Shown: positions 1 through 64,000 of the stretch, in pieces | Layout: each line of letters opens with the position of its first letter | Numbering within the stretch: the first letter of the stretch is position 1 | From: Alphaproteobacteria bacterium | GTDB taxonomy: Bacteria; Pseudomonadota; Alphaproteobacteria; MPNO01; VGEU01 | Reading direction: 5' to 3' | Assembly (NCBI GenBank): GCA_016869145.1 | Contig: VGEU01000003.1 | Location: forward strand, 664 to 64,663 | DNA length: 64,000 nt | The notes under the pieces: generated by a model | The model's input: the letters and a program-made list of their open reading frames with translations, nothing else | What the model was told of the DNA's origin: nothing | The model's database searches: none | Program-made: the position numbers and the translations under genes

Positions 1-1
1 T

Positions 2-1291
2 CTGTGCCGTTGGCTAGGCCAGCAGGCGGAAGGGATGGGTGTCGAGATCTACCCGGGCTTCGCCGCCGCCGAGGTCCTCTACGATGAGACCGGCGCCGTC
101 GTCGGTGTCGCAACCGGCGACATGGGGATCGCCAAGGACGGCACGCAGGGTCCGAACTACACCCCCGGCGTCGAGCTCCGCGCCCGCCAAACGATCTTCG
201 CCGAGGGTTGCCGCGGCTCGCTGACCAAGGGCCTGTTCGAACGCTTCGGGCTTCGCGACGGCGTCGATCCGCAGACCTATGGCCTCGGCATCAAGGAGCT
301 GTGGGAGATCGATCCGGCGAAGCACAAGGCCGGCCTCGTCGTCCACACCATCGGCTGGCCGATGGACACCGCGACCTATGGCGGCTCTTTCCTCTATCAC
401 CTCGAGAACAACCAGGTGGCCGTCGGGTTCGTGGTCGGGCTCGACTACTGCAATCCGTTCCTCGCGCCGTTCGAGGAGTTCCAGCGCTTCAAGACCCATC
501 CCTCGATCCGCCCCTATTTCGAGGGCGGGCGACGGATCGCCTATGGCGCGCGCGCGATCAACGAGGGCGGCTTCCAGGCGATCCCGCGACTGACCATGCC
601 GGGCGCCGTGATCGCCGGCTGCGCCGCGGGTTTCCTCAACGTGCCCAAGATCAAGGGCTCGCACACGGCGATGAAGACCGGCATGGTCGCCGCCGAATGC
701 GTGTTCGACGCCCTCCGCGAGGACGGCGGCCGGCGCGAGGTGACCGCCTATCCCGAGGCGCTCCGCCAGACCTGGGTCTGGGACGAACTCTACCGCGTCC
801 GCAACATTCGGCCGTCCTTCCGCAAGGGGCTGGTCGCCGGCCTCGCCTATGCGGCGATCGACACCTATCTGTTCCGCGGCAAGGCGCCGTGGACCTTCCG
901 CCATCATCCCGATCACGAAAGCCTAACGCCGGCGCGCGAAGCCAAGCCGATCGCCTATCCCAAGCCCGACGGTCTCGTTTCGTTCGATCGGCTGTCGTCG
1001 GTGTTCCTGTCCAACACCAACCACGAGGAGAACCAGCCGGCGCATTTGACGCTCAAGGACGCGAGCGTGCCGGTCGGCATCAATCTCGCGCTCTACGATG
1101 CGCCCGAGCAGCGCTATTGTCCGGCCGGGGTGTACGAGATCGTGCGCGACGCCGACGGCGGCAACCCCCGGCTCCAGATCAACGCGCAGAACTGCGTCCA
1201 CTGCAAGACGTGCGACATCAAGGACCCGACGCAGAACATCCACTGGGTCGTGCCCGAGGGCGGCGGCGGTCCCAACTATCCCAATATGTGA
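2..1291 (+). CDS. etfD: Electron transfer flavoprotein-ubiquinone oxidoreductase (5'-truncated by window edge)
   Basis: Frame open from base 2 ([20 protein letters not shown]); [23 protein letters not shown]-terminal 4Fe-4S YCPAGVYE...[13 protein letters not shown], ends [10 protein letters not shown]. Confidence 0.97.
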
Positions 1292-1305
1292 CCGCACGCC
1301 CTTTG

Positions 1306-1320
1306 TTAACACACGGTTAC
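1306..1320. promoter_or_regulatory. Near-consensus CtrA box upstream of TPR gene
   Basis: TTAA-CACACGG-TTAC (TTAA-N7-TTAA with one mismatch) in etfD-TPR intergenic DNA. Confidence 0.4.
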
Positions 1321-1449
1321 CACGGGCGCCGTTTGGCGTCGGGCGGCGGATTGTGCAAGACTGGCCCGCCGGACGTCCCGCGCGGTCAACGCGGCGTTCA
1401 CGGTCTTCCGCCAGGGTCGAGGGCGGGCGCACATATGGAAGCGGAACGG

Positions 1450-3279
1450 ATGAAGCGCGGATCGGTGTCGGAGAAAGGCGCGGTCAGGACGGGCCGTCGC
1501 GGCGGCTGGATCGCCGGGTTAGCCGCGATCGCGATCGTCGCGGGCTGCGCCGACGTCGCCGACCCGCCCGTTCTCACCGCGGCCGCCGACGAGCCGCACG
1601 CCGCGCTCAAGGTGAGCGATTTCGATTCCGGTCGCACCGCCGCCGGCAACTACCTCGCCGGTCGCCACGCGCAGCGCGTGCGCGATTTCGGTTCGGCCGC
1701 CGACTATCTCAACAAGGCGCTGGGTGCCGATCCGGGCAATGTCGATCTCCTGCGCCGGTCGTATCGCGCCTTGATGGCGGATGGACGGATTGCGGAGGCG
1801 ACCGTGATCGCGAAGCACCTCCTCGATCAGGACGAGGCGACGCCGCTCGCGAGCCTCAATCTCATCGTCGGCGACGTGAAGGCGGGGAACTACGCCGCGG
1901 CCGAGGCGCGCCTCAAGGACGTCCCGCAGACCGGGCTCAACTCGTTCATGGTGCCGCTCCTGACGGCATGGGTCCAGGCGGGGCTCGGCAAGAAGGAGGA
2001 GGCGCTCCGCGCGCTCGAGCCGCTCGAGAAGCTGTCGGGCTTCGCGGTCATGCGCCAACTGCACGCCGGTTTCGTCGCCGAGGTTGCCGGCGATCGCGCC
2101 GCGGCTGAGAAATCCTACAAGGAGGCCGAGAAGATCTCGAACGGCGGCACGCTCCGCGTCGTGCAGGCACTCGGCGAGCTCTACGAACGGACCGGCCGGC
2201 GCGACGAGGCGAAGGCGCTCTACACCCGCTTCCGCGACCAGACGCCGGATGCGACGCTGATGGAGACGGCGCTCGCGCGCGTCGCCGCCGGCACCGCGCC
2301 GCCGCTCCTCGTTCCCGGTGCACGCGAGGGCATGGCGGAGGCGTTCTTCAACGTCGCCGGCACGCTCGTGCAACAGAACTCGCCCGAGATCGCACTGATC
2401 TATGGCTGGCTGGTGCTCGATCTCCGCCCCGACTTTCCGCTCGCCCAGATGATGGTCGCCGGTCTCCTCGAGAACATGGGCCGCCAGGAGGAGGCGATCG
2501 AGGTCTTCAAGACCGTCAAGCGCGATTCGCCGTTCGGCTGGGCGGCGCGCGTTCGGACGGGCGGCGCGCTCAACGAGCTCGAGCGTACCGACGAGGCGAT
2601 CGCGCTCCTGCGCACGATGGCGGACGAGCAGCCCGGCCGCATCGAGCCGCTGGTCAACCTGGGCGACATCCTCCGCACCAAGAAGCGCTTCGAGGAGGCG
2701 GCGGAGGCCTATGACCAGGCGATCCGCCGCCTGCCGACCATCGAACGGCGCCATTGGTCGCTCTTCTATTCGCGCGGCATCGCCTACGAGCGCTCGAAGC
2801 AATGGCCGAAGGCCGAGATCGACTTCCTCAAGGCGCTCGACCTCAGCCCCGACCAGCCCTTCGTCCTCAACTATCTCGGCTATTCGTGGGTCGACCAGGG
2901 CCAGCACATCGAGCGGGCGCGCAAGATGATCGAGCGTGCGGTCGAGCTCCGGCCCAATGACGGCTATATCGTCGACAGCCTCGGCTGGGCGCTCTATCGC
3001 ATGAACGACTTCGAGGGCGCGGTGACCTATCTCGAGCGTGCGATCGAGCTGCGCCCGCAGGATCCGACGATCAACGACCACCTCGGCGACGCCTATTGGC
3101 GCGTCGGTCGTGTGCTCGAGGCGCGGTTCCAGTGGCAGCGCGCGCTCACGCTCGAGCCCGAGCCGGACACCGTCGAGCCGCTCAAGCAGAAGCTCGAGCG
3201 CGGCCTGCCGCCGGTCGAGCGCGACGGCGCCGCCGCGCGCCGGGACGCTAGCGAGGACGGCAAGAAGAGCGGGCTTTGA
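1450..3279 (+). CDS. Tetratricopeptide-repeat (lipo)protein
   Basis: Signal peptide with lipobox IVAG-C; multiple TPRs (VLNYLGYSW, YIVDSLGWALY, INDHLGDAYW); usual position upstream of ispE; start ATG 1450 or 1435 (long 208 ORF start is spurious). Confidence 0.9.
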   Translation: MKRGSVSEKGAVRTGRRGGWIAGLAAIAIVAGCADVADPPVLTAAADEPHAALKVSDFDSGRTAAGNYLAGRHAQRVRDFGSAADYLNKALGADPGNVDLLRRSYRALMADGRIAEATVIAKHLLDQDEATPLASLNLIVGDVKAGNYAAAEARLKDVPQTGLNSFMVPLLTAWVQAGLGKKEEALRALEPLEKLSGFAVMRQLHAGFVAEVAGDRAAAEKSYKEAEKISNGGTLRVVQALGELYERTGRRDEAKALYTRFRDQTPDATLMETALARVAAGTAPPLLVPGAREGMAEAFFNVAGTLVQQNSPEIALIYGWLVLDLRPDFPLAQMMVAGLLENMGRQEEAIEVFKTVKRDSPFGWAARVRTGGALNELERTDEAIALLRTMADEQPGRIEPLVNLGDILRTKKRFEEAAEAYDQAIRRLPTIERRHWSLFYSRGIAYERSKQWPKAEIDFLKALDLSPDQPFVLNYLGYSWVDQGQHIERARKMIERAVELRPNDGYIVDSLGWALYRMNDFEGAVTYLERAIELRPQDPTINDHLGDAYWRVGRVLEARFQWQRALTLEPEPDTVEPLKQKLERGLPPVERDGAAARRDASEDGKKSGL

Positions 3280-4178
3280 TCGCGACGTCCGCCGGTCACA
3301 CGATCCGGCTCGACGCACCCGCCAAGGTCAATCTCTATCTCGAGATCGTCGGCCGTCGCGATGACGGCTACCACCTGCTCGACAGTCTTGTCGCGTTCAC
3401 CGAAACGGGCGATGTCCTCGCGGCGCGCGCCTCGCCCACGCTCGGGCTCGCGATCGACGGGCCCTTCGCCGCGGAGTTGGACGCAGGATCCGACAATCTC
3501 GTGCTCCGCGCCGCGCGTCTTCTCGCCGATACCGCCGGCGCTGCGCCCGGCGCGGCTCTCACGCTCACCAAGAACCTCCCGATCGCCTCCGGCATCGGCG
3601 GCGGCTCGGCCGATGCCGCCGCAGCGCTCCGTCTCCTCGAGCTCATCTGGGCCGTCACGCTCGACGACGGCGCACGGCACGGCATCGCGATCGCGCTAGG
3701 CGCCGATGTGCCGGTCTGCCTGTTCGGGCGCCCGGCGCTCGTCTCCGGTATCGGCGAGCGGATCGCGCCCGCTCCCTTGCTGCCGGCGATCGGCGTCGTC
3801 CTTGCCAATCCCCGCGTCGCGGTCCCGACACCCGCCGTCTTCGCGGCGCGGCGGGGACCGTTCGCACCATCGCGCCCCTTAGTCATGGGCGGCGGCGGCG
3901 CGGCCGCTCTCCTCGATGCGCTCGCCGATCGCCGGAACGATCTGACCGAGGCGGCGATCACGGTCGCGCCGGTCATCGCCGATGTCTTGCGCGCACTCGC
4001 GGCGAGCGAGGGCTGCCGGCTCGCGCGTCTCTCTGGAAGCGGCGCGACATGTTTCGCGCTCTACGATGACGGCCCGGCCGCCGAGCACGCGGCGGCCGCG
4101 CTCGCGAAAGCCTTTCCCGCGTGGTGGATCGCGCCGACGCGGTTCCGCGATCAGGCGCCGGCGATCGCCCCGTTGTGA
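3276..4178 (+). CDS. ispE: 4-diphosphocytidyl-2-C-methyl-D-erythritol kinase
   Basis: APAKVNLYL, GYHLLDSLV, KNLPIASGIGGGSADAA, LGADVP, LSGSGATCF. Confidence 0.97.
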   Translation: MIATSAGHTIRLDAPAKVNLYLEIVGRRDDGYHLLDSLVAFTETGDVLAARASPTLGLAIDGPFAAELDAGSDNLVLRAARLLADTAGAAPGAALTLTKNLPIASGIGGGSADAAAALRLLELIWAVTLDDGARHGIAIALGADVPVCLFGRPALVSGIGERIAPAPLLPAIGVVLANPRVAVPTPAVFAARRGPFAPSRPLVMGGGGAAALLDALADRRNDLTEAAITVAPVIADVLRALAASEGCRLARLSGSGATCFALYDDGPAAEHAAAALAKAFPAWWIAPTRFRDQAPAIAPL

Positions 4179-4185
4179 CGGGTCG

Positions 4186-4815
4186 TCACCGCGACGTCGA
4201 GGCCGCGCCGGCGACGGCCTCGAGCTCGGCCAGGAGCGCCGCCGTCGGGCGGCCGTCGACGTCGAGGCCGGCATAGCGCTGGAAGGTCTCGATCGCGCGC
4301 CGCGTGTCGGCGCGGAGCCGCCCGTCGGCCGGCCCGGGATCGAGGCGGAGCGCTGTCAGAAGCGTCTGGATGCGGGCGAGCGTCGGGTCCGGCACCGGCG
4401 CCGACGCGCCCGGACGCCCGTACTGCCAGACGAACCCGAAGCCGAGCGCGAGTCCGACGACGAGGCCGGCCGCGATGCGGAGCCACGCGCGGGCACGCCG
4501 GCGCGCTCCGCGCGAGACGAGCGCGCTCGGTGGTGCGGGCGGGACGTCGACAATCGCGTGACCAGCGGCCGCCGATCCGTGGGTGGCGGTATTGGTGACG
4601 GTCGCGGTCTCGCGCATCGACGCGGCGCGGCGAATCGTCTGGTCGATCCACTGGCCGACCGGCATGCCCGCCGCCCTCGCTGCGGCGCGCGCGATCTCGC
4701 GCGTGGCCTCGTCGATGCCCTTGACGCTCCACGGCCCGGGCGCACCGGCGCCCGGGTCGATCTCCTCGGCCGTCTCGGGCGCGGCTGCCGCGGCCGTCGG
4801 GGCGTTGTCACGCAT
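4186..4815 (-). CDS. Mini PodJ-like protein: PodJ N-terminal motif + TM helix + peptidoglycan-binding domain
   Basis: PWSVKGIDEATREIARAAARAAGMPVGQWI; TM IAAGLVVGLALGFGFVW; PG_binding_1 IQTLL...DG...TRRAIETFQRYAGLDVDG. Confidence 0.75.
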   Translation of the reverse strand: MRDNAPTAAAAAPETAEEIDPGAGAPGPWSVKGIDEATREIARAAARAAGMPVGQWIDQTIRRAASMRETATVTNTATHGSAAAGHAIVDVPPAPPSALVSRGARRRARAWLRIAAGLVVGLALGFGFVWQYGRPGASAPVPDPTLARIQTLLTALRLDPGPADGRLRADTRRAIETFQRYAGLDVDGRPTAALLAELEAVAGAASTSR

Positions 4816-4827
4816 CGGTTCGGCGCG

Positions 4828-5169
4828 TCACCGTTGCGCGGCGAAGGGTCGGTCGATCGCGATGCGGCGTGTCGCGGGTGCGGGACTCTCGGTCTCGAGC
4901 GCGGCGAGGTTCGCGAGACGATGGTGGAGGGCGGAGACCTCGGCCCGGAGTTGCGCGATCTCGCGGTCCTTCGCTTCATCGCTCTCCGGCAGCGACGAAG
5001 GACCGACCGTTTGCGCCGTGTCCGGGATCGCGGCGTCGGCGGCGGCGTCGCGGATCGCGGCCGTGAGCCAGGCGCCGACCGTCATGCCGAGCGCTTCCGC
5101 CTCGCGGCGCGCGATCTGGCGTGAATCGACGCTCACGCCCTTAAGACTCCATGGCAGCGTCGTCGACAT
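4828..5169 (-). CDS. Small protein with PodJ N-terminal-like motif and coiled coil; in frame with the downstream ORF
   Basis: PWSLKGVSVDSRQIARREAEALGMTVGAWL; heptad EIAQLRAEVSALHHRLANL; TGA followed by 12 nt and an in-frame ATG at 4815. Confidence 0.65.
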   Translation of the reverse strand: MSTTLPWSLKGVSVDSRQIARREAEALGMTVGAWLTAAIRDAAADAAIPDTAQTVGPSSLPESDEAKDREIAQLRAEVSALHHRLANLAALETESPAPATRRIAIDRPFAAQR

Positions 5170-5199
5170 CGCAGAGGCCCCCAACCGCGCGGTCGGCGC

Positions 5200-5228
5200 A
5201 CTATAACGGCGCCGCTCCGGGGTGTTAA
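5200..5228 (-). promoter_or_regulatory. Sigma70-type promoter for the PodJ-like ORFs
   Basis: Minus strand TTAACA-N17-TATAGT, 30 nt upstream of ATG 5169; the -35 contains a TTAAC CtrA half-site. Confidence 0.55.
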
Positions 5229-5280
5229 GGCGCCCGTTGCGGGCGTTCCGGATTGTTCCTATTTTGCCACGGCGTTCGCG

Positions 5281-5354
5281 TGGGGCGTGGCCAAGCGGTA
5301 AGGCAACGGGTTTTGGTCCCGTGACCCCAGGTTCGAATCCTGGCGCCCCAGCCA
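5281..5354 (+). tRNA. tRNA-Gln (TTG)
   Basis: TGGGGCG/CGCCCCA acceptor stem, anticodon arm ACGGG-TT-TTG-GT-CCCGT, GTTCGAATCC T-loop, 3' CCA. Confidence 0.97.
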
Positions 5355-5375
5355 GCGCGCCGCGCCCGAGGAGCG

Positions 5376-5600
5376 ATGACCAGAACGCTTGACACCAAGG
5401 GTCTCAAATGTCCGCTGCCGGTGCTCCGGGCGAAGAAGGCGCTGCGCGATCATCCGCCCGGGGCGCTCCTCGTCGTCGAGGCCACCGACGCCGCCGCGCG
5501 TCGTGATTTCGAGGCGTTCTGCCGCGAAGCCGGTCATGACTTCGTCGGCGTCGAGGAGAGCGCCGGCATCCTCACGATAACGATCCGAAAAGGCGCCTGA
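5376..5600 (+). CDS. tusA: TusA/SirA-family sulfur carrier
   Basis: LDTKGLKCPLPVL motif, 74 aa, RBS GAGGAG. Confidence 0.88.
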   Translation: MTRTLDTKGLKCPLPVLRAKKALRDHPPGALLVVEATDAAARRDFEAFCREAGHDFVGVEESAGILTITIRKGA

Positions 5601-5621
5601 CGCCGCACCAGGGAGACCGCG

Positions 5622-6701
5622 ATGGACTTCGGCTATTTCACGCTGAGCGACAACTACTACCGCGGCAACACGCGATCGGCGAACAGCTACATCGCCGACA
5701 TCACCGCGGAGGCCGTCTACGCCGAGAAGGTCGGCATGCACTCGGCGTGGATCGGCGAGCACCATTTCTCGACGCTCGGCGTGCTGTCCTGTCCCGACAT
5801 CGTGCTCGCCTATGTCGCGGCGCAGACCCGGCGCATCCGGCTCGCGCCCGCGGTCACCGTGTTGCCGCTCCATCACCCGATCCGCCTCGCCGAGCAGTGG
5901 GCGACGCTCGATCTACTGTCCGGCGGCCGGGTCGACTTCGCCTGCGGGCGCGGCTACGACCGGCGCGAGTACGCGCCGTTCAAGGCGCCCTACGAGGATT
6001 CGACCGGCGCGTTCACCGAATCGCTCCAGGCGATCGAGCGGCTGTGGAAGGACCCGACGCCCTACACCCATCGCGGCAAGTACTGGCAGTTCGACGACAT
6101 CTCGATCACGCCGCGCCCGGTGCAGCAGCCGGTGCCGGTCTACCTCGCCTGCTTCTCGCGCCGGACGGTCGAGCTCGCCGCCCGGCTCGGCCATAACGTG
6201 ATCGTCGCGCCCTTCGCCGTCGCCATGGCGTTCGGCAGCCTCGCCAACTTCGCCCGCCTCTACCGCGAGGAGTGCGAGCGGCACGGCAACAAGCCCGGCA
6301 AGCTGATGTGCAGCTATTTCATCCACTTCGCCGACGACGCCGAATCCGACCGCCTCGGACGCGAACGCCAGCTCCGCTACTTCCAGGAATGCTGCGTCGA
6401 TGCGCTGCCGCAGGATCTCAAGACAGCGCCGCCGACGCTCGCCTATTTCGTCGGCATGGTGCAGACCATGAAGGCGATGAAGCCCGCCGATCTCACCGAC
6501 AAGTCGGTCTTGATGGGCCGCGCCGCCGACATCATCGAGAGCATCCAGAAGGCGGCGGACGCGGGTTTCGACGAGATCATACTCTATTTCGGCGTCGGGC
6601 TGAAACCGCACGCCCAGGTGAAGGAGGAGATGGCCCGCTTCATGGCAGAGGTGGCCCCCGCCTTCGACGGCGCGCACACGCGTCTCCGCGCGACGGGCTG
6701 A
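5622..6701 (+). CDS. Luciferase-like (LLM) flavin-dependent monooxygenase
   Basis: WIGEHHF, VLPLHHPIRLAEQWATLDLLSGGR, PRPVQQP. Confidence 0.92.
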   Translation: MDFGYFTLSDNYYRGNTRSANSYIADITAEAVYAEKVGMHSAWIGEHHFSTLGVLSCPDIVLAYVAAQTRRIRLAPAVTVLPLHHPIRLAEQWATLDLLSGGRVDFACGRGYDRREYAPFKAPYEDSTGAFTESLQAIERLWKDPTPYTHRGKYWQFDDISITPRPVQQPVPVYLACFSRRTVELAARLGHNVIVAPFAVAMAFGSLANFARLYREECERHGNKPGKLMCSYFIHFADDAESDRLGRERQLRYFQECCVDALPQDLKTAPPTLAYFVGMVQTMKAMKPADLTDKSVLMGRAADIIESIQKAADAGFDEIILYFGVGLKPHAQVKEEMARFMAEVAPAFDGAHTRLRATG

Positions 6702-6705
6702 ACGC

Positions 6706-8201
6706 CTAGCGCTCCGCCGCCAGACGAAGCCCGCGCGGCACGAGGCGTCGCTCGGCCGCATCAAAGGCGCCCTGGACGATAAGCGCGAGCAGCGCGGCCG
6801 GAACCGCGCCCTCGAGGATGAGCGCGGTGTCGTCGAGACGGATGCCGGTCAGGATCGGCTGTCCATAGCCGCCGGCTCCGATCAACGCGCCGAGAGTCGC
6901 CGTCCCGACATTGATCACGGCCGAGGTCTTGATCCCGGCGAGGATCGCGCGCGAGGCGATCGGAAGCTCGACGAGCCGGAGCCGCGCGCGTGGCGAGAGC
7001 CCCATGGCTTGCGCCGATTCGGCGAGCGGCCCCGGCACGTCGGTGATGCCGGCGTGGGTGTTCCGGACGATCGGCAGGAGGCTGTAGAGGAAGAGGGCGA
7101 CGATCGCCGGGCCCGCACCGATCCCGAACACGGGGATCATGAAAACGAGGAGCGCGAGCGAGGGCACCGTCTGCACGACGCCAACGACGGCGAGGATCGC
7201 CTGGCCGAGGCGCGCGAGCCGCGCGGCGAGGATGCCGAGCGGGATCGCGACGATGATCGCGGCGGCGAGCGACACGGCGACGAGGCCGAGATGCTCGAGC
7301 GTGCGCTCCCAGAGCCGTCGCACGAGCTCTTGCTCGGTGATCTCGGCGCGAATGCGGAAGCTCGCCGCCACGAAGTCGGCGGCGATCCGCGCCTCGGCGA
7401 CCCGCTCGATCTTAGCCTTTGCGTTGAGCCGGGCCATCGTCGTCTCGTCGATGCGCCCGGCGAGACGGTCGAGCGCGGATACGACGCCGGGCGCGCGGTC
7501 GCGGAGGTCGAGCCGGTAGACGACGAGCGCGCCGTAATGCGGGAAATGGCCGCGATCGTCGGCGAGCACGCGAAGCCCGTAATAGGCGATCTCGGCGTCG
7601 GTCGTGTAGACGTCGATCGCGTCGATGTCGCCGGCGGCGAGCCCGCGATAGGCGAGATCGTGATCGAGCCCGCGCACATCGGCTTGCGGCAGACCGTAGC
7701 GGGCGCGGAGCGCCGGCCAGCCATCGGCGCGGTTGAGGAACTCCTCGCTGAAGCGGATGCGGAGCGCGGGATGGCGGATGAGATCGGAGATCGCCCGCGC
7801 GCCGAGCCGCTCGGCGGTCGCCGGCATCACGGCGATCGCGTAGGTATTGTTGAAGCCGAGCGGGCGGGTCATGCCGATGCCTTCGGCGGCGAGCGCGGCG
7901 GCGAGTGCCGCATCGTCGGCCGCTACGCGTCCGCCCAGGATCTCCTGCACGAGCGTGCCGGAGTACTCGACATAAAGATCGATCTCGCCCGCCTTGAGCG
8001 CCTGCCACAGGATGCGCGTGCCGCCGAGCTCGCGTCGATGGGTCGCGCGAGCGCCGGCGTCCACGGCGAGGCGGACCGCGATCTCGCCGAGGATCACGGA
8101 TTCGGTGAACTTCTTCGAGCCCACGCGCAGCTCGGGTGCCGCCGCCATCGCCGGCAGCGCCAGCGCGATCGCGACCAGGAGCGCGAGGAGGACCCGACGC
8201 A

Positions 8202-8202
<1 letters not shown>
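6706..8202 (-). CDS. Osmoprotectant (glycine betaine/choline) ABC transporter, fused substrate-binding + permease
   Basis: VGSKKFTES, YVEYSGT, GFNNTYA, DVYTTD, then permease with ESAQAMG loop and IGAGGYG. Confidence 0.92.
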
Positions 8203-8960
<758 letters not shown>

Positions 8961-9080
8961 GAGAACCGATCGGGCCGCGTCGCACAACCTCCACCGGCCG
9001 CCTGCCTTGCCGCTGCGCTCGAAACCTGATAGCGCATGCCGGCGGGCCGCGGTGCAGCGCGCGCCCAGGCGAAGGGTTCG

Positions 9081-10268
9081 ATGGCGGCGACGGTCCTTAC
9101 CCGCGGGCGGCAGGCGCAGGCGATCGGGACGATCGCCGTCGCCCATGCGCTCAGCCACTTCTATCTCTTGAGTTTGCCGCCGCTGTTTCCGCTCCTCAGG
9201 GCCGACCTCGACGTCGATTTCGCGGCCCTCGGCCTCATCATCACCGTCTACAACATCTCGACCGGCGTGCTGCAGACGCCGGTCGGGCTTCTCGTCGACC
9301 GGATCGGCGCGCGCCGGGTGCTGGTCGGGGGTCTCTTCCTCAACGCCGCGGCGGTCGCCGCCGCGGGCTTCGCCGATTCGTTCTGGGATCTTCTGATCCT
9401 CTACTTCATCGCCGGCGCGGGGAACAGCGTGTTCCACCCCGCCGACTACGTGATCCTGTCGGCCTCGATCCAGAAGGATCGGCTGGGACGCGCCTTCAGC
9501 CTGCACACGCTCGGCGGATCGGCCGGCTTCGCGGTGGCGCCGGCGATCATGCATTTTCTCGCCGATTACACCAATTGGCGCACGGCGCTTCTGATCGTCG
9601 GTCTCGCCGGCACGGTGCTCGCGGTTCTGATCTTCCTCATGAGCGGCACCATCCGCGATACCGCGGCGCGCAAGAAAAACGGTGAGAACGGCCTCACCTG
9701 GCGCCTTCTCTTCTCGCGCCGGGTTCTCCCGTTCTTCTTCTTCTTCGTCGTGCTCGCCGCTGCCGGCGTCGGCATCCAGTCCTTCGGCGTCGTCGCGCTG
9801 GTCGATCTCTATGGCGCCTCTCTCGGGGTCGCCAACTCGGTGCTGACGGTGTTCCTCGTCCTGTCGGCGCTCGGCGTCTTCCTCGGCGGCTTCTACGCCG
9901 ACAAGACCAAGCGCCCCGACCTGATCCTCCTGGTCGCGTTCCTGGTCTGCGCCCTGCTGATGGCCCTGATCGGCACCGGCGCCTTGCCGCTCTGGCTTCT
10001 CGTCGGCGCGATGGCGCTGACCGGCTTCCTCCGCGGCTTCGTCAATCCGCCGCGCGACATCATGCTCCGCAACATGACGCCCGATCATCTGGTCGGGATC
10101 GTGTTCGCCTTCGTCACCACAGGCTTCGCGGCGGGCCAGGCGGTGATGCCCGTCGTCTACGGCACGTTCATGGATACCGGTGATCCCGCGTCCGTGTTCT
10201 GGATCGCGGCCCTCTGCTATCTCCTGGTCGTGCCGATGGTGTTCGTCGCCCGGCCGCGGGCGCGATAG
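9081..10268 (+). CDS. MFS transporter (Fsr-like)
   Basis: About 12 hydrophobic helices; GLLVDRIGARR, GNSVFHP. Confidence 0.9.
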   Translation: MAATVLTRGRQAQAIGTIAVAHALSHFYLLSLPPLFPLLRADLDVDFAALGLIITVYNISTGVLQTPVGLLVDRIGARRVLVGGLFLNAAAVAAAGFADSFWDLLILYFIAGAGNSVFHPADYVILSASIQKDRLGRAFSLHTLGGSAGFAVAPAIMHFLADYTNWRTALLIVGLAGTVLAVLIFLMSGTIRDTAARKKNGENGLTWRLLFSRRVLPFFFFFVVLAAAGVGIQSFGVVALVDLYGASLGVANSVLTVFLVLSALGVFLGGFYADKTKRPDLILLVAFLVCALLMALIGTGALPLWLLVGAMALTGFLRGFVNPPRDIMLRNMTPDHLVGIVFAFVTTGFAAGQAVMPVVYGTFMDTGDPASVFWIAALCYLLVVPMVFVARPRAR

Positions 10269-10348
10269 GCTTCACGTTCGCTTTATCGGCCTTCCGCCCG
10301 CCGTGCCGGCTCCTATCTGAGCGGGGGTGACGGACAAGGAGACGGCCG

Positions 10349-11209
10349 ATGCGCGACGTCGAACGGACCATCCTCGCGGTCAAGGCGATCGGGACCGCGG
10401 TCGTCTGCGCGATCGGGCTGCTCGCCACCGCGGCGCACGCCGCGCCGCGCGCCGAGCTCTGGCCGCGTTGGGCGGCCCACGATCCGGCGGCGACCGCGAC
10501 GATCGATCACGCCGCCTGGGACCGCTTCCTCAAGGCCCATGTCGCGCCCGACGGCGACGGGCTCAACCGCCTCGGCTATGGCCGCATCCCGGCCGCCGAC
10601 CGCGCCACGCTCGGCGCCTATGTCGACCGGCTCGCCGCGACGCCGATCTCGCGCTTCTCGCGCGACGAGTAGCGCGCCTACTGGATCAATCTCTACAACG
10701 CGCTCACCGTGAAGGTCGTCCTCGACCACTATCCGGTGGCGAGCATCATGGACATCAAGATTTCGCCCGGCCTGTTCGCGCCGGGTCCATGGGGTCGGAA
10801 GCTGCTGCGCATCGAGGGCGAGGAGGTCTCGCTCGACGACATCGAGCACCGCATCCTGCGCCCGATCTGGCGCGATGCACGCCTCCATTACGCGGTGAAC
10901 TGCGCCTCCGTCGGCTGCCCCAATCTGCAACGGGACGCGTTCACCGCGGCGAACACGGAGACGCTCCTCGACCGCGGCGCCCGTGAGTATGTCAACAGCG
11001 GGCGGGGCGTCGTCGGCGCCGGGACCAATCTCTACGCCTCGAGCATCTACAAGTGGTTCCGCGAGGACTTCGACGACAGCGAGACTGGAGTTCTCGCCCA
11101 TCTCCGCCGCTACGCCGCGCCCGATCTCGCCCGCGCGCTCGAAGGCCGGCGCGACATTTCGGCCTATCAGTACGATTGGAAGCTCAATGACGCGCGCCCC
11201 GGTTCATGA
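10349..11209 (+). pseudogene. DUF547 secreted protein interrupted by in-frame TAG at 10670-10672
   Basis: Signal peptide, IDHAAWDRFL, SRDE*RAYWINLYNALT (family has Q here), DARLHYAVNCASVGCP, SSIYKWFREDF, YDWKLND; one frame throughout. Confidence 0.85.
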
Positions 11210-11917
11210 CCGCCCGGCGGCCGGCAACGCGCCGCGCGCTCTTCGCCGGTAGTAGAGTCGCGCGAGCGACGGCACGCCGAGATGGAAGAGCGCGTGGATG
11301 ACGAGCCAGCCCGCGACGATCGCCGCGGGCCGGCGACCCGCGAACTTGCGTGACGAGGTGACGACCGGCGGATTGTCGATGACGATCGTGCGACCGCGTC
11401 GCTCCATGCGGCGGACGAGGTCGTAGTCCTCCATCAGCGGGATCGGGCGGAGCCCGCCGATCGCCTCGAGCGCACCGCGGCGAATGAAGATCGTCGAGTC
11501 GCCATAGTAGAAGCCGTGGCGCCTGATCCAGGCATAGAACCGCTCGAGCCAACGATCGAACGGCGTCGTGCCGTCGAACAGGATCCGGAAATTTCCGCCG
11601 ATCAGGTCCGGGTCGGCGTCGAGCACTGCGGCGATCCGCGCGATCCCACCCGGCGGCAGAACCGTGTCGGCATGAAGGAGGACGAGCGCATCGCTGGTGC
11701 TCGCCGCGATCCCGGTGGCGATCTGGCGACCGCGGCCGCGTTCGATGCGGATCACGCGAGCACCGGTGGCTGTCGCCGCGGCGATGGTGCCGTCGCGGCT
11801 CCCGCCATCGACGACGATGACCTCGACCGGCCCGGTCACTGCCGCGAGCCGGGCAAGGAGGCCGGGAAGCCGCACCGCCTCGTCGAGGACCGGTACGATC
11901 ACCGAAAGCCGGATCAT
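11204..11917 (-). CDS. GT2 glycosyltransferase, TIGR04283-like
   Basis: SVIVPVLDE, VVDGGSRDGT, GRGRQ, LHADT, YGD, IPLMED, TSSRKF. Confidence 0.88.
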   Translation of the reverse strand: MIRLSVIVPVLDEAVRLPGLLARLAAVTGPVEVIVVDGGSRDGTIAAATATGARVIRIERGRGRQIATGIAASTSDALVLLHADTVLPPGGIARIAAVLDADPDLIGGNFRILFDGTTPFDRWLERFYAWIRRHGFYYGDSTIFIRRGALEAIGGLRPIPLMEDYDLVRRMERRGRTIVIDNPPVVTSSRKFAGRRPAAIVAGWLVIHALFHLGVPSLARLYYRRRARGALPAAGRS

Positions 11918-12674
11918 CGCGCACCCGCCCCGGCGCCGAACAGACCGAGGTCGGCGAGCGTCCGCTCGTGATCGCGCCAGCGCGCGCGCAGATAGCCGCG
12001 ATGCAGCCGGGCACGGATCAGCGCCATGCCGCCCGGGCGGGATGGCCGCGTATCGGCGGCGGTCATCCAGAGGTCACGGCTCCAGCGATGGATGTGCGCG
12101 CGGGTTTCGGGTTCGAGCGCGGCGAACGCCGCGGCGAGATAGAGGCGGCCAAAGGCGACGCGGCGCGCCTCGTCCTGGTCGGCGATCGTCGTCACGCGGC
12201 GGAGCGTCGGGCAGGGAAAGAGCCGCCCCGCATCCCGCATCAGTTTCACCGCCTCGCCCTCGAGCACGACATGGAGCGCGACGACGAGGGCCGCCGGATC
12301 GCCGTCCCAGGCGAGTGCCGCGGCGACCCCGGCGCGGATCCGTCATCCGCCGGCACAATGTCGCCGAGCCGGGCGAGATAGGCGGTGTAGAGCACGCGGT
12401 GCCGGGCCTCGTCGGCGGCCTGGGTCGCGAGGAAGCGGCGCTGCGGCCCGGGCGGCAGGCGACCGAGGAGGCGGGCGCAAAGCGCCTCGGCCGCGATCTC
12501 GCCGTGAAGGAGCTGGCTCACGATCCCGACATAGTCGGCGCGGCCCATTCAGCGCGGCGGCACGACATCGTGCGCCGCGTCGACGCACGCGTCGGCGGCC
12601 GCCGCCTCGCCCTTGACGATCAGCGCGGCGAGACGCTCGTCGGTCCGGCCGCGCGTCGTATCGGAGTATGCCAT
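11914..12674 (-). pseudogene. Ferritin-like diiron protein, disrupted by TGA (12549-12551) and a frameshift (~12340)
   Basis: Reassembled VPPR*MGRADY...HGE...DEARH...[shift]IRAGVAAALAWDG...HVVLEGEA...DEARRVAFG; second ExxH has H replaced by R. Confidence 0.75.
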
Positions 12675-12808
12675 CGGACCAGTCCTCGGATAAGGCGACC
12701 CGAGGAGTCTGGCGATCCGGGTCGTCGCCACCCAATCACGCGGTTTCACGTTCCTGCGACGATCGTCGCGGCAAGGGTTCGCTTACGCCGAATGTCTAGG
12801 GTGCGGAC

Positions 12809-13222
12809 ATGTCGACCCCGGGACGCCGTAGCCGCTCCCATGCCGGCCGCTGCCTCGCGCGGCCGCTCCTCGCCGCCTTCGGCTGGTTCAACGTCGCGCT
12901 CGGCGTGATCGGGATGATCGTGCCCGGCATGCCGACGACGGTGTTCCTTCTGATCGCGCTGTGGGCCTTCTCGAAGAGCTCGGAGCGGTTCCGCATCTGG
13001 CTCTACGAGCATCCGCGTCTCGAGCGGCCGCTCCGCGACTGGCACGAGCATCGCGTGATCCCGCGCCGCGCCAAGGCGCTCGCGGTCGGCTCCATGAAGG
13101 CGAGCCTCCTGTTTCTCGCGCTCGTCGTCGCCGAGGACTGGATGCTGCCCGCGATCGTCGCCGCCACCATGGCGCCGGTCGCGCTCTTCATCCTGACCCG
13201 GCCGTCGCGGCCGCTCGCGTGA
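12809..13222 (+). CDS. YbaN/DUF454 inner membrane protein
   Basis: GVIGMIVPGMPTTVFLLIALWAFSKSSERF...WHEHRVIPRRAK. Confidence 0.88.
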   Translation: MSTPGRRSRSHAGRCLARPLLAAFGWFNVALGVIGMIVPGMPTTVFLLIALWAFSKSSERFRIWLYEHPRLERPLRDWHEHRVIPRRAKALAVGSMKASLLFLALVVAEDWMLPAIVAATMAPVALFILTRPSRPLA

Positions 13223-13225
13223 GGT

Positions 13226-14362
13226 TCATTCGGCGGCGATCAGCCGGCCGATGATGATCCGCTGCACCTCGCTCGTTCCTTCGTAGATCTGGCAGACGCG
13301 CTGGTCGCGGTAGAGCCGCTCGACGAGCGTTCCCTCGAGAACGCCGATGCCGCCGTGGATCTGCACCGCCTCCGAGCACACGCGCTCGACCATCTCGGAG
13401 GCGAAGAGCTTCGCCATCGCGACCTCCTTCTGGTTCGGAAGGTCGGCATCGCGGAGCGCCGCGGCGTGGTGGGTCAGCGCCCGCGCCGCCTCGATCTCGG
13501 TCGCCATGTCGGCGAGCTTGAAGGCGATCGCCTGGTGGCCGATCAGCGTCGAGCCGAACGCCTCGCGCTTCCTCGCGTAGTCGCGTGCCGCCTCGTAGGC
13601 GGCCCGTGCGATGCCGATCGCCTGCGCCGCGATGCCGAGCCGACTGGTGCCGAGCCCGTCGAGCGCGATGCGATAGCCTTCACCGGGCTTGCCGAGCATC
13701 GCCGCGGCCGGCACGCGGCAGTTCGTGAACTCGATCCGCGCGGTGCCCGATGCCCGGATGCCGAGCTTGCGGTCGACCTCGGCGACGCGGTAACCGGGGG
13801 TCACGGTCGGCACGATGAAGCAGCTCATGCCCTTGGCGCCGGCGGCCGGGTTGGTGAGCGCGAAGACGAGGCAGAGCTCGGCATGCGAGCCCCCGGTGAT
13901 CAGCCATTTCGTCCCCTCGAGGACGTAATGATCGCCCTCGGCACGCGCGGTCATCGTGAGGCGCGCCGCATCGGACCCGGCCGCGGGCTCGGCGAGCGCG
14001 AAGCAGCCGAAGATCCGCCCGCGCGCGACCGGCTCGAGATGGCGCGTCCGTTGCTCGTCGGTCCCGAACTTGAGGAGCGGCCCGCACACCAGGGAGTTGT
14101 TGAGGCTGGTCACGACCGCAACCGAGGCATCGCCTGCGGCGAGCTCCTCGACGGCGAGTGCGAGCGAGAGCTGGTCGAGGCCCAGCCCGCCCCAACGGGT
14201 CGGCATATAGACCGCCATCAACCCGTCGCGGCCGAGGCGACGGAGCGTGTCGACCGGCAGGACGCCGGCCCGGTCGGCCGCGGCCGCATGCGGCAGGAGC
14301 TCGGCCGCGGCGAGCGCGCGGACCCGGTCGCGAAAGGCGGTCTGCTCGGGCGTCGGGATCAT
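13226..14362 (-). CDS. Acyl-CoA dehydrogenase
   Basis: FALAEPAAGSDA, GTKWLIT, KLGIRAS, REAFG, QIHGG, IYEGTSEVQR. Confidence 0.95.
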   Translation of the reverse strand: MIPTPEQTAFRDRVRALAAAELLPHAAAADRAGVLPVDTLRRLGRDGLMAVYMPTRWGGLGLDQLSLALAVEELAAGDASVAVVTSLNNSLVCGPLLKFGTDEQRTRHLEPVARGRIFGCFALAEPAAGSDAARLTMTARAEGDHYVLEGTKWLITGGSHAELCLVFALTNPAAGAKGMSCFIVPTVTPGYRVAEVDRKLGIRASGTARIEFTNCRVPAAAMLGKPGEGYRIALDGLGTSRLGIAAQAIGIARAAYEAARDYARKREAFGSTLIGHQAIAFKLADMATEIEAARALTHHAAALRDADLPNQKEVAMAKLFASEMVERVCSEAVQIHGGIGVLEGTLVERLYRDQRVCQIYEGTSEVQRIIIGRLIAAE

Positions 14363-14538
14363 GCGCGGGAACTCCGTTCGGTGGTGCGGCGACAGGATGT
14401 AACGCATTCGACACAACGCGAACAGCCAGGGCGTGCGAATGAAAATTGATCGCAACTGCAATGTGGGGCCTAATCGTCTCCGACCGCGCGGTAATGGCCT
14501 GTCATTGTCCTGCAACGTAGAACACCGGGTCTCACGCG

Positions 14539-15426
14539 ATGGAAATGCATCAGGTCCGGTATTTCCTCGCCGTGGCGCGCACGCTCAACTTCACGCGCGC
14601 CGCCGAGGAGTGCAATGTCTCGCAGCCCTCGCTCACGCGCGCCATACAGGCGCTCGAGGCCGAGCTCGGCGGCGAGTTGATCCGGCGCGAACGCACGCAC
14701 TCCCATCTCACCGAGCTCGGCACGCGCATGCTGCCGCTCCTCCAGCAATGCTACGACAGCGCGACGGCGGCGAAGACGGTCGCGCAGTCGGTGAAGCGCG
14801 GCGAGACCTCGCCGCTGTCGGTCGGCATCTCGTGCGCGGTGAGCGAGGCGGTGCTGACCGCTCCACTCCGCTCGCTCGTCGACCGGTTCAAAGGAGTCCA
14901 GCTGCGACTGAAGCGCGGCACGCCGGCCGAGATCTCGGCCTCCCTCAAGGCCGGCGAGATCGAGATCGCGGTCGCCGGGCCGCTCGCCGAAGACTGGGAC
15001 CGCGTCGACGCCTATCCTCTCTACGAGGAGCCGTTCGATCTTTTCGTCAGCCGCGAGCATCGGCTTGCCAAGAACGGCACCGTCGCGTTCGCCGATCTCC
15101 GCGATGAACGGCTTCTCGTCGACGTGAGCTGCGAGATGGCCGACACGGTGATGGCCGCGCTTAACGACATGGGCATCGACTGCGATGCAGCGCACCAGGT
15201 GACGACCGACCATGACCTGATGGCCCTGCTCGAGGCGAATATCGGCATCGCCGTGATCCCGGCGGGAACCATCTAGTCCAATCGCGTGGCGCGCGTCGGC
15301 CTCGACGGCCTCCGGCTCACCCGCCAGGTCTCGGCCTATGCCGTGGCGGGGCGGCGACGGTCGCCGGCTGTCGCGGCGTTCCTCAATCTCCTCCGGGCCG
15401 CAGCGTCGGCTAACGCGCAGCCCTGA
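14539..15426 (+). pseudogene. LysR-family regulator with in-frame TAG at 15274-15276
   Basis: HTH FTRAAEECNVSQPSLTRAI; reading through TAG gives SNRVARV...RRSPAVAAFLNLL, a normal LysR C-terminus, 295 codons total. Confidence 0.8.
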
Positions 15427-16114
15427 GCGCGCCGACGAGATCCTCGATCGCCATGCGCCGGCGATAGTCGGGATCGACATAGCGCGCCGTGATGATGCCG
15501 TCGGTGCCGACGACGAAGGTCGCGGGGATCGGCAGCGTCCACGTCCGTGTGCCTTGCGAGACCGAGGGGTCCCAGCCCGATTCGGTCATCAGCCGCGCGA
15601 GCTCGTCACCGACCCAGATCGCGAGATCGAGCGAGGCGGCATAGCCGTTGTCAACGTCGGTGAGGATCGGGAACGGCGCGCCGACGTCGTCCTTTAGCCC
15701 GGAGGTGAACTTCTGCCGGTCGGGCATCACGGCGACGATGTGCTGCCCCTTGGCATCCAGGTCCTTCTCGGCGCGCGCGAGCGCGTCGGAGTTGATCCGG
15801 CAATAGGGGCACCAGTGGCCGCGGTGAAAGGCGACGGCGACGGGACCCTTGGCGAGAAGATCGTCGAGACCGACGAGCTTCCCGCGCTCGTCGGGTAGCA
15901 GGAAGGGCGGCATCGCATCGCCCGTCTGCGGCGCGGTGGTGCCGGCGCCGGTCGAGCGCAGCCGGTCGACCATAGGATCGACGGCGACTGCGAAGTGCTC
16001 GCCCATGCGACGCACCTCGTCGGCGAAGGCCTGCAGCCGATCGGCGAGCGGTGCGTCCATCTCGGTGCAGCGCTGCGTGATCTCGTCCAGCGTCTCGGCT
16101 AGGGTCTTGGCCAT
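15410..16114 (-). CDS. Peroxiredoxin-like AhpC/TSA family protein
   Basis: FHRGHWCPYC, LPIPATFVV, DPDYRRR. Confidence 0.9.
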   Translation of the reverse strand: MAKTLAETLDEITQRCTEMDAPLADRLQAFADEVRRMGEHFAVAVDPMVDRLRSTGAGTTAPQTGDAMPPFLLPDERGKLVGLDDLLAKGPVAVAFHRGHWCPYCRINSDALARAEKDLDAKGQHIVAVMPDRQKFTSGLKDDVGAPFPILTDVDNGYAASLDLAIWVGDELARLMTESGWDPSVSQGTRTWTLPIPATFVVGTDGIITARYVDPDYRRRMAIEDLVGALRAAR

Positions 16115-16254
16115 GGGGCACTTCGATAAGTCGGCCCATGATAGGCACGCCCGGCCCCGATCGGTAATCGAAAAAATAACGGCAGGCGCTTCCCATTCGG
16201 CGCCGCGCGGGCATACTCCGGGCCTTGTACAAACGAGGCGCGAAGGGACGGGGC

Positions 16255-17949
16255 GTGGACTACGACACCATCATCGTCGGCGGCGGGTCGGCGGGCTGCG
16301 TGCTCGCGAACCGGCTTTCGGCCCGGAGCGCGCATCGGGTCCTCCTGCTCGAGGCCGGCATGGACACGCCTCCCGGCGCGGAGCCGAAGGATGTCCTCGA
16401 TTCCTATCCCATCGTGGCCTATTTCAACCCGACCTATCAGTGGGGCGATCTCCGCGTCACGCTGGAATCGAGCCCGCACAACGCCCCGCGCGAGGCGCCC
16501 ATCCGCCGCTACGAGCAGGCGCGCATCATGGGCGGCGGCTCGTCGATCAACGCCCAGCTCGCCAATCGCGGCGCGCCGCACGACTACGACGAGTGGGAGG
16601 CGCTGGGGGCCGAGGGCTGGGGCTGGGCCGGTGTGCTGCCCTACTTCAAGAAGCTCGAGACCGATCTCGACTTCGACGGACCGCTCCACGGCAAGGACGG
16701 TCCGCTCCCGATCCGCCGCCTGGCGCGCGAGGTGTGGCCCGGCTACGCACGGGCCGCCGCGGCCGCCTACGAAACCGCGGGCTTCCGCTATCTGCCCGAC
16801 CAGAACGGCGAATGGGCCGACGGCTATTTCCCGATCGCGATGTCGAACGTGGACGACCACCGCGTCTCGGCGGCGATGGCCTATCTCGACGCGAGCGTCC
16901 GCGCGCGGGCGAACCTGACCATCCTCGCCCACGCGCCGGCGAGCGAGATCCTGTTCCAGGGCAACCAGGCGACCGGCGTCCGCTTCACGTATGACGGGAA
17001 GACCGAGACCGCGCGCGCCGCGCTGGTGGTTCTCGCGAGCGGCGCGCTCCATTCACCCGCCTTCCTGCTGCGTTCGGGGATCGGTCCGGCCGCCGCTTTG
17101 CAGGCGCTCGGCATCGCCGTCCGCGCCGATCGCCCCGGTGTCGGCAAGAACCTCAACGAGCATCCCTCGATCGGCCTGTCGGGATTTCTCGGCCGCGCGG
17201 CGCGGCTTCCCGACAGCATGCGCCGGCATCTCCACGTCTCGCTCCGCTACTCCTCGCGGTTCGACGGCTGTCCGCAAGGCGACATGTTCCTGTCGACGGT
17301 CGGGAAGTCGGCCTGGCACCCGGTCGGCTGGCGGCTCGGCTCGATCCTCACCTGGGTAAACAAGACGTACTCGCGGGGCGAGCTTCGGCTCGCGAGCGCC
17401 GATCCTCGCGTCGAGCCCAAGGTCGACTTTCGCCTTCTCGACGACCGGCGCGATCTCGAACGGCTGATGTGGGGATTCAAGTTCGTCGCCGGCATGCTTC
17501 GCGCCGCGCCGCTCCAGGGCGTGATCGGCGATCTCTTCCCCTCGAGCTACAGCGAGCGCGTGCGATCGGTGGGCGTCGTCAATTTCCAGAACTGGCTCAA
17601 GACCTGGATCGCCGGACAGATGATGGACGGACCGGCACCGCTCCGGCGCTGGCTGATCGACAACGTGTTGACCGAAGGCGTGCGCCTCGACCGTCTCCTC
17701 GCCGATGACGCCGCGCTCGAGGACTATGTCCGGCGCACCGCGACCGGTACATGGCACGCGTCGGGGACCTGTCGCATGGGGCGCGCCGGGGATCGCATGG
17801 CGGTCACCGACGGCAAGGGCCGCGTCCACGGCGTCGATGGCTTGCGTGTCGTCGATGCGTCGCTGTTTCCATGCGTGCCGTGCGCGAACACCAATATCCC
17901 GACGATCATGACCGCCGAGAAGATCGCCGATGCGATCGTCGCCGGGTGA
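16255..17949 (+). CDS. GMC oxidoreductase, HmfH/HMF-oxidase-like
   Basis: GGGSAG FAD motif, DTPP..LDSYP, YEQARIMGGGSSIN.Q.ANRG, WHASGTCRMG, ANTNIPT; resembles Cupriavidus HmfH as recalled; GTG start. Confidence 0.88.
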   Translation: MDYDTIIVGGGSAGCVLANRLSARSAHRVLLLEAGMDTPPGAEPKDVLDSYPIVAYFNPTYQWGDLRVTLESSPHNAPREAPIRRYEQARIMGGGSSINAQLANRGAPHDYDEWEALGAEGWGWAGVLPYFKKLETDLDFDGPLHGKDGPLPIRRLAREVWPGYARAAAAAYETAGFRYLPDQNGEWADGYFPIAMSNVDDHRVSAAMAYLDASVRARANLTILAHAPASEILFQGNQATGVRFTYDGKTETARAALVVLASGALHSPAFLLRSGIGPAAALQALGIAVRADRPGVGKNLNEHPSIGLSGFLGRAARLPDSMRRHLHVSLRYSSRFDGCPQGDMFLSTVGKSAWHPVGWRLGSILTWVNKTYSRGELRLASADPRVEPKVDFRLLDDRRDLERLMWGFKFVAGMLRAAPLQGVIGDLFPSSYSERVRSVGVVNFQNWLKTWIAGQMMDGPAPLRRWLIDNVLTEGVRLDRLLADDAALEDYVRRTATGTWHASGTCRMGRAGDRMAVTDGKGRVHGVDGLRVVDASLFPCVPCANTNIPTIMTAEKIADAIVAG

Positions 17950-18037
17950 GGCGACGGGCGGCGCCCCGGCAATGGACTCAGGCGGCGAATCCCCATAACG
18001 TCGCGCCGACTTTCGCATTCAGGACGGAGACCGGCAC

Positions 18038-19639
18038 ATGGCGGCAAGCTTCAGGGGACTGCTCGACGACTTGAGGAAGGCGGGCGAGCTGGTCGAAATC
18101 GGCAAGCCGGTCGACATCCGCTACATCGCGACGCTGGTCGACCAGTCCGACAAGGCGCTGATGTTCACCAACGTGATCGGCTACGACATGCCGGTGGTCT
18201 CCGGCATCACCAACAGCCGGAACCGGCTCGCCATCGCGATGGGCTGCAAGTTCGACGAGATCGAAGGCAAGCTGCGCGCGGGCCTCGACCGGCCGATCGA
18301 GCCCAAGATGGTGAACTCGGGCCCGGCCCGCGAGGTTCTCATCGAGGGCGACGACGTCGACCTCTACAAGCTGCCGGTGCCGTTGTTCTCGGTTCTCGAC
18401 GGCGGGCCGATGATCACCGCGGGCGTGATCCTGTCGAAGGATCCCGAGCACGGGCTCAACGCCGGCATCTATCGTCTCCTGGTCAAGGAGAAGAACCTTA
18501 CCGGCATCGACATCGTGACGCCCAACAACCTGCACAAGTTCGCGCAGGCCGCCTACAAGGCGGGCAAGCCGCTGCCGATCTCGGTCAATATCGGCACCCA
18601 TCCGTCCGAGCTGATCGCCGGCTGCTACAAGGCGCCGCTCGGCACCAGCGAGATCGCGATCTCGGGCGGCATGCGCGGCGACGGCGTGCCGATGACGCCG
18701 TGCAAGACGATCGACATGCCGTGCATCGCCGATGCCGAGATCGTGCTCGAGGCCGAGATCCTGCCGACCGGATGGACCAAGCCCGAGGGCCGCTTCGGCG
18801 AGTTCACGCGGTTGATGGGCGGGCTCCACTGGAATCCGCATGTCCGCGTCAAGGCGGTCTCGATGCGCAGGAACGCCGTCTACTACGCGCTCCACATGCC
18901 GTGGGAGAACATCTGGCCGTCGGGGCCGATCTACGAGGCGGCGGTGCGCCGCGTCCTCAAGGAGGCGGGCGTCCAGGTGACCGCGGTCAACATCACGCCG
19001 GGCGGCTGCTGCCACTGGCACGCGGTCATCGCGATCCGTCCGCTCGCCGGCGATGCCAAGAACGCAATACTCGCCGCGCTCTCGGTCGCCGACATGAAGC
19101 ACGTCACCATCGTCGACCACGACATCGACGTGTTCGATGCGGTCGACGTCGAATGGGCGGTCGCGACGCGCGTCCAGGCCGACCGCGACGTCGTCATCAT
19201 CTCGGGTGCACGCTCGAAGCCGCTCGACCCGAGCCTCGTCATCGAGCACGGCAAGGTGCCGGTGACGGCCAAGATGGGGATCGATGCGACCATCCCCGAC
19301 AACGTGCCGCGCGAGCGTTATCACCGGATTTCCTACGCCTACTCGAACAAGGTGAGGCTCGCCGACTACACCGAAGCGGCCGCGACCGGCAAGGCGGCGG
19401 CCGTGTCGGTCGACATCGCCGCGCTCGCCGCCAAGATCGAGGCCCTTATCGCCGAGACGCCGCTCTATTTCGCCCAGCTCACCGAGCGGTTCGAGGCGGA
19501 AGGGTTCAACAACGTCGCCCGCGCGGTCGGCCAACTGCACAAGTCCGAGCGGCTTTGGCAGGACGCGGAAGGCCGCTTCTGCCTCGTCGGTTCGAGATTC
19601 GCCGCCCAGCCGCCGAAGCCGGGCCAGAAGGCGCACTGA
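18038..19639 (+). CDS. UbiD-family prFMN decarboxylase with C-terminal extension
   Basis: NAGIYR, EGRFGEF, VDHDIDVFD, VEWAVATR, PLDPS, KMGIDAT; ~90 extra C-terminal residues. Confidence 0.92.
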   Translation: MAASFRGLLDDLRKAGELVEIGKPVDIRYIATLVDQSDKALMFTNVIGYDMPVVSGITNSRNRLAIAMGCKFDEIEGKLRAGLDRPIEPKMVNSGPAREVLIEGDDVDLYKLPVPLFSVLDGGPMITAGVILSKDPEHGLNAGIYRLLVKEKNLTGIDIVTPNNLHKFAQAAYKAGKPLPISVNIGTHPSELIAGCYKAPLGTSEIAISGGMRGDGVPMTPCKTIDMPCIADAEIVLEAEILPTGWTKPEGRFGEFTRLMGGLHWNPHVRVKAVSMRRNAVYYALHMPWENIWPSGPIYEAAVRRVLKEAGVQVTAVNITPGGCCHWHAVIAIRPLAGDAKNAILAALSVADMKHVTIVDHDIDVFDAVDVEWAVATRVQADRDVVIISGARSKPLDPSLVIEHGKVPVTAKMGIDATIPDNVPRERYHRISYAYSNKVRLADYTEAAATGKAAAVSVDIAALAAKIEALIAETPLYFAQLTERFEAEGFNNVARAVGQLHKSERLWQDAEGRFCLVGSRFAAQPPKPGQKAH

Positions 19640-19642
19640 CCG

Positions 19643-20470
19643 ATGCGCCTCGCGAGCTTCCGCCACGCCGGCCGCGACGGCTTCGGCGCCGTGGTCGGCG
19701 ACCGCATCGTCGATCTCGGCGGCCACCATGCCGATCTCGGCGCGGCGATCGCCTCGGGCGCGCTCGAGGACATGCGCCGGCGTGCCGGATCCGAGACGCC
19801 GACGATCCCGCTCGCGGCGATCGAGTATCGCCCGGTGCTGCCGCGCCCCGAGAAGTTCGTGTGCGCCGGCTACAACTACCGGGCGCGGGCGAGCGAGAAG
19901 GCGCCGGGCGATTTCCCGAGCGTCTTCTTCAAACATGCCACGGCGCTGATCGGCCATGACCGGCCGATGGTGAAGCCGCGCAATTCCGAGAGCTTCGATT
20001 ACGAGGGCGAGTTCTGCCTCGTGATCGGCACGCGCGGCCGACATATTGCGGCGGCCGATGCGTTCCGTCACATCATGGGCTACACGCTCTTCAACGACGG
20101 CTCGGTGCGCGACTTCCAGGGCCACAGCGTCCAGGCCGGCAAGAACTTCCCGCAGACCAGCGCGCTCGGCCCGTGGATCGTGACCGCCGACGAGATCGCC
20201 GATCCGACGCGGCTCACCATCACGACCCGCGTCAACGGCAAGGAGCGTCAGCGCGGCTCGACCGCCGATCTCATCTTCGACATCCCGTTCCTCGTCGCCT
20301 ATGTCTCGTCGTTCATGGAGCTTCTGCCGGGCGATGTGATCTCGACCGGGACGCCGGCCGGCGCCGGCTGGCGGATGACGCCGCCGCACTGGCTCAAGCC
20401 GGGTGATGTCATCGAGATCGCGATCGAGGGTGTCGGCATGCTCAGGAACCGGGTGACGGCGGAGGCTTGA
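19643..20470 (+). CDS. Fumarylacetoacetate hydrolase family protein
   Basis: AGYNY, FDYEGE, NDGSVRD, GKNF, GPWIVT, PGDVISTGTPAG. Confidence 0.93.
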   Translation: MRLASFRHAGRDGFGAVVGDRIVDLGGHHADLGAAIASGALEDMRRRAGSETPTIPLAAIEYRPVLPRPEKFVCAGYNYRARASEKAPGDFPSVFFKHATALIGHDRPMVKPRNSESFDYEGEFCLVIGTRGRHIAAADAFRHIMGYTLFNDGSVRDFQGHSVQAGKNFPQTSALGPWIVTADEIADPTRLTITTRVNGKERQRGSTADLIFDIPFLVAYVSSFMELLPGDVISTGTPAGAGWRMTPPHWLKPGDVIEIAIEGVGMLRNRVTAEA

Positions 20471-20475
20471 AGCAC

Positions 20476-20991
20476 CTAGGCGTCGTAGGCGACAAGGCTC
20501 GTCGCGGGGATGTCGAGCCGGCTGCGGCCGTTCAGGAACGTGAGCTCGATGATGAAGGCGGCGGCAACCACGTCGGCGCCCACTTCGCGCAGGAGCTTGA
20601 TCGCGGCGCCCATCGTGCCGCCCGTCGCGAGGAGGTCGTCGAGGACGACGATGCGCTGGCGGGGCTTCACCGCATCGGCCTGGATCTCGACCGTGTCGGA
20701 ACCGTATTCGAGCGCGTAGGCGTGGCGGACCGTCGCACCCGGGAGCTTGCCTTTCTTCCGCACCAGGGAGAAGCCGCAGCCGAGCGCGAGCGCGAGCGGC
20801 GCGGCGACCAGGAAGCCCCGCGATTCGATGCCGACGAGCTGGTCGGGCCGGTGCGGGCGGACCGCCGCGGCGAGCCGATCGACCGTGGTCCGCCATGCCT
20901 CGGCGTGCCTGAGCAGCGTCGAGATGTCATAGAACAGAACTCCCGGCTTGGGAAAATCGGGGATCTGCCGGATATGATCCTTGAGGTTCAT
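20476..20991 (-). CDS. apt: Adenine phosphoribosyltransferase
   Basis: [46 protein letters not shown]. Confidence 0.97.
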
Positions 20992-21003
20992 CGGGGCTCC
21001 GCC

Positions 21004-22026
21004 ATGGCCACACGCCGAGTTGCGAACGCGAACCCACCGATAGCGGGCACGGGCCGGGGCGGCAAGCGGCTTGTCGCCGCGCTCGCCGCCTTTGTCGCGC
21101 TCGCCGGGCTCGCCTCGCCGGCCGGCGCCCAGGATCGCGTGCTCGTCCTCGGCACCGGCGGCGTGACCGGCGTCTACTACCCGGCGGGCGGTGCGGTCTG
21201 CCGCCTCCTCGCCAAGGACAGGCGAACCCACGGCATCCGCTGCCTGGTCGAGAACTCGGGCGGTTCGGTCGAGAATCTGGTGGCGCTCCGCGCCGGCGAG
21301 ATCGACGCCGCGATCGTCCAGGCCGACACCCAGGCGGACGCCGTCGCCGCCGCTGGTCCCTTCACGGGTCGCGGGCCGGATGGTGCGCTCCGCTTCGTCG
21401 CCGGCCTCCACGAGGAGGCACTTACCATCCTCGCGCGGATCGATTCCGGGATCGTCGCGCTCGCCGATCTCAGGGCGAAGCGGGTCAATCTCGGCAATCT
21501 CGGCGCCGGACAGCGCCCGATGATGGACCGGCTTCTCGCCGTGCTCGGCTGGACCGTCGCCGATCTCGCCGTCGCCGATACCGTGCCCTGGGCCGAGCAG
21601 GCGCGCGCGCTCTGCGCCGGCCGGTTCGAGGCCATGGTCTTCACCGTCGGCCATCCCAACGGATCGGTGCGCGAGGCGGCGACCACGTGCGCCACCGTGC
21701 TCGTTCCGGTCGCCGGGCCGATCGCCCAGCGTTTGTTGACCGACCACCCCATCTATCACCGCGCGACCGTTGCCGCCGGCCTCTATCCCGGTATCGACCA
21801 GGCGACGGCGACGATCGGGGTGCGCGCGACGCTGGTGGCGTCCGCCCGGGTGCCGGAGGAGACGATCTACCGCCTGATGAAGGCGGTCCTCGACGGCTTC
21901 GATGAGTTCCGCGAGGCGCATGCCGCGCTCGCCGGGCTCGATCGGAGGGCGATGACGTCGGCCGGCGCCACGGCGCCGCTCCATGCGGGCGCGCTCCGCG
22001 CCTATCGCGAGGCGGGGTTGCGCTGA
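21004..22026 (+). CDS. TAXI-family TRAP solute-binding protein
   Basis: Signal peptide, [29 protein letters not shown]; start uncertain. Confidence 0.9.
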
Positions 22027-22038
22027 GCCGTCACGCTC

Positions 22039-22070
22039 GGCCGAACGTCCTAGGTTTCGGCCGTTCGGCC
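22039..22070. terminator. Inverted repeat after TAXI gene (possible terminator)
   Basis: GGCCGAACG ... CGTTCGGCC 9-bp arms; no U-tract. Confidence 0.3.
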
Positions 22071-22078
22071 TCGACCGA

Positions 22079-22094
22079 TTAAGTCGCGGTTAAC
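22079..22094 (+). promoter_or_regulatory. CtrA binding site upstream of DUF2336 gene
   Basis: Exact TTAA-GTCGCGG-TTAAC; extra GTTAAC half-site at 22121-22126. Confidence 0.75.
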
Positions 22095-22146
22095 GGATGC
22101 CGGCGCACAATCGCGCGAAGGTTAACTCTCCGGGTCGAACCGCGCG

Positions 22147-23280
22147 ATGCGTCCCAATCTCTCGAAGGCCGACGTCCAGCAGCTGATGGACGATCCGTCG
22201 GAACAGAACCGCGCCAGCGCCGCATCGAAGATCGCCGCGAATTTCGGCGGCGACGCCTTCACGGCGGACGAGCGCCGAATTGCCGAGGACATCTTCCGCG
22301 TCATGGTGCGCGACACCGCCGTCCGCGTGCGCGAGGCGCTGTCGATGGAGCTCAAGGATTGCCCGTCGATCTCGCACGACGTCGCGCGCGCGTTGGCGAG
22401 CGATGTCGAGTCGGTCTCGCTTCCGGTGCTCCAGTTCTCCACCGTGCTGACCGACGACGACCTGATCGAGATCGTGCAGACCAGTGCGCCGGTCAAGCAG
22501 AAGGCGATCGCGAGCCGGAAAGTGGTCTCGGCGCCCGTCGCCGACGCGCTCGTCGACACCAAGAACGAGGAGGTCGTCTCGACGCTCGTCGCCAATGACG
22601 GCGCCGACATCACCGAGACGTCGCTGCAGAAGGTCGTCGACAAGCTCGGCGACCGGCCGAGCGTGAACCAGCCGCTCGCGCTCCGCGCCAAGCTTCCGGT
22701 GGCCGTCGCCGAGCGTCTGGTGACGATGGTTTCCGAATCGCTCCGCGAGCACCTCCTCAAGAACCACAACATCGCACCCGAGACTGTGAGCGATCTCGTT
22801 CTTCAGAGCCGCGAGAAGGCGACGCTCAACCTGATCTCGGCCAAGGCCTCGACCGAGGACGTGAAGGAGCTCGTCGAGCAGCTGCACCGGAACGGCCGCC
22901 TCACGCCCTCGATCGTGCTTCGCGCGGTCTGCATGAGCGATCTGCCGTTCTTCGAGCATGGCGTCGCCAAGCTCTCGCACGTGCCGCTCAAGAACGCGCG
23001 GCTCCTGATCCATGACGACGGCCGCCTCGGGCTGAGCGCGATCCTCAAGAAGGCGGGCGTTCCGGAATATCTCTTCCCGGCCTTCCGCGCCGCGATCGAT
23101 GTCAGCCACGAGACCGACTATGACGGTGGCGACGACAACCAGGAGCGATTCCAGCGCCGCATGCTCGAGCGGATCCTGACGCATTTCGAGGACCCCAAGG
23201 CCGGTATCGGCGAGGCCGATGTCGAGTTCCTCCTCGGCAAGCTCGCCAAGATCGACGTCCGCTTCGCCGTCGCGCACTGA
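22147..23280 (+). CDS. DUF2336 domain protein
   Basis: VREALSMELK, LASDVESVSLPVLQFSTVLTDDDL, LVANDGA, GRLTPSIVLRA. Confidence 0.88.
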   Translation: MRPNLSKADVQQLMDDPSEQNRASAASKIAANFGGDAFTADERRIAEDIFRVMVRDTAVRVREALSMELKDCPSISHDVARALASDVESVSLPVLQFSTVLTDDDLIEIVQTSAPVKQKAIASRKVVSAPVADALVDTKNEEVVSTLVANDGADITETSLQKVVDKLGDRPSVNQPLALRAKLPVAVAERLVTMVSESLREHLLKNHNIAPETVSDLVLQSREKATLNLISAKASTEDVKELVEQLHRNGRLTPSIVLRAVCMSDLPFFEHGVAKLSHVPLKNARLLIHDDGRLGLSAILKKAGVPEYLFPAFRAAIDVSHETDYDGGDDNQERFQRRMLERILTHFEDPKAGIGEADVEFLLGKLAKIDVRFAVAH

Positions 23281-23291
23281 ACAGGCGCCGC

Positions 23292-24569
23292 TCACTCCGG
23301 ACGACGGTTTCGGTGGGCGGCGAAACGCCTTCCCTTGACCAGCGCATCGTCGCCGAAACGCGCCCGCACGGCATCGATCGTGCGCTCGACCGCAGCGCGT
23401 CGGAGCGAGCCCGGATCGGCGAGATCGGGCGGATCGCAATGCGCGGCCTCGACGAGACCGGCGACCCCGATCCCGATCAGCCGATAGGCGTTTCCATTGA
23501 TCTCGCGCGCGAGCAGATGGACCCCGGCCCGATAGATCGTCTCGGCGAGCTGGGTCGGATGCCCGAGCGTGACCGCGCGGGTGATCAGCCGGAACCGCGC
23601 GGTCTTAAGCTTGAGCGTCACCGCGTCGCCGCCGATCTCGTCGTCCTTGAGCCGCGCCGAGACCTTCTCGCACAGCGGCCACAGCCTCGCCTCGAGCGTG
23701 GCGTGGTCGGCGATGTCGTCCTCGAAGGTGGTCTCCGCCGAGACGCTCTTGCGCTCGCGCCCGGGATTGACCGTGCGCTCGTCCTCGCCGCGCGCGAACC
23801 AGTAGAGCCGGCTGCCGATCGTCCCGTAGCGGGCGACGAGCGTCGCCTCGTCGATCGCCTGCAGATCGGCGATGGTCGCGATCCCGTCGCCGACGAGGTG
23901 CGCCTTGAACTGCGCGCCGACGCCCCACATGAGATCGACCGGCTGGCCGGCAAGGAACGGGACGGCCTCGGCTCGGCCGATGATCGAGAACCCGCGCGGC
24001 TTGTCGAGGCCCGAGGCTATCTTGGCGAGGAACTTGTTGTAGCTCAGACCGATCGAGACCGTGATGCCGATATCGGCCTCGATCCGGCGGGCGAGGCGTG
24101 CGAGCGTACGCGCGGGGGAACCGCCGTGGAGGCGCTCGGTGCCACCGAGATCCATGAACGCCTCGTCGACCGACAGCGGCTCGACCTGGGGCGTGACCGC
24201 GCGCATCAGCTCGCGCACCTCGGCGCCGATCGCGCGGTATTTCTCCATGTCGGGCCGGATCACCACGGCGTCCGGGCAGCGCCGGAGCGCCTTGAACATC
24301 GGCATCGCCGAGCGGACGCCGTAGCGGCGGGCGATGTAGCAGCAGGTGAGAACGACGCCGCGCTTCCGGCCACCGACGATTACGGGCTTGTCCGCGAGTG
24401 CCGGATTGTCGCGCTTCTCGACGTTCGCGTAGAATGCGTCGCAGTCGAGATGGGCAATGGTGAGGCCGTCGAGCTCGGGATGGGCGAGGATACGGCCCGA
24501 TCCGCAGGCCGTGCAGCGGCCATCCTCAGGCGCCGCCGTCGACTGGCAGTCCCGGCAGACGTATCCCAT
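23292..24569 (-). CDS. dinB: DNA polymerase IV (N-terminal zinc ribbon)
   Basis: CRDC..CTAC, AHLDCDAFYA, YGVRSAMP, SVDEAF, NKFLAKIAS, KSVSAETTF. Confidence 0.96.
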   Translation of the reverse strand: MGYVCRDCQSTAAPEDGRCTACGSGRILAHPELDGLTIAHLDCDAFYANVEKRDNPALADKPVIVGGRKRGVVLTCCYIARRYGVRSAMPMFKALRRCPDAVVIRPDMEKYRAIGAEVRELMRAVTPQVEPLSVDEAFMDLGGTERLHGGSPARTLARLARRIEADIGITVSIGLSYNKFLAKIASGLDKPRGFSIIGRAEAVPFLAGQPVDLMWGVGAQFKAHLVGDGIATIADLQAIDEATLVARYGTIGSRLYWFARGEDERTVNPGRERKSVSAETTFEDDIADHATLEARLWPLCEKVSARLKDDEIGGDAVTLKLKTARFRLITRAVTLGHPTQLAETIYRAGVHLLAREINGNAYRLIGIGVAGLVEAAHCDPPDLADPGSLRRAAVERTIDAVRARFGDDALVKGRRFAAHRNRRPE

Positions 24570-24600
24570 GGCCGAGCATGAAACCCCGCGCTACCCCGGT

Positions 24601-24633
24601 CAAGGCACGCCCCAAGGCACCGCCCAAGGCGCC
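24601..24633 (+). repeat. Three imperfect 12-bp tandem direct repeats (CAAGGCAC core)
   Basis: CAAGGCACGCCC CAAGGCACCGCC CAAGGCGCC between divergent dinB and yqgE-like genes. Confidence 0.7.
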
Positions 24634-24639
24634 TCCGGC

Positions 24640-25257
24640 ATGAGACGGCGTAAGTTCGTCGCCCTCGTCGTCGCGGCGTTCGGCGCCGGTCCGGCGATCG
24701 CCGCGACCGGTGATCCCGACAACCTGGCGGTGACGCGCTCGCTCGCCGGCCGCCTCCTCGCCGCGACCGGCGCGATCCGGTCGGTCCCCTTCGCGGGCAG
24801 CGTGATCTATCTCCTCAAGCACAACCGGACCGGCGCGATCGGGCTCATCGTCAACCGTCCGGTCGAGCGCCGGCCAATCGAGACCGTGGTCCGAGCGATG
24901 GGACTCCCGCCGGTCGGGGTCGACGGCGACATCGCCGTCCACGACGGCGGACCCGTGGGGACGACGGAGGGCTTTCTCCTCCATACGACCGACTATGTCG
25001 GCCAGGGCACCCAGTTCATCACCGACGCCATCGCGCTCACGAGCCACGTCAGCGTTCTCGCCGACATCGCGCGCAGGCGCGGGCCGCGACGGGCGCTGTT
25101 CGCCCTCGGCTTCGCCGGCTGGGGCGCGGGCCAGCTCGACAGCGAGATCGACCGCGGCTTCTGGTTCGACGTTTCGGCCGACGAGGAGATCATCTTCGAC
25201 GCCGAGCACGCGACCAAGTGGCAGCGCACGTTCTTCCGGCGCAGGCAGACGCCCTGA
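24640..25257 (+). CDS. YqgE/AlgH (DUF179) family protein with N-terminal signal-like peptide
   Basis: SVIYL..H...GAIGLIVNRP, GGPV, LGFAGWGAGQLDSEI..W; N-terminus MRRRKFVALVVAAFGAGPAIA. Confidence 0.85.
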   Translation: MRRRKFVALVVAAFGAGPAIAATGDPDNLAVTRSLAGRLLAATGAIRSVPFAGSVIYLLKHNRTGAIGLIVNRPVERRPIETVVRAMGLPPVGVDGDIAVHDGGPVGTTEGFLLHTTDYVGQGTQFITDAIALTSHVSVLADIARRRGPRRALFALGFAGWGAGQLDSEIDRGFWFDVSADEEIIFDAEHATKWQRTFFRRRQTP

Positions 25258-26061
25258 TCAGACGCATTTCGCGGTGAGGCCGCCGTCGACCACGATCTCG
25301 GTGCCGGTCACGTAGCGCGCCTCGTCGGAGGCGAGAAACAGCGCGGCCCAGGCGGTATCCCACGCATCGCCCATCTTCCGCATCGGGATCGCGCGCTCGC
25401 GCGCCTGCATCGCCTCGGCCCGCTTGGCCTCGGTCTTGTATTGGCGTTCGATGCGCCGCTCGACGAGCGGCGTGCGCATCAGCCCCGGCAGCACGGCATT
25501 GCAGCGGACGCCGGTCGCCGCGTGCTGGACCGCGATCGCGCGGCTCATCTCGATCATCGCCGCCTTCGAGGCCTGATAGGACACGAACGGCCGATCGAGA
25601 AAGCGGATGCCGGCGATCGAGGCGATGTTGACGATCGCGCCGCCGCCCTGGCGTTCCATGATCGGCACGACGAGCTTGCAGGCGAGGAAGGCCGATTTGA
25701 GGTTGAGCGCCATATAGGCGTCCCAGTCGGCTTCGCTGGTCTCGACCACGCCGCCCGGCACCGCGGCGCCGACATTGTTGTGGAGGATGTCGATGCGTCC
25801 CCATTCGGTCATGCAGGCATCGACCATGCGCTTGATGTCCCCGGCCCGGGTCGCATCGCCCGCGACCGCGATCGCGGTCCCGCCTTCGCTCCGGATGATC
25901 CCGGCGGTCTCCTCGGCGGCGCCGGCGTCGAGGTCGGTCGCGCACACCCGGGCGCCCTCGCGGCCGTAGAGGACGGCGGAGGCCTTGCCGTTGCCCCAGC
26001 CACCGACCTTGGTGCCGGCGCCGATCACCAGCGCCACCTTGCCCGCCACGCGTCCGGCCAT
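25258..26061 (-). CDS. SDR family oxidoreductase
   Basis: GAGTKVGGWGNG, IDILHNNVG, YQASK, NAVLPG, VDGG. Confidence 0.95.
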   Translation of the reverse strand: MAGRVAGKVALVIGAGTKVGGWGNGKASAVLYGREGARVCATDLDAGAAEETAGIIRSEGGTAIAVAGDATRAGDIKRMVDACMTEWGRIDILHNNVGAAVPGGVVETSEADWDAYMALNLKSAFLACKLVVPIMERQGGGAIVNIASIAGIRFLDRPFVSYQASKAAMIEMSRAIAVQHAATGVRCNAVLPGLMRTPLVERRIERQYKTEAKRAEAMQARERAIPMRKMGDAWDTAWAALFLASDEARYVTGTEIVVDGGLTAKCV

Positions 26062-26127
26062 GGTCTCCTCCCTTGTGTGTCGCGTCGCGGCTTGCTAGCA
26101 CGGCCCGGCGAAACAGGGGAGGGACCC

Positions 26128-26604
26128 ATGGGCGTGATTGAACAGAAGCTCGCAGGCCTTGGGCTCGCGCTGCCGCCACCCTTCACCTATCCCCGTCCCA
26201 ACCGCACCGGCGCGGTCCGGACCGGGAACCTCCTCTATCTCTCGGGCCACGGCCTCAACCTGCCCGAGCTCCCGGGCGTTCGCCAGCGCGGCAAGGTCGG
26301 CTCGGAGGTCTCGGAGGCGGAGGCCTATCAGACCGCGCGCGCGGTGGCGCTGACCATGCTGGCGACGATCAAGAAGCATGCCGGCGATCTCGACCGGGTG
26401 CGGCGCGTAGTCGAGCTGTTCGGCATGGTCAACTCGGCGACCAATTTCGAGCGCCAGCCATTCGTCATCGACGGCGCCTCCGATCTGTTCTACGAGCTGT
26501 GGGGCGCCGAGTTCGGCCAGCACGCCCGCACGGCCGTCGGCGTCGCCGAGCTGCCGCACCGGATGGCGGTCGAGATCAAGGGCGTGTTCGAGCTCCATCC
26601 CTGA
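26128..26604 (+). CDS. RidA/YjgF family protein (Atu1372-like)
   Basis: LLYLSGH, GKVG, GMVNS, IDGASDL, GQHARTAVGVAELP. Confidence 0.9.
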   Translation: MGVIEQKLAGLGLALPPPFTYPRPNRTGAVRTGNLLYLSGHGLNLPELPGVRQRGKVGSEVSEAEAYQTARAVALTMLATIKKHAGDLDRVRRVVELFGMVNSATNFERQPFVIDGASDLFYELWGAEFGQHARTAVGVAELPHRMAVEIKGVFELHP

Positions 26605-26613
26605 GGTGCCGCC

Positions 26614-27099
26614 ATGCCCTCGTTCGATATCGTGTCGCGCGCCGACATGCCCGAGGTCGACAACGCGATCGCCGGTGTCGCGCGCGAGATCGCCCAGCGC
26701 TTCGATTTCAAGGGATCGAAGTGCACGATCGAGCGGAAGGAGCTCGCGATCACCATCAACGCCGACGACGACCTCAAGCTGAAGCAGATGCACGAGCTCC
26801 TCAAGGTGCACGCGACGCGGCGCAAGGTCGACGCCGGCGTCTTCTCCTTCGGCACCGTCGAGAAGGCCTCCGGCAACACGGTCCGCCAGGTGATCACCAT
26901 CCGACAGGGTGTCGACCGCGAGCTCGCGCAGAAGATCGTGAAGGAGATCAAGGGCTCGAAGCTCAAGGTCCAGGTCGCGATCCAGGGCGACGAGCTCCGC
27001 GTCTCGGGCAAGAAGCGCGACGACCTCCAGGATGCGATCGCCCATGTCCGCGCCATGGGCCTCGACCAGCCGCTGCAATACGTTAACTTCCGCGATTGA
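26614..27099 (+). CDS. yajQ: YajQ family nucleotide/c-di-GMP-binding protein
   Basis: MPSFDIVS, RFDFKG, KLKVQVAIQGDELRVSGKKRDDLQ, ends NFRD. Confidence 0.97.
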   Translation: MPSFDIVSRADMPEVDNAIAGVAREIAQRFDFKGSKCTIERKELAITINADDDLKLKQMHELLKVHATRRKVDAGVFSFGTVEKASGNTVRQVITIRQGVDRELAQKIVKEIKGSKLKVQVAIQGDELRVSGKKRDDLQDAIAHVRAMGLDQPLQYVNFRD

Positions 27100-27149
27100 C
27101 GCGGCCGGCGCCGGTCCCGGACAATATGCCGGCCGACGCGACGGAGGGC

Positions 27150-28166
27150 ATGATGCTGCTGCGCCAGTACTGGTATGTCGCCGCGACCGCCGACGAGGTC
27201 GGCAGCAAGCCCTTTGCACGGAAGCTCCTGGGCGAGCCCGTCGTCTTCTTCCGCGACCGGGCGGGCACCGTTCACGCGCTCGAGGACCGCTGCCCGCATC
27301 GCAGCATGCCGCTGTCGGTGGGCTCGGTCGAGGGCGACGTGATCCGCTGCGGCTATCACGGTCTCGAGTTCGCCGGCTCGGGCGCCTGCATCCGCGTTCC
27401 CGGTCAGTCCACGATCCCGCCCAACGCGGCGGCGCGACACTATCCGGTGATCGAGCGCTACGGCCAGGTCTGGATCTGGATGGGCGACCCGGCGGCGGCC
27501 GATCCGAAACAGGCGCACGTGTTCGAGCCGATGGAACGGCCCGGCTGGTCGGCCTCGCGGCTCCAGTTCCACGTCCTCTGCGACTGGCGGCTCCTGGTCG
27601 AGAACCTTCTCGACTTCACCCATCTCACCTTCGTCCACGAATCGACCATCGGCAGCCGCGAGGTCACCGAGGAGGCCGACGTCGGGGTGACGCGCGCCGG
27701 CGACCGGGTCACGGTGTCGCGGCGCATGTCCAACATCACGCCGGCGCCGACCTATGCCAAGGCGACCGGCATCTACGGCAACATCGACCGCTGGCAGGAC
27801 ATCACCTTCGCGCCGCCGTCCTTCGTCACGGTCGAAGCCGGCGTCGCGCCGACCCGCGACATGTCGCGCGCCTTGCAGCGCTACTCGCTCCACGGGATCA
27901 CCCCCGAGACCGAGACGACGATGCACTATTTCTGGACCTCGGCCTACGAGGTCGCCGCACACAAGCCGGAGACGATTGCGCTCCTCGCCGACCAGTTCCG
28001 CGTCGCCTTCGAAGAGGACGTCGCCATCCTCGCCCACCAGCAGCGGCGGCGGCGGAACGATCTGCCCTTCGTCGACACCAACGCCGATGCCGGCAACATG
28101 CAGGTGCGTCGCGTGCTCGCGGCCCTCGCGGCACGGGAGGCGCCACCGCTCCGGGCGAGCGCGTGA
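27150..28166 (+). CDS. Rieske non-heme iron oxygenase, VanA-like (O/N-demethylase type)
   Basis: CPHR...CGYH Rieske motif, ENLLDFTHLTFVH Fe site, FEED; start 27150 or up to 27096. Confidence 0.9.
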   Translation: MMLLRQYWYVAATADEVGSKPFARKLLGEPVVFFRDRAGTVHALEDRCPHRSMPLSVGSVEGDVIRCGYHGLEFAGSGACIRVPGQSTIPPNAAARHYPVIERYGQVWIWMGDPAAADPKQAHVFEPMERPGWSASRLQFHVLCDWRLLVENLLDFTHLTFVHESTIGSREVTEEADVGVTRAGDRVTVSRRMSNITPAPTYAKATGIYGNIDRWQDITFAPPSFVTVEAGVAPTRDMSRALQRYSLHGITPETETTMHYFWTSAYEVAAHKPETIALLADQFRVAFEEDVAILAHQQRRRRNDLPFVDTNADAGNMQVRRVLAALAAREAPPLRASA

Positions 28167-29386
28167 CGACGGACGCGGCGGACGCGCGTGCGATCGCGCG
28201 CGGGTTCGACATCCTCGCGCTCGACCCCGCCTTCCTCGACGATCCCTATCCGACCTACCACGCGCTTCGCCGCCACGATCCGGTCCATCGCAACTCGGAC
28301 GGATCGTATTTCCTGACGCGCTACGATCATGTCTTCGCGCTCTACCGCGACCGGCGGATGAGCTCGGACAAGACGATCGACTTCAGGCCGAAGTTCGGCG
28401 CCGGGCCGCTCTACGAGCACCATACGACCTCGCTCGTCTTCAACGATCCGCCGCTCCATACGCGCGTCCGGAAGCTGCTCGCGACAGCCTTCACGCCGCG
28501 CGCGCTCGCGGCGATGGAGCCGCGCATCGAGGCGATGGTCGACAGGCTCCTCGACCGCGCCGCGGCGCGGGGGCGGATCGATCTCGTGTCCGAGTTCGCA
28601 TTCGCGCTCCCGGTCGATGTGATCTGCGACATGTTGCGGGTGCCGGTCGAGGAACGGGCGCCGCTCCGCAATTGGGCGCAGATCATCCTCGGTGCGCTCG
28701 AGCCGGTAACGCCGCCCGCCATGGTCGCGGCAGGCGATGCCGCCGTGGTCGAGTTCTCCGACTATCTCCGCCGGCTCATCGCCGATCGCCGGCGCCGGCC
28801 CGGCACCGACGCCGGCGATGTGCTCACGACGCTCATCTTCGGCGAGGTCGACGGCGAGCGGCTCACCGAGCACGAGCTGATCCACCAGTGCATCTTCCTC
28901 CTCAATGCCGGCCACGAGACGACGACCAATCTGATCGGCAACGGCATCGCCGCGCTGGTCGATCGGCCGGACGTGCTCGCACGCCTCCGCGCCGATCCGG
29001 CGCTGATCCGGTCCGCGGTCGACGAGTTCCTCCGGTTCGACAGCCCCAACCAGGTCGGCAACCGGCGGACGACCGAGGCGGTCGAGATCGGTGGCGTGAC
29101 GCTCGCGCCGGGGAGCTATATCTGGATCGGGATCGGGGCGGCCAACCGCGATCCCGAGGAGTTCCCGGACCCCGACCGGCTCGACATCGCGCGCACGCCG
29201 AACCGGCACCTCGCCTTCGGGTCGGGCGCCCATGCCTGCCTCGGCATGTCGCTCGCCCGGCTCGAGGGGCAGATCGCGATCGGGCGGATGATCGGCCGAT
29301 TCCCGTCGCTCAGGCGCTCGGGCCCGGCCACACGCGGCGGCCGGGCCCGTTTTCGCGGATACGCGACGTTTCCGGTCGCGCTCTGA
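28163..29386 (+). CDS. Cytochrome P450
   Basis: DPPLHTRVR, AGHETT, EFLR, FGSGAHACLG heme motif; GTG start overlapping Rieske stop. Confidence 0.95.
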   Translation: MTTDAADARAIARGFDILALDPAFLDDPYPTYHALRRHDPVHRNSDGSYFLTRYDHVFALYRDRRMSSDKTIDFRPKFGAGPLYEHHTTSLVFNDPPLHTRVRKLLATAFTPRALAAMEPRIEAMVDRLLDRAAARGRIDLVSEFAFALPVDVICDMLRVPVEERAPLRNWAQIILGALEPVTPPAMVAAGDAAVVEFSDYLRRLIADRRRRPGTDAGDVLTTLIFGEVDGERLTEHELIHQCIFLLNAGHETTTNLIGNGIAALVDRPDVLARLRADPALIRSAVDEFLRFDSPNQVGNRRTTEAVEIGGVTLAPGSYIWIGIGAANRDPEEFPDPDRLDIARTPNRHLAFGSGAHACLGMSLARLEGQIAIGRMIGRFPSLRRSGPATRGGRARFRGYATFPVAL

Positions 29387-29402
29387 AGGGTGGAGGCGGG
29401 TG

Positions 29403-29900
29403 CTAGTAGCGGGCGCTCTGGTTGGCGACCTGCCAGCTTCCGTCCGGCATGCGGCAGGCGGTGCCATAGGCCTGCTCGACGCGCCCGCCGACCGTGACCG
29501 ACTGCTGATATTCGCGGCAGTACTGACCGGTCGGCTGCTGCCAGGTGCGGGTCGGGGTGACGGTGCCCCAGTTGCCGCTGTCCGGGTTCTGCCAGCGGGC
29601 GGTCGAGCCCACGGGGTAGGATTCGAGCGTCGCCTGCGTGGTCCGCGCGAGATGCGCGCGATCGGCGCGGTCGAGCGATTCGCCGACCGAGCCGCCGACG
29701 AAGGCGCCGAGAAGGGCGCCCGCAGCGGTCGCGGCGAGCCGGCCGTTGCCGGAGCCGATCTTGGAGCCGGCCCAGCCGCCGAGCGCGGCGCCGACCAGCG
29801 AGCCGCCGGCGGTCTTCGGTTGATCCTGGAACGAGGTGCAGCCGGCGAGGCCGAAGGCCGCCACCGTCACGAATACGAGCGCACGTTTTCTGCTGTTCAT
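29403..29900 (-). CDS. 17-kDa surface antigen-like glycine-zipper lipoprotein (RT0821/Lpp0805)
   Basis: Lipobox LAGC, Gly zipper, WQNPDSG, YCREY, GTACRMPDGSW. Confidence 0.92.
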   Translation of the reverse strand: MNSRKRALVFVTVAAFGLAGCTSFQDQPKTAGGSLVGAALGGWAGSKIGSGNGRLAATAAGALLGAFVGGSVGESLDRADRAHLARTTQATLESYPVGSTARWQNPDSGNWGTVTPTRTWQQPTGQYCREYQQSVTVGGRVEQAYGTACRMPDGSWQVANQSARY

Positions 29901-30232
29901 CGTTTCTTCCTCCACGCACGCGAGCCCACCCGGAACTCGGGTCGCCACCACGGCGGCGAACGTCCGAATCATGGGTAGGGATTAGGGCGAAACCACGGCG
30001 CCGGCGCGGAAATGCGCGGGCAGCGGTGCCCGGTGGCTGCGACGCTGCGGGCGACGCGCCTCCTTGGTTTCCGCTCGATACGCTGAGCCGTCTGAGGGGA
30101 GGCGTTCCGGCGCCCAGCAGGTGCGGATTCCGCTTGCTGGGGCAGGACCGGCACCCTATACCGGCCTGCGCCTTCGGGGTCGGGCCGCATCCGCCACGGA
30201 AACAGCCCAAAATCGTTCGGAGAAGAAGGACG

Positions 30233-31651
30233 ATGCGGCTTGCGCGGATCCTTGCCCTGTCGACGGTGCTCATGGCGGCCGCGCCGGCGGCATGGGCGGC
30301 GAGCGGGCCCAACCTCGACGGCTCGAACCTCAGTCTCTTGTGGTTCGCACCCTTCGCGGGCCTCCTCCTCTCGATCGCGCTGTTGCCGATCCTGACGCCG
30401 GCCTTCTGGCATCACCACTACGGCAAGGTGACCGCGTTCTGGGCGGTGGCCTGCGTCATCCCGCTGATGATGGAGTTCGGCACCGCCGACGCGGCGCACG
30501 AGCTCTTCCACGTCGCCATCGCCGACTACATTCCGTTCATGCTCCTCCTGACCGCGCTCTACGTCGTGGCGGGCGGTATCGCGGTCTCCGGCCAGCTCGT
30601 TGGAACGCCCGCGGTCAACACCGCGATCCTCGCCTTCGGCACGCTTCTCGCCGGCTGGATCGGAACGACCGGCGCCTCGATGCTCCTGATCCGGTTCGTG
30701 ATCGCAACCAACCGCAACCGTACGAACAAGACGCACATCTTCGTCTTCTTCATCTTCCTCGTCTCGAATATCGGCGGCTCGATGACGCCGCTCGGCGATC
30801 CGCCGCTCTTTCTCGGCTATCTCAACGGGATCGACTTCTTCTGGCCGCTGATCTGGCTGACGCCGCCGCTACTCCTCTGCGTCGTGGTGCTTCTGGTGCT
30901 GTTCTACGCCCTCGACACTTTTTTCTTCCGTGCCGATCGCGAGTCACATCCGGCACCGCAGGCGGCGTTCCGGAGCATTCGCGTGCGTGGCGGGCTGATC
31001 AATATGCCCCTTCTCCTCGGCATCGTGTTCGCCGTGCTCTTGAGCGGCTCGGTCAAGACGGGTGTCGCTATCGACGTCTTCGGCGTCGAGATCAAGCTCG
31101 AGAACCTGCTTCGCGACCTCGCGCTCCTCGGCCTGATCCTTCTCTCGCTCCGCCTGACGCCGACATTCATCCGGCGCGAGAACAGCTTCACCTGGGGTCC
31201 GATGGTGGAGGTGATCAAGCTGTTCGCCGGCATCTTCGCGACCATCATTCCGTGTCTCGCGATCCTGAAGGCAGGCAAGGCCGGCGCCGCGGCGGCGGTG
31301 CATGAGCTCCTGACGCGGCCCGACGGGACGCCGATCAACGCGATGTATTTCTGGGTGACGGGCACACTGTCGAGTTTCCTCGACAATGCGCCGACCTATC
31401 TCATTTTCTTCAACGTGGCCGGTGGCGACGCGGTTCAGCTTATGGGCCCGCTCGCGGCGACGCTGCTCGCGATCTCGGCCGGCGCGGTCTTCATGGGCTC
31501 CAATACCTATATCGGCAACGCGCCCAACCTGATGGTGAAGGCCGTCGTCGAGGCGAACGACATCCGGATGCCGAGCTTCTTCGGCTACATGCTGTGGTCG
31601 TGCGGCATTCTCCTGCCGCTGTTCGTCGTGGTCGCCTGGGTCTTCTTCTAG
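30233..31651 (+). CDS. Putative Na+/H+ antiporter (IT superfamily)
   Basis: Polytopic; IGTTGASMLLIR, NIGGSMTPLGDPPLFLG, SSFLDNAPTY, TYIGNAPN. Confidence 0.88.
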   Translation: MRLARILALSTVLMAAAPAAWAASGPNLDGSNLSLLWFAPFAGLLLSIALLPILTPAFWHHHYGKVTAFWAVACVIPLMMEFGTADAAHELFHVAIADYIPFMLLLTALYVVAGGIAVSGQLVGTPAVNTAILAFGTLLAGWIGTTGASMLLIRFVIATNRNRTNKTHIFVFFIFLVSNIGGSMTPLGDPPLFLGYLNGIDFFWPLIWLTPPLLLCVVVLLVLFYALDTFFFRADRESHPAPQAAFRSIRVRGGLINMPLLLGIVFAVLLSGSVKTGVAIDVFGVEIKLENLLRDLALLGLILLSLRLTPTFIRRENSFTWGPMVEVIKLFAGIFATIIPCLAILKAGKAGAAAAVHELLTRPDGTPINAMYFWVTGTLSSFLDNAPTYLIFFNVAGGDAVQLMGPLAATLLAISAGAVFMGSNTYIGNAPNLMVKAVVEANDIRMPSFFGYMLWSCGILLPLFVVVAWVFF

Positions 31652-32409
31652 GCGACGACCCCTGCCGGGAGCGGGTCGCGCTCGCCCTTGACGGCGACAC
31701 GCCAGATCTCGTTCATGCACGCCCAGCGCGTCTTGACCGCGGTCTCGGCCACCTCGATCGCGCGGTCGAGGAGGTCCTGCGAATTGATCAGCCGCGTCAC
31801 GAGGTCGAGCTGGCGGCTCGAATGGTCGGCATCGGCGACCAAATGCTCGTTGAAGAACTCGATCTCGGGCGCATCCGCCTTGTAGCCGTGGAACCTCTCG
31901 AACGCCGGCAGCGTGCGCTCGGCGTTGATCGCGGGCTGCTGGCCCTCCTGGGTCGATTGCATGGCGAGGATGACGCCGATCGGCTCGTCCTTCACTGTGT
32001 TGAGATAGAAATAGGACCGCGCCCGCCATGAGGCGAGCTGCTCGGTCGCCTCGACCTCGGCGTCGGTGAGACCGGCGACACGGCAGAAGCGGCGGATCAG
32101 CTCCATGTGGTCGTGCGCCTCGCGGCCCTCGCCGGGGCCGGCGAGGATGCCTTCCTCCTCGGCGAGATTCTCGAGCAGGAAGCGGCGCGCCTCGGGCGGC
32201 GCCTTGTAATAGGCGATGCCGAACGAGGGCAGCACGCGCAACACGTGCTGATAATGCTGCGCCATCAAGAGGCCGAGCGGGTGGAGGCCGAACGTGCCGC
32301 GGTGGAACTCGACGAAGAACGGATGGTCCTTGGTGTGCCACTTGTTGCGGAGCGCGACGATCTCGCGCGCGGCCCTGCGTCCGTAGTCGTTCGCCTGTGG
32401 TGTCGCCAT
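31648..32409 (-). CDS. Heme-oxygenase-like diiron protein (PqqC/CADD/TenA superfamily)
   Basis: HPF, ENLAEEEG...DH, QEG, FFNEHLVADADH ligand pattern. Confidence 0.8.
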   Translation of the reverse strand: MATPQANDYGRRAAREIVALRNKWHTKDHPFFVEFHRGTFGLHPLGLLMAQHYQHVLRVLPSFGIAYYKAPPEARRFLLENLAEEEGILAGPGEGREAHDHMELIRRFCRVAGLTDAEVEATEQLASWRARSYFYLNTVKDEPIGVILAMQSTQEGQQPAINAERTLPAFERFHGYKADAPEIEFFNEHLVADADHSSRQLDLVTRLINSQDLLDRAIEVAETAVKTRWACMNEIWRVAVKGERDPLPAGVVA

Positions 32410-32548
32410 GTCGTTCCTCCCGCACGGGTCCGGTCCCCGGCCGCCGAGTTAACCGGCGGTTGCGGCGCGCTGTCAATCGATGCGACGCGCGACGGCATTG
32501 CGCCGCGGGCGCGCCCGGCGCAGGATGGTGGAGCGAAAGGACACCGCC

Positions 32549-32953
32549 ATGGCAAACATCCGCAAACGCGTCAGCAATCCGCCGACCGTCGCGGCGCCGA
32601 TGAAGCGCTACTACTCGAACGCGGTCCGCGTCGATTCGGGCCCGCTGCTCTTCATCTCGGGCCAGGTCGCGCTCGACAAGGACGGCAAGCTCGTCGGCAA
32701 GGGCGATCTCCGCGCCCAGGCCGTTCAGGTGCTCGAGAACATCCGCGCGATCCTCGCCGCCCACGGCGCCGACATGTCGGACATCCTGAAGGTCACGGTC
32801 TACGTCACCCAGATCCGCGCCTTCAACGACATCGCCGACATCCGCGAGCGCTATTTCCCGAACGATGGCCCGGCGAGCGTGATCGTCGAGATCTCGGCGC
32901 TCGCGCTGCCGGAGCTGATGATCGAGATCGAGGCGGTCGCCGCGATCAGTTGA
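32549..32953 (+). CDS. RidA family protein
   Basis: YSNAV, FISGQVA, KVTVY, RERYF, PASVIVEISAL, IEIEAVA. Confidence 0.92.
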   Translation: MANIRKRVSNPPTVAAPMKRYYSNAVRVDSGPLLFISGQVALDKDGKLVGKGDLRAQAVQVLENIRAILAAHGADMSDILKVTVYVTQIRAFNDIADIRERYFPNDGPASVIVEISALALPELMIEIEAVAAIS

Positions 32954-33894
32954 GGCGGCGGGCGCGGCGCAGGACGACCAGCACCGCGAGCGCGAACAGG
33001 ATCGCCGTCTCGGGCTCGGGCAGCCCGATCACGACCGGAACACTCTGGACGAACGACTTCACCCAGTTGCCGATCGAATCCTCGGCGAGATTGGTGTGCG
33101 TGGAGCGGAGTGTCGTTGTGGACGGGATCGCGGCGCCGCCACCCTGATAGGTCGTCGTCGAGCCGATGCCGACGATGTTGTTGCCGAGAAGCGCGGGGTT
33201 GCCGCTGTCGCCCTGGGCGATCAGGCCCTCGCCGACCAGGGCGGTGCTGAACAGGACCGACATCCGGAGCGGCTTGTCGGGCGCCGGCACGTTGGGGCTG
33301 ACGTCGGTGAAGGTCGTGATCACCGCATCGATCGTGTTGGTCGCATGCCGGCGCGTGCCCGAGGCGAGCGGGCCGCTCGCCGGGCTGCCGCCGATGCCGT
33401 AGCCGACGAGATCGAGCACGGTGGTCGTGAGCGGATCGGGCAGGTCCTCCTGGATGCCATAGCGCTGGGCATCGCCGGGGGGCGAGGGATGCGAGCTTGA
33501 GGACGCCGACATCGTACTGGTCGATGTTGTCGAGCGGGAACGGCCGATCGGCGAACAGTGGGTGGATGTGGACGCCGCCGGCCGCGATCCCGAGCGTGGT
33601 CGGTCCGGTCGGCGTCTCGAAGGTGATCTGCCAGTTGTTCGCGCCGTCGAGGCAGTGGCCGGCGGTCACCACGTGGATCCCGTCGGCGAGGAGCGCGCCC
33701 GAGCAGCGGAACGTGCCCGCCTGGTTGAGGAAGTTGAACGCGATGTTGACGACGCCGGTGAAGGCCGAATTGCCGGTCACGTAGCCGGGATCGCTCGTAT
33801 TCCGGATCAGGATCGCCTGTGCCGCGGGGGCGCCGACCGCGACGGCCACGAGGCCCAGCAGGGCCGCGCGCAACAGACAAAACAGAGACCGCAT
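32946..33894 (-). pseudogene. Secreted trypsin-like serine protease with PEP-CTERM-like tail, frameshifted in a C6 run (33477-33482)
   Basis: Signal peptide, CSGALL..TAGHC, YDVGVL in one frame; VGYG, GDSG, LPEPETAILFALAVLVVLRRARR in another; removing one C joins them. Confidence 0.85.
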
Positions 33895-34066
33895 CGGCAC
33901 TCTCCGTCGCGCTCCGGCGGTCCCCAACGCAGACCGGAACGAACACACACGCGACGTCGTCGCCACTCACCCCGGCCGCGACGTGCCCACCAACCACGCC
34001 CGTCGATAACACGGAATCACTAGGCCGAACAGCCCGGTGCGGCGCGGATCGCCGATCCTGTTAACC

Positions 34067-34378
34067 CTAATCCGGACCGTGTGCACCGCGTGCGGGCATG
34101 CCGCGCTCGAACACCACCTGCGCCGTGAACAGGACCACCAGGCCGACGAGGAGCGGCCAGGCGAGAAACCACCAGTCGGCGTGCTCGAGGAAGATCACGA
34201 CCGGGTTGGCGCCAGCCGGCGAATGGAGGGTGCGGGAGGCCATCATCGCGGCCAGCGTCACCGCGACGGCGGCGATCATCCATGCCTCGGCAGGGTCGTC
34301 GAAGCGCGTCTGGCCGACATGGGGGAATGCGAGCCCGATCAGGCTCGCGATCAGGTGGCCGCCGAACAAGCTCCGCGG
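34067..34378 (-). pseudogene. 3' fragment of HPP-family membrane protein
   Basis: PRSLFGGHL...TLHSPAGANP...FLAWPLLVG; N-terminal half missing. Confidence 0.7.
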
Positions 34379-35724
34379 CATCGCCGTCGCCGATGAGGAC
34401 GACGACCGGCCGCGAAGGCGAACATCATCGCGCCGGTGCCGGCAGCGAGCGCGTACTGATCCGGACGCTTGATCGGGATCTGGTGCGCGTACTGGGTGTG
34501 GTTGCCGCAGCCGACGCAGAAGATCGTCTCCGGCGGGCACACCTCCGTCGCGACGCGCGAGATGAGCTGCGGCTTGATCGGAATCGCGTCGAGGTCGACG
34601 CCGTAGTAGCGCTCGGTCTCCTGCCGGTCGAGCGCGCGGAGCGCCACGGCGCGGGGATGGCGCGCGCCCTCTGGCGTCGCGAGCCCGGCCTTCGCCGCGA
34701 ACGCGAGCGCGTCCTCGAGGAAGAGGCCGCAATCGGCGACGGCGCCGATCTCGACCGCGTATTGGCGGCCGATCTCGGCCGGATCGCTCTCGACCTGGAT
34801 GATCTTCGCGTCGGTACCGATCAGCTGCCAATTGATGGTGTTGACGTTGAGGAACCGGCAGCCGAGCCCGAGGATCACGTCGGAACGGCGGAGCGCCTCG
34901 TTCGCGGTCGAGCGCCCGAAATGCCCGGCGATGCCGAGCGCGAGGGGGTGGTCCTCGGGGATCGAGCCGCGCCCCATCTCGGTCGTCGCGACCGGCATGG
35001 CGAAGCGCTCGGCCAGGGCGACCAGCGTCTTGCCGGCCCGCGACCACACGACGCCGCGCCCGGCGAGGATCATCGGGTGGCGCGCGCCGGCGATCAGGCG
35101 TATGGCGCGCTCGACCGCCTCGGGGTGGGGGCGTGTCGCGTTGGCGATCCAGCGCGATCGGGCGGGTCCCTTGAGCGAGAGATCGCTCGTCTCGACGTCG
35201 ACCGGCTTCTTGAGGAGGTTCTTCGGCAGGTCGAGATGGACCGGGCCCGGCATGCCCTAGCGCGCGACCTCAAACGCGGTCCGCATCAGGCGGTTGATGT
35301 CCTTCGCCTCGCGCAACTGGTCGTTCCACTTGGTGACCTCGCGGAACACGTTCACGACGTTGAACTCGTGCCACAGGTTCCGTCCGAGGCGGAACGTATC
35401 CATGTTGCACGACAGCATGATCAGCGGCACGCAGTCCTTCTGCGCGTTCCAGGTGCCGAGGACGGCATTCGAGATGCCGGGTCCGACATGGAGGAGCGCG
35501 CAGGCCGGCTCGCCCGTGAACCGGGAATAGCCATCCGCCATGCTCGCCGCGGCGTGCTCGATGCGGCAGGTGATGTAGCGGATCTCGTCCTGGCGATCGT
35601 AGATCGCGTCGATGATCGGCAGCACCGTGTCGCCGGTAATGCCGAAGACATGGCGGACGCCTTCCTCGACGAGATGCTGGACGACCGCCTCGGCGGCGGT
35701 CACCGGGGTGCGCGGACGGCTCAT
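34374..35724 (-). pseudogene. Thiamine-diphosphate enzyme (acetolactate synthase-like), degraded
   Basis: VFGITG, RIEHAAASMADGY, GPG, AFEVAR*GMPGPVHLDLP (TAG 35257-35259); frameshifting deletion before RPVVVLIGDGD; truncated just after GDG. Confidence 0.85.
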
Positions 35725-35838
35725 TCGGACGCTCCGGGGCGGGACAGGGTTGGTCGGCGGGCGCATGGTCGCGCGATCGGCCGCGCCGGGCAAGGCGAGC
35801 GGCTTCGACGTCGGGGATCAGGGAGCGGGAAAGGAAAC

Positions 35839-35915
35839 TGGTCGGAGAGAGAGGATTTGAACCTCCGGCCCCTGCCTCCCGAAAGCAGTGCTCTACCAGG
35901 CTGAGCTACTCTCCG
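35839..35915 (-). tRNA. tRNA-Pro (CGG)
   Basis: CGGAGAG acceptor, anticodon arm CTGCT-TT-CGG-GA-GGCAG, GTTCAAATCC, 3' CCA. Confidence 0.97.
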
Positions 35916-35926
35916 ACCGGGCGCTC

Positions 35927-35956
35927 CTTATAGCGCCGCCGGCCCGTCCTTGCCAA
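35927..35956 (-). promoter_or_regulatory. Sigma70-type promoter of tRNA-Pro
   Basis: TTGGCA-N18-TATAAG on minus strand, 11 nt before tRNA. Confidence 0.5.
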
Positions 35957-35982
35957 GCGCGAGGGGAGGGCCGGGACCGGGC

Positions 35983-37005
35983 TCAATAGGCGCGCGCGAC
36001 CGCGAAGGCGAGCGCCTCGAGGAGCGCGCGTTTCTCCATCCCGGGCGGGAAGGGCTCGAGCGCCTGGCGTGCGGTCGCCGCGTATTGCTTGGCGCGATCG
36101 ACGGTGGCGGCGAGCGCGCCCGTGCGCTCGAGAAGGGTGATCGCCCGCTTGAGATCGCCTTTCTTCTGCTCGAGGTCCTCGAGCGTACGGCGGAGAAAGA
36201 CGCGGGATTCGCCGTCTGCGGCGCGGAAGGCGAGGATCACGGGGAGCGTGATCTTGCCGTCGCGGAAGTCGTCGCCGACGGTCTTGCCGAGCGTCGGCTG
36301 GTGCGCCGAATAGTCGAGCACGTCGTCGATGAGCTGGAACGCCATCCCGAAATTGTGCCCGAACGCCTCGAGCGCGCGTCGCTCACGTTCCGGGCGGTCG
36401 GCGACGACCGCGCCGATCTCGCTCGCCGCCGCGAAGAGCTTCGCGGTCTTGGAGCGGATCACCTCGAGATAGTCGGCCTCCGTCGTCTCGGTGTCGTTCG
36501 CGGTCATGAGCTGGAGGACCTCGCCCTCGGCGATCACCGACGATGCGTTCGACAGGATGCGCAGGACCTCGAGCGAGCCGTCCTCGACCATCAGCTCGAA
36601 GGCGCGGCTGAAAAGGAAATCGCCGACGAGCACGCTCGCCTTGTTCCCCCAGACCGCGTTCGCCGACGACGCGCCGCGGCGCAGCATGCTCTCGTCGACC
36701 ACGTCGTCGTGGAGGAGGGTCGCGGTGTGGATGAATTCGACGCAGGCCGCGAGCCCGGCGTGCCGGACCCCGCGATAGCCGCACATCCGCGCCGCCGCGA
36801 GCGTCAGCATCGGGCGCATCCGCTTGCCGCCGGCCGCGACGAGGTGGCCGGCCACCTGCGGGATGAGGTAGACCGGGCTCCGCATCCGGTCGAGAATGAT
36901 CTCGTTGACCTTCGCGAGGTCGTCGGCGACCAACTGTGTCAGCAGTTCGATCGACGGACGCGGCGCCTCGCCGGAGTCGTCCTCTCGGGTGACGACGACG
37001 TTCAC
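35983..37005 (-). CDS. ispB: Polyprenyl (octa/decaprenyl) diphosphate synthase
   Basis: GGKRMRP, LLHDDVVD, VLVGDFL, FQLIDDVLDY, GKTVGDD; GTG start after AGGAGA. Confidence 0.95.
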   Translation of the reverse strand: MNVVVTREDDSGEAPRPSIELLTQLVADDLAKVNEIILDRMRSPVYLIPQVAGHLVAAGGKRMRPMLTLAAARMCGYRGVRHAGLAACVEFIHTATLLHDDVVDESMLRRGASSANAVWGNKASVLVGDFLFSRAFELMVEDGSLEVLRILSNASSVIAEGEVLQLMTANDTETTEADYLEVIRSKTAKLFAAASEIGAVVADRPERERRALEAFGHNFGMAFQLIDDVLDYSAHQPTLGKTVGDDFRDGKITLPVILAFRAADGESRVFLRRTLEDLEQKKGDLKRAITLLERTGALAATVDRAKQYAATARQALEPFPPGMEKRALLEALAFAVARAY

Positions 37006-37102
37006 CAGCTTTCTCCTATTCCCTGACCTGCGCGGAGTGTGTCTTGGCTGTAAGAATAGTTGAGTGCCCCCCTGGGTCAAGCCGTCGAGGCCGCGGTCGC
37101 CG

Positions 37103-37321
37103 ATGAAAGAACTGGTGCGGACCAACGATCCGGCGCTCATTTCCTTCCTGGTCGCGCTGCTCCGATCGGAAGGGATCGAATCCTTCGTGCTCGATGCGCA
37201 TACGAGTGTCCTCGAAGGTTCGGCCGGCGCGATCCCGCGCCGGCTGATGGTCATCGACGACGACGCCGATCGGGCGCGACAGATTGTCACCGAGGCCGGT
37301 GAGGGCGGCGTCCTTGTCTGA
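37103..37321 (+). CDS. DUF2007 protein
   Basis: MKELVRTND..LISF...SVLEGSAGAIPRRLMV. Confidence 0.88.
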   Translation: MKELVRTNDPALISFLVALLRSEGIESFVLDAHTSVLEGSAGAIPRRLMVIDDDADRARQIVTEAGEGGVLV

Positions 37322-38057
37322 CGCGGCGGTCACCGAGGACGCGATCCTGGGCGGCACGGTCCGTGTGCGCCAGCCGGCGGCGGGTTTCCGGGTCGCGATC
37401 GATTCCGTCCTCCTCGCGGCGGCGGTGGCGGCCGAGCCGGGCGAGGAGGTGCTCGAGCCCGGCGCCGGCGTCGGCGCCGCCGCGCTCTGTCTCGCACGCC
37501 GCGTCGCCGGCGCGCGCGTGACCGGGATCGAGGTCGCGCCCGATCTCGTCCGGCTCGCCGGCGACAACGCCCGGCTCAACGGTCTCGCACCGGCGGTCAA
37601 CATCATGATCGGCGACATCGCGCGGCCGCCGCCGCGCGTCCTCCCCGCATCCTTCGCCCACGTGATGATGAACCCGCCTTATCTGCCGGCCTCGCGCGCC
37701 CAGGCACCCCCCGATGCGGGCAAGGCGCGCGCGCATGTCGAGGGCGAGGCCGATCTCGCGGCGTGGCTCGACTTCGCGTTTCACATGGTGCGGCCGCGCG
37801 GGACGGTGACGGTGATCCACCGCGCCGACCGGCTCGATGCGATCCTCGCCCGGCTCCACGCGCGCGCGGGTGCGATCGTCGTCTTCCCGTTGTGGCCGGG
37901 CCGCGACGGCAAGCCCGCCAAGCGTGTTCTGGTGCGGGCCGAGCGCGGCGGGCAGACCCCGCTCCGGCTCGCCGCCGGGCTCGTTCTCCACGAGGCCGAC
38001 GGTCGCTACACCGCGGAGGCGGATCGGGTTCTGCGTGGCGCCGCGCTCGAGTTGTGA
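37314..38057 (+). CDS. tRNA1(Val) adenine-N6 methyltransferase-like protein
   Basis: DSVLLAA, EPGAGVG, NPPY, IHRADRL. Confidence 0.88.
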   Translation: MSDAAVTEDAILGGTVRVRQPAAGFRVAIDSVLLAAAVAAEPGEEVLEPGAGVGAAALCLARRVAGARVTGIEVAPDLVRLAGDNARLNGLAPAVNIMIGDIARPPPRVLPASFAHVMMNPPYLPASRAQAPPDAGKARAHVEGEADLAAWLDFAFHMVRPRGTVTVIHRADRLDAILARLHARAGAIVVFPLWPGRDGKPAKRVLVRAERGGQTPLRLAAGLVLHEADGRYTAEADRVLRGAALEL

Positions 38058-38112
38058 CGGTTTTGCCGGGCCCAGTCTTGGCGGGCCCGGGCGCGCCCCA
38101 TATGTTACGCCC

Positions 38113-38994
38113 ATGACCTATGACGATCCGGTGACGCGCGCGAGGACCTGGCTGACCGGGGTGCGCCTGCCGTGGTCGCGCCCGTCAGCGCCGCGCGTCA
38201 ACGTGGTGCGCCTCGCCGGTGCGATCGGCGGGCTCGGGCCGATGCGGCGCGGACTGACGCTCGCCGGTGTCGAGCCGGTGCTCGAGCGTGCCTTCGGCGC
38301 CGGCCATCCGGTCGCGGTCGCGCTGGTGATCAATTCGCCGGGTGGCTCGGCCGTCCAGTCGGCGCTGATCGCGGGCCGCATCCGGGCGCTCGCCGACGAG
38401 AGAAAGGTTCCCGTATTCGCGTTCGCCGAGGATGTCGCGGCCTCGGGCGGATACTGGCTCGCCTCGGCGGCGGACGAGATTCATGCCGACGCCTCCTCCA
38501 TCGTCGGCTCGATCGGCGTGATCGCGGCCGGCTTCGGCTTCCAGGGCGCGCTCGAGCGGCTCGGCGTCGAGCGCCGGCTTCACGCCACCGGTCCGCGCAA
38601 GGGGATGCTCGATCCGTTCCGGCCCGAATCCGACGCCGATGTCGCGCGGCTCCGTGCGCTCCAGGACGACATCTTCGCGAGCTTCAAGGCGCAGGTGCGC
38701 GCGCGGCGCGGCGCGAAGCTCAAGGCCGATGACGCGGTTCTCTTCGATGGTGGTGTCTGGACCGGGCGCGAGGCGCTCGCGCTCGGGTTGATCGATGGTC
38801 TCGGCGACCCGCGCACGGTGATGCGTGTCCGTTTCGGCGACAAGGTCAGGCTGCGGAGCGTCGGCGCGCGGCCGTCGCGGCTTCGCCGCATCATGCCGTG
38901 GGCAGGAAGCGCCGAGGACCGCGCCGCCGCGTGGACGCTCGGCACGCTCGCCGCGGTCGAGGAATGGGCGCTGTGGCGCCGGTTCGGGTTGTAG
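38113..38994 (+). CDS. S49 (SppA/SohB) peptidase
   Basis: INSPGGS, DVAASGGY, IVGSIGV, ALGLIDGLG. Confidence 0.93.
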   Translation: MTYDDPVTRARTWLTGVRLPWSRPSAPRVNVVRLAGAIGGLGPMRRGLTLAGVEPVLERAFGAGHPVAVALVINSPGGSAVQSALIAGRIRALADERKVPVFAFAEDVAASGGYWLASAADEIHADASSIVGSIGVIAAGFGFQGALERLGVERRLHATGPRKGMLDPFRPESDADVARLRALQDDIFASFKAQVRARRGAKLKADDAVLFDGGVWTGREALALGLIDGLGDPRTVMRVRFGDKVRLRSVGARPSRLRRIMPWAGSAEDRAAAWTLGTLAAVEEWALWRRFGL

Positions 38995-39005
38995 GAGACC
39001 GGGTC

Positions 39006-39248
39006 GTGGGCGCCGGCATCGGCAAGATCGTCGTCCTCATACTCGCGATCGCGGTGGTCTGGTTCGGTTTCCGCTGGGTGCAGCGTTACATCGCGGCGAA
39101 GAACGCCGCCCAGACCGCGAAGCCGGCCGAGCCCAAGGCGCTCGAAGCGGAGGCGACGGTCCGCTGCGGCCGCTGCGGCACGTTCGTCCCGGCCTCCGGC
39201 GCGAAGCCCTGCGAGCGGGCCGACTGTGCCTGGTCCGCACCTTCGTAG
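39006..39248 (+). CDS. Small membrane protein with Cys cluster (PP0621-like)
   Basis: RBS AGGAG, N-terminal TM helix, CGRCGTFVP..CERADC. Confidence 0.7.
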   Translation: MGAGIGKIVVLILAIAVVWFGFRWVQRYIAAKNAAQTAKPAEPKALEAEATVRCGRCGTFVPASGAKPCERADCAWSAPS

Positions 39249-39271
39249 AGTGTTCATAAACCCGGGCAAAC

Positions 39272-39301
39272 TTGACCCTCGCGCAAGGCGGCCTGTATGG
39301 T
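39272..39301 (+). promoter_or_regulatory. Sigma70-type promoter of glyQS
   Basis: TTGACC-N18-TATGGT, 30 nt before ATG 39332. Confidence 0.55.
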
Positions 39302-39331
39302 TCGCCCGCCTTTCCCGGGATCTCTCCGCCC

Positions 39332-40207
39332 ATGACGCAACCGCGCGCGCCGTCGTTCCAGGCGCTGATCCTCCAGCTGCACGACTACTGGTCGCGCCAG
39401 GGCTGCGTCATCCTCCAGCCCTATGACATGGAGGTGGGCGCCGGCACATTCCATCCGGCGACGACGCTCCGCGCGCTCGGCCCGAAGCCGTGGCGCGCGG
39501 CCTACGTGCAGCCGTCGCGCCGGCCGACCGACGGTCGCTACGGCGAGAACCCGAACCGACTGCAACACTATTATCAGTATCAGGTCATCCTGAAGCCGTC
39601 GCCCGAGGGCAGCCAGGAGCTCTATCTCGACAGCCTGCGCGCGCTGGGCGTCGACCCGGCGCTGCACGACATCCGCTTCGTCGAGGACGACTGGGAGAGC
39701 CCGACGCTCGGCGCCGCCGGGCTCGGCTGGGAGGTCTGGTGCGACGGCATGGAGGTGACGCAGTTCACCTATTTCCAGCAGGTCGGCGGCATCGAATGCG
39801 ACCCGGTTTCGGTCGAGCTCACCTACGGGCTCGAGCGGCTCGCGATGTATATCCAGGGTGTCGAGAACGTCTACGACCTCGACTTCAACGGCGCCGGCGT
39901 CAAGTACGGCGATGTATTCCTGCAGGCCGAGCGCGAGTACTCCGCCTACAATTTTGAGCACGCCAACACCGACACGCTCCTGAGGCAGTTCGGTTTCGCC
40001 GAGGCCGAATGCCAGGCGCTCCTCGAGAAGAAGCTCGCGCTGCCCGCCTACGACCAGTGCATCAAGGCGAGCCACACCTTCAATCTCCTCGACGCGCGCG
40101 GCGTCATCAGCGTCACCGAGCGCGCCGCCTATATCGGCCGCGTGCGCGCAATGGCGAAGGGCTGCTGCGAGGCGTGGCTCGCGAGCCAGGGCGGTCGCGA
40201 TGGCTGA
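39332..40207 (+). CDS. glyQ: Glycine-tRNA ligase alpha subunit
   Basis: [46 protein letters not shown]. Confidence 0.99.
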
Positions 40208-42302
40208 GCTCCTGCTCGAGCTCTTCTCCGAGGAGATTCCGGCCGGCATGCAGGCGCGCGCGGCCGAGGACCTGGAGCGCGTCGTCGTCGAGCGGCTGAA
40301 GGCCGCCCAGCTCGCGCCCGAGACCGCGCGCAGCTTCGTCACGCCGCGCCGGCTTGCGCTGGTCGCGACCGGGCTTCCGGTCCAGCAGGCCGATGTCACC
40401 GAGGACCGTCGCGGCCCCCGTGTCGGTGCGCCCGACAACGCGATCCAGGGCTTCCTCAAGGCGAACGGCCTCGCCTCGCTCGACCAGTGCGAGAAGCGCG
40501 ACACCGGCAAAGGCGAGTTCTGGTTCGCGATCGTCCGCCGCAGCGGACAGCCGACCGCAGCGGTCTTATCGGGCCTTCTCGCCGAGGCGATCGCCGCGCT
40601 GCCGTGGCAGAAGTCGATGCGCTGGGGCGCCGGCGCGATGCGCTGGGTGCGCCCGCTTCAACGCATCCTCTGCCTGTTCGACGGCAACACCGTGCCGATC
40701 GCGCTCGCCAACCCGGTACCGGTCGGCGATGCCACCGCGGGCCACCGCTTCATGGCGCCGGCACCGATTGCGGTCAGCGCGTTCGACGACTACGCGGCGA
40801 AGCTCCGCGCCGCCCACGTGGTGCTCGACGCCGAGGAGCGCAAGCGCCTCATTCTCGAGCGTGCCGGTGCGCTCGCGCGCTCGGCCGGGCTCGCGCTCCG
40901 CGACGATCCCGGTCTCGTCGCCGAGGTCGCGGGTCTCGTCGAATGGCCGGTCGTCCTGATGGGGACGATCGATCCCGCCTTCATGGAGGTGCCGCCCGAG
41001 GTGCTGATCACCGCGATGCGCACTCATCAGCGCTACTTCGCGACCCTCGATAGCGCGGGCCGGCTCGCCAACCGCTTCGTCGTCGTCGCCAACCGCGAGA
41101 CCGCGGATGGCGGGGCCGCGGTCGTCGCCGGCAACGAGCGCGTGCTCCGCGCCCGGCTCTCCGACGCGCGCTTTTTCTGGGACCAGGATCGCAAGCGCCC
41201 GCTCGAATCGCGCGTGTCGGCGCTCGCCGACATGGTGTTCCACGCCAAGCTCGGGACGATCGCTGCGAAGGTCGTGCGTCTGCAGGCGCTTGCGGCCGAG
41301 CTCGCGCCCCATGTTCCGGGCGCCGACATCGACCAGGTGCGGAGCGCGGCGACGTTGTGCAAGGCGGACCTCACCGCCGGGATGGTCGGGGAGTTCCCCG
41401 AGCTTCAAGGCGTGATGGGACGCTACTACGCGCACCACGAGGGCGAGAAGGACGCGGTCGCCGATGCGATCGCCGAGCACTATTCGCCCGCGGGCCCCAA
41501 CGATCGCTGCCCGACCGCGCCCGTCTCCGTCGCGGTCGCGCTCGCCGACAAGATCGACAGCCTCGTCGGCTTCTTCGCGATCGGCGAGAAGCCGACCGGC
41601 TCGCGCGATCCCTTCGCGCTCAGGCGCGCGGCACTCGGCATCATCCGGCTGGTCATCGAGAACAGACTGCGGCTGCCGCTCCGCGAGGCGTTCCGGCGCG
41701 CCTACTGGGGCTACAACGAGGCCGTCGCGGGGTTTGAGAAGGGGCTTGAAAAGGGCCATCGGCCGAAGGTGCTCGAGCGCGAGCTCCTCGATTTCTTCGC
41801 CGACCGTCTCAAGGTGCATCTGCGCGGGGAGGGCGTCCGCCACGACCTGATCGGCGCCGTCTTCGCGCTGGGCGATGAGGACGATCTCGTTCGGCTTCTG
41901 GCGCGCGTCGAGGCGCTGCGTGCCTTCGTCGCGACCGACGACGGGGCCAATCTCCTGATCGCCTATCGTCGCGCCGCCAACATCGTCGCGATCGAGGAAA
42001 AGAAGGACGGCGTCCGCCATGATGGTGATCCGTCGGAGTCCGATCTCGCCGAGGCCGAGGAGCGGGCGCTCTATGCCGCGCTCGGGACGGCGCGCGCGAC
42101 ACGGGACGCGGCGCTCGGGCGCGAGGACTTCGCGGTGGCGATGACGGCGCTCGCCGGGCTGCGGCGCCCGGTCGATTCCTTCTTCGACAAGGTCCTTGTT
42201 AACGCCGAGGTGCCGGACTTACGCCGGAACCGGCTGCGGCTCCTGTCGCGGATCCGCTCGACGATGAACGGTATGGCGGACTTCTCGCAGATCGAGGGGT
42301 GA
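40200..42302 (+). CDS. glyS: Glycine-tRNA ligase beta subunit
   Basis: [53 protein letters not shown]. Confidence 0.98.
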
Positions 42303-42304
42303 GC

Positions 42305-45004
<2,700 letters not shown>

Positions 45005-45077
45005 CGCCGCTCGACGACGCGGAGCCTTCGTGCAACGCTGCGGGTCGCGCATTGCCGCCCGCGGCGACCAGGTCCCC

Positions 45078-46184
45078 ATGAAGCTCGCTTTTTTCACGAT
45101 GCCGCTCCATCCGCCCGAGCGCGATTTCGCGGAGACCCTGAAGGAGGATCGAGAGGCCTTTCTTCTCGCCGACCGGCTCGGCTTCGCCGAGGGGTTCATG
45201 GGCGAGCATGCGACCGATCGCGCCGAAACGGTCACCTCCTGCGTCGCCTTTCTCGCCTCGATCGCCTACGCGACGAAGACCATGGTGCTCGGCACCGGGA
45301 CGGTGAACCTGACGCTCGCCCATCCGGCGGTCGTCGCGGGCCAGGTCGCGATGCTCGACAACATGCTCGAGGGACGGTTCCTGTTCGGCATCAGCCCGGG
45401 CGCCCTCCAGTCGGACTTCGAGGCGCTCGGCGTCCTCGACAAGAACCGCGGCGAGATGTTCCTGGAGGCGATCGACCACATCCTTGCGCTGTGGACGACA
45501 GCGCCGCCCTACCGCCGCCGCGGCAAGCACTGGACGATCACGACCGAGAGGACGCTGATCGAGGAGATCGGCCAGGGCGTAATGGTGCCGACCTACCAGA
45601 AGCCGCACCCGCCGATCGTCATCACCGTCGTGGCGCCGCAGTCGAAGGGGATCGCGCCGGCGGCGGCGCGCGGCTGGATGCCGATCTCGGCGAACTTCCT
45701 GATGCCCGTGGGTGTCGCGACGCACTGGCCGAGCTATGTCGAGGGCTGTCGCCAGGGCGGCCGCGTCGCGCGCGTCGAGGACTGGCGGGTCGCCAAGAGC
45801 ATCTTCGTCGCCGATGACGACCGCGTGGCGCGTCGCTACGCGATCGAGGACGCGCGGAGCCCCTATCGGTTCTATCTCGCGCAGCTGATGCGGAAGCTCA
45901 TCTCGATCGGTCGCTACGAGGTGTTCAAGCACGATCCCGCGATGCCGAACGAGGCGGTCACCCTCGACGATGTGCTCGAACGGTTGGTCATCGCGGGCTC
46001 TGTTGACAACGTCGTCGACCAGATTCTCGCCTTCCGCGAGACGGTCGGCGATTTCGGGACGCTGGTCTATGCCGGCCACGACTGGGCGGATCCGCATCTC
46101 GCCAAGCGCTCGATGGAGTTGATGGCGACCGAAGTGATGCCCTGCATCAACAAGGCGATCGGAGCGCGCGTCCGCCTCGGGTGA
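45078..46184 (+). CDS. LLM-class flavin-dependent monooxygenase
   Basis: FFTMPLHPP, GEH, HPAVVA...MLD..LEGR, YQKPHPP. Confidence 0.9.
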   Translation: MKLAFFTMPLHPPERDFAETLKEDREAFLLADRLGFAEGFMGEHATDRAETVTSCVAFLASIAYATKTMVLGTGTVNLTLAHPAVVAGQVAMLDNMLEGRFLFGISPGALQSDFEALGVLDKNRGEMFLEAIDHILALWTTAPPYRRRGKHWTITTERTLIEEIGQGVMVPTYQKPHPPIVITVVAPQSKGIAPAAARGWMPISANFLMPVGVATHWPSYVEGCRQGGRVARVEDWRVAKSIFVADDDRVARRYAIEDARSPYRFYLAQLMRKLISIGRYEVFKHDPAMPNEAVTLDDVLERLVIAGSVDNVVDQILAFRETVGDFGTLVYAGHDWADPHLAKRSMELMATEVMPCINKAIGARVRLG

Positions 46185-46295
46185 TCCGCGCGCACCGGGC
46201 CGCGACCGTTGGCAAGGCCGCCGCCGCCGTGATCCCGGTCATGCCGTCGAGCGGGGCCGCTTTCGCGCTGCGGGCTTGGCCCTTATAGTTCGCCC

Positions 46296-47432
46296 ATGGC
46301 AGGATTGGCCCGCCCGGAATTAGGTGCGCGGATCGTCGTCGCGATGTCGGGCGGCGTCGATTCGTCGGTGACGGCCGCGCTCCTCAAGGAGGCCGGCCAC
46401 GAGGTCATCGGCATAACGCTTCGGCTCCATGACGGCGCGGAGACGACGGCGCGAACCAAGACCTGTTGCGCCGGTCGCGACGTCTATGACGCGCGATGCG
46501 TCGCCGAGGCGCTCGACATCCCGCATTACGTGTTCGATTACGCCGATCGCTTTCGCCGCGACGTGATGGAGCCGTTCGCCGACGCCTACGTGGCGGGCGA
46601 GACGCCGGTGCCGTGTGTTCTCTGCAACCGGACGGTCAAGTTCCGCGACCTTCTCGAGGCGGCGCGCGATCTCGGCGCGGCGGCGCTCGCGACCGGGCAC
46701 TATGTCCGCCGCGTCGCGGGACCGGCCGGGGTGGAACTCCACCGCGGCGCCGACCCGGCGCGCGACCAGAGCTATTTCCTGTTCGCGACAACGCGCGCGG
46801 AGCTCGACTTCCTTCGCTTTCCCGTCGGCGGGCTCGCGAAGGACGAGGTCCGCGCGCACGCGCGGCGTTTCGCGTTGCCGGTCGCGGCCAAGCCCGACAG
46901 CCAGGACATCTGCTTCGTCCCCGATGGCGACTACGCCGCGCTCGTCGCCCGGCTGCGGCCGTCGGCGGCGGCGCCGGGCGAGATCGTTCATGTCGACGGC
47001 CGCGTGCTCGGCCGCCACGCGGGCATCATCCATTACACGGTCGGCCAGCGCCGCGGCCTCGGCATCGCCGCGGACGAGGCTCTCTACGTGGTGCGGCTCG
47101 AGCCGGCGGCGCGTCGCGTCGTGGTCGGCCCGCGCGCCGCGTTGGCGCGGACACGGATCGCGCTCCGCGACGTCAACTGGCTCGGCGTGGCCGATGGCCC
47201 GCCGGCGGCGGGCGCCGACGTCGCGGTGCGTATCCGCTCGACCCAGGCCGCGGTCGAGGCGCGCATCCGGCCGACGCGGGGCGGCGGCGCGATCGCCGAG
47301 CTCGCGGTGCCGGAGACCGCGGTCGCGCCCGGCCAGGCCTGCGTCTTCTATGACGGGGACCGCGTGCTCGGCGGCGGCTGGATTGCGCGGAGCGACACGG
47401 CCGCGATTCAGTTTGACCGCGACGGGTCCTAG
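46296..47432 (+). CDS. mnmA: tRNA 2-thiouridylase
   Basis: [51 protein letters not shown]. Confidence 0.98.
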
Positions 47433-47442
47433 GCCCTATACG
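47413..47442 (+). promoter_or_regulatory. Sigma70-type promoter of tRNA-Met
   Basis: TTGACC-N18-TATACG overlapping the end of mnmA. Confidence 0.5.
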
Positions 47443-47471
47443 CGGTCTCCGCGCCCGTCGGGGCGCACGGT

Positions 47472-47546
47472 GGCGGGGTAGCTCAGCGGTAGAGCAGGGG
47501 AATCATAATCCCTTGGTCGGGGGTTCAAATCCCTCCCCCGCTACCA
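47472..47546 (+). tRNA. tRNA-Met (CAT), elongator type
   Basis: GGCGGGG/CCCCGCT acceptor, GGGGA-AT-CAT-AA-TCCCT anticodon arm, GTTCAAATCC, CCA. Confidence 0.93.
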
Positions 47547-47610
47547 ACGTTACAGCACCGGCGCGCGTCCTTTGGCCGAAGCGTCCCTTTATCGGCGCGC
47601 ATCGCAGGGT

Positions 47611-48459
47611 TCAGTTGCTCGAAGGCCGCCAGCTCTGGAAATAGCCTTCGACACGCTGCAGGACCGCGGAGATGCCAATCCCGGCGCCGGCGACGATCAC
47701 GACGCAGGCGAATAGCAGGTCGGTCTTGAACATCATGCCGGCCTGGCCGACGAGATAGCCGATGCCCTTGCTGCCGGCGAAGAACTCGCCGACGACGACG
47801 CCGATCAGACCATGCGCGAGCCCTTGGCGCAGACCGACGATGATGAACGGAACCGTCGAGGGCAGCACGACGGTGCGGAACAAGTCCCACTGCGTCGCGC
47901 GGAACGATCGCGCGGCGCCGAGCAGCTCATCGTCGGTCGTGCGCACGCCGGCCATCGCGTTGAGCAGGATCGGAAAGAACGCCGACAGGAATACGATGAA
48001 GGCCTTCGAGGCGAAGCCGAGACCGAACCAGATCACGATCAGCGGCACGAACACGATGCGCGGCGTCGAGTAGAGGCCGTTGATGAACGGATCCAGTATC
48101 AGGCGCGGCAGGCGATACCAGCCGAGAACGATGCCGAGAGGAATCGCGACGAGCGCGGCGATGCTGAACCCTGTTGCGAAGTTTTGGGCAGAGAAGGCGA
48201 GGTGCTCGAGGATGTCGCCCGAGCCGAACAGGCCGTCCCAGAGCCGCGCGAAGATCGCAGAAGGGCCGCTGAAGAAGAGGGGATCGATCCGGCCCGCGGA
48301 CCATGCGGCCTGCCAGATCGCCAGCACGAAGACGACCGACAAGCTGCCGACAATCGCGCCTTCGTTGCGCTGGTAGAAGCTCTCGGTCGGCCGCACGGGC
48401 TCCGCGCCCGCTGCGCCCGCGTCTGCCGGAATGACGGAGACCTGACCATCGGCGTTCAT
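47611..48459 (-). CDS. NitT/TauT ABC transporter permease
   Basis: [22 protein letters not shown]-like loop, VVVGEFF. Confidence 0.93.
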
Positions 48460-49289
48460 GCGCGAGCCTCTCCGGTTGTGGCTTCGGCGGTGCGCACCAG
48501 GCCGGCGCGCGTACCCTCCTCCTCGATCAAGGCCCAGATGCCATCGACCAGGGTGAGGAAGTCCGGCCGGCGCTTCAGCGCCAGCGTTCGAGGCCGCTCG
48601 AACGGCACCGCGAACTCCTGCTTCAGTCGTCCCGGGCGCGTGCCGAACACGATCACGCGGTCGGAGAGGAACGCGGCTTCGTCGATCTGGTGGGTGACGA
48701 AAAGCACGGTCTTGCCCGCGTGCGACCAGATGCGCAGCAACTCGGCCTGCATGAACTCGCGCGTCTGAGCATCGAGAGCGGCGAACGGCTCGTCCATCAG
48801 CAGAATCTCCGGATCGGTGGCGAGAGCGCGCGCGAGGTTGACGCGCTGCTGCATGCCGCCCGACAGCTCGGCCGGATAGTGCCGCTCGAACCCCGCGAGC
48901 CCGACCAACCTGATGTGATGCGCCGCCCGATCCTCGATCTCGGACTTGTCGAACTTGCGCTGCAGTTCCATCCCGTAGGTGACGTTCGCGAGCGTCGTGC
49001 GCCAAGGCAAGAGACGCGGTTGCTGGAACACCGTCGCACGATCGCGTCCCGGACCGTCGATCTGCTTGCCGGCGATCTCGATGCGTCCGGCGTCGGGTGC
49101 AAGAAGTCCGGTCGCGATATTGAGGAACGTTGTCTTGCCGCAGCCCGACGGCCCGACGATGCAGACGAACTCGCCCTCCGCGATCGACAGCGTGACATTC
49201 GTCAGCGCGGGGATCGGGTCCGGCTCCCCCTTCATCCAGAAATATTTGGAGATGCCTGTGGCGACGAGCTTGTTGGGGCGGGAACCCAT
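48456..49289 (-). CDS. NitT/TauT ABC transporter ATP-binding protein
   Basis: [31 protein letters not shown]. Confidence 0.95.
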
Positions 49290-49370
49290 CGGTTTGCCTC
49301 TTTGGCTCAGTTCCTGGCAGCGTTCCGAGCGGAACAGCACCTATCGCCAGGACACCGATCGGGCCGACAC

Positions 49371-50414
49371 CTAGCGGAAGGACTCGGCGCGCTTCGCAGC
49401 GATCTCTTGCTTGATCCCCGGGCCGAACACCTGCTCGAAGAAGCCCTGGTCGGCGAGCCGGTCGATCATGCTCTGATCGATCGCGCGCCGGAAATCGAAG
49501 GTCTCAAGCTCCGGCGTCTCCGCCTTGCCGCGTTGGACAATCCCAGACAAAGCGGTCTTCGGCACATACGGCACCCGTTCGAAGACCTGTGCCTTGATCG
49601 TTTCGTCATAGAGGCGCTCGAGTGTCTTGTCGTCGGTCTTCAGTTGCTTCTTCAGCACGCCCAGCACGAACGGCTTGTCGTCGTAGATGCGCTTGACCGC
49701 CTCGATATGCGATTTCAGGAACGCCTCGACGAGTTGCGGTGTCTCGTTCAACACCCGGCGGCGGAACATGTAGCTGGTCGCGATCGGGATCTGACGGTAG
49801 TCCTGCAGTTTGGCGAGTACGTTGAAGCCTTCCTCCTCGAGGAGGTAGTAGTCCGGCGAGGTCAGCATGGCCGCGTCCGCGAGACCGTTGCGCAGCGACA
49901 GCGCCCGTTGCGGGGGTGCACCGGCCGCAATCCACTGCATGCCTTTCGTATCGACCTTCAAGGCTTCGAGCACGCCGAGCGCGTAGAAGTAGGGTGGATC
50001 TCCGATACGGCCGACAGCGATGCGTTTCCGCTCGAGCGATTTGGCATCCGTGATGGCCTTGGTGCTGATCAGTGCGAACTGGCCGACGAGGAGGGGGCTC
50101 CCGATGATGACCACCTGATCGCCCCGAATCGCGGCGAGCATCGCGGTGTCAAGGCCGAGATTGTGCGTCAGCGCCTCGCCCGAGATCACCGCCGCGGGAC
50201 CTGCGGGATGCAGTGCGAAATCGACCGTCGCCGTGAGGCCGTTCTTCTCGAAGAGTCCGGCTTCCTTGGCGATCCAGAGCGGCCAGGTCGTGCTCGACGG
50301 CGCGGGATAGACGATCTTCACGCTCGTCATTCTGGATTGGGCGATGGCGGCATTCGGCCAAGCGACCAGCGTGGAAAGCAGCGCTGCTGTCATCATGCAC
50401 GAGACGCGCAACAC
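49371..50414 (-). CDS. NitT/TauT (SsuA/THI5-like) substrate-binding protein
   Basis: GTG after AGGAGG, signal peptide, PLWIAKEAGLFEKNGL. Confidence 0.88.
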   Translation of the reverse strand: MLRVSCMMTAALLSTLVAWPNAAIAQSRMTSVKIVYPAPSSTTWPLWIAKEAGLFEKNGLTATVDFALHPAGPAAVISGEALTHNLGLDTAMLAAIRGDQVVIIGSPLLVGQFALISTKAITDAKSLERKRIAVGRIGDPPYFYALGVLEALKVDTKGMQWIAAGAPPQRALSLRNGLADAAMLTSPDYYLLEEEGFNVLAKLQDYRQIPIATSYMFRRRVLNETPQLVEAFLKSHIEAVKRIYDDKPFVLGVLKKQLKTDDKTLERLYDETIKAQVFERVPYVPKTALSGIVQRGKAETPELETFDFRRAIDQSMIDRLADQGFFEQVFGPGIKQEIAAKRAESFR

Positions 50415-50586
50415 TGGATCCTCCTGTTCGCTTCTTTGGATCGCTCCATCATCGCCGGTTGCCGGCGCTACGGACAACAGTGCCGGCATTGCCTTGACAC
50501 TGATCTAACACGCAAACAGCACGCATACAATATGATATTAAGTTTGACCAGAAGTTTCCGACAGGATGCACGGGGAGCGCTGCGCC

Positions 50587-51603
50587 ATGAAGATCATCGA
50601 CTGCCACGCACATGTGAGTGCGCCAGCCGAGTTGTGGGCTTTCAAGGCTTCGCTCGTCTCGCATCGCGGCGCGCACGGGAGGGGAGGGCTCAAGTTCTCC
50701 GACGAAGAGATCCGCGCCGCTGTCGAGAAGAAGCGCTTCGAGGGCGGCGACAAGAGCCACATGGCCTTTCTCGACGAGGTCGGCACGCACGTGCAGTGCG
50801 TCTCGCCACGCCCGTTTCAGATGATGCATTCTGAGAAGCCGGCGAAAATCGTGCAGTGGCTCCACGAGGAGGTCAACAACGTCATCCACCGCCAGACGCT
50901 GCTCTACCCCGATCGCTTTGTCGGCATCGCCGGCCTGCCGCAACCGGCTGGCGAGCCGCTGGGGATGGCGATCGCGGAACTCGAGCGGTGCGTGAAGCTC
51001 GGCTTCAAGGGCTGCCTACTCAATCCCGACCCTTACGAGAACTCCGGCATCAAAGCGCCGGCGATGGGTGAGCGCTACTGGTATCCGCTCTACGAGAAGC
51101 TCTGTGAGCTCGATGTGCCCGCACACATCCACGCGACCGGCTCGCACTGCCCGGAGCGCGAACCCTATACGCTCCACTTCATCAACGAGGAGACGACCGC
51201 AACCTATGGCCTGGTCAGCTCGGATGTGTTTAAGGACTTCCCGACGCTCAAGATCGTGATGAGCCACGGCGGCGGTGCGATCCCGTTCCAGCTCGGCCGG
51301 TTCCAGGCAAGCTCGGCGCGCAAGCCCGGCGGCCAGCTGTTCGCCGATGCCATGCGGAACCTCTACTACGACACGGTGCTCTACACTGAGGAGGCGCTGC
51401 GCCTGCTCGTGAAGGTCGTCGGTGCCGATCGCTGCCTGTTCGGTGCGGAGTGTCCAGGCGTCGGCTCGGCGCGCAACCCGGAAACGGGCCGGACCTACGA
51501 CGACATCATGCCGCTCATCCGCGACGCCTCTTGGCTGAGTGCCGAGGACAAGGCCGGCATTCTCGCCGACAACGCGCGCAAAGTGTTCAAGCTCACGCAG
51601 TAG
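50587..51603 (+). CDS. ligY: LigY-like Zn amidohydrolase (meta-cleavage product C-C hydrolase)
   Basis: IIDCHAHVSAP.ELWA.KASL..HRG.HGRGG, SPRPFQMM, LLNPDPYEN, PAHIHATGS, PY.LHFINEET, SHGGGAIP, FGAECPGVG match Sphingobium LigY as recalled. Confidence 0.8.
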   Translation: MKIIDCHAHVSAPAELWAFKASLVSHRGAHGRGGLKFSDEEIRAAVEKKRFEGGDKSHMAFLDEVGTHVQCVSPRPFQMMHSEKPAKIVQWLHEEVNNVIHRQTLLYPDRFVGIAGLPQPAGEPLGMAIAELERCVKLGFKGCLLNPDPYENSGIKAPAMGERYWYPLYEKLCELDVPAHIHATGSHCPEREPYTLHFINEETTATYGLVSSDVFKDFPTLKIVMSHGGGAIPFQLGRFQASSARKPGGQLFADAMRNLYYDTVLYTEEALRLLVKVVGADRCLFGAECPGVGSARNPETGRTYDDIMPLIRDASWLSAEDKAGILADNARKVFKLTQ

Positions 51604-51620
51604 ACGGGAAGAACACGACG

Positions 51621-52634
51621 ATGGCGAGGATCGTCCTGGCGATGGCCACCACGCACGGCCCGCAACTCCATACCACAGTGGAGCAGTGGGCGTTGCGTGT
51701 GAAGGCGGATCAGGCGCGCAAGCATCCCTATCGCCGGGAGATGCGGAGCTTCGATGAGCTGGTGGCCATGCGGAGCGGCGAAGGGCTCGAGGCGAAGTCG
51801 AGCCCGACAGGGATGGCCGAATCCCACCGTCGCTGCCAGGCCGGCATGCGGGTGCTCGCCGCCAAATGGGACGAGATCAAGCCCGATATCGCGGTCGTGC
51901 TCGGCAACGACCAGAACGAGATGTTCGAGACCGAGGAGCTGAACCCGGCGTTCTTCGTCTTTTGCGGCGAGAAGATCCCGAACTATCTCCAGTCCGATGC
52001 GCGACGCAAAGAGCTGCCGCCGGGTGTTGCGGAAGCCGAGCATGGCCACGCGACCGAGACCTATACCGAATACGATGGCGTGCCCGATCTCGCCCGGCAC
52101 ATCGTGGACACGTTGATCGCGCGTGATTTCGATGTCGCGGTCTCGTCGAGATGGCCGCGCAACGCCCGGAACGGGGCCGGCCACGCGTTCGGGCACATCT
52201 ACCGCCAGGTCATGCGCGATAAAGTCGTGCCGAACGTGCCTATTCTGCAGAACACGTTCTTCCCGCCGAACCAGCCGTCGGCGCAGCGCGCCTATGACTT
52301 CGGGCGTGCGGTCAAGCAGGCGATCGACAGCTGGGCCGACGACAAGACGGTCGCCGTATTCGGCTCGGGCGGCATGAGCCACTTCGTCATCGACGAACAG
52401 TTCGACCGCGCGTTCGTCGATGCGCTGGCCCGGAAGGACAAGGACTACCTCGCCTCGATCCCGCTTTCCGATCTGCAGTCGGGCACATCGGAGCTCAAAT
52501 CCTGGATCACGCTGGCGGGCGTACTGAAAGATGTCGACTGCACGATGCACGAGATCGACTACGTGCCCTGCTACCGTTCGGTCGCGGGCACAGGAACGGC
52601 CAACGGCTTCTATTGGTGGGAGATGACGCGATGA
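51621..52634 (+). CDS. ligZ: LigZ/DesZ-like type II (LigB-fold) extradiol dioxygenase
   Basis: TTHGP, GNDQ, NTFFPPNQP, FGSGGMSHFVIDE, LQSGTSELK, PCYRS.AGTGTANGF; closer to LigZ than LigB as recalled. Confidence 0.72.
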   Translation: MARIVLAMATTHGPQLHTTVEQWALRVKADQARKHPYRREMRSFDELVAMRSGEGLEAKSSPTGMAESHRRCQAGMRVLAAKWDEIKPDIAVVLGNDQNEMFETEELNPAFFVFCGEKIPNYLQSDARRKELPPGVAEAEHGHATETYTEYDGVPDLARHIVDTLIARDFDVAVSSRWPRNARNGAGHAFGHIYRQVMRDKVVPNVPILQNTFFPPNQPSAQRAYDFGRAVKQAIDSWADDKTVAVFGSGGMSHFVIDEQFDRAFVDALARKDKDYLASIPLSDLQSGTSELKSWITLAGVLKDVDCTMHEIDYVPCYRSVAGTGTANGFYWWEMTR

Positions 52635-53296
52635 GGGGACCTCCGGCAGATCTCGTCGCGCGCTTGCGCAAGCTGGATTGTTGTGCGGTCTCCGACGCTC
52701 TCGATCAGTTGAAGCTCGGCGGCGTCGTGACGGGGCTGTTCACCCAGGGTTCTGGGACAGGCCGCATCTCCGGCCGCGTGATCACCGTCAAGCTCGGCGT
52801 CGGCCAGCCGAAGGATGCACCCCCCAAGCATCTCTGCACAACCGCGGTCGAGATCGGTGGTCCCGACGACGTCATCGTCATCGAGCAGCGTTCCGGCGTG
52901 GAAGCGGGTAGCTGGGGCGGCCTCCTCTCCCTCGGCGCGAAGACAAAGGGTATTGCCGGCGTCGTAGCCCATGGCCCCGTGCGCGATATCGATCAGGCGA
53001 TCGAGATGGGATTTCCGATTTTCGCGAGCGGCTACACCTCGCGCACGGCGCGCGGCCGGATCGTCGAGATCGGGACCAACGTCGCGATCGCGATCGACGA
53101 TGTCGCGGTCTCCCCGGCGGACTACGTGGTCGCCGATCGGAGTGCGGTGATCTTCATTGCGGCGGCGAACATCAGGGAGGTGCTCGAGACGGCCGAGCGG
53201 ATCACCGCCAAGGAGGATGCCATGGCCAAAGCGATTCTGGCCGGTACGCCGATCGGAACGGTGATGGGCGCAAGCTATGAGCACATGTTGAAGTAG
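52631..53296 (+). CDS. RraA/HMG-CHA aldolase (LigK-like) family protein
   Basis: AVSDALD, WGGLLS, GPVRD, GFPIF, VVAD. Confidence 0.88.
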   Translation: MRGPPADLVARLRKLDCCAVSDALDQLKLGGVVTGLFTQGSGTGRISGRVITVKLGVGQPKDAPPKHLCTTAVEIGGPDDVIVIEQRSGVEAGSWGGLLSLGAKTKGIAGVVAHGPVRDIDQAIEMGFPIFASGYTSRTARGRIVEIGTNVAIAIDDVAVSPADYVVADRSAVIFIAAANIREVLETAERITAKEDAMAKAILAGTPIGTVMGASYEHMLK

Positions 53297-53344
53297 GCGC
53301 CCTCCTCGTCCGCATCAACCTTTCAGAGCCCAACTGTCGACCAC

Positions 53345-54229
53345 ATGGCAAGAACCAAAGAACTCGACCCAGCGTCCCGCGTCACCAGACGATCGAAGGC
53401 GGCTCCCGCGTCCCGTGCCATTGCGCAACCAGTCGGGTGGCGGAGCGCGCGTAGCGAGCCGGCGGGATCGAGGATCGAACGCCAGATCAAGACCGCAATT
53501 CTGACCGGGCAGTGCCGCGCGGGAGACTTTCTGGGATCGGAGAACGAGCTTGCCGCCAGCATGGGCGTGAGCCGACTTCCTGTTCGTGAGGCGGTCAGCC
53601 GGCTGCAGGCGCTCGGGCTCGTCGAAGTCAAGACAGGCGCGGGCGGCGGCGTACGGGTCGCCACGGGAAAGCCCGATTACATCGCCGAGCTTCTGGCGAT
53701 ACAGCTCGTACTCGATCGCCTCGACGCAGAGGAGGTCCTGGTCGCCCAGCGGATCGTCGAGGTCGCCGCCGTCGGCATGGCCGCCCGGAATGCGACCGCC
53801 GAAGCGCTGGCGCTGATGCGCGGCGCACTGGATGAGGTCGAGCGCCTTGTCGAGCAACCCGAATTGTTCACGGCTGCCTCCATGGCCTTTCATGCGGCGA
53901 TCGGCGGCGCCTCGCAGAACCGGTTCCTGTCGATCATGATGCAGGCCATCGCGATCACGCTCGAGCAGGTCAATGCGCCGGATACGACCGTCGAAGTCGC
54001 GCGCATGGTGGCGGGGCGCCACCGCAAACTCTTGCACGCCATTGAGGCCCGCGATGAGGCGGCGAGCGTCGCGCTGATCGCGCATCATCTTGAGCGCGTC
54101 CATCGCCATGTCCTGGCGCGCCTCGGAGGAAATGCGGCCTCGACGCACGATCCACGTCGCTCCGATAAGGCAAAGACTCCCGTCGTGGTGAGGCGGGAGA
54201 ACGGACGAATGCGGAGAACCGACACGTAA
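53345..54229 (+). CDS. GntR/FadR-family transcriptional regulator
   Basis: LGSENELAASMGVSRLPVREAVSRL HTH; FCD domain FHAAI..ASQN, HRKL. Confidence 0.92.
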   Translation: MARTKELDPASRVTRRSKAAPASRAIAQPVGWRSARSEPAGSRIERQIKTAILTGQCRAGDFLGSENELAASMGVSRLPVREAVSRLQALGLVEVKTGAGGGVRVATGKPDYIAELLAIQLVLDRLDAEEVLVAQRIVEVAAVGMAARNATAEALALMRGALDEVERLVEQPELFTAASMAFHAAIGGASQNRFLSIMMQAIAITLEQVNAPDTTVEVARMVAGRHRKLLHAIEARDEAASVALIAHHLERVHRHVLARLGGNAASTHDPRRSDKAKTPVVVRRENGRMRRTDT

Positions 54230-54351
54230 GGAAGGTTCGGCCGATCCTGAAGGACCTACGCGTCGCCAAGGCGACTGCCGGTGTGCGATGACTAAGAGCG
54301 CCGGCAGCGCCGTTGAGCGATGCGCGCGCGTGAGAATGGAGACCCGATTTC

Positions 54352-55524
54352 ATGCGAACGCAGGTGGGAATTGTCGGGGCCGGGCCGGCCGGGCTCTTGC
54401 TCGGCAGAATGCTGCAGAACCTCGGCATCGACGCGGTGGTGTTGGAGAGCAGGTCCCGCGATTACGTCTTGGCGCGGATCAGGGCGGGCGTGCTCGAGCA
54501 GGGTACGGTCGACACGCTGATCGCGCAGGGCATCGGCGATCGGTTGCGGCGTCAGGGTATGGTGCACGAGAACATGCAGATCCGTTGGGCGGGTCGGCGG
54601 AACGATTTCACTGTCGAGGACGAGAAGGGACGGCGTCTGACGACCTATGGTCAGGCCGAAATCGTCAAGGACCTGATCGAACGGCGTGAGGCGGACAATT
54701 TGCCCCTCTTGTTCTCTGCGCCCGCGCAGCGAATCGAGAATGTCGAGACGCGGCCGCGTATCCATTTCACGCACGAGGGGGCTGAGAGGACGCTCGATTG
54801 CGATTTCGTGGCAGGCTGCGACGGATTTCATGGCGTCTGCCGGAAGCACATTCCGAACGCCGACGATCGCACCTTTCTCAAGACCTATCCCTATGGCTGG
54901 CTCGGCATTCTGGCCGAGGCCGCACCGCACGCCGAGATCCGCGGGTTCGCTCACAGTACGCGGGGATTTGCCGTCGCCTCGGCCCGGTCGCCGAAGATCG
55001 GTCGGCTCTACCTCCAGGTCGATCGAAACGAGGACATCGAACGGTGGAGCGACGAGGCGATCTGGGACGAGCTCGACCGACGCTTCGAGGATGGGTCCGG
55101 CCACCGCCTCAATCGTGGTCGGATCCTGAAAAAGGATCTCGCGCCGCTGCGTGCCTTCGTGTGCGAGGCCATGCAGCATGGCCGGATCTTCCTCGCCGGT
55201 GACGCCGCACATATCGTGCCGCCCTCCGGCGCGAAGGGGCTTAATTCGGCAGTCGGCGACGTCAGGGTTCTGGCGGAGGGCTTGCGCCGGCATTTCGCGG
55301 GGACGGGTTCCGATCTGCTCGATCACTATGCCGAGATCTGCCTGAGGCGGATCTGGGCGACCGTGCATTGGTCGTGTCTCCTGACCGATACACTCCACAT
55401 CGCGCCCAACCAGACAGGCTTCGACCTTCAGATGCAGTATGCGACACTGAACCACTGGGCGAAGACAGAGTTGGGGCGTCAGCACTTCTGCAATGCAATG
55501 CTTGGGTTGCCCTATGAGGTCTGA
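54352..55524 (+). CDS. pobA: 4-hydroxybenzoate 3-monooxygenase homologue with altered active site
   Basis: GAGPAG, RIRAGVLEQ, GCDGFHG, YPYGWLG, GDAAHIVPPSGAKGLN, GLPY. Confidence 0.88.
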   Translation: MRTQVGIVGAGPAGLLLGRMLQNLGIDAVVLESRSRDYVLARIRAGVLEQGTVDTLIAQGIGDRLRRQGMVHENMQIRWAGRRNDFTVEDEKGRRLTTYGQAEIVKDLIERREADNLPLLFSAPAQRIENVETRPRIHFTHEGAERTLDCDFVAGCDGFHGVCRKHIPNADDRTFLKTYPYGWLGILAEAAPHAEIRGFAHSTRGFAVASARSPKIGRLYLQVDRNEDIERWSDEAIWDELDRRFEDGSGHRLNRGRILKKDLAPLRAFVCEAMQHGRIFLAGDAAHIVPPSGAKGLNSAVGDVRVLAEGLRRHFAGTGSDLLDHYAEICLRRIWATVHWSCLLTDTLHIAPNQTGFDLQMQYATLNHWAKTELGRQHFCNAMLGLPYEV

Positions 55525-55621
55525 GGATCGGATGATCGCCACCCGGGCAACTCGCGCCAGCCCTCGTCTCCGAAGCCTGCGTGACCATGGCGATTGAGCA
55601 ACCCGAATTGGATCGATGAGA

Positions 55622-56572
55622 ATGGGCAAGATCGACATTTCGAATGCGACGCGCCCGACGCGGGCGCGGATCGGCGGCAGCGACAGAGATCGTGCAGCGC
55701 GCTTCAGCAAGCGCATGCCGCCTGCCGCCAAGCGCAGCGTGTTCCTCCGCAACAATGTCCTGCTGCCCATCAGGACGCCGCCGGTCAATCCGGAGCGCAC
55801 TGAAATTCCCGACCCGCCGCAGGCCACCGAAGTGATCAAGCAACTGGTCCGCGACATGGGCGTCGATGACGTCGGCATCGCCGAGATCGATCGCCGCCTG
55901 CTCTTCACGCAGGCGGGCGAGCTTCAGCACACGAGGGCCATCGTCTACGGAATCGCGATGTCGTTCGACACCATGGCCGATATCGGTCCACGCTCGCAGG
56001 ACGAGGTTCATCGCGTCTATCGCAAGCTCGACGAGACCGGCGTCCGCCTCGCCCAGCATATCGCCGCCTACGGCTACAATGCCTCGATGCAGCCGAACGA
56101 GGGCGATGTGCCGCTGGTCGCCATGGCGCAAATGGCAGGCCTCGGCGAACTGGGCAAGCACGGCTCGCTGATCTCGCCGAAGATGGGTGCATCATTCCGG
56201 CTCGGCGCGGTGACGACCGACATGCCGCTCCTCGCCGACGGACCGAAGGACTTCGGCTTCGATGAGGTGTGCACGAAATGCGGCGTATGCACCCGGTTCT
56301 GCCCGGGCGATGCGATCAACCCGGATAAGCAGGTCGTCAATGGGATCGAGCGGTGGCACGTCGACACGCCCGCCTGCGAGCCCTATTTCCACAAGCTCTA
56401 TGGCTGCAAGATCTGCCTGATGGTGTGCCCGCTCAATAGCCGTGGCATGTTCGGCCAAGAATTCAGGGCGGCGTCGAAGGTGCTCGTCCAGACCAAGGAC
56501 GCCAAAGGAATGTTGCAGCTCATCGAGGCGCGCACCGACATGAACTACGAGGACTTCAGCGATCTCGAGTGA
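55622..56572 (+). CDS. Small reductive dehalogenase-like cobalamin/2x[4Fe-4S] protein
   Basis: GVDDVGI, AGLGELGKHG.LISP..G...RL..VTTDMPL..D.PKDFG, CTKCGVCTRFCP, C-x9-CKICLMVCP; no Tat signal. Confidence 0.8.
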   Translation: MGKIDISNATRPTRARIGGSDRDRAARFSKRMPPAAKRSVFLRNNVLLPIRTPPVNPERTEIPDPPQATEVIKQLVRDMGVDDVGIAEIDRRLLFTQAGELQHTRAIVYGIAMSFDTMADIGPRSQDEVHRVYRKLDETGVRLAQHIAAYGYNASMQPNEGDVPLVAMAQMAGLGELGKHGSLISPKMGASFRLGAVTTDMPLLADGPKDFGFDEVCTKCGVCTRFCPGDAINPDKQVVNGIERWHVDTPACEPYFHKLYGCKICLMVCPLNSRGMFGQEFRAASKVLVQTKDAKGMLQLIEARTDMNYEDFSDLE

Positions 56573-56622
56573 ACGACCCTCACTTGATCGGAGCGCCCGG
56601 CGACCGGAAGTGATCGGCCCTG

Positions 56623-56834
56623 ACAAAGGGAGAACTGGCGCACCCGGTGCAGCGCCAGGCCGTGGCGCCGCGGGATGCGCTGCACCGACGAGACGCTCAT
56701 CCCGCTCACTGGCTGTGGCCATTGCTTGAGCGGTCCCGTGGGTCGCCTTGCCGGGCGGATCGCTCGCCGTCAACACGACCACCCGCGCGATCACCGCCTG
56801 GTCCAGCGGCGGCTTGCGCGACGACGCGCGTCTC
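56623..56834 (-). mobile_element. IS630-family transposase remnant
   Basis: SSRKPPLDQAVIARVVVLTASDPPGKATHGTAQAMA / SGMSVSSVQRIPRRHGLALHRVRQF matches the IS630 HTH region; frameshifted, conserved Trps lost. Confidence 0.78.
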
Positions 56835-56843
56835 GCCGCTGAC

Positions 56844-57635
56844 CTAGCGCGCGAGGAACGCCTCGACCGCCTCGGCGACCGCCTGCGGCTGGTCGAAGTC
56901 CGCCATGTGGCCGGCGCCCGCGATCAGCGTGATCTTCACCTCGCCCGCGATCGCCTCGGCGAAGCGCGTGGCGTAGGCGCGCGACATCACGCGGTCGTCG
57001 TCGCCCCAGATGATCAGGGTCGGGCAGGTGATCCGCGGCAGGCGGCGGCGTACCCGCGTATCGCCGAGCGGCCACAGATAGCGCGCGGCGGCGTTGCGCG
57101 TGCGCTGCTGGGCGATGTCCCACTCGACGACCTCGTTCGCGTCGTTGCTGTCGGCGCGGACATAGGCCTCGACCTCGGCCGGACGGTTGGACACCAGCGG
57201 CGCGTAGGCGCCCGGCCGCTGCGCGAACACGTCCGAGATCGGGTCGCTCGGCTCGAACAGCCCGAGCGGGCCGATCAGCACGAGGCGGCGCACCGAGCGC
57301 GGCCACAGCGCCGCGACCTCGGCGGCGAGCGCGCCGCCCGCCGATGCGCCGATCAGATCGGCGCCGTCGAGCCCGGCGCCGAACCACGCGTCGCCGCTCG
57401 CGAGCGCCCAGTCGAGATGGCTGTCGAGATCCTCCCAATCGGCCCCGCCCGGCGTGCCGGGGAGCGAGGGGGCGACGACGCGCCGGGTGCGCGCGAGCGC
57501 ATCGAGGAACGGCAGCCAACGCGGCAGTCCGAGGAGGCCCGCGAAATAGCCGACCCGCGGACCCGACCCCTTCTCCCAGACACGGAAACGACCGCCGCCC
57601 GGCGCCGTGCCCCGACGCTCGTCCGGCGCGCTCAT
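56844..57635 (-). CDS. Alpha/beta fold hydrolase
   Basis: GASAGG nucleophile elbow, IWGDDD, GAGH. Confidence 0.88.
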   Translation of the reverse strand: MSAPDERRGTAPGGGRFRVWEKGSGPRVGYFAGLLGLPRWLPFLDALARTRRVVAPSLPGTPGGADWEDLDSHLDWALASGDAWFGAGLDGADLIGASAGGALAAEVAALWPRSVRRLVLIGPLGLFEPSDPISDVFAQRPGAYAPLVSNRPAEVEAYVRADSNDANEVVEWDIAQQRTRNAAARYLWPLGDTRVRRRLPRITCPTLIIWGDDDRVMSRAYATRFAEAIAGEVKITLIAGAGHMADFDQPQAVAEAVEAFLAR

Positions 57636-58879
57636 GCCGGGATCGCCATCGGTGCCACGCGCTCGGCCGCGGTCATCGGCTTCGGCCACCAATGGTCTTC
57701 CCACTTGTCGTCGAACAGGCCGTGGATCTGCGGCATGACTTTCTCGGCGAAGAGCCGCGTGTTGTAGTTGGTGACCTCCTTCGACATGTTGCCGAACTGC
57801 AGCAGCAGCATCAGGTGGCCGACATTGAGATTGACCGCCACCTCGCGGAGCTGATCGGCGACCTCGTCGGGGCTGCCGATGATGACGTGTCCCTTCTCGA
57901 GGATGTTGTCCATCTCGGCATTGGCCGGGCGCGCGAGCGTCGCTTGAGCGGCCGCCTTCACGATCTGCGAATCGAGCCTCGCCCGCACCGTCGCCTCGCT
58001 GGTGTAGCCGGGCGGCTGGGTGAACTTGGGGTCGAGATGGAGGCAGCGGTTGTAGAAATAGTTGGCCGGTTCCGCATAGAGCTTCACGGCCTCCGCGCGC
58101 GTCTCGGCGACGCCGACCGCCTGCAGGAAGCCGGCATGATAGGGATTGGGCTCGACCCCCATTGCCTTCATCTCGTCCCAGAACCCCTTCATGACCTGGA
58201 TTCCGGACTTGTAGCCCCAGTACGACAGATAGGCGTAAACGAAGTCGTTCTCGGCGCACATGCGCCAGGTCTCGACCGAGCCCGAGCCCGGCACCCAGAC
58301 CGGCGGGCGCGGCTTCTGGATCGGACGCGGCCAGATGTTGACGTAGCGGTACTGGTTGAAGCGGCCGTTATAGGCGAAGGGCTTCGGCTCCTCCCACGCG
58401 CGCTTGATCAGATCGATCGCCTCGTAATAGCGCGGGCGCAACAGCGACGGGTTCTGGCTGTAGGCGTAGCAGGTGTCCATCGGCGTGCCGACCGGAAAGC
58501 CCGCGATCATCCGCCCGCCGGAGATGACGTCGATCATCGCGAACTCCTCGGCGACCCGGATCGGCGGGTTGTAGAGCGCGAGCGAGTTGCCCATGACGCA
58601 GAGCATCGTGTCCTTGGTGCGCCGCGCGAGCGAGGAGGCGATCAGGTTGGGCGACGGCATCAGCCCGTAGCCGTTGGAGTGGTGCTCGTTGACGCAGATG
58701 GCGTCGAAGCCCTGCGCGCCCGCGTATTCGAGCTCGTCCATGAAGTCGTTGTACATGACGTGCGCGCGCGCCGGGTCGAACAGGCTCGAGTCGACCTCAA
58801 CCCAGACGCCGGGGTGCTTCTCCTTGAAATCCTCAGGAAGCTCCGTATAGGGCATCAGGTGGAACCAGCAGATCTTCAT
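57632..58879 (-). CDS. LLM-class flavin-dependent monooxygenase
   Basis: FHLMPY, VNEHH, PIRVAEEFAMIDVISGGR, PRPIQKPRPP. Confidence 0.92.
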   Translation of the reverse strand: MKICWFHLMPYTELPEDFKEKHPGVWVEVDSSLFDPARAHVMYNDFMDELEYAGAQGFDAICVNEHHSNGYGLMPSPNLIASSLARRTKDTMLCVMGNSLALYNPPIRVAEEFAMIDVISGGRMIAGFPVGTPMDTCYAYSQNPSLLRPRYYEAIDLIKRAWEEPKPFAYNGRFNQYRYVNIWPRPIQKPRPPVWVPGSGSVETWRMCAENDFVYAYLSYWGYKSGIQVMKGFWDEMKAMGVEPNPYHAGFLQAVGVAETRAEAVKLYAEPANYFYNRCLHLDPKFTQPPGYTSEATVRARLDSQIVKAAAQATLARPANAEMDNILEKGHVIIGSPDEVADQLREVAVNLNVGHLMLLLQFGNMSKEVTNYNTRLFAEKVMPQIHGLFDDKWEDHWWPKPMTAAERVAPMAIPA

Positions 58880-59033
58880 GGCGAGCCTCGTGCGATTGTC
58901 CGACGGTATGACGGGTCGGGCTACTGTGACGGATGGCCGGGGCGGGCGCAACAGACCGACCGTGGCTTTGTTGCGGATCGTCGAGGCGCGTTGTACCGAT
59001 AGGGCTTCGCAGACGGCGATCGGGGTGCCGGCC

Positions 59034-60416
59034 ATGGACGACCACGGACCGCCCAACTCCCTGTCGCGCCGGGACGCGGCGCGCGTGTTCCACCCCTATG
59101 CGGCGGCGGCGCGCGTCGATCTCGACGGGCCGATGGTGATCGCGCGCGGGGAGGGCATCTATATCTACGACGAGGACGGCAAGGACTATATCGAATCGCT
59201 CGCGGTCCTCGGCGCGGTCTCGCTCGGCTTCGGCAACAAGCGCCTCGCCGCCGCGGCCGCGCGCCAGATCGAGACGCTCTCCTTCTATCACACGTTCCAG
59301 ACCAAGACGAACCCGCCCGTCGTCGCGCTCGCCGAGCGCCTCCTCGCGATCGCGCCGCCGCCAATGGCCAAGGTGTTCTTCACGAGCTCGGGCTCGGAGG
59401 CGAACGACACCGCGATCAAGCTGATCTGGTTCTACAACAACGCGCTCGGGCGCCCGGCGAAGAAGAAGATCCTGTCGCGCCACGGCGCCTATCACGGCGT
59501 CACGATCGCGACCGCGAGCCTCAACGGGCTTCCCGCCAACCATCGTGGGTTCGACCTGCCGCTCCCCGGCTTTCTCCACGCCGACTGCCCGCATCATTAC
59601 CGGCTCGGACGGGAAAGCGAGAGCGAGGCCGCGTTCGCCGCGCGCATGGCCGACGAGCTCGAGCAGCTCATCCTCCGCGAAGGGCCGGAGACGATCGCCG
59701 CGATGTTCTTCGAGCCGGTGATGGGCGCCGGCGGCATGATCTTCCCGCCTGCCGACTACTGCCGTCGGGTCGAGGCGATCTTGCGCCAATACGACATCCT
59801 TCTCGTCGACGACGAGGTCATCTGCGGCTTCGGCCGCACCGGGCGGATGTGGGGCGCGGAAACCTACGGCCTCCGGCCCGACATCGTGACCATCGGCAAG
59901 GCGCTGTCGTCCGGCTATATGCCGATCGCGGGGCTGATGGTATCGGATGCCCTCCACGACGTCGTCCGCCGCCACGTCGAGACGCTCGGCGTGTGGGGCC
60001 ACGGCTACACCTATTCCGGACACCCGGTCGCCGCGGCGGTCGCGAACGAGACGCTCGCGATCTACGCCGAGACCGACATCCTCGCGCATGTGCGGCGGAT
60101 CGCGCCGGTCCTCCAGGCCGGGATCGCGCGCTTCGCCGATCACCCGCATATCGCCGATGTGGGCGGTGTCGGGTTGATGGCGTCCTTCGAGCTCGTGTCC
60201 GACAAGCGCACGCGCAAGCCCTTCGACGCCGGCCTCGCCGTCGGCCCGCATCTCCGCGCCAACGCGCTCCGCCACGGCCTCATCGTGCGCGCGATCGGCG
60301 ACCGGATCGGCTTCACGCCGCCGCTCGTGATCGACGAGGCGGGCATCGCGGAGATGTTCCGCCGCTTCGCGCGCGCGCTCGCCGACACGACCGACTGGCT
60401 CTCGCAGTCGCGCTGA
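59034..60416 (+). CDS. Class III PLP aminotransferase (omega-amine transaminase-like)
   Basis: SGSEAND, AYHG, EPVMGAGG, DEVICGFGRTG, GKALSSG, HGYTYSGHP. Confidence 0.95.
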   Translation: MDDHGPPNSLSRRDAARVFHPYAAAARVDLDGPMVIARGEGIYIYDEDGKDYIESLAVLGAVSLGFGNKRLAAAAARQIETLSFYHTFQTKTNPPVVALAERLLAIAPPPMAKVFFTSSGSEANDTAIKLIWFYNNALGRPAKKKILSRHGAYHGVTIATASLNGLPANHRGFDLPLPGFLHADCPHHYRLGRESESEAAFAARMADELEQLILREGPETIAAMFFEPVMGAGGMIFPPADYCRRVEAILRQYDILLVDDEVICGFGRTGRMWGAETYGLRPDIVTIGKALSSGYMPIAGLMVSDALHDVVRRHVETLGVWGHGYTYSGHPVAAAVANETLAIYAETDILAHVRRIAPVLQAGIARFADHPHIADVGGVGLMASFELVSDKRTRKPFDAGLAVGPHLRANALRHGLIVRAIGDRIGFTPPLVIDEAGIAEMFRRFARALADTTDWLSQSR

Positions 60417-60692
60417 CGCGACCGTCCGAACCGAACGCGTATCGCCGTTGCCCTGATTGGCGTCGCGCTCGCGGTTGATCCGGTGATGGATCGCCGCGCC
60501 CGAGACATGGATCGGGCCGGCCTGGAAGCGCCGCGACCATCCGCCGCGTCCCGCCGTCCTTGTCGGCGAGACGGGCGCGATCCCGTTCGCAATCCCTGGT
60601 CAGCCCCGTCCTCGGCTCGCTAAGATCGAAACAGCGCGACAGGGTTCGCGACGGGGATGCGCCCCGTCCGGCGTCCTCGACGGGAAGGATCG

Positions 60693-60872
60693 ATGAGCGG
60701 CAAGGAGATCAGATGGTCGGCCGGCGCGGGCGGCCCCGGTGCCCGCTCGGTGGTCGACGTGGTGGCAGAGGGGCTCCGTGCCGGCGTGAAGGTCTACGAG
60801 ATCATGCGCGACGACGACCGGCTCTTCGCGCGCGCCGTCGACGGACGGCCGAGAAAGACGGAGGATTCGTGA
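60693..60872 (+). CDS. 59-aa hypothetical protein coupled to the Rieske oxygenase
   Basis: RBS GGAAGGA, host-like codon use, TGA overlaps next ATG (TGATG). Confidence 0.5.
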   Translation: MSGKEIRWSAGAGGPGARSVVDVVAEGLRAGVKVYEIMRDDDRLFARAVDGRPRKTEDS

Positions 60873-62059
60873 TGGCAACGACGGCATCGACGACCGGCAA
60901 CGCCGACCGCCGGCTCTACGCGCCCTATCTGGAGGCGACGTGGGGGATCAAGAACCACTGGTATCCGGCGCTGTTCAGCCACGAGCTCGCCGAGGACGGC
61001 GTCAAGGGGGTGGAGATCGCGGGCGTCCCGATCCTTCTTCGCCGCGCCAAGGGCAGGACCTATGCGCTGCTCGACCGCTGCGTCCACCGCGGCGTCAAGC
61101 TCTCGCTCAAGCCGACCTGCTTCACCGACGACACGGTGTCGTGCTGGTATCACGGCTTCACCTTCGACGTCGTGAATGGCGCGCTGGTGTCGATCGTCGC
61201 CTCGCCGGACGATCCGCTGATCGGCAAGGTCAGGCTCCGCACCTTCCCGGTCGAGGAGCACAAGGGGATCATCTTCGTCTTCGTCGGCGACGAGGGCTAT
61301 GAGCCGGTGCCGCCGCTCGCGGACGATCTGCCGTGGCTACCGCCCTGCGACTACGACTATCGCGCCGCCCATCCGCTCGACGACGAAACGGTCATGCTCG
61401 GCATCCGCCGCGTCGGCAAGGCGAACTGGCGGCTCGCGGTCGAGAACGGATTCGATCCCGGCCACGTCCTGATCCATCGCGACAACATCCTGATCCTCGC
61501 CTCCGGCCGCTCGATGGCGCTCGGCTACCGGCCGCTCAACGACGAGGCGATCAAGGCGTTCGAGGACGACGGGCCGAAGGGTCTGATGAACATGTATGGC
61601 ACCGGCAATTACGAGCCGGTGGTCAACAATGACCGCCTCAACATCAAGAGCGCGGCGCGGCGCGAGTTCAACTTCACGGGCGTCCGCACCTCGATGTTCC
61701 TGCCCGGCGTGCTGATGGTCGAGAACTTCCCCGAAAAGACCTACGCCCAGTACGAATGGTACGTGCCGATCGACGACAAGACGCATGTGTACTGGCAGGT
61801 CATCGCCGGCTGGTGCCCGACGCCCGAGGATCGGAAGAACTTCGAGTTCCGGTTCAAACACTATTTCGAGCCGGTGGCGCTCCGCGACTTCAACGATCAC
61901 GATCTCCACGCGCGCGAGGCGATGCAGGATTTCTATGCCAATGGCGGCTGGCAAGAGGAGGCGCTCTGCTCGATGGACGCGGTGATCGTGAGCTGGCGCA
62001 AGATGGTCGCCCGGCACAATCGCGGTATCCAGGAACCTCCGACGCGTCGCGGCCGCTGA
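60872..62059 (+). CDS. Rieske oxygenase, 2-oxoquinoline 8-monooxygenase (OxoO)/CarAa-like
   Basis: NHWYPALF.HEL, CVHRGV.LS.KPTCFT..T.SCWYHG, ENGFDPGH..IH.DN, LPGVLMVEN.PE, QYEWYVPI, FND.DL.AREAMQ.FY resemble P. putida 86 OxoO as recalled. Confidence 0.88.
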   Translation: MATTASTTGNADRRLYAPYLEATWGIKNHWYPALFSHELAEDGVKGVEIAGVPILLRRAKGRTYALLDRCVHRGVKLSLKPTCFTDDTVSCWYHGFTFDVVNGALVSIVASPDDPLIGKVRLRTFPVEEHKGIIFVFVGDEGYEPVPPLADDLPWLPPCDYDYRAAHPLDDETVMLGIRRVGKANWRLAVENGFDPGHVLIHRDNILILASGRSMALGYRPLNDEAIKAFEDDGPKGLMNMYGTGNYEPVVNNDRLNIKSAARREFNFTGVRTSMFLPGVLMVENFPEKTYAQYEWYVPIDDKTHVYWQVIAGWCPTPEDRKNFEFRFKHYFEPVALRDFNDHDLHAREAMQDFYANGGWQEEALCSMDAVIVSWRKMVARHNRGIQEPPTRRGR

Positions 62060-62083
62060 GGGATCGTGGACGCGTCCGCCGTC

Positions 62084-63097
62084 ATGTCGACCGTCCGGCT
62101 CTGCTTCCGCGACGGCGTCGAGCGCGCGATCGAGGCGGCGCAGGGCGAGAGCGTGCTCGCGGCCGCGCTCCGCGCCGGCGTGCCGCTCGTCCACCAGTGC
62201 GAATCGGGAAGCTGCGGCACGTGCATGGCCCGCCTCGTCGCGGGCGAGGCTTCGCTGCTCCCGGGGCGTGCGCTCTCGCTTCTCGCCGGCGAGATCCGCG
62301 ACGGCTGGCGCCTCACCTGCTCGGTCGCCGCCGCCGGTGACTGCGCCTTTGCGCTCGACTATGCCTCGACCGTGCTCGACGGCCCGCAGCCGGCCGTGCT
62401 CGCCGCGACAGTGACCGCGCTCGACTGGGTCGCAAAGACTGTGGCGCGGCTCGAGATTGCGATCGAGACGGCGGACTTCACGTTCGAGAGCGGCCAGTAT
62501 GTCCGCATCCGCGTGCCCGGCACCGACGCCTGGCGTTCCTACTCGATGGCGACGACGGCGAAGGAATTGCCGCGGATGCAGTTTCTCATCCGCCGCCTCG
62601 ACGGCGGCGCGATGTCGGCCTGGCTCCGCGATGCCTGCGCGCCTGGCGCTTTGGTCGAGATCGAAGGTCCTCTGGGTTCGTTCGGCCTCACCGCGTCGAA
62701 GGGGCCCCGCCTCATGATCGCAGGCGGAACCGGGCTCGCGCCGATGCTCGCCATGCTCGATACGCTCCGTCAGCGCCCCGGGCCGCGGCTTCCGGTTCTC
62801 CTCTGCTTCGGCTGCACCGGCGAGGACGATCTCTTCTACGTGGATGAGCTCGAGCTTCGTCGCTTCTGGATGCCGAACCTCAAGACCCGTGTGGCCCTGA
62901 TGCATCGGCCCGCCGGTGTGTTCGACGGCGCGATCGGCACCGCGGTATCGCTGATCGAGGACGCCGATCTCCGCGCCCCCGGGCTCGACGCTTTTCTGTG
63001 CGGACCGCCGCCGATGATCGAGGCGGCGCGCGGGCGATTGATTGCGGGCGGTGTGCCCGAGACGGCGATCCACGCCGAGCACTTCCGCCCGACCTGA
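62084..63097 (+). CDS. 2Fe-2S/FAD/NAD reductase component (OxoR-like)
   Basis: CESGSCGTC...C, RSYS, GAMS, AGGTGLAP, CGPPPM, EHF; start 62084 or GTG 62066. Confidence 0.92.
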   Translation: MSTVRLCFRDGVERAIEAAQGESVLAAALRAGVPLVHQCESGSCGTCMARLVAGEASLLPGRALSLLAGEIRDGWRLTCSVAAAGDCAFALDYASTVLDGPQPAVLAATVTALDWVAKTVARLEIAIETADFTFESGQYVRIRVPGTDAWRSYSMATTAKELPRMQFLIRRLDGGAMSAWLRDACAPGALVEIEGPLGSFGLTASKGPRLMIAGGTGLAPMLAMLDTLRQRPGPRLPVLLCFGCTGEDDLFYVDELELRRFWMPNLKTRVALMHRPAGVFDGAIGTAVSLIEDADLRAPGLDAFLCGPPPMIEAARGRLIAGGVPETAIHAEHFRPT

Positions 63098-63118
63098 ATC
63101 TTACCGGAAGGATCGACC

Positions 63119-63979
63119 ATGGCGGTCACGCAACTCGGCTATCTCGGCTTCCAGGTGACGGATGCGGACACCTGGCGCCGGCTCGCGACCGAGATCATGG
63201 GGTTTGCGGTCAGCGACGAGGACGGCGTCATCTATCTCCGCTTCGACGAACGTCACCACCGCATCGCGTTGCGCCCGGGCAAAACCGACACGCTCGACTA
63301 CGCCGGTTGGGAGTGCGCCGATCTCGGCGCCTACGAGACAGCCGTCGCGCGCGCATCCCAAGCGGGCGTCGAGGTCACGACCGGCAACGCCGACGAGTGC
63401 GCGCGGCGCAAGGTCAAGGGCTTCGCGCGGTTTCGCGATCCCAATGGATTTCCGGTCGAGGTCTATCACGGATCGCTCCGCGAGATGCGCCCGTTCGTGC
63501 CGAGCCGGCCGGTGTCCGGGTACAAGACCGGCGCCCTCGGCCTCGGTCACGTCGTTCTGCGTTGCGCACGGCCGGAGCTCTCGGTCCGGTTCTATTGCGA
63601 CGTCCTCGGCATGCGCATCAGCGACACCGCCGACCTGCCGCGATTGTCGGCGACCTTCCTCCATTGCAACGCGCGCCATCACAGCCTCGCGCTCACCACC
63701 TCCCAGCCGGGTGGCGAGGGAACGGTCTCGCACGTCATGGTCGAGGCGTGCGCGATGGAGGATGTCGGCACCGCCTACGAGCTCTGCCAGCAGAAGGGCG
63801 TGCCGATCTGGCTGTCGCTCGGCCAGCACACCAATGATCGCGTGCTATCCTTCTATCTCCGCTCGCCGTCGGGCTTCGGTCTCGAGTACGGCTATGGCGG
63901 GCTCGAGATCGACGAGGCCACGTGGCGCGTCGAGCATTGGCGAAGCGGCAGCTTCTGGGGCCATACGCCGGCCGCGTGA
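63119..63979 (+). CDS. Type I extradiol dioxygenase (BphC/HsaC family)
   Basis: LGYLG, DERHHRI, GLGHVVL, HCNARHHS, SHVMVE, LGQHTND..LSFY..SPSGF..EYG. Confidence 0.93.
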   Translation: MAVTQLGYLGFQVTDADTWRRLATEIMGFAVSDEDGVIYLRFDERHHRIALRPGKTDTLDYAGWECADLGAYETAVARASQAGVEVTTGNADECARRKVKGFARFRDPNGFPVEVYHGSLREMRPFVPSRPVSGYKTGALGLGHVVLRCARPELSVRFYCDVLGMRISDTADLPRLSATFLHCNARHHSLALTTSQPGGEGTVSHVMVEACAMEDVGTAYELCQQKGVPIWLSLGQHTNDRVLSFYLRSPSGFGLEYGYGGLEIDEATWRVEHWRSGSFWGHTPAA

Positions 63980-64000
63980 GGGGAGGGAACGCCATGGCTC

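Follow-up and report, generated by a model that had tools for sequence, protein, structure and literature searches.

Results

The window, i.e., the whole analysed stretch of 64,000 nucleotides (contig VGEU01000003.1 of an alphaproteobacterium), contains nine genes between a tRNA gene and a possible transposon relic. All nine lie at the positions originally proposed, with the same content, order and strands. The GC fraction is 0.63–0.65 over 48–56 kb, compared with 0.68–0.72 in most of the window. The left border of this lower-GC island is tRNA-Met (CAT) at 47472..47546 on the plus strand (ARAGORN; Rfam RF00005, 68.3 bits); no direct repeat of the tRNA end was found flanking the island. The right border is a possible relic of the N-terminus of an IS630-family transposase (56620..56740, minus strand). 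The "IS630 scar" of the original prediction is only weakly supported: the 74-aa minus-strand reading of 56545–56769 has weak tblastn matches (E 0.03–0.8) in 33 plasmid records, and among the plasmid matches listed nine out of ten coincide with genes whose annotation reads "IS630 family transposase"; a Pfam search of the same reading gave nothing at E<=1. The host is a lake bacterium.

Three minus-strand genes encode an ABC importer. The permease (47611..48459; PF00528 BPD_transp_1, 89 bits) is of the NitT/TauT (SsuC/TauC-like) type, and NCBIfam also describes it as NF040733/TauC/SsuC-like, though below the cut-offs. The ATPase (48456..49340; PF00005, 111 bits; NF008421, 233 bits) is of the taurine/nitrate/sulfonate type. 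The periplasmic substrate-binding protein (49371..50489) is a divergent member of the NMT1/SsuA family with weak Pfam and NCBIfam matches (22 bits to NMT1_2, 48.5 bits to TIGR01728); its true start is likely inside the open reading frame, at a signal-peptide-like stretch. Relatives of the permease (51–53%) adjoin LigY/LigZ/RraA genes in three other loci (L011, L041, L053), which also contain relatives of the ATPase (61–65%) and, together with L110, of the binding protein (37–39%). A GntR/FCD (FadR-type) regulator is encoded at 53345..54229 on the plus strand (PF00392 and PF07729), and FCD regulators at 34–43% occur in several related loci.

The plus-strand gene at 50566..51603 encodes a LigY-type Zn amidohydrolase (PF04909 Amidohydro_2, 154 bits), a predicted C-C hydrolase of meta-cleavage products. 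It scores 470 bits against the solved LigY (PDB 5vn5/6e6i) and 192 bits against LigJ, which agrees with its proposed place in the LigY rather than the LigJ group. The LigY positions H6, H8, R72, H177, H179, Y190, H223, R234 and E282 are all identical in the alignment. LigY-like proteins 71–75% identical to it are found in other surroundings (L008, L010, L012, L013), with sulfatase and Mo-hydroxylase genes and without LigZ or RraA; here the Pfam families were read on L012 alone and carried to the other three by cluster membership. Thus, sequence identity does not fix the substrate.

The next gene (51621..52634, plus strand; PF02900, 70 bits) encodes a LigB-fold extradiol dioxygenase, the only LigB-family match on the contig. 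Its scores against the NCBIfam equivalogs LigB, gallate dioxygenase and MhpB are far below the cut-offs. Its relatives at 70–81% are labelled by JGI "OH-DDVA oxygenase/3-O-methylgallate 3,4-dioxygenase"; the putative LigZ/DesZ assignment follows these labels. The protein can be placed outside LigB, as was proposed: it is not a LigB, DesB or GalA equivalog. The residues H12, D97-Q98, H188, H254 and E291 are conserved, and the LigZ-like family has the motif G-[ND]-D-Q versus A-N-D-H in the LigB copies on contigs C31 and C50 of this genome.

The end of the dioxygenase gene is overlapped by the start of a gene for an RraA-fold protein of the "RraA-1" type (52613..53296, plus strand; PF03737, 98.6 bits), a putative dienoate aldolase or hydratase and the sole PF03737 gene in the genome. 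The aldolase proposed for it initially does not hold as a bona fide LigK. The protein falls below both LigK cut-offs, and in the Aminobacter cluster, where the true LigK stands as a separate third gene, it is at 49% to the first RraA and at 31% to that LigK; its aldolase role is therefore uncertain. The island encodes no hydratase gene.

The PobA-family flavin hydroxylase (54352..55524, plus strand; PF01494 FAD_binding_3, 254 bits) scores 441.7 bits with TIGR02360, below the cut-off of 538.7. Mapped on the PDB alignment, it keeps the carboxylate-binding residues and retains S212, R214, R220, Y222, P293 and N300. The changes are L199R, I200G, Y201F, L210V, T294S and Y385M, so that both phenol-activating tyrosines, Tyr201 and Tyr385, are replaced. 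They lie exactly at the pocket beside the distal ortho position, which bears out the proposed remodelling. Positions 199, 201, 294 and 385 are reported as determinants in engineered and natural PobAs accepting 3,4-dihydroxybenzoate (PMC10770758). Of the 119 closest database relatives aligned, 99 have the R199/G200/F201/S294/M385 signature and the remaining 20 are canonical; Arg199 is invariant in the variant clade, and its pocket adjoins the position of the ortho substituent. The genome with locus L005 has, besides the variant, two more PobA copies (one read through an internal TAG), both with Y201/Y385, making the variant a specialised paralogue. The present genome (99% complete) has no PobA-type gene besides the variant, so that a role with plain 4-hydroxybenzoate is conceivable.

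The last gene (55616..56572, plus strand), 92 bases downstream of pobA, encodes a short (318 aa) cobalamin/2x[4Fe-4S] protein of the RdhA/QueG superfamily. It scores 112 bits with TIGR02486, below the RDH cut-off of 160, and has no PF13486 domain. It matches NpRdhA residues 299–586 (E 4e-31), which is also the best structural match of its AF2 model (pLDDT 89.8; TMq 0.77). Tyr135, Arg195 and the Cys motifs are invariant, and a Phe occupies the position of NpRdhA Arg552. Inspection by eye revealed neither a twin-arginine signal nor an RdhB partner. The relatives are mostly 312–340 aa long and align over residues 3 to 312, so "small" was an apt description. The protein is a real, conserved short family member with an NpRdhA-like fold. 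In five marine loci (L043, L051, L056, L069, L077), relatives at 57–59% immediately adjoin the LigY cluster.

Five loci with the variant PobA are readable: the window, L005, L110, L111 and L172 (a plasmid of Aminobacter aminovorans). In all five the variant stands beside LigY-like, LigZ-like and RraA-like genes, while these neighbours are missing from all 20 metagenome loci with the canonical PobA motif L-[VI]-Y. The expected co-occurrence of five enzymes is thus borne out for four; the RdhA-like gene was not found within the stretches read of the other four loci. Aminobacter is a cultured bacterium with this cluster. L005 has a UbiD-type decarboxylase near the cluster, and L110 and L172 have a second Amidohydro_2; in the minimal conserved set (window, L111) no other catechol-forming enzyme is present in the stretch seen. 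Among 79 LigY loci, a LigXa-type Rieske gene occurs in 31 and a 527-aa FAD hydroxylase in 16, and the variant PobA is mostly absent from these. We conclude that the catechol-forming step is interchangeable, and the proposal that a flavin hydroxylase substitutes for LigX has good support, since other LigY loci carry a Rieske gene or a larger FAD hydroxylase at this point.

The window was predicted to lack LigA, and the LigA matches in the whole genome are indeed restricted to C31 and C50; C50 has a fused LigB-LigA-type gene. A LigJ-like gene is located on C42 together with LigI-like and PrpF genes, and many LigXa-like Rieske genes are found elsewhere in the genome.

Discussion

The gene set is found again in other bacteria, and its probable function is the degradation of a substituted 4-hydroxybenzoate. 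We consider it rather probable that the island was acquired horizontally and works as a small, self-contained catabolic unit for a 4-hydroxybenzoate with a substituent X at C3. The analysis shows to which families the proteins belong, and that catalytic residues and the linkage of the genes are conserved; every chemical step and the nature of X are inferred. The NitT/TauT-type importer would take up the acid. The variant PobA, with the carboxylate clamp kept and a widened, Arg-lined pocket at the usual Tyr201/Tyr385 sites, would hydroxylate the free ortho carbon to give 5-X-protocatechuate. The LigZ-type dioxygenase would open the ring next to X, and the LigY-type hydrolase would cut the C-C bond to give X-COOH and 4-carboxy-2-hydroxypentadienoate. 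The RraA-fold protein may help to convert this dienoate to pyruvate, its hydration being presumably performed by another enzyme or by one of the island proteins. The GntR/FCD protein would regulate the unit. If the substrate also occurs in a halogenated form, the RdhA-type protein would most likely strip the ortho halogen so that hydroxylation can proceed. We assign this pathway as a whole a probability of about 0.6. The identity of X is a more tentative matter. The biaryl substrate suggested originally is a guess; a biaryl and a carboxyl (4-hydroxyisophthalate) are the leading candidates to the same degree, though each is less likely than not, some other group is slightly less likely, and methoxy or hydroxy on the one hand and halogen on the other are each somewhat less likely still.

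The same enzyme families could serve a gallate/3-O-methylgallate route without C-C hydrolysis. The variant PobA would add a hydroxyl group at C5 of protocatechuate or vanillate, the LigB-fold protein would be a gallate or 3-O-methylgallate dioxygenase, the LigY-like protein a LigJ-type hydratase or an esterase for the product of ring fission, and the RraA-fold protein would split the hydrated product. The gallate pathway set (dioxygenase, Amidohydro_2, RraA-fold) does match the island, and 3-O-methylgallate dioxygenase is named in the JGI label; natural PobAs lacking Tyr201/Tyr385 are reported to be protocatechuate 5-hydroxylases (PMC10770758), and positions 294 and 385 are reportedly those altered in an engineered gallate-forming PobA. 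However, the pocket has R199/F201/V210/M385 versus V199/W201/M210/F385 given for clade F (PMC10770758), the 8weq chain is the weakest PobA among the matches listed in the PDB search, the hydrolase is much closer to LigY than to LigJ, and the genome has a separate LigJ-like gene, with LigI-like and PrpF genes, on C42 and a fused LigB-LigA-type gene on C50. We consider this route unlikely. The PobA could also act after the hydrolase, replacing LigW rather than LigX, with the first-ring catechol formed by an enzyme encoded elsewhere; the aromatic acid released by LigY, e.g., 4-hydroxyisophthalate, would be oxidatively decarboxylated or hydroxylated to give protocatechuate. Arg199 would suit a second carboxylate, conversion of 4-hydroxyisophthalate to protocatechuate by a flavoprotein, HipH, has been reported (PMC13599478, citing Chao et al. 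2016), LigXa-like Rieske genes are plentiful in the genome, and the UbiD-type and Amidohydro_2 genes show that enzymes trimming aromatic acids accompany the cluster. The minimal set, without another catechol-forming enzyme in the stretch seen, speaks against this order of steps, as does the scarcity of the variant in LigY loci that have a LigXa-type or FAD hydroxylase gene, which is expected of alternatives for the same step; we regard it as improbable.

A hydrolytic 4,5-branch for plain 4-hydroxybenzoate is the least probable of these pathways. Here PobA would produce protocatechuate, the LigB-fold protein the semialdehyde, and the LigY-like protein formate and a carboxy-dienoate leading to pyruvate. 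It needs no extra enzymes, the PobA-type and RraA-family genes are the only ones in a nearly complete genome, and LigA/LigB, LigJ-like, LigI-like and PrpF genes are available elsewhere in it; but the whole clade has lost the two tyrosines by which 4-hydroxybenzoate is activated, the L005 genome retains two canonical-type copies alongside the variant, and a lower-GC insertion is not core metabolism. That the RdhA-like gene lies outside the preferred pathway for a C3-substituted substrate, as an edge passenger or as a B12/Fe-S reductase with non-dehalogenation chemistry, has a little less than an even chance. Its absence from the stretches read of the other four loci, its sub-threshold score without PF13486, the non-dehalogenase QueG in the superfamily, three more paralogues in the genome (up to five matches in other Alphaproteobacteria) and its place at the end of the gene run, next to the possible IS relic, are in favor of this. 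A role in the pathway is indicated by its position shortly after pobA in the same orientation, the five marine loci, the invariant Tyr and Arg that are catalytic in RdhA enzymes, and the best structural match, catabolic NpRdhA, which acts on bromo-4-hydroxybenzoates.

Comparison with known systems

The original statement that no described pathway has this combination has to be softened, considering that PobA relatives without Tyr201/Tyr385 that hydroxylate 3-substituted 4-hydroxybenzoates (PMC10770758, PMC12016517) and small TAT-less debrominases of halophenols (PMC13101508) are reported in print. The SYK-6 pathway for the lignin biphenyl DDVA, 5,5'-dehydrodivanillate (Sphingobium/Parasphingobium lignivorans; LigXacd, LigZ, LigY, LigW, HMG aldolase), similarly has a LigY-type hydrolase, here beside a dioxygenase of the JGI-labelled LigZ/DesZ subfamily. 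The island also has an RraA-fold gene for the dienoate branch and no assigned hydratase, the latter being marked "NI" for SYK-6 in Table 2 of PMC12673573. Unlike SYK-6, it has a PobA-family flavin hydroxylase in the operon and no LigXa-type Rieske demethylase, an ABC importer instead of DdvK/DdvT (reported in PMC6874591), a GntR/FCD regulator instead of the MarR-type DdvR, no LigW, and an added RdhA-type gene.

The LigB, Amidohydro_2 and RraA folds are common to the island and the protocatechuate 4,5-cleavage and gallate pathways (LigAB/DesB, LigI, LigU, LigJ, LigK). The island proteins nevertheless score well short of the LigB, gallate dioxygenase and LigK equivalog thresholds, the hydrolase is closer to LigY, and genes of those types (LigA/LigB, LigJ-like, LigI-like, PrpF) stand separately on other contigs. 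The RdhA-like protein shares with the catabolic reductive dehalogenases NpRdhA/BhbA and with Ros_A3X954 the cobalamin-domain core, two [4Fe-4S] motifs and an aligned pair of Tyr and a basic residue; it is less than half as long as NpRdhA, without the N-terminal pseudo-domain or the reductase fusion, and its cluster motifs are located about 65 residues earlier than those of the Roseobacter debrominase Ros_A3X954 as reported in PMC13101508.

In Pigmentiphaga kullae H8, the 3-bromo-4-hydroxybenzoate clusters phbh1-pcaA-pcaB-orf404 and phbh2-pcaB2-pcaA2 are described (PMC12016517); compared by that description, they have a two-subunit pcaA/pcaB and no LigY-type hydrolase, RraA-fold protein or RdhA. 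The reported reaction is nonetheless the one proposed for the island: from a 3-substituted 4-hydroxybenzoate, a PobA-family enzyme makes a 5-substituted protocatechuate, which an extradiol dioxygenase of the same operon cleaves (PMC12016517). Clade F PobA (XaPobA, a natural protocatechuate 5-hydroxylase) resembles the variant in the carboxylate clamp, the replaced Tyr201/Tyr385 and, as proposed for the variant, the acceptance of a 3-substituted 4-hydroxybenzoate, according to PMC10770758. Its pocket is hydrophobic (V199/W201/M210/F385), whereas that of the variant (R199/G200/F201/V210/M385) has a charged Arg; the same source gives the physiological role of clade F as unknown, whereas the genes of the variant clade form part of a cleavage operon.

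Results

The island lies in a genome (G000) represented by a 3.93 Mb assembly of 247 contigs with a completeness rating of 99%; the window belongs to its contig C3. From the tRNA-Met gene (47472-47546) to about 56.8 kb the GC content is 0.63-0.65 vs 0.68-0.72 across most of the window. On the minus strand are three genes of a NitT/TauT-type ABC importer, for which Pfam and NCBIfam give a permease, an ATPase and a divergent NMT1/SsuA-like substrate-binding protein (49371-50489). The divergent run on the plus strand consists of six genes: Amidohydro_2, LigB-fold, RraA-fold, GntR/FCD, PobA-like, and a 318-aa protein of the RdhA/QueG superfamily with two [4Fe-4S] motifs. The two databases bore out every family named in the original prediction. 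The "IS630 scar", claimed there as a border of the island, is weakly supported: low-scoring tblastn matches were obtained (E 0.03-0.8), nine of the ten listed falling under annotated IS630 transposase genes, but the Pfam scan of the putative relic was without any match. A tRNA-derived or att-like direct repeat was sought in the island flanks and not found; the promoter and terminator scan gave nothing above shuffled controls, and CobN was not found in the G000 genome. The island was detected in 17 public sequencing runs, all of them DNA and labelled as lake or freshwater metagenomes only.

Two observations concern the surroundings. ARAGORN calls a tRNA-Arg(CCG) at 47273-47343 (minus strand), with no Rfam match at the gathering score; the call sits within the 3' part of a 378-aa ORF (46296-47432), which by eye looks like a tRNA 2-thiouridylase, and it is probably a false positive. 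The first gene beyond the island (56844-58259, minus strand) encodes an alpha/beta-hydrolase fold, the domain covering ORF residues 248-464, and its GC content is back at the flank level.

The amidohydrolase (PF04909, 154 bits) matches the solved LigY structures 5vn5/6e6i with 470 bits (E 3e-140), the LigJ hydratases with 181-192 bits and decarboxylases of the same fold with at most 80 bits. The alignment with LigY reveals identity at H6, H8, R72, H177, H179, Y190, H223, R234 and E282, the nine positions which we take to be metal-binding or catalytic; Y230 is replaced by F. In these comparisons the island protein resembles LigY more than it does LigJ, a hydratase, or the decarboxylases, and it is most simply read as a putative C-C hydrolase of a 4-carboxy-HOPDA-type ring-fission product.

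The dioxygenase (51621-52634; PF02900, LigB fold, 70 bits) remains far under the equivalog cut-offs of NCBIfam (63 bits vs 837 for NF009912 and 58 vs 412 for NF009904), and these scores rule out LigB, gallate dioxygenase (DesB/GalA) and MhpB equivalogs as its identity; the matches to the LigB and DesB structures are weak (54 and 49 bits). Its family comprises 1722 matches, the 120 listed all being at least 68% identical. Several JGI records of the family (70-81% relatives) are labelled "OH-DDVA oxygenase/3-O-methylgallate 3,4-dioxygenase", and an Atlas search returned generic LigB/DODA names only. The putative assignment to the LigZ type follows this JGI label on relatives, in a comparison that did not include the SYK-6 LigZ sequence. 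Presumably, the iron of class III dioxygenases is bound by a His-His-Glu set, with the second iron His in an A-N-D-H motif. Of these putative positions, conservation extends to the first His and to the motif in the Glu region. The LigB copies on contigs C31 and C50 of G000 have A-N-D-H, whereas the dioxygenase has G-N-D-Q, as do at least 95% of 75 family members (G-[ND]-D-Q for the family as a whole); its subfamily alone, in comparison with the same two copies, has a conserved His188. This pattern suggests an unusual metal site in the subfamily. As to other genes of this kind in G000, C31 carries LigA and LigB, C50 carries a gene of the fused LigB-LigA type, and a further LigB-fold gene is at C94:9111-9797.

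The RraA-fold protein (PF03737, 98.6 bits) scores below both LigK cut-offs (68.8 vs 179 for NF006731 and 62.2 vs 304.5 for TIGR02798); LigK, the true HMG/CHA aldolase, is ruled out as an equivalog by these scores. Both models are passed, with 357 and 346 bits, by the last of three RraA genes in the Aminobacter cluster described below, and the product of that gene is 31% identical to the island protein. We presume that the island type (RraA-1) may be either an aldolase here or a hydratase of the dienoate route; in Table 2 of PMC12673573 the hydratase of the SYK-6 pathway is still entered as "NI". The island gene may also serve a 4,5-cleavage pathway, because it is the sole RraA-family gene of G000. 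On contig C42 (L163:362-3450) LigJ-like, LigI/4-sulfomuconolactone-hydrolase-like and PrpF genes are found together. In another LigY locus, a fumarylacetoacetate-hydrolase-family gene lies between ligY and ligZ (L050:10947-11894) and might encode the hydratase acting on the dienoate fragment; G000 has a 59% relative of it at C29:12542-13753 (minus strand), adjoining a gene for a ring-hydroxylating oxygenase alpha subunit.

The hydroxylase passes the subfamily model NF006091 (497 vs 351) and fails the equivalog TIGR02360 (441.7 bits vs 538.7). Mapped on the Pseudomonas enzyme, it keeps S212, R214, R220, Y222, P293 and N300, with the carboxylate clamp Ser212/Arg214/Tyr222 intact. The substitutions are L199R, I200G, Y201F, L210V, T294S and Y385M; the Tyr201-Tyr385 proton relay, which activates the 4-hydroxyl, is lost to Phe201 and Met385. 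Gly200 without Tyr385 occurs in 99 of the 119 closest database clusters aligned, with Arg199 in 96 of the 99, Phe201 in 91 and Tyr385 in none; the other 20 have the canonical L/V-[VI]-Y...T...Y pattern and are at most 53% identical. The changes are not decay, because the same pattern is found in 99/119 relatives. The prevalence of Arg199 in the clade suggests that X, the substituent at C3 of the 4-hydroxybenzoate, would be anionic or strongly polar, candidates being the carboxylate of 4-hydroxyisophthalate or a phenolate or carboxylate of a second ring. In the class-wide sample of 400 genomes, no close relatives of the variant were found (best identity 50%).

The 318-aa protein falls below the cut-off of TIGR02486 (112 bits vs 160) and has no Pfam match to the dehalogenase domain PF13486. 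It aligns with residues 299-586 of NpRdhA (E 4e-31). Its AF2 model (pLDDT 89.8) is closest to NpRdhA (TMq 0.75-0.77), followed by PceA and an RDH complex (0.65-0.66) and by QueG (0.44-0.50); judging from the model, the protein adopts the cobalamin-domain fold, carries two [4Fe-4S] motifs and resembles RdhA more than QueG. Both Cys motifs are invariant in 59 family sequences. Tyr135 and Arg195, aligned with Tyr426 and Lys488 of NpRdhA, are invariant in the 59 relatives and at least 95% conserved in 121; we take the Tyr and Lys/Arg pair of RdhA to be catalytic. The position of NpRdhA Arg552 is Phe. The short family comprises at least 120 clusters, those listed being 56-95% identical and mostly 312-340 aa long, under source names from "QueG" to "ferredoxin". 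The 400-genome sample contains no close relatives (best identity 43%); RdhA-like matches occur in 21 of its genomes, up to five per genome, and further ones in G000 itself at C9:6725-7579, C43:18684-19361 and C122:5628-5954 (30-33% identity).

A GTDB scan with the LigY-like hydrolase found a relative in 357 stretches, of which about 80 loci were kept, SYK-6 not among them. Their ORFs were clustered (at least 30% identity and 60% coverage), and recurrent clusters were named by Pfam. Neighbours were counted over 79 loci, a set including many loci cut by contig ends and clusters judged antisense shadows, the latter dropped from the maps only. An RraA-fold neighbour was found in 40/79 loci, a LigZ-like one in 34, a LigXa_C-domain Rieske oxygenase in 31 and a 527-aa FAD hydroxylase in 16; another 16 have none of these. 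A close PobA variant (74% identity) occurs among the 79 in a Hyphomicrobiaceae MAG only (L005), whose genome has two more PobA copies, both with Tyr201/Tyr385 (one read through one internal TAG). At a marine Rhodospirillaceae locus, a caspase-domain (Peptidase_C14) gene lies directly downstream of a LigXa-like gene (L056:13682-15214, minus strand).

Of 23 metagenome PobA loci, two (L110 and L111) have the R-G-F motif, and in both of them pobA immediately follows ligY-ligZ-rraA. Twenty others have a readable L-[VI]-Y motif, and ligY, ligZ and rraA are absent from all of these; one locus with an unreadable motif (L128) is counted in neither group. Six Aminobacter plasmids carry the variant at 58.5-58.7%. 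On pAA01 of A. aminovorans KCTC 2477, where the variant is AA2016_RS28250, the annotation gives the following sequence of genes: FCD regulator / aldehyde dehydrogenase, amidohydrolase, small Rieske protein, FAD oxidoreductase, LigY-like, LigZ-like, RraA, RraA, CHA/HMG aldolase, PobA variant, TPP enzyme, VanB-type reductase, Rieske oxygenase, IclR regulator. The predicted recurrence in other genomes was thus confirmed for the variant PobA with LigY, LigZ and RraA-1, which are together in all five loci whose surroundings were examined (the lake MAG, the Hyphomicrobiaceae MAG, two metagenome contigs and the cultured Aminobacter). We conclude that the gene set is real, non-random and conserved. 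Importers of the same type accompany the module at L011, L041 and L053; L110 also has the binding protein. No RdhA-like gene was seen in the stretches examined of the other four variant-PobA loci (L005, L110, L111 and the Aminobacter locus L172); five loci from marine Rhodospirillaceae MAGs have full-length 57-59% relatives of the RdhA-like protein, head to head with a regulator-ligY-rraA unit.

Some clusters are longer. L172 (record 154535-172221) and L110 also contain genes for an aldehyde dehydrogenase, a 417-424-aa Amidohydro_2 protein, a small Rieske protein, a 553-aa FAD oxidoreductase, a TPP enzyme and a VanA/VanB-like pair, which may mean that a larger starting compound is fed into the same core. 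The TPP enzyme found beside some clusters matches PRK08266 of NCBIfam; oxalyl-CoA decarboxylase, an identity that would imply oxalate release, is not supported, as benzoylformate decarboxylases and a 2-hydroxyacyl-CoA lyase are its closest matches in the PDB. Decarboxylase-type genes (UbiD family near L005, a second Amidohydro_2 near L110 and L172) fit the release of an aromatic acid.

A different context was noted in Beijerinckiaceae and Rhizobiales MAG loci (L008, L010, L012 and L013; names by Pfam on L012, extended to the other three by cluster membership). Their LigY-like genes, 71-75% identical to that of the island, are flanked by a sulfatase gene on one side and Leu/Ile/Val-type ABC transporter genes on the other, with molybdopterin hydroxylase, PrpD/MmgE and acyl-CoA dehydrogenase genes close by and LigZ and RraA absent. 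This suggests a second, distinct use of this hydrolase type.

Discussion

At the core of the proposed route, which is the simplest and most likely reading of the genes, would be a hydroxylase that has kept its benzoate clamp and whose pocket is re-shaped beside the distal ortho position. It would convert 3-X-4-hydroxybenzoate to 5-X-protocatechuate; the extradiol dioxygenase would open the ring next to X; LigY-type C-C hydrolysis would yield X-COOH and 4-carboxy-2-hydroxypentadienoate; and the latter would be converted to pyruvate. The original prediction had a flavin enzyme doing the catechol-forming job of the Rieske demethylase LigX. In its favour, enzymes of the LigXa, large FAD and PobA types replace one another ahead of the same lower module, and we believe that the core of that interpretation is upheld. 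A biaryl substrate is unproven. The only pointer to a halogen is the RdhA-like neighbour, the dehalogenase role of which is likewise unproven.

Several other explanations deserve attention. The genes could belong to a gallate/3-O-methylgallate route in which the LigY-like protein would be a hydratase or esterase; the JGI label does name such a dioxygenase, the hydrolase is closer to LigY than to LigJ, and we consider this unlikely. It is more improbable still that PobA would act after LigY, on the released acid, by analogy with HipH. Least probable, in our opinion, is the use of plain 4-hydroxybenzoate with a hydrolytic 4,5-branch, even though the island holds the only PobA-type and the only RraA-family gene of G000 and LigA/LigB, LigJ-like, LigI-like and PrpF genes are present elsewhere in this genome. 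It is a separate question whether the RdhA-like gene is a passenger or a non-dehalogenating reductase; we give this slightly less than an even chance.

The reading that joins all these elements, hydroxylation followed by cleavage and hydrolysis, is as follows. The widespread Arg199/Gly200/Phe201/Met385 PobA clade would be the entry enzyme of a LigX-independent hydroxylate-cleave-hydrolyse route for ortho-substituted 4-hydroxybenzoates (H-type 5-5' lignin biaryls or 4-hydroxyisophthalate), coupled in the lake bacterium to a minimal cobalamin reductive dehalogenase of about 320 aa, with RraA-1 filling the gap in the DDVA pathway where the carboxy-dienoate fragment has long lacked an enzyme. We put the probability of this complete reading at roughly one in five. 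If it is true, one operon would equip an aerobe for both reductive dehalogenation and oxidative meta-cleavage, and halogenated phenolic acids of natural origin would be the compounds used.

The building blocks and the logic of the route are already known. To our knowledge, the chemistry of LigZ and LigY has been described for a single strain and a single substrate, DDVA, a lignin biphenyl. In the open-access literature searched we found no description of LigY/LigZ-type genes coupled to a PobA-family hydroxylase and no characterisation of either the variant PobA clade or an RdhA of about 320 aa. The hydrolase module is widespread (the 357 GTDB stretches) and is combined with at least three different catechol-forming enzymes, one being the conserved PobA clade. 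The substrate of the variant, once found, would give a function to about 100 database clusters labelled "4-hydroxybenzoate 3-monooxygenase" and mean that lignin-derived or halogenated aromatic acids have a further route that needs no demethylase; such hydroxylases could also be used to produce substituted catechols and compounds of the gallate type. The short RdhA-type family, with its at least 120 clusters, gains a concrete metabolic context here. The route is directly testable, because cultured Aminobacter strains carry the cluster.

Finally, the hydroxylase step can be compared with known enzymes. PMC10770758 describes natural clade F PobAs without Tyr201/Tyr385 that hydroxylate protocatechuate at C5, and PMC12016517 reports that PHBH1/2 of Pigmentiphaga convert 3-bromo-4-hydroxybenzoate to bromoprotocatechuate upstream of an extradiol enzyme. 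These precedents make the proposed step plausible. The cavities differ: according to PMC10770758, that of clade F (XaPobA) is hydrophobic and formed by Val199/Trp201/Met210/Phe385, whereas the variant has Arg199/Phe201/Val210/Met385.

Follow-up and report, generated by a model that had tools for sequence, protein, structure and literature searches.

The p-hydroxybenzoate hydroxylase PobA is the textbook model of a flavoprotein hydroxylase, and the two tyrosines of its active site are considered indispensable for activating the substrate. One gene in the DNA analysed here, a single stretch of 64,000 nucleotides (hereafter the window), raises the question of what a natural relative of PobA could be doing without either of these tyrosines, and with an arginine placed on the floor of the pocket instead.

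Family and Pocket Residues

The PobA-like gene (Table 1) encodes a full-length group A flavoprotein monooxygenase of the PobA fold. In a phmmer search of PDB chains, its residues 1-389 aligned with residues 1-391 of the P. fluorescens/P. aeruginosa p-hydroxybenzoate hydroxylase (E ~1e-110, 372 bits) with only two one-residue gaps. The GxGxxG, DG and GD fingerprints of FAD binding are found in the translation as GAGPAG, CDGFHG and LAGDAAH, and the Pfam profile FAD_binding_3 (PF01494) scored 253.7 bits. The protein also passed the looser NCBIfam subfamily model NF006091 (497.4 bits, where the cut-off is 351); the equivalog model for 4-hydroxybenzoate 3-monooxygenase (TIGR02360, EC 1.14.13.2), however, gave only 441.7 bits, below its cut-off of 538.7. 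By the NCBIfam threshold, it is not a PobA equivalog. No other PobA-family gene was found in the genome of the window, which is 99% complete.

The original prediction had placed the equivalents of L199R, I200G, Y201F, T294S and Y385M in this protein, and all five held, with exact coordinates, in both the HMMER and the MAFFT alignments. L199-I200-Y201 of PobA stand opposite R-G-F, T294 opposite Ser and Y385 opposite Met when the protein is aligned with the PDB chains, and a MAFFT alignment of 120 homologues gave identical columns. A further change, L210V, had not been foreseen. The claim that the carboxylate binders S212, R214 and Y222, together with R220, are kept was also upheld, and H72, P293, K297 and N300 of PobA are unchanged in the MAFFT alignment. 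Tyr201 and Tyr385 bind and deprotonate the 4-OH in PobA; a tyrosine at these positions in a proper alignment had been named in advance as what would refute the idea, and the alignment places Phe and Met there. By its residues, the protein retains the machinery of PobA for FAD and for the C1 carboxylate, and its phenol pocket has a remodelled floor (L199R, I200G, Y201F, L210V, T294S, Y385M).

There is structural background for these positions. In XaPobA, residues 199, 201 and 385, together with 72 and 75, make up the bottom of the cavity, adjacent to the group that sits ortho to the 4-OH (PMC10770758). The selected L199R/T294C/Y385M variant, which the original prediction had cited, also proved to be real: it is DA015, a form of P. 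aeruginosa PobA described by Maxel et al. (bioRxiv 10.1101/2020.05.11.088898). In the model of DA015, Arg199 contacts the 3-OH of the ligand and Met385 makes space, while the activity on 4-hydroxybenzoate is about 50% of the wild type (bioRxiv 10.1101/2020.05.11.088898).

A Conserved Subfamily

The pocket signature is common to 122 of 249 PobA-family sequences, which form one monophyletic clade with a support of 1.0 in a FastTree phylogeny; no sequence lacking the signature falls within the clade and none having it falls outside. Among the 122 members, Arg is found at position 199 in 119, Gly at 200 in all, Phe at 201 in 112 (Tyr in 10), Ser at 294 in 121 and Met at 385 in 99, and a further change, A382R, is present in 103. 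The other 127 sequences have L, V, I or M at 199 and I, V, T or A at 200, with Tyr201 in every one, Thr294 in 125 and Tyr385 in 123. Because the changes are shared by so many sequences of a single, fully supported clade, they are a conserved trait of a subfamily, far beyond chance, and not the result of drift. With R199, a small residue at 294 and M385, evolution has arrived near the solution reached by growth selection in the laboratory.

Two genomes, one of Aminobacter (G401) and one Ramlibacter MAG (G402), each carry one clade member alongside one canonical PobA (43% identity). Generic PobA motifs, used to search genome contigs, returned 80 loci, 78 of them canonical and only 2 of the clade, and a clade-specific DNA pattern recovered 21 metagenome loci. 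A survey of 400 further genomes from the class to which the window belongs gave no match above 50% identity, and one of 400 further genomes from the order of the Aminobacter genome gave none at E <= 1e-125. No publication on the R199-G200-F201/S294/M385 clade was found in the literature searched. It is worth noting that the genes annotated as '4-hydroxybenzoate 3-monooxygenase', for instance on Aminobacter plasmids, include enzymes that are probably doing something else; among cultured strains, Aminobacter aminovorans carries an orthologue on its plasmid pAA01.

Gene Neighbourhood

Table 1. Features of the window around the PobA-like gene, with the evidence for each.
Feature	Position	Strand	Evidence or remark
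ABC-transporter permease (TauC/SsuC-like)	47611..49005	-	Pfam BPD_transp_1, NCBIfam; upstream, divergent
Further upstream ORF	48456-49340		unnamed, among the upstream transporter ORFs
Further upstream ORF	49371-50489		unnamed, among the upstream transporter ORFs
LigY orthologue, amidohydrolase-superfamily; predicted hydrolase of the OH-DDVA meta-cleavage compound	50566..51603	+	PDB 5vn5/6e6i; Pfam Amidohydro_2
LigZ/DesZ-type class III (LigB-family) extradiol dioxygenase, 337 aa	51621..52634	+	Pfam LigB
RraA-like protein (HMG/CHA aldolase family)	52613..53296	+	Pfam RraA-like, NCBIfam, PDB 3noj/3k4i
GntR/FCD transcriptional regulator	53345..54229	+	Pfam GntR + FCD
PobA-family FAD-dependent aromatic hydroxylase, 390 aa	54352..55524	+	open, complete ORF; R199-G200-F201/S294/M385 subfamily
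R-G-F codons, PobA positions 199-201 (ORF R197-G198-F199)	54940..54948	+	HMMER alignment, MAFFT columns, DNA pattern match
Ser codon, PobA position 294 (ORF S292)	55225..55227	+	HMMER + MAFFT
Met codon, PobA position 385 (ORF M383)	55498..55500	+	HMMER + MAFFT
Reductive-dehalogenase/QueG-like protein, 318 aa, two 4Fe-4S motifs	55616..56572	+	TIGR02486, Fer4 domains

The LigY-like protein matches the crystallised LigY of SYK-6 (5vn5/6e6i) over residues 10-343 with an E value of 3e-140 and 470 bits, against only 192 bits for the hydratase LigJ (6dwv), and its N-terminal HxH metal motif is kept ('DCHAHV' opposite 'DCHGHV'). The protein is closer to the characterised LigY than to the paralogous LigJ; that it has LigY activity is inferred from the sequence. 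The identity of the dioxygenase is less sharply defined. Among PDB structures it resembles LigB and DesB only weakly, its homologues (68-91% identity) are all of the 337-aa class, and the JGI label given to some of them, 'OH-DDVA oxygenase/3-O-methylgallate 3,4-dioxygenase', does not separate LigZ from DesZ. The RraA-like protein was the sole member of its family detected in the genome by tblastn with the queries used. The Aminobacter operon, too, has an FCD regulator at its flank. The permease could conceivably be part of an uptake system; its true start is likely internal, since the domain lies at residues 217-460.

The Fe-S gene 92 bases downstream of the PobA-like gene, on the same strand, is a doubtful member of this system. 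Its product scored 112 bits against TIGR02486, below the cut-off of 160, and its link to the system was demoted because the gene was found next to none of the 22 other clade loci. The window also holds a Rieske oxygenase (60560-62059), for which an identity as LigXa was considered and rejected: it is a homologue of 2-oxoquinoline 8-monooxygenase/carbazole dioxygenase (442 bits), and it shares just 24% identity with the Rieske gene that lies close to the Polymorphobacter cluster described below. No LigXa-like Rieske gene was found within the PobA-like/LigY/LigZ cluster itself.

The association with LigY recurs across the clade. A gene for a LigY-like protein (identity of 45% or more) adjoins the PobA-like gene of the window and 9 of the 22 other clade loci, as compared with none of 107 canonical pobA loci, where the best match (38%) was a LigJ; the canonical loci offered more flanking DNA, with a median of 15.9 kb versus 4.8 kb for the clade. 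When near-identical loci are grouped, the loci with such a gene fall, by our count, into about seven independent lineages, which lie to either side of the clade root. Roughly 100 further clade members are represented by protein records alone and do not enter this comparison. The LigY-like copies beside clade members are 57-66% identical to that of the window, and the syntenic LigZ-type dioxygenases 47-54%. At 7 of the 22 loci none of the partner genes was seen within the DNA available; in two of these (L120, with 9.9 kb, and L124, with 7.5 kb) the sequence extends far enough to reveal other surroundings, which still include extradiol dioxygenases and meta-pathway genes.

Some clusters contain additional genes. 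Several have a second flavin hydroxylase of 540-550 aa, which in Aminobacter is related to RebC and 2-hydroxybiphenyl 3-monooxygenase. Ramlibacter-type clusters have a TctC-type binding protein, whose family deals with di- and tricarboxylates, and some clusters have Amidohydro_2 proteins of ~420 aa that distantly resemble aromatic-acid decarboxylases. On a Polymorphobacter plasmid, an operon of LigY, LigZ, three RraA genes and an aldehyde dehydrogenase has at its head the gene of an unrelated flavin monooxygenase of group A (PRK07538, 511 bits) and adjoins hydroxycinnamoyl-CoA hydratase/lyase genes. This operon points to a need of the LigY-LigZ-RraA module for a hydroxylase.

Proposed Function

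The original prediction was that the enzyme acts on a substituted benzoate of greater bulk or acidity, and that R199 could bind a second carboxylate or a hydroxyl. This reading is supported by the computation because the substitutions are a fixed feature of one monophyletic group, positions 199, 201 and 385 lie on the pocket floor, the equivalog model failed, a canonical PobA coexists with clade members, and the operon carries LigY- and LigZ-type genes; the substrate itself remains an inference. We propose that the enzyme is a 3-hydroxylase for 4-hydroxybenzoates with a bulky and/or anionic group at C5, feeding LigZ and LigY, a proposal that rests on no enzyme assay and that we consider as likely to be wrong as right. 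The order of the steps is likewise inferred. The PobA-like enzyme would hydroxylate C3 of the C5-substituted 4-hydroxybenzoate to a catechol, which the LigZ-type extradiol dioxygenase would open; the LigY-type hydrolase would then split the ring-fission product, and the RraA-type aldolase would receive the aliphatic fragment. The likeliest substrate would be a 5-5'-linked 2,2'-dihydroxy-5,5'-dicarboxybiphenyl that has no methoxy group on one or both rings, in which case the enzyme would take the role that the Rieske O-demethylase LigX has on dehydrodivanillate in Sphingobium SYK-6. A dicarboxy-dihydroxybiphenyl had been among the test substrates first suggested, and it would fit an operon with LigY- and LigZ-type DDVA genes. 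If this operon logic is true, there would be a route into condensed 5-5' lignin dimers without a Rieske O-demethylase, and a single-component hydroxylase able to act on bulky carboxylated phenols would be of value in lignin valorisation and biocatalysis.

Several observations speak against this proposal. The set of R199, a small residue at 294 and M385 matches a variant selected for protocatechuate and not for a biphenyl, and the label of the dioxygenase is shared with DesZ, a 3-O-methylgallate dioxygenase. The second flavin hydroxylase of Aminobacter could possibly be the biphenyl hydroxylase instead, because of its relationship to RebC and 2-hydroxybiphenyl 3-monooxygenase. The PobA-like enzyme might still serve 4-hydroxybenzoate in the window's own genome, since it is the sole PobA there. 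Elsewhere in that genome, an OMA tautomerase (538 bits, above the cut-off of 440) and, on another contig, LigJ-like and LigI-like proteins were found; the tautomerase and the LigJ-like hydratase would fit a gallate route.

A bolder reading, which we regard as improbable, is that the subfamily is a flavin-dependent entry to the catabolism of 5-5' biphenyls of the dehydrodivanillate type, replacing LigXacd. With fluorinated substrates, PobA is known to expel fluoride. In the boldest form, ipso-attack on the methoxy-bearing carbon of dehydrodivanillate would release methanol, so that a single PobA-like protein would perform an oxidative O-demethylation.

Alternative Explanations

The alternative that survives best, and that remains a real possibility, is a natural 5-hydroxylase of protocatechuate (or vanillate) that yields gallate (or 3-O-methylgallate). 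The LigZ/DesZ-like dioxygenase would then cleave this product, the LigY-like protein would hydrolyse the methyl ester so formed or process the ring-fission product in some other way, and the RraA-type aldolase would finish the pathway. In its favour, the pocket nearly copies that of DA015, the best laboratory-selected protocatechuate hydroxylase, with Arg199 modelled on the 3-OH; the JGI label on relatives of the dioxygenase includes 3-O-methylgallate 3,4-dioxygenase; the genome has the OMA tautomerase, LigJ-like and LigI-like proteins and no intradiol dioxygenase; and the Polymorphobacter operon, with its aldehyde dehydrogenase, lies near hydroxycinnamoyl-CoA hydratase/lyase genes. Against it, the known natural protocatechuate hydroxylases (clade F) use V199/W201/M210/F385, which are absent here. 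The most constant neighbour is a protein much closer to LigY than to LigJ, for which a gallate route has no obvious need, and I200G, Y201F and A382R (103/122) exceed what an extra hydroxyl or methoxyl would require. For vanillate, no 5-hydroxylation route was found in the literature searched.

A monoaryl dicarboxylate such as 4-hydroxyisophthalate is an unlikely substrate. In this scheme the additional carboxylate would be bound by R199, and hydroxylation would take place at the free ortho carbon. The compound could be taken up as such, or it could be what LigY releases from a dimer whose distal ring has no methoxy group. The new cationic residues of the floor, R199 (119/122) and R382 (103/122), would suit it, as would the TctC-type binding protein and the distantly decarboxylase-like Amidohydro_2 proteins of some clusters. 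However, the known 4-hydroxyisophthalate hydroxylase, HipH, replaces the carboxyl group to give protocatechuate (PMC13599478); HipH is reported to be a dimer of ~110 kDa, a size that fits the larger hydroxylase class. The changes I200G, Y201F and Y385M also give more room than a carboxylate needs, and the minimal clusters of PobA-like, LigY and LigZ genes would still need a catechol supply for LigZ.

It is very unlikely that we are dealing with an ordinary 4-hydroxybenzoate 3-hydroxylase with a lineage-specific way of activating the phenol, for example through stabilisation of the phenolate by Arg199. This explanation can draw on the lack of a second PobA-family gene in the nearly complete genome, on the unchanged carboxylate triad, H72, P293, K297 and N300, on the roughly half activity that DA015 retains and on the subfamily model that was passed (497 vs 351 bits). 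But both tyrosines of the proton relay are lost and the equivalog model failed, clade members occur alongside a canonical PobA in two genomes, the LigY/LigZ synteny was never seen at the 107 canonical genes, and no protocatechuate 3,4- or 4,5-dioxygenase equivalog could be recognised in the window's genome. More remote still is a hydroxylase of halogenated or otherwise acidified 4-hydroxybenzoates working with the downstream Fe-S protein: the gene is close and on the same strand, and an acidic phenol would, by inference, need no Tyr201/Tyr385 relay, but that gene recurs beside 0/22 other clade loci, its product falls short of the family cut-off (112 vs 160 bits), and catabolic dehalogenases are typically longer than its 318 residues.

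Comparison with Known Systems

The protein resembles PobA of P. fluorescens and P. aeruginosa (PDB 1pbe, 1pxb) in its 389-residue alignment, its FAD motifs and its S212/R214/Y222; it differs in six pocket changes, the loss of the tyrosine relay, the failed equivalog cut-off and its gene neighbourhood. With DA015 it shares Arg199, a smaller residue at 294 and Met385, which in the DA015 model enlarge the pocket and contact the ortho substituent. Unlike the clade, DA015 keeps I200, Y201 and L210 and was selected for protocatechuate, whereas the clade has Ser and not Cys at 294, along with G200, F201, V210 and usually R382.

A natural parallel is found in clade F, with XaPobA (PDB 8jqo/8jqp) as its structural example: a PobA relative that has lost both Tyr201 and Tyr385, and whose substrates include a 4-hydroxybenzoate substituted at position 3. 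The score of XaPobA to our protein (365-368 bits) is similar to that of PobA. Clade F consists of natural protocatechuate 5-hydroxylases with V/I199, W201, M210, F385 and a hydrophobic cavity (Katsuki et al. 2023, PMC10770758); it is confined to Burkholderiales, and its physiological role is not stated (PMC10770758). Membership in clade F was rejected for our protein, which has R, F, V and M at 199, 201, 210 and 385; unlike the clade F cavity, its R199, G200, F201, V210 and M385 form a cationic floor.

At the level of the pathway, the closest likeness is to DDVA catabolism in Sphingobium sp. SYK-6 (LigXacd, LigZ, LigY, LigW), to which the LigY match of 470 bits and the LigZ/DesZ-type dioxygenase point. 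The differences are the lack of a LigXa-type Rieske O-demethylase in the cluster, the presence of RraA-type aldolase genes in the operon, and a PobA-like flavin hydroxylase where the catechol-forming step is needed. The hbpCAD system for 2-hydroxybiphenyl consists of the monooxygenase HbpA, the dioxygenase HbpC and the hydrolase HbpD, and by analogy the cluster may follow the same hydroxylase-dioxygenase-hydrolase logic. The components nevertheless belong to different families: the hydroxylase is of the PobA and not the HbpA type, the dioxygenase belongs to LigB and not to the vicinal-oxygen-chelate family, the hydrolase is an amidohydrolase in place of an alpha/beta-hydrolase, and the putative substrates are carboxylated.

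A conserved PobA subfamily with a rebuilt pocket

The PobA-like protein of the window aligns end to end with Pseudomonas PobA (residues 1-389 against 1-391, E ~1e-110, two single-residue gaps; HMMER, PDB), matches Pfam FAD_binding_3 at 253.7 bits, and has all three FAD fingerprints, GAGPAG, CDGFHG and LAGDAAH, in its translation. It passes the loose NCBIfam subfamily NF006091 (497 bits, cut-off 351) and fails TIGR02360, the curated 4-hydroxybenzoate 3-monooxygenase equivalog (441.7 bits, cut-off 538.7). The pocket residues were read from the HMMER alignment and from 120 homologues aligned with MAFFT, and the two agree on L199R, I200G, Y201F, T294S and Y385M (Pseudomonas numbering), the substitutions listed in the original prediction. 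The residues it named as kept (S212, R214, R220 and Y222) are retained in the same alignments; H72, R44, P293, K297 and N300 are also retained, and L210 is changed to Val as well.

These pocket changes are real and conserved, a trait of a subfamily rather than the result of drift. Among the 120 best matches (query included) from a search of 5.8 billion proteins, the signature R199-G200-F201/S294/M385 is present in the best 100 (52-100% identity, the query being 100%), and the canonical L-[IV]-Y ... T ... Y pattern begins at ~53% identity and lower. The homologues were combined with translations from the fetched loci in a tree of 249 sequences, where all 122 that bear the signature group in a single clade (support 1.0), with no non-signature member inside and no signature sequence outside. 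Within this clade G200 is invariant (122/122), and R199 (119), S294 (121), V210 (107) and M385 (99; the remainder Q, A, T or I) prevail, with F (112) or Y (10) at position 201. A second new arginine, A382R, occurs in 103 of the 122. Among the 127 canonical sequences, Y201 and L210 are universal, and T294 occurs in 125, A382 in 124, Y385 in 123 and L199 in 118. With R382, most clade members gain a further positive charge close to the pocket; Cys, Ser or Val takes its place in the window's protein and the two sequences nearest to it.

Coordinates of the features discussed (window positions unless a locus or contig is named; L004 and L129, clade loci; L134, Aminobacter aminovorans pAA01; L138, a locus of the window's genome, G000; L139, Polymorphobacter plasmid)
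Feature	Position	Strand	Remarks
LigY-like, Amidohydro_2	50566-51603	+	470 bits, E 3e-140, to crystallised SYK-6 LigY
LigZ-like, LigB-family extradiol dioxygenase	51621-52634	+	337 aa
RraA-like protein, HMG/CHA aldolase family	52613-53296	+	
GntR/FCD regulator	53345-54229	+	precedes PobA-like gene
PobA-like gene	54352-55524	+	uninterrupted ORF, 390 aa
R-G-F at PobA L199-I200-Y201	codons 54940-54948	+	HMMER + MAFFT
S at PobA T294	codon 55225	+	HMMER + MAFFT
Cys at PobA position 382	codon 55489-55491		window's PobA-like gene
M at PobA Y385	codon 55498	+	HMMER + MAFFT
Reductive-dehalogenase/QueG-like Fe-S protein	55616-56572	+	318 aa, two 4Fe-4S motifs
Rieske oxygenase	60560-62059	+	2-oxo-1,2-dihydroquinoline 8-monooxygenase 442 bits; carbazole 1,9a-dioxygenase 312 bits
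Clade member	L134 14001-15173		RefSeq '4-hydroxybenzoate 3-monooxygenase'
Tandem RraA-family genes x3	L134 11974-13954; L004 7915-9958; L129 10434-12314		
Polymorphobacter megasporae plasmid operon	L139 10661-17429		LigY-like 61.6%, LigZ-like, RraA x3, aldehyde dehydrogenase
~420-aa Amidohydro_2 matches	G000 contigs C112, C15, C10, C24, C1 (three copies), C6		
4-Oxalomesaconate tautomerase, LigJ-like amidohydrolase, LigI/4-sulfomuconolactone-hydrolase-like gene	L138 (G000:C42:1-8000)		adjoining

Linkage to LigY-like and LigZ-like genes

The neighbors from the LigY-like to the reductive-dehalogenase/QueG-like gene share one strand and are separated by short gaps. LigY of Sphingobium SYK-6 is the hydrolase for the meta-cleavage compound of OH-DDVA; its counterpart in the window scores merely 192 bits against the hydratase LigJ. 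The LigZ-like dioxygenase is weakly similar to LigB and DesB structures and has many relatives at 68-91% identity, the named ones labeled 'OH-DDVA oxygenase/3-O-methylgallate 3,4-dioxygenase' by JGI.

Downstream, the reductive-dehalogenase/QueG-like gene begins 92 bases past the PobA-like gene. Its product falls below the TIGR02486 cut-off (112 bits against 160), scores 72.5 bits to QueG, and has paralogues at 30-33% identity on contigs C9 and C43 of the genome; the gene is absent from all other clade loci. The sole Rieske oxygenase nearby, directly preceded (56844-60416) by luciferase-like monooxygenase, class III aminotransferase and alpha/beta hydrolase genes, was rejected as a LigX (the Rieske O-demethylase of SYK-6), being a 2-oxoquinoline 8-monooxygenase homologue.

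Because canonical pobA made up 78 of the 80 loci from an automatic search, a clade-specific DNA pattern was designed, R-G-[FY]-x-H ... G ... PP[ST]G[AG]KG. It matched three of 112 loci (L004, L005 and the window's copy, with a single match within the window) and yielded 21 metagenome loci. With L115 and L130 excluded from the synteny counts (<300 residues of the gene), a LigY-like gene of >=45% identity within the available locus DNA is found at 9 of 22 clade loci (L004, L005, L117, L121, L123, L126, L128, L131 and L134); several are near-identical, so that, the window apart, they amount to about six independent lineages. RraA-type genes alone occur at six (L114, L116, L119, L122, L129 and L132), and neither partner at seven (L113, L118, L120, L124, L125, L127 and L133), which are mostly 2-4 kb long. 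Not one of the 107 canonical pobA loci has a LigY-like gene at this threshold; their available flank is longer (median 15.9 kb vs 4.8 kb at clade loci), and their best matches, at 38%, belong to two clusters of the classical protocatechuate 4,5-cleavage type. LigY-linked loci are found on either side of the root of the clade, which makes an ancestral linkage probable. Genes for extradiol dioxygenases and the meta pathway are also present in the two longer LigY-less loci. In L120 a LigB-type dioxygenase occurs together with aldehyde dehydrogenases, an HpaI-type aldolase and a protein of the FAA-hydrolase type; L124 has a BphC-type dioxygenase with DmpFG-type genes.

Operons in Aminobacter and Polymorphobacter

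The operon on Aminobacter aminovorans pAA01 runs from an aldehyde dehydrogenase through a 417-aa amidohydrolase, a small protein, a small Rieske protein and a 553-aa FAD oxidoreductase to LigY-like, LigZ-like and three RraA-family genes, and then the clade member. Of the three tandem RraA genes, only the third is similar to LigK-type aldolases from classical 4,5-cleavage clusters (60-62% identity); the window carries only the first type. The ~420-aa Amidohydro_2 family of this operon is strongly expanded in the window's genome (eight or more tblastn matches at 40-58% identity), its nearest structures being unnamed 'Amidohydrolase 2' entries (8sm6-8sm9).

In the Polymorphobacter operon the leading gene encodes a divergent group A flavin monooxygenase from another family (PRK07538, 511 bits), apparently a non-orthologous replacement of the hydroxylase. 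The operon adjoins hydroxycinnamoyl-CoA hydratase/lyase and CoA-ligase genes. RefSeq annotates the clade member as '4-hydroxybenzoate 3-monooxygenase' on pAA01 and on five further Aminobacter plasmids, with the LigZ-like gene entered as 'hypothetical protein'; in Polymorphobacter the LigZ-like gene bears the name 'protocatechuate 3,4-dioxygenase'. All of these are apparently annotation errors.

Distribution and probable transfer

No second PobA-family gene turned up in the genome of the window (3.9 Mb in 247 contigs, 99% complete), where the next matches are flavoproteins at 28-29% identity. No closer PobA was found in 400 other genomes sampled from its class, 64 of which have PobA at 38-50% identity, and the order to which Aminobacter sp. 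AP02 belongs gave no match at E <= 1e-125 in 400 further genomes. Of 72,556 plasmids searched, 245 records match; six are clade members, all on Aminobacter megaplasmids (58.5-58.7% identity), and the rest reach at most 52.5%. In Aminobacter and Ramlibacter genomes a canonical PobA of 43% identity coexists with the clade member. G+C is 63-65% over 48-56 kb of the window vs ~69% on both sides. Taken together, this distribution and the G+C dip, which falls on the transporter-LigY-LigZ-RraA-GntR-PobA-like block, suggest that the gene is rare, patchy and probably acquired by horizontal transfer.

A proposed pathway and its alternatives

LigZ requires a catechol. In SYK-6 this catechol comes from dehydrodivanillate through LigX (PMC6874591, PMC12997858), and no LigX-type gene was found in the LigY/LigZ clusters. 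PobA-type hydroxylation is ortho to the 4-hydroxyl and meta to the carboxylate, exactly where a new hydroxyl would give a 5-aryl-4-hydroxybenzoate the catechol ring found in OH-DDVA. In bound protocatechuate, the 3- and 4-hydroxyls lie beside the cavity bottom formed by residues 72, 75, 199, 201 and 385 (Katsuki et al., PMC10770758); by these positions, the substitutions border the region beside any group ortho to the 4-hydroxyl, away from the flavin, and a C5 substituent would occupy the rebuilt, cationic and enlarged pocket floor. On these grounds we propose that the PobA-like hydroxylase would act first, followed by LigZ, LigY and an aldolase, on a 5-5' dicarboxybiphenyl in which one ring or both lack the methoxy group. 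Both the order and the substrate are inferences, as apt to prove wrong as right. The original prediction of a bulkier or more acidic substituted benzoate is supported in direction, and sharpened by the operon context. In the literature searched, which omits most subscription journals, no paper ties a PobA-like enzyme to biphenyl genes, and no characterization of the clade was found. The hypothesis is directly testable and should interest specialists in flavoenzymes and lignin catabolism.

The strongest alternative, which we rate as clearly less likely, is that protocatechuate or vanillate is converted to gallate or 3-O-methylgallate for a DesZ-like dioxygenase. It is supported by the resemblance of the pocket to that of the laboratory variant DA015, by the 4-oxalomesaconate tautomerase (538 bits, cut-off 440), LigJ-like and LigI-like proteins elsewhere in the genome, and by the failure to find an intradiol dioxygenase there. 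On this route the LigY orthologue, tightly linked as it is, has no evident function. None of the four LigB-family proteins of the genome reaches an equivalog cut-off. A monoaryl substrate, 4-hydroxyisophthalate, is conceivable. Step assignment in the biphenyl scheme is complicated by a larger second flavin hydroxylase present in some clusters, whose Aminobacter representative gives 262 bits against RebC and 154 against 2-hydroxybiphenyl 3-monooxygenase. That the enzyme is simply a 4-hydroxybenzoate hydroxylase is unlikely; activity on plain 4-hydroxybenzoate is not excluded, all the more as the genome has no other PobA.

Comparison with engineered and natural protocatechuate hydroxylases

The engineered L199R/T294C/Y385M variant named in the original prediction does exist, as DA015, a P. 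aeruginosa PobA obtained by growth selection for protocatechuate hydroxylation (bioRxiv 10.1101/2020.05.11.088898). In its authors' model Arg199 touches the 3-hydroxyl of the ligand and Met385 gives space, and its 4-hydroxybenzoate activity is about half that of the wild type (same source). The pockets of DA015 and the window's protein are near-identical. In contrast, the natural protocatechuate hydroxylases of clade F have V/I199, W201, M210 and F385 (PMC10770758), a pocket solution different from that of the R199-G200-F201/S294/M385 clade.
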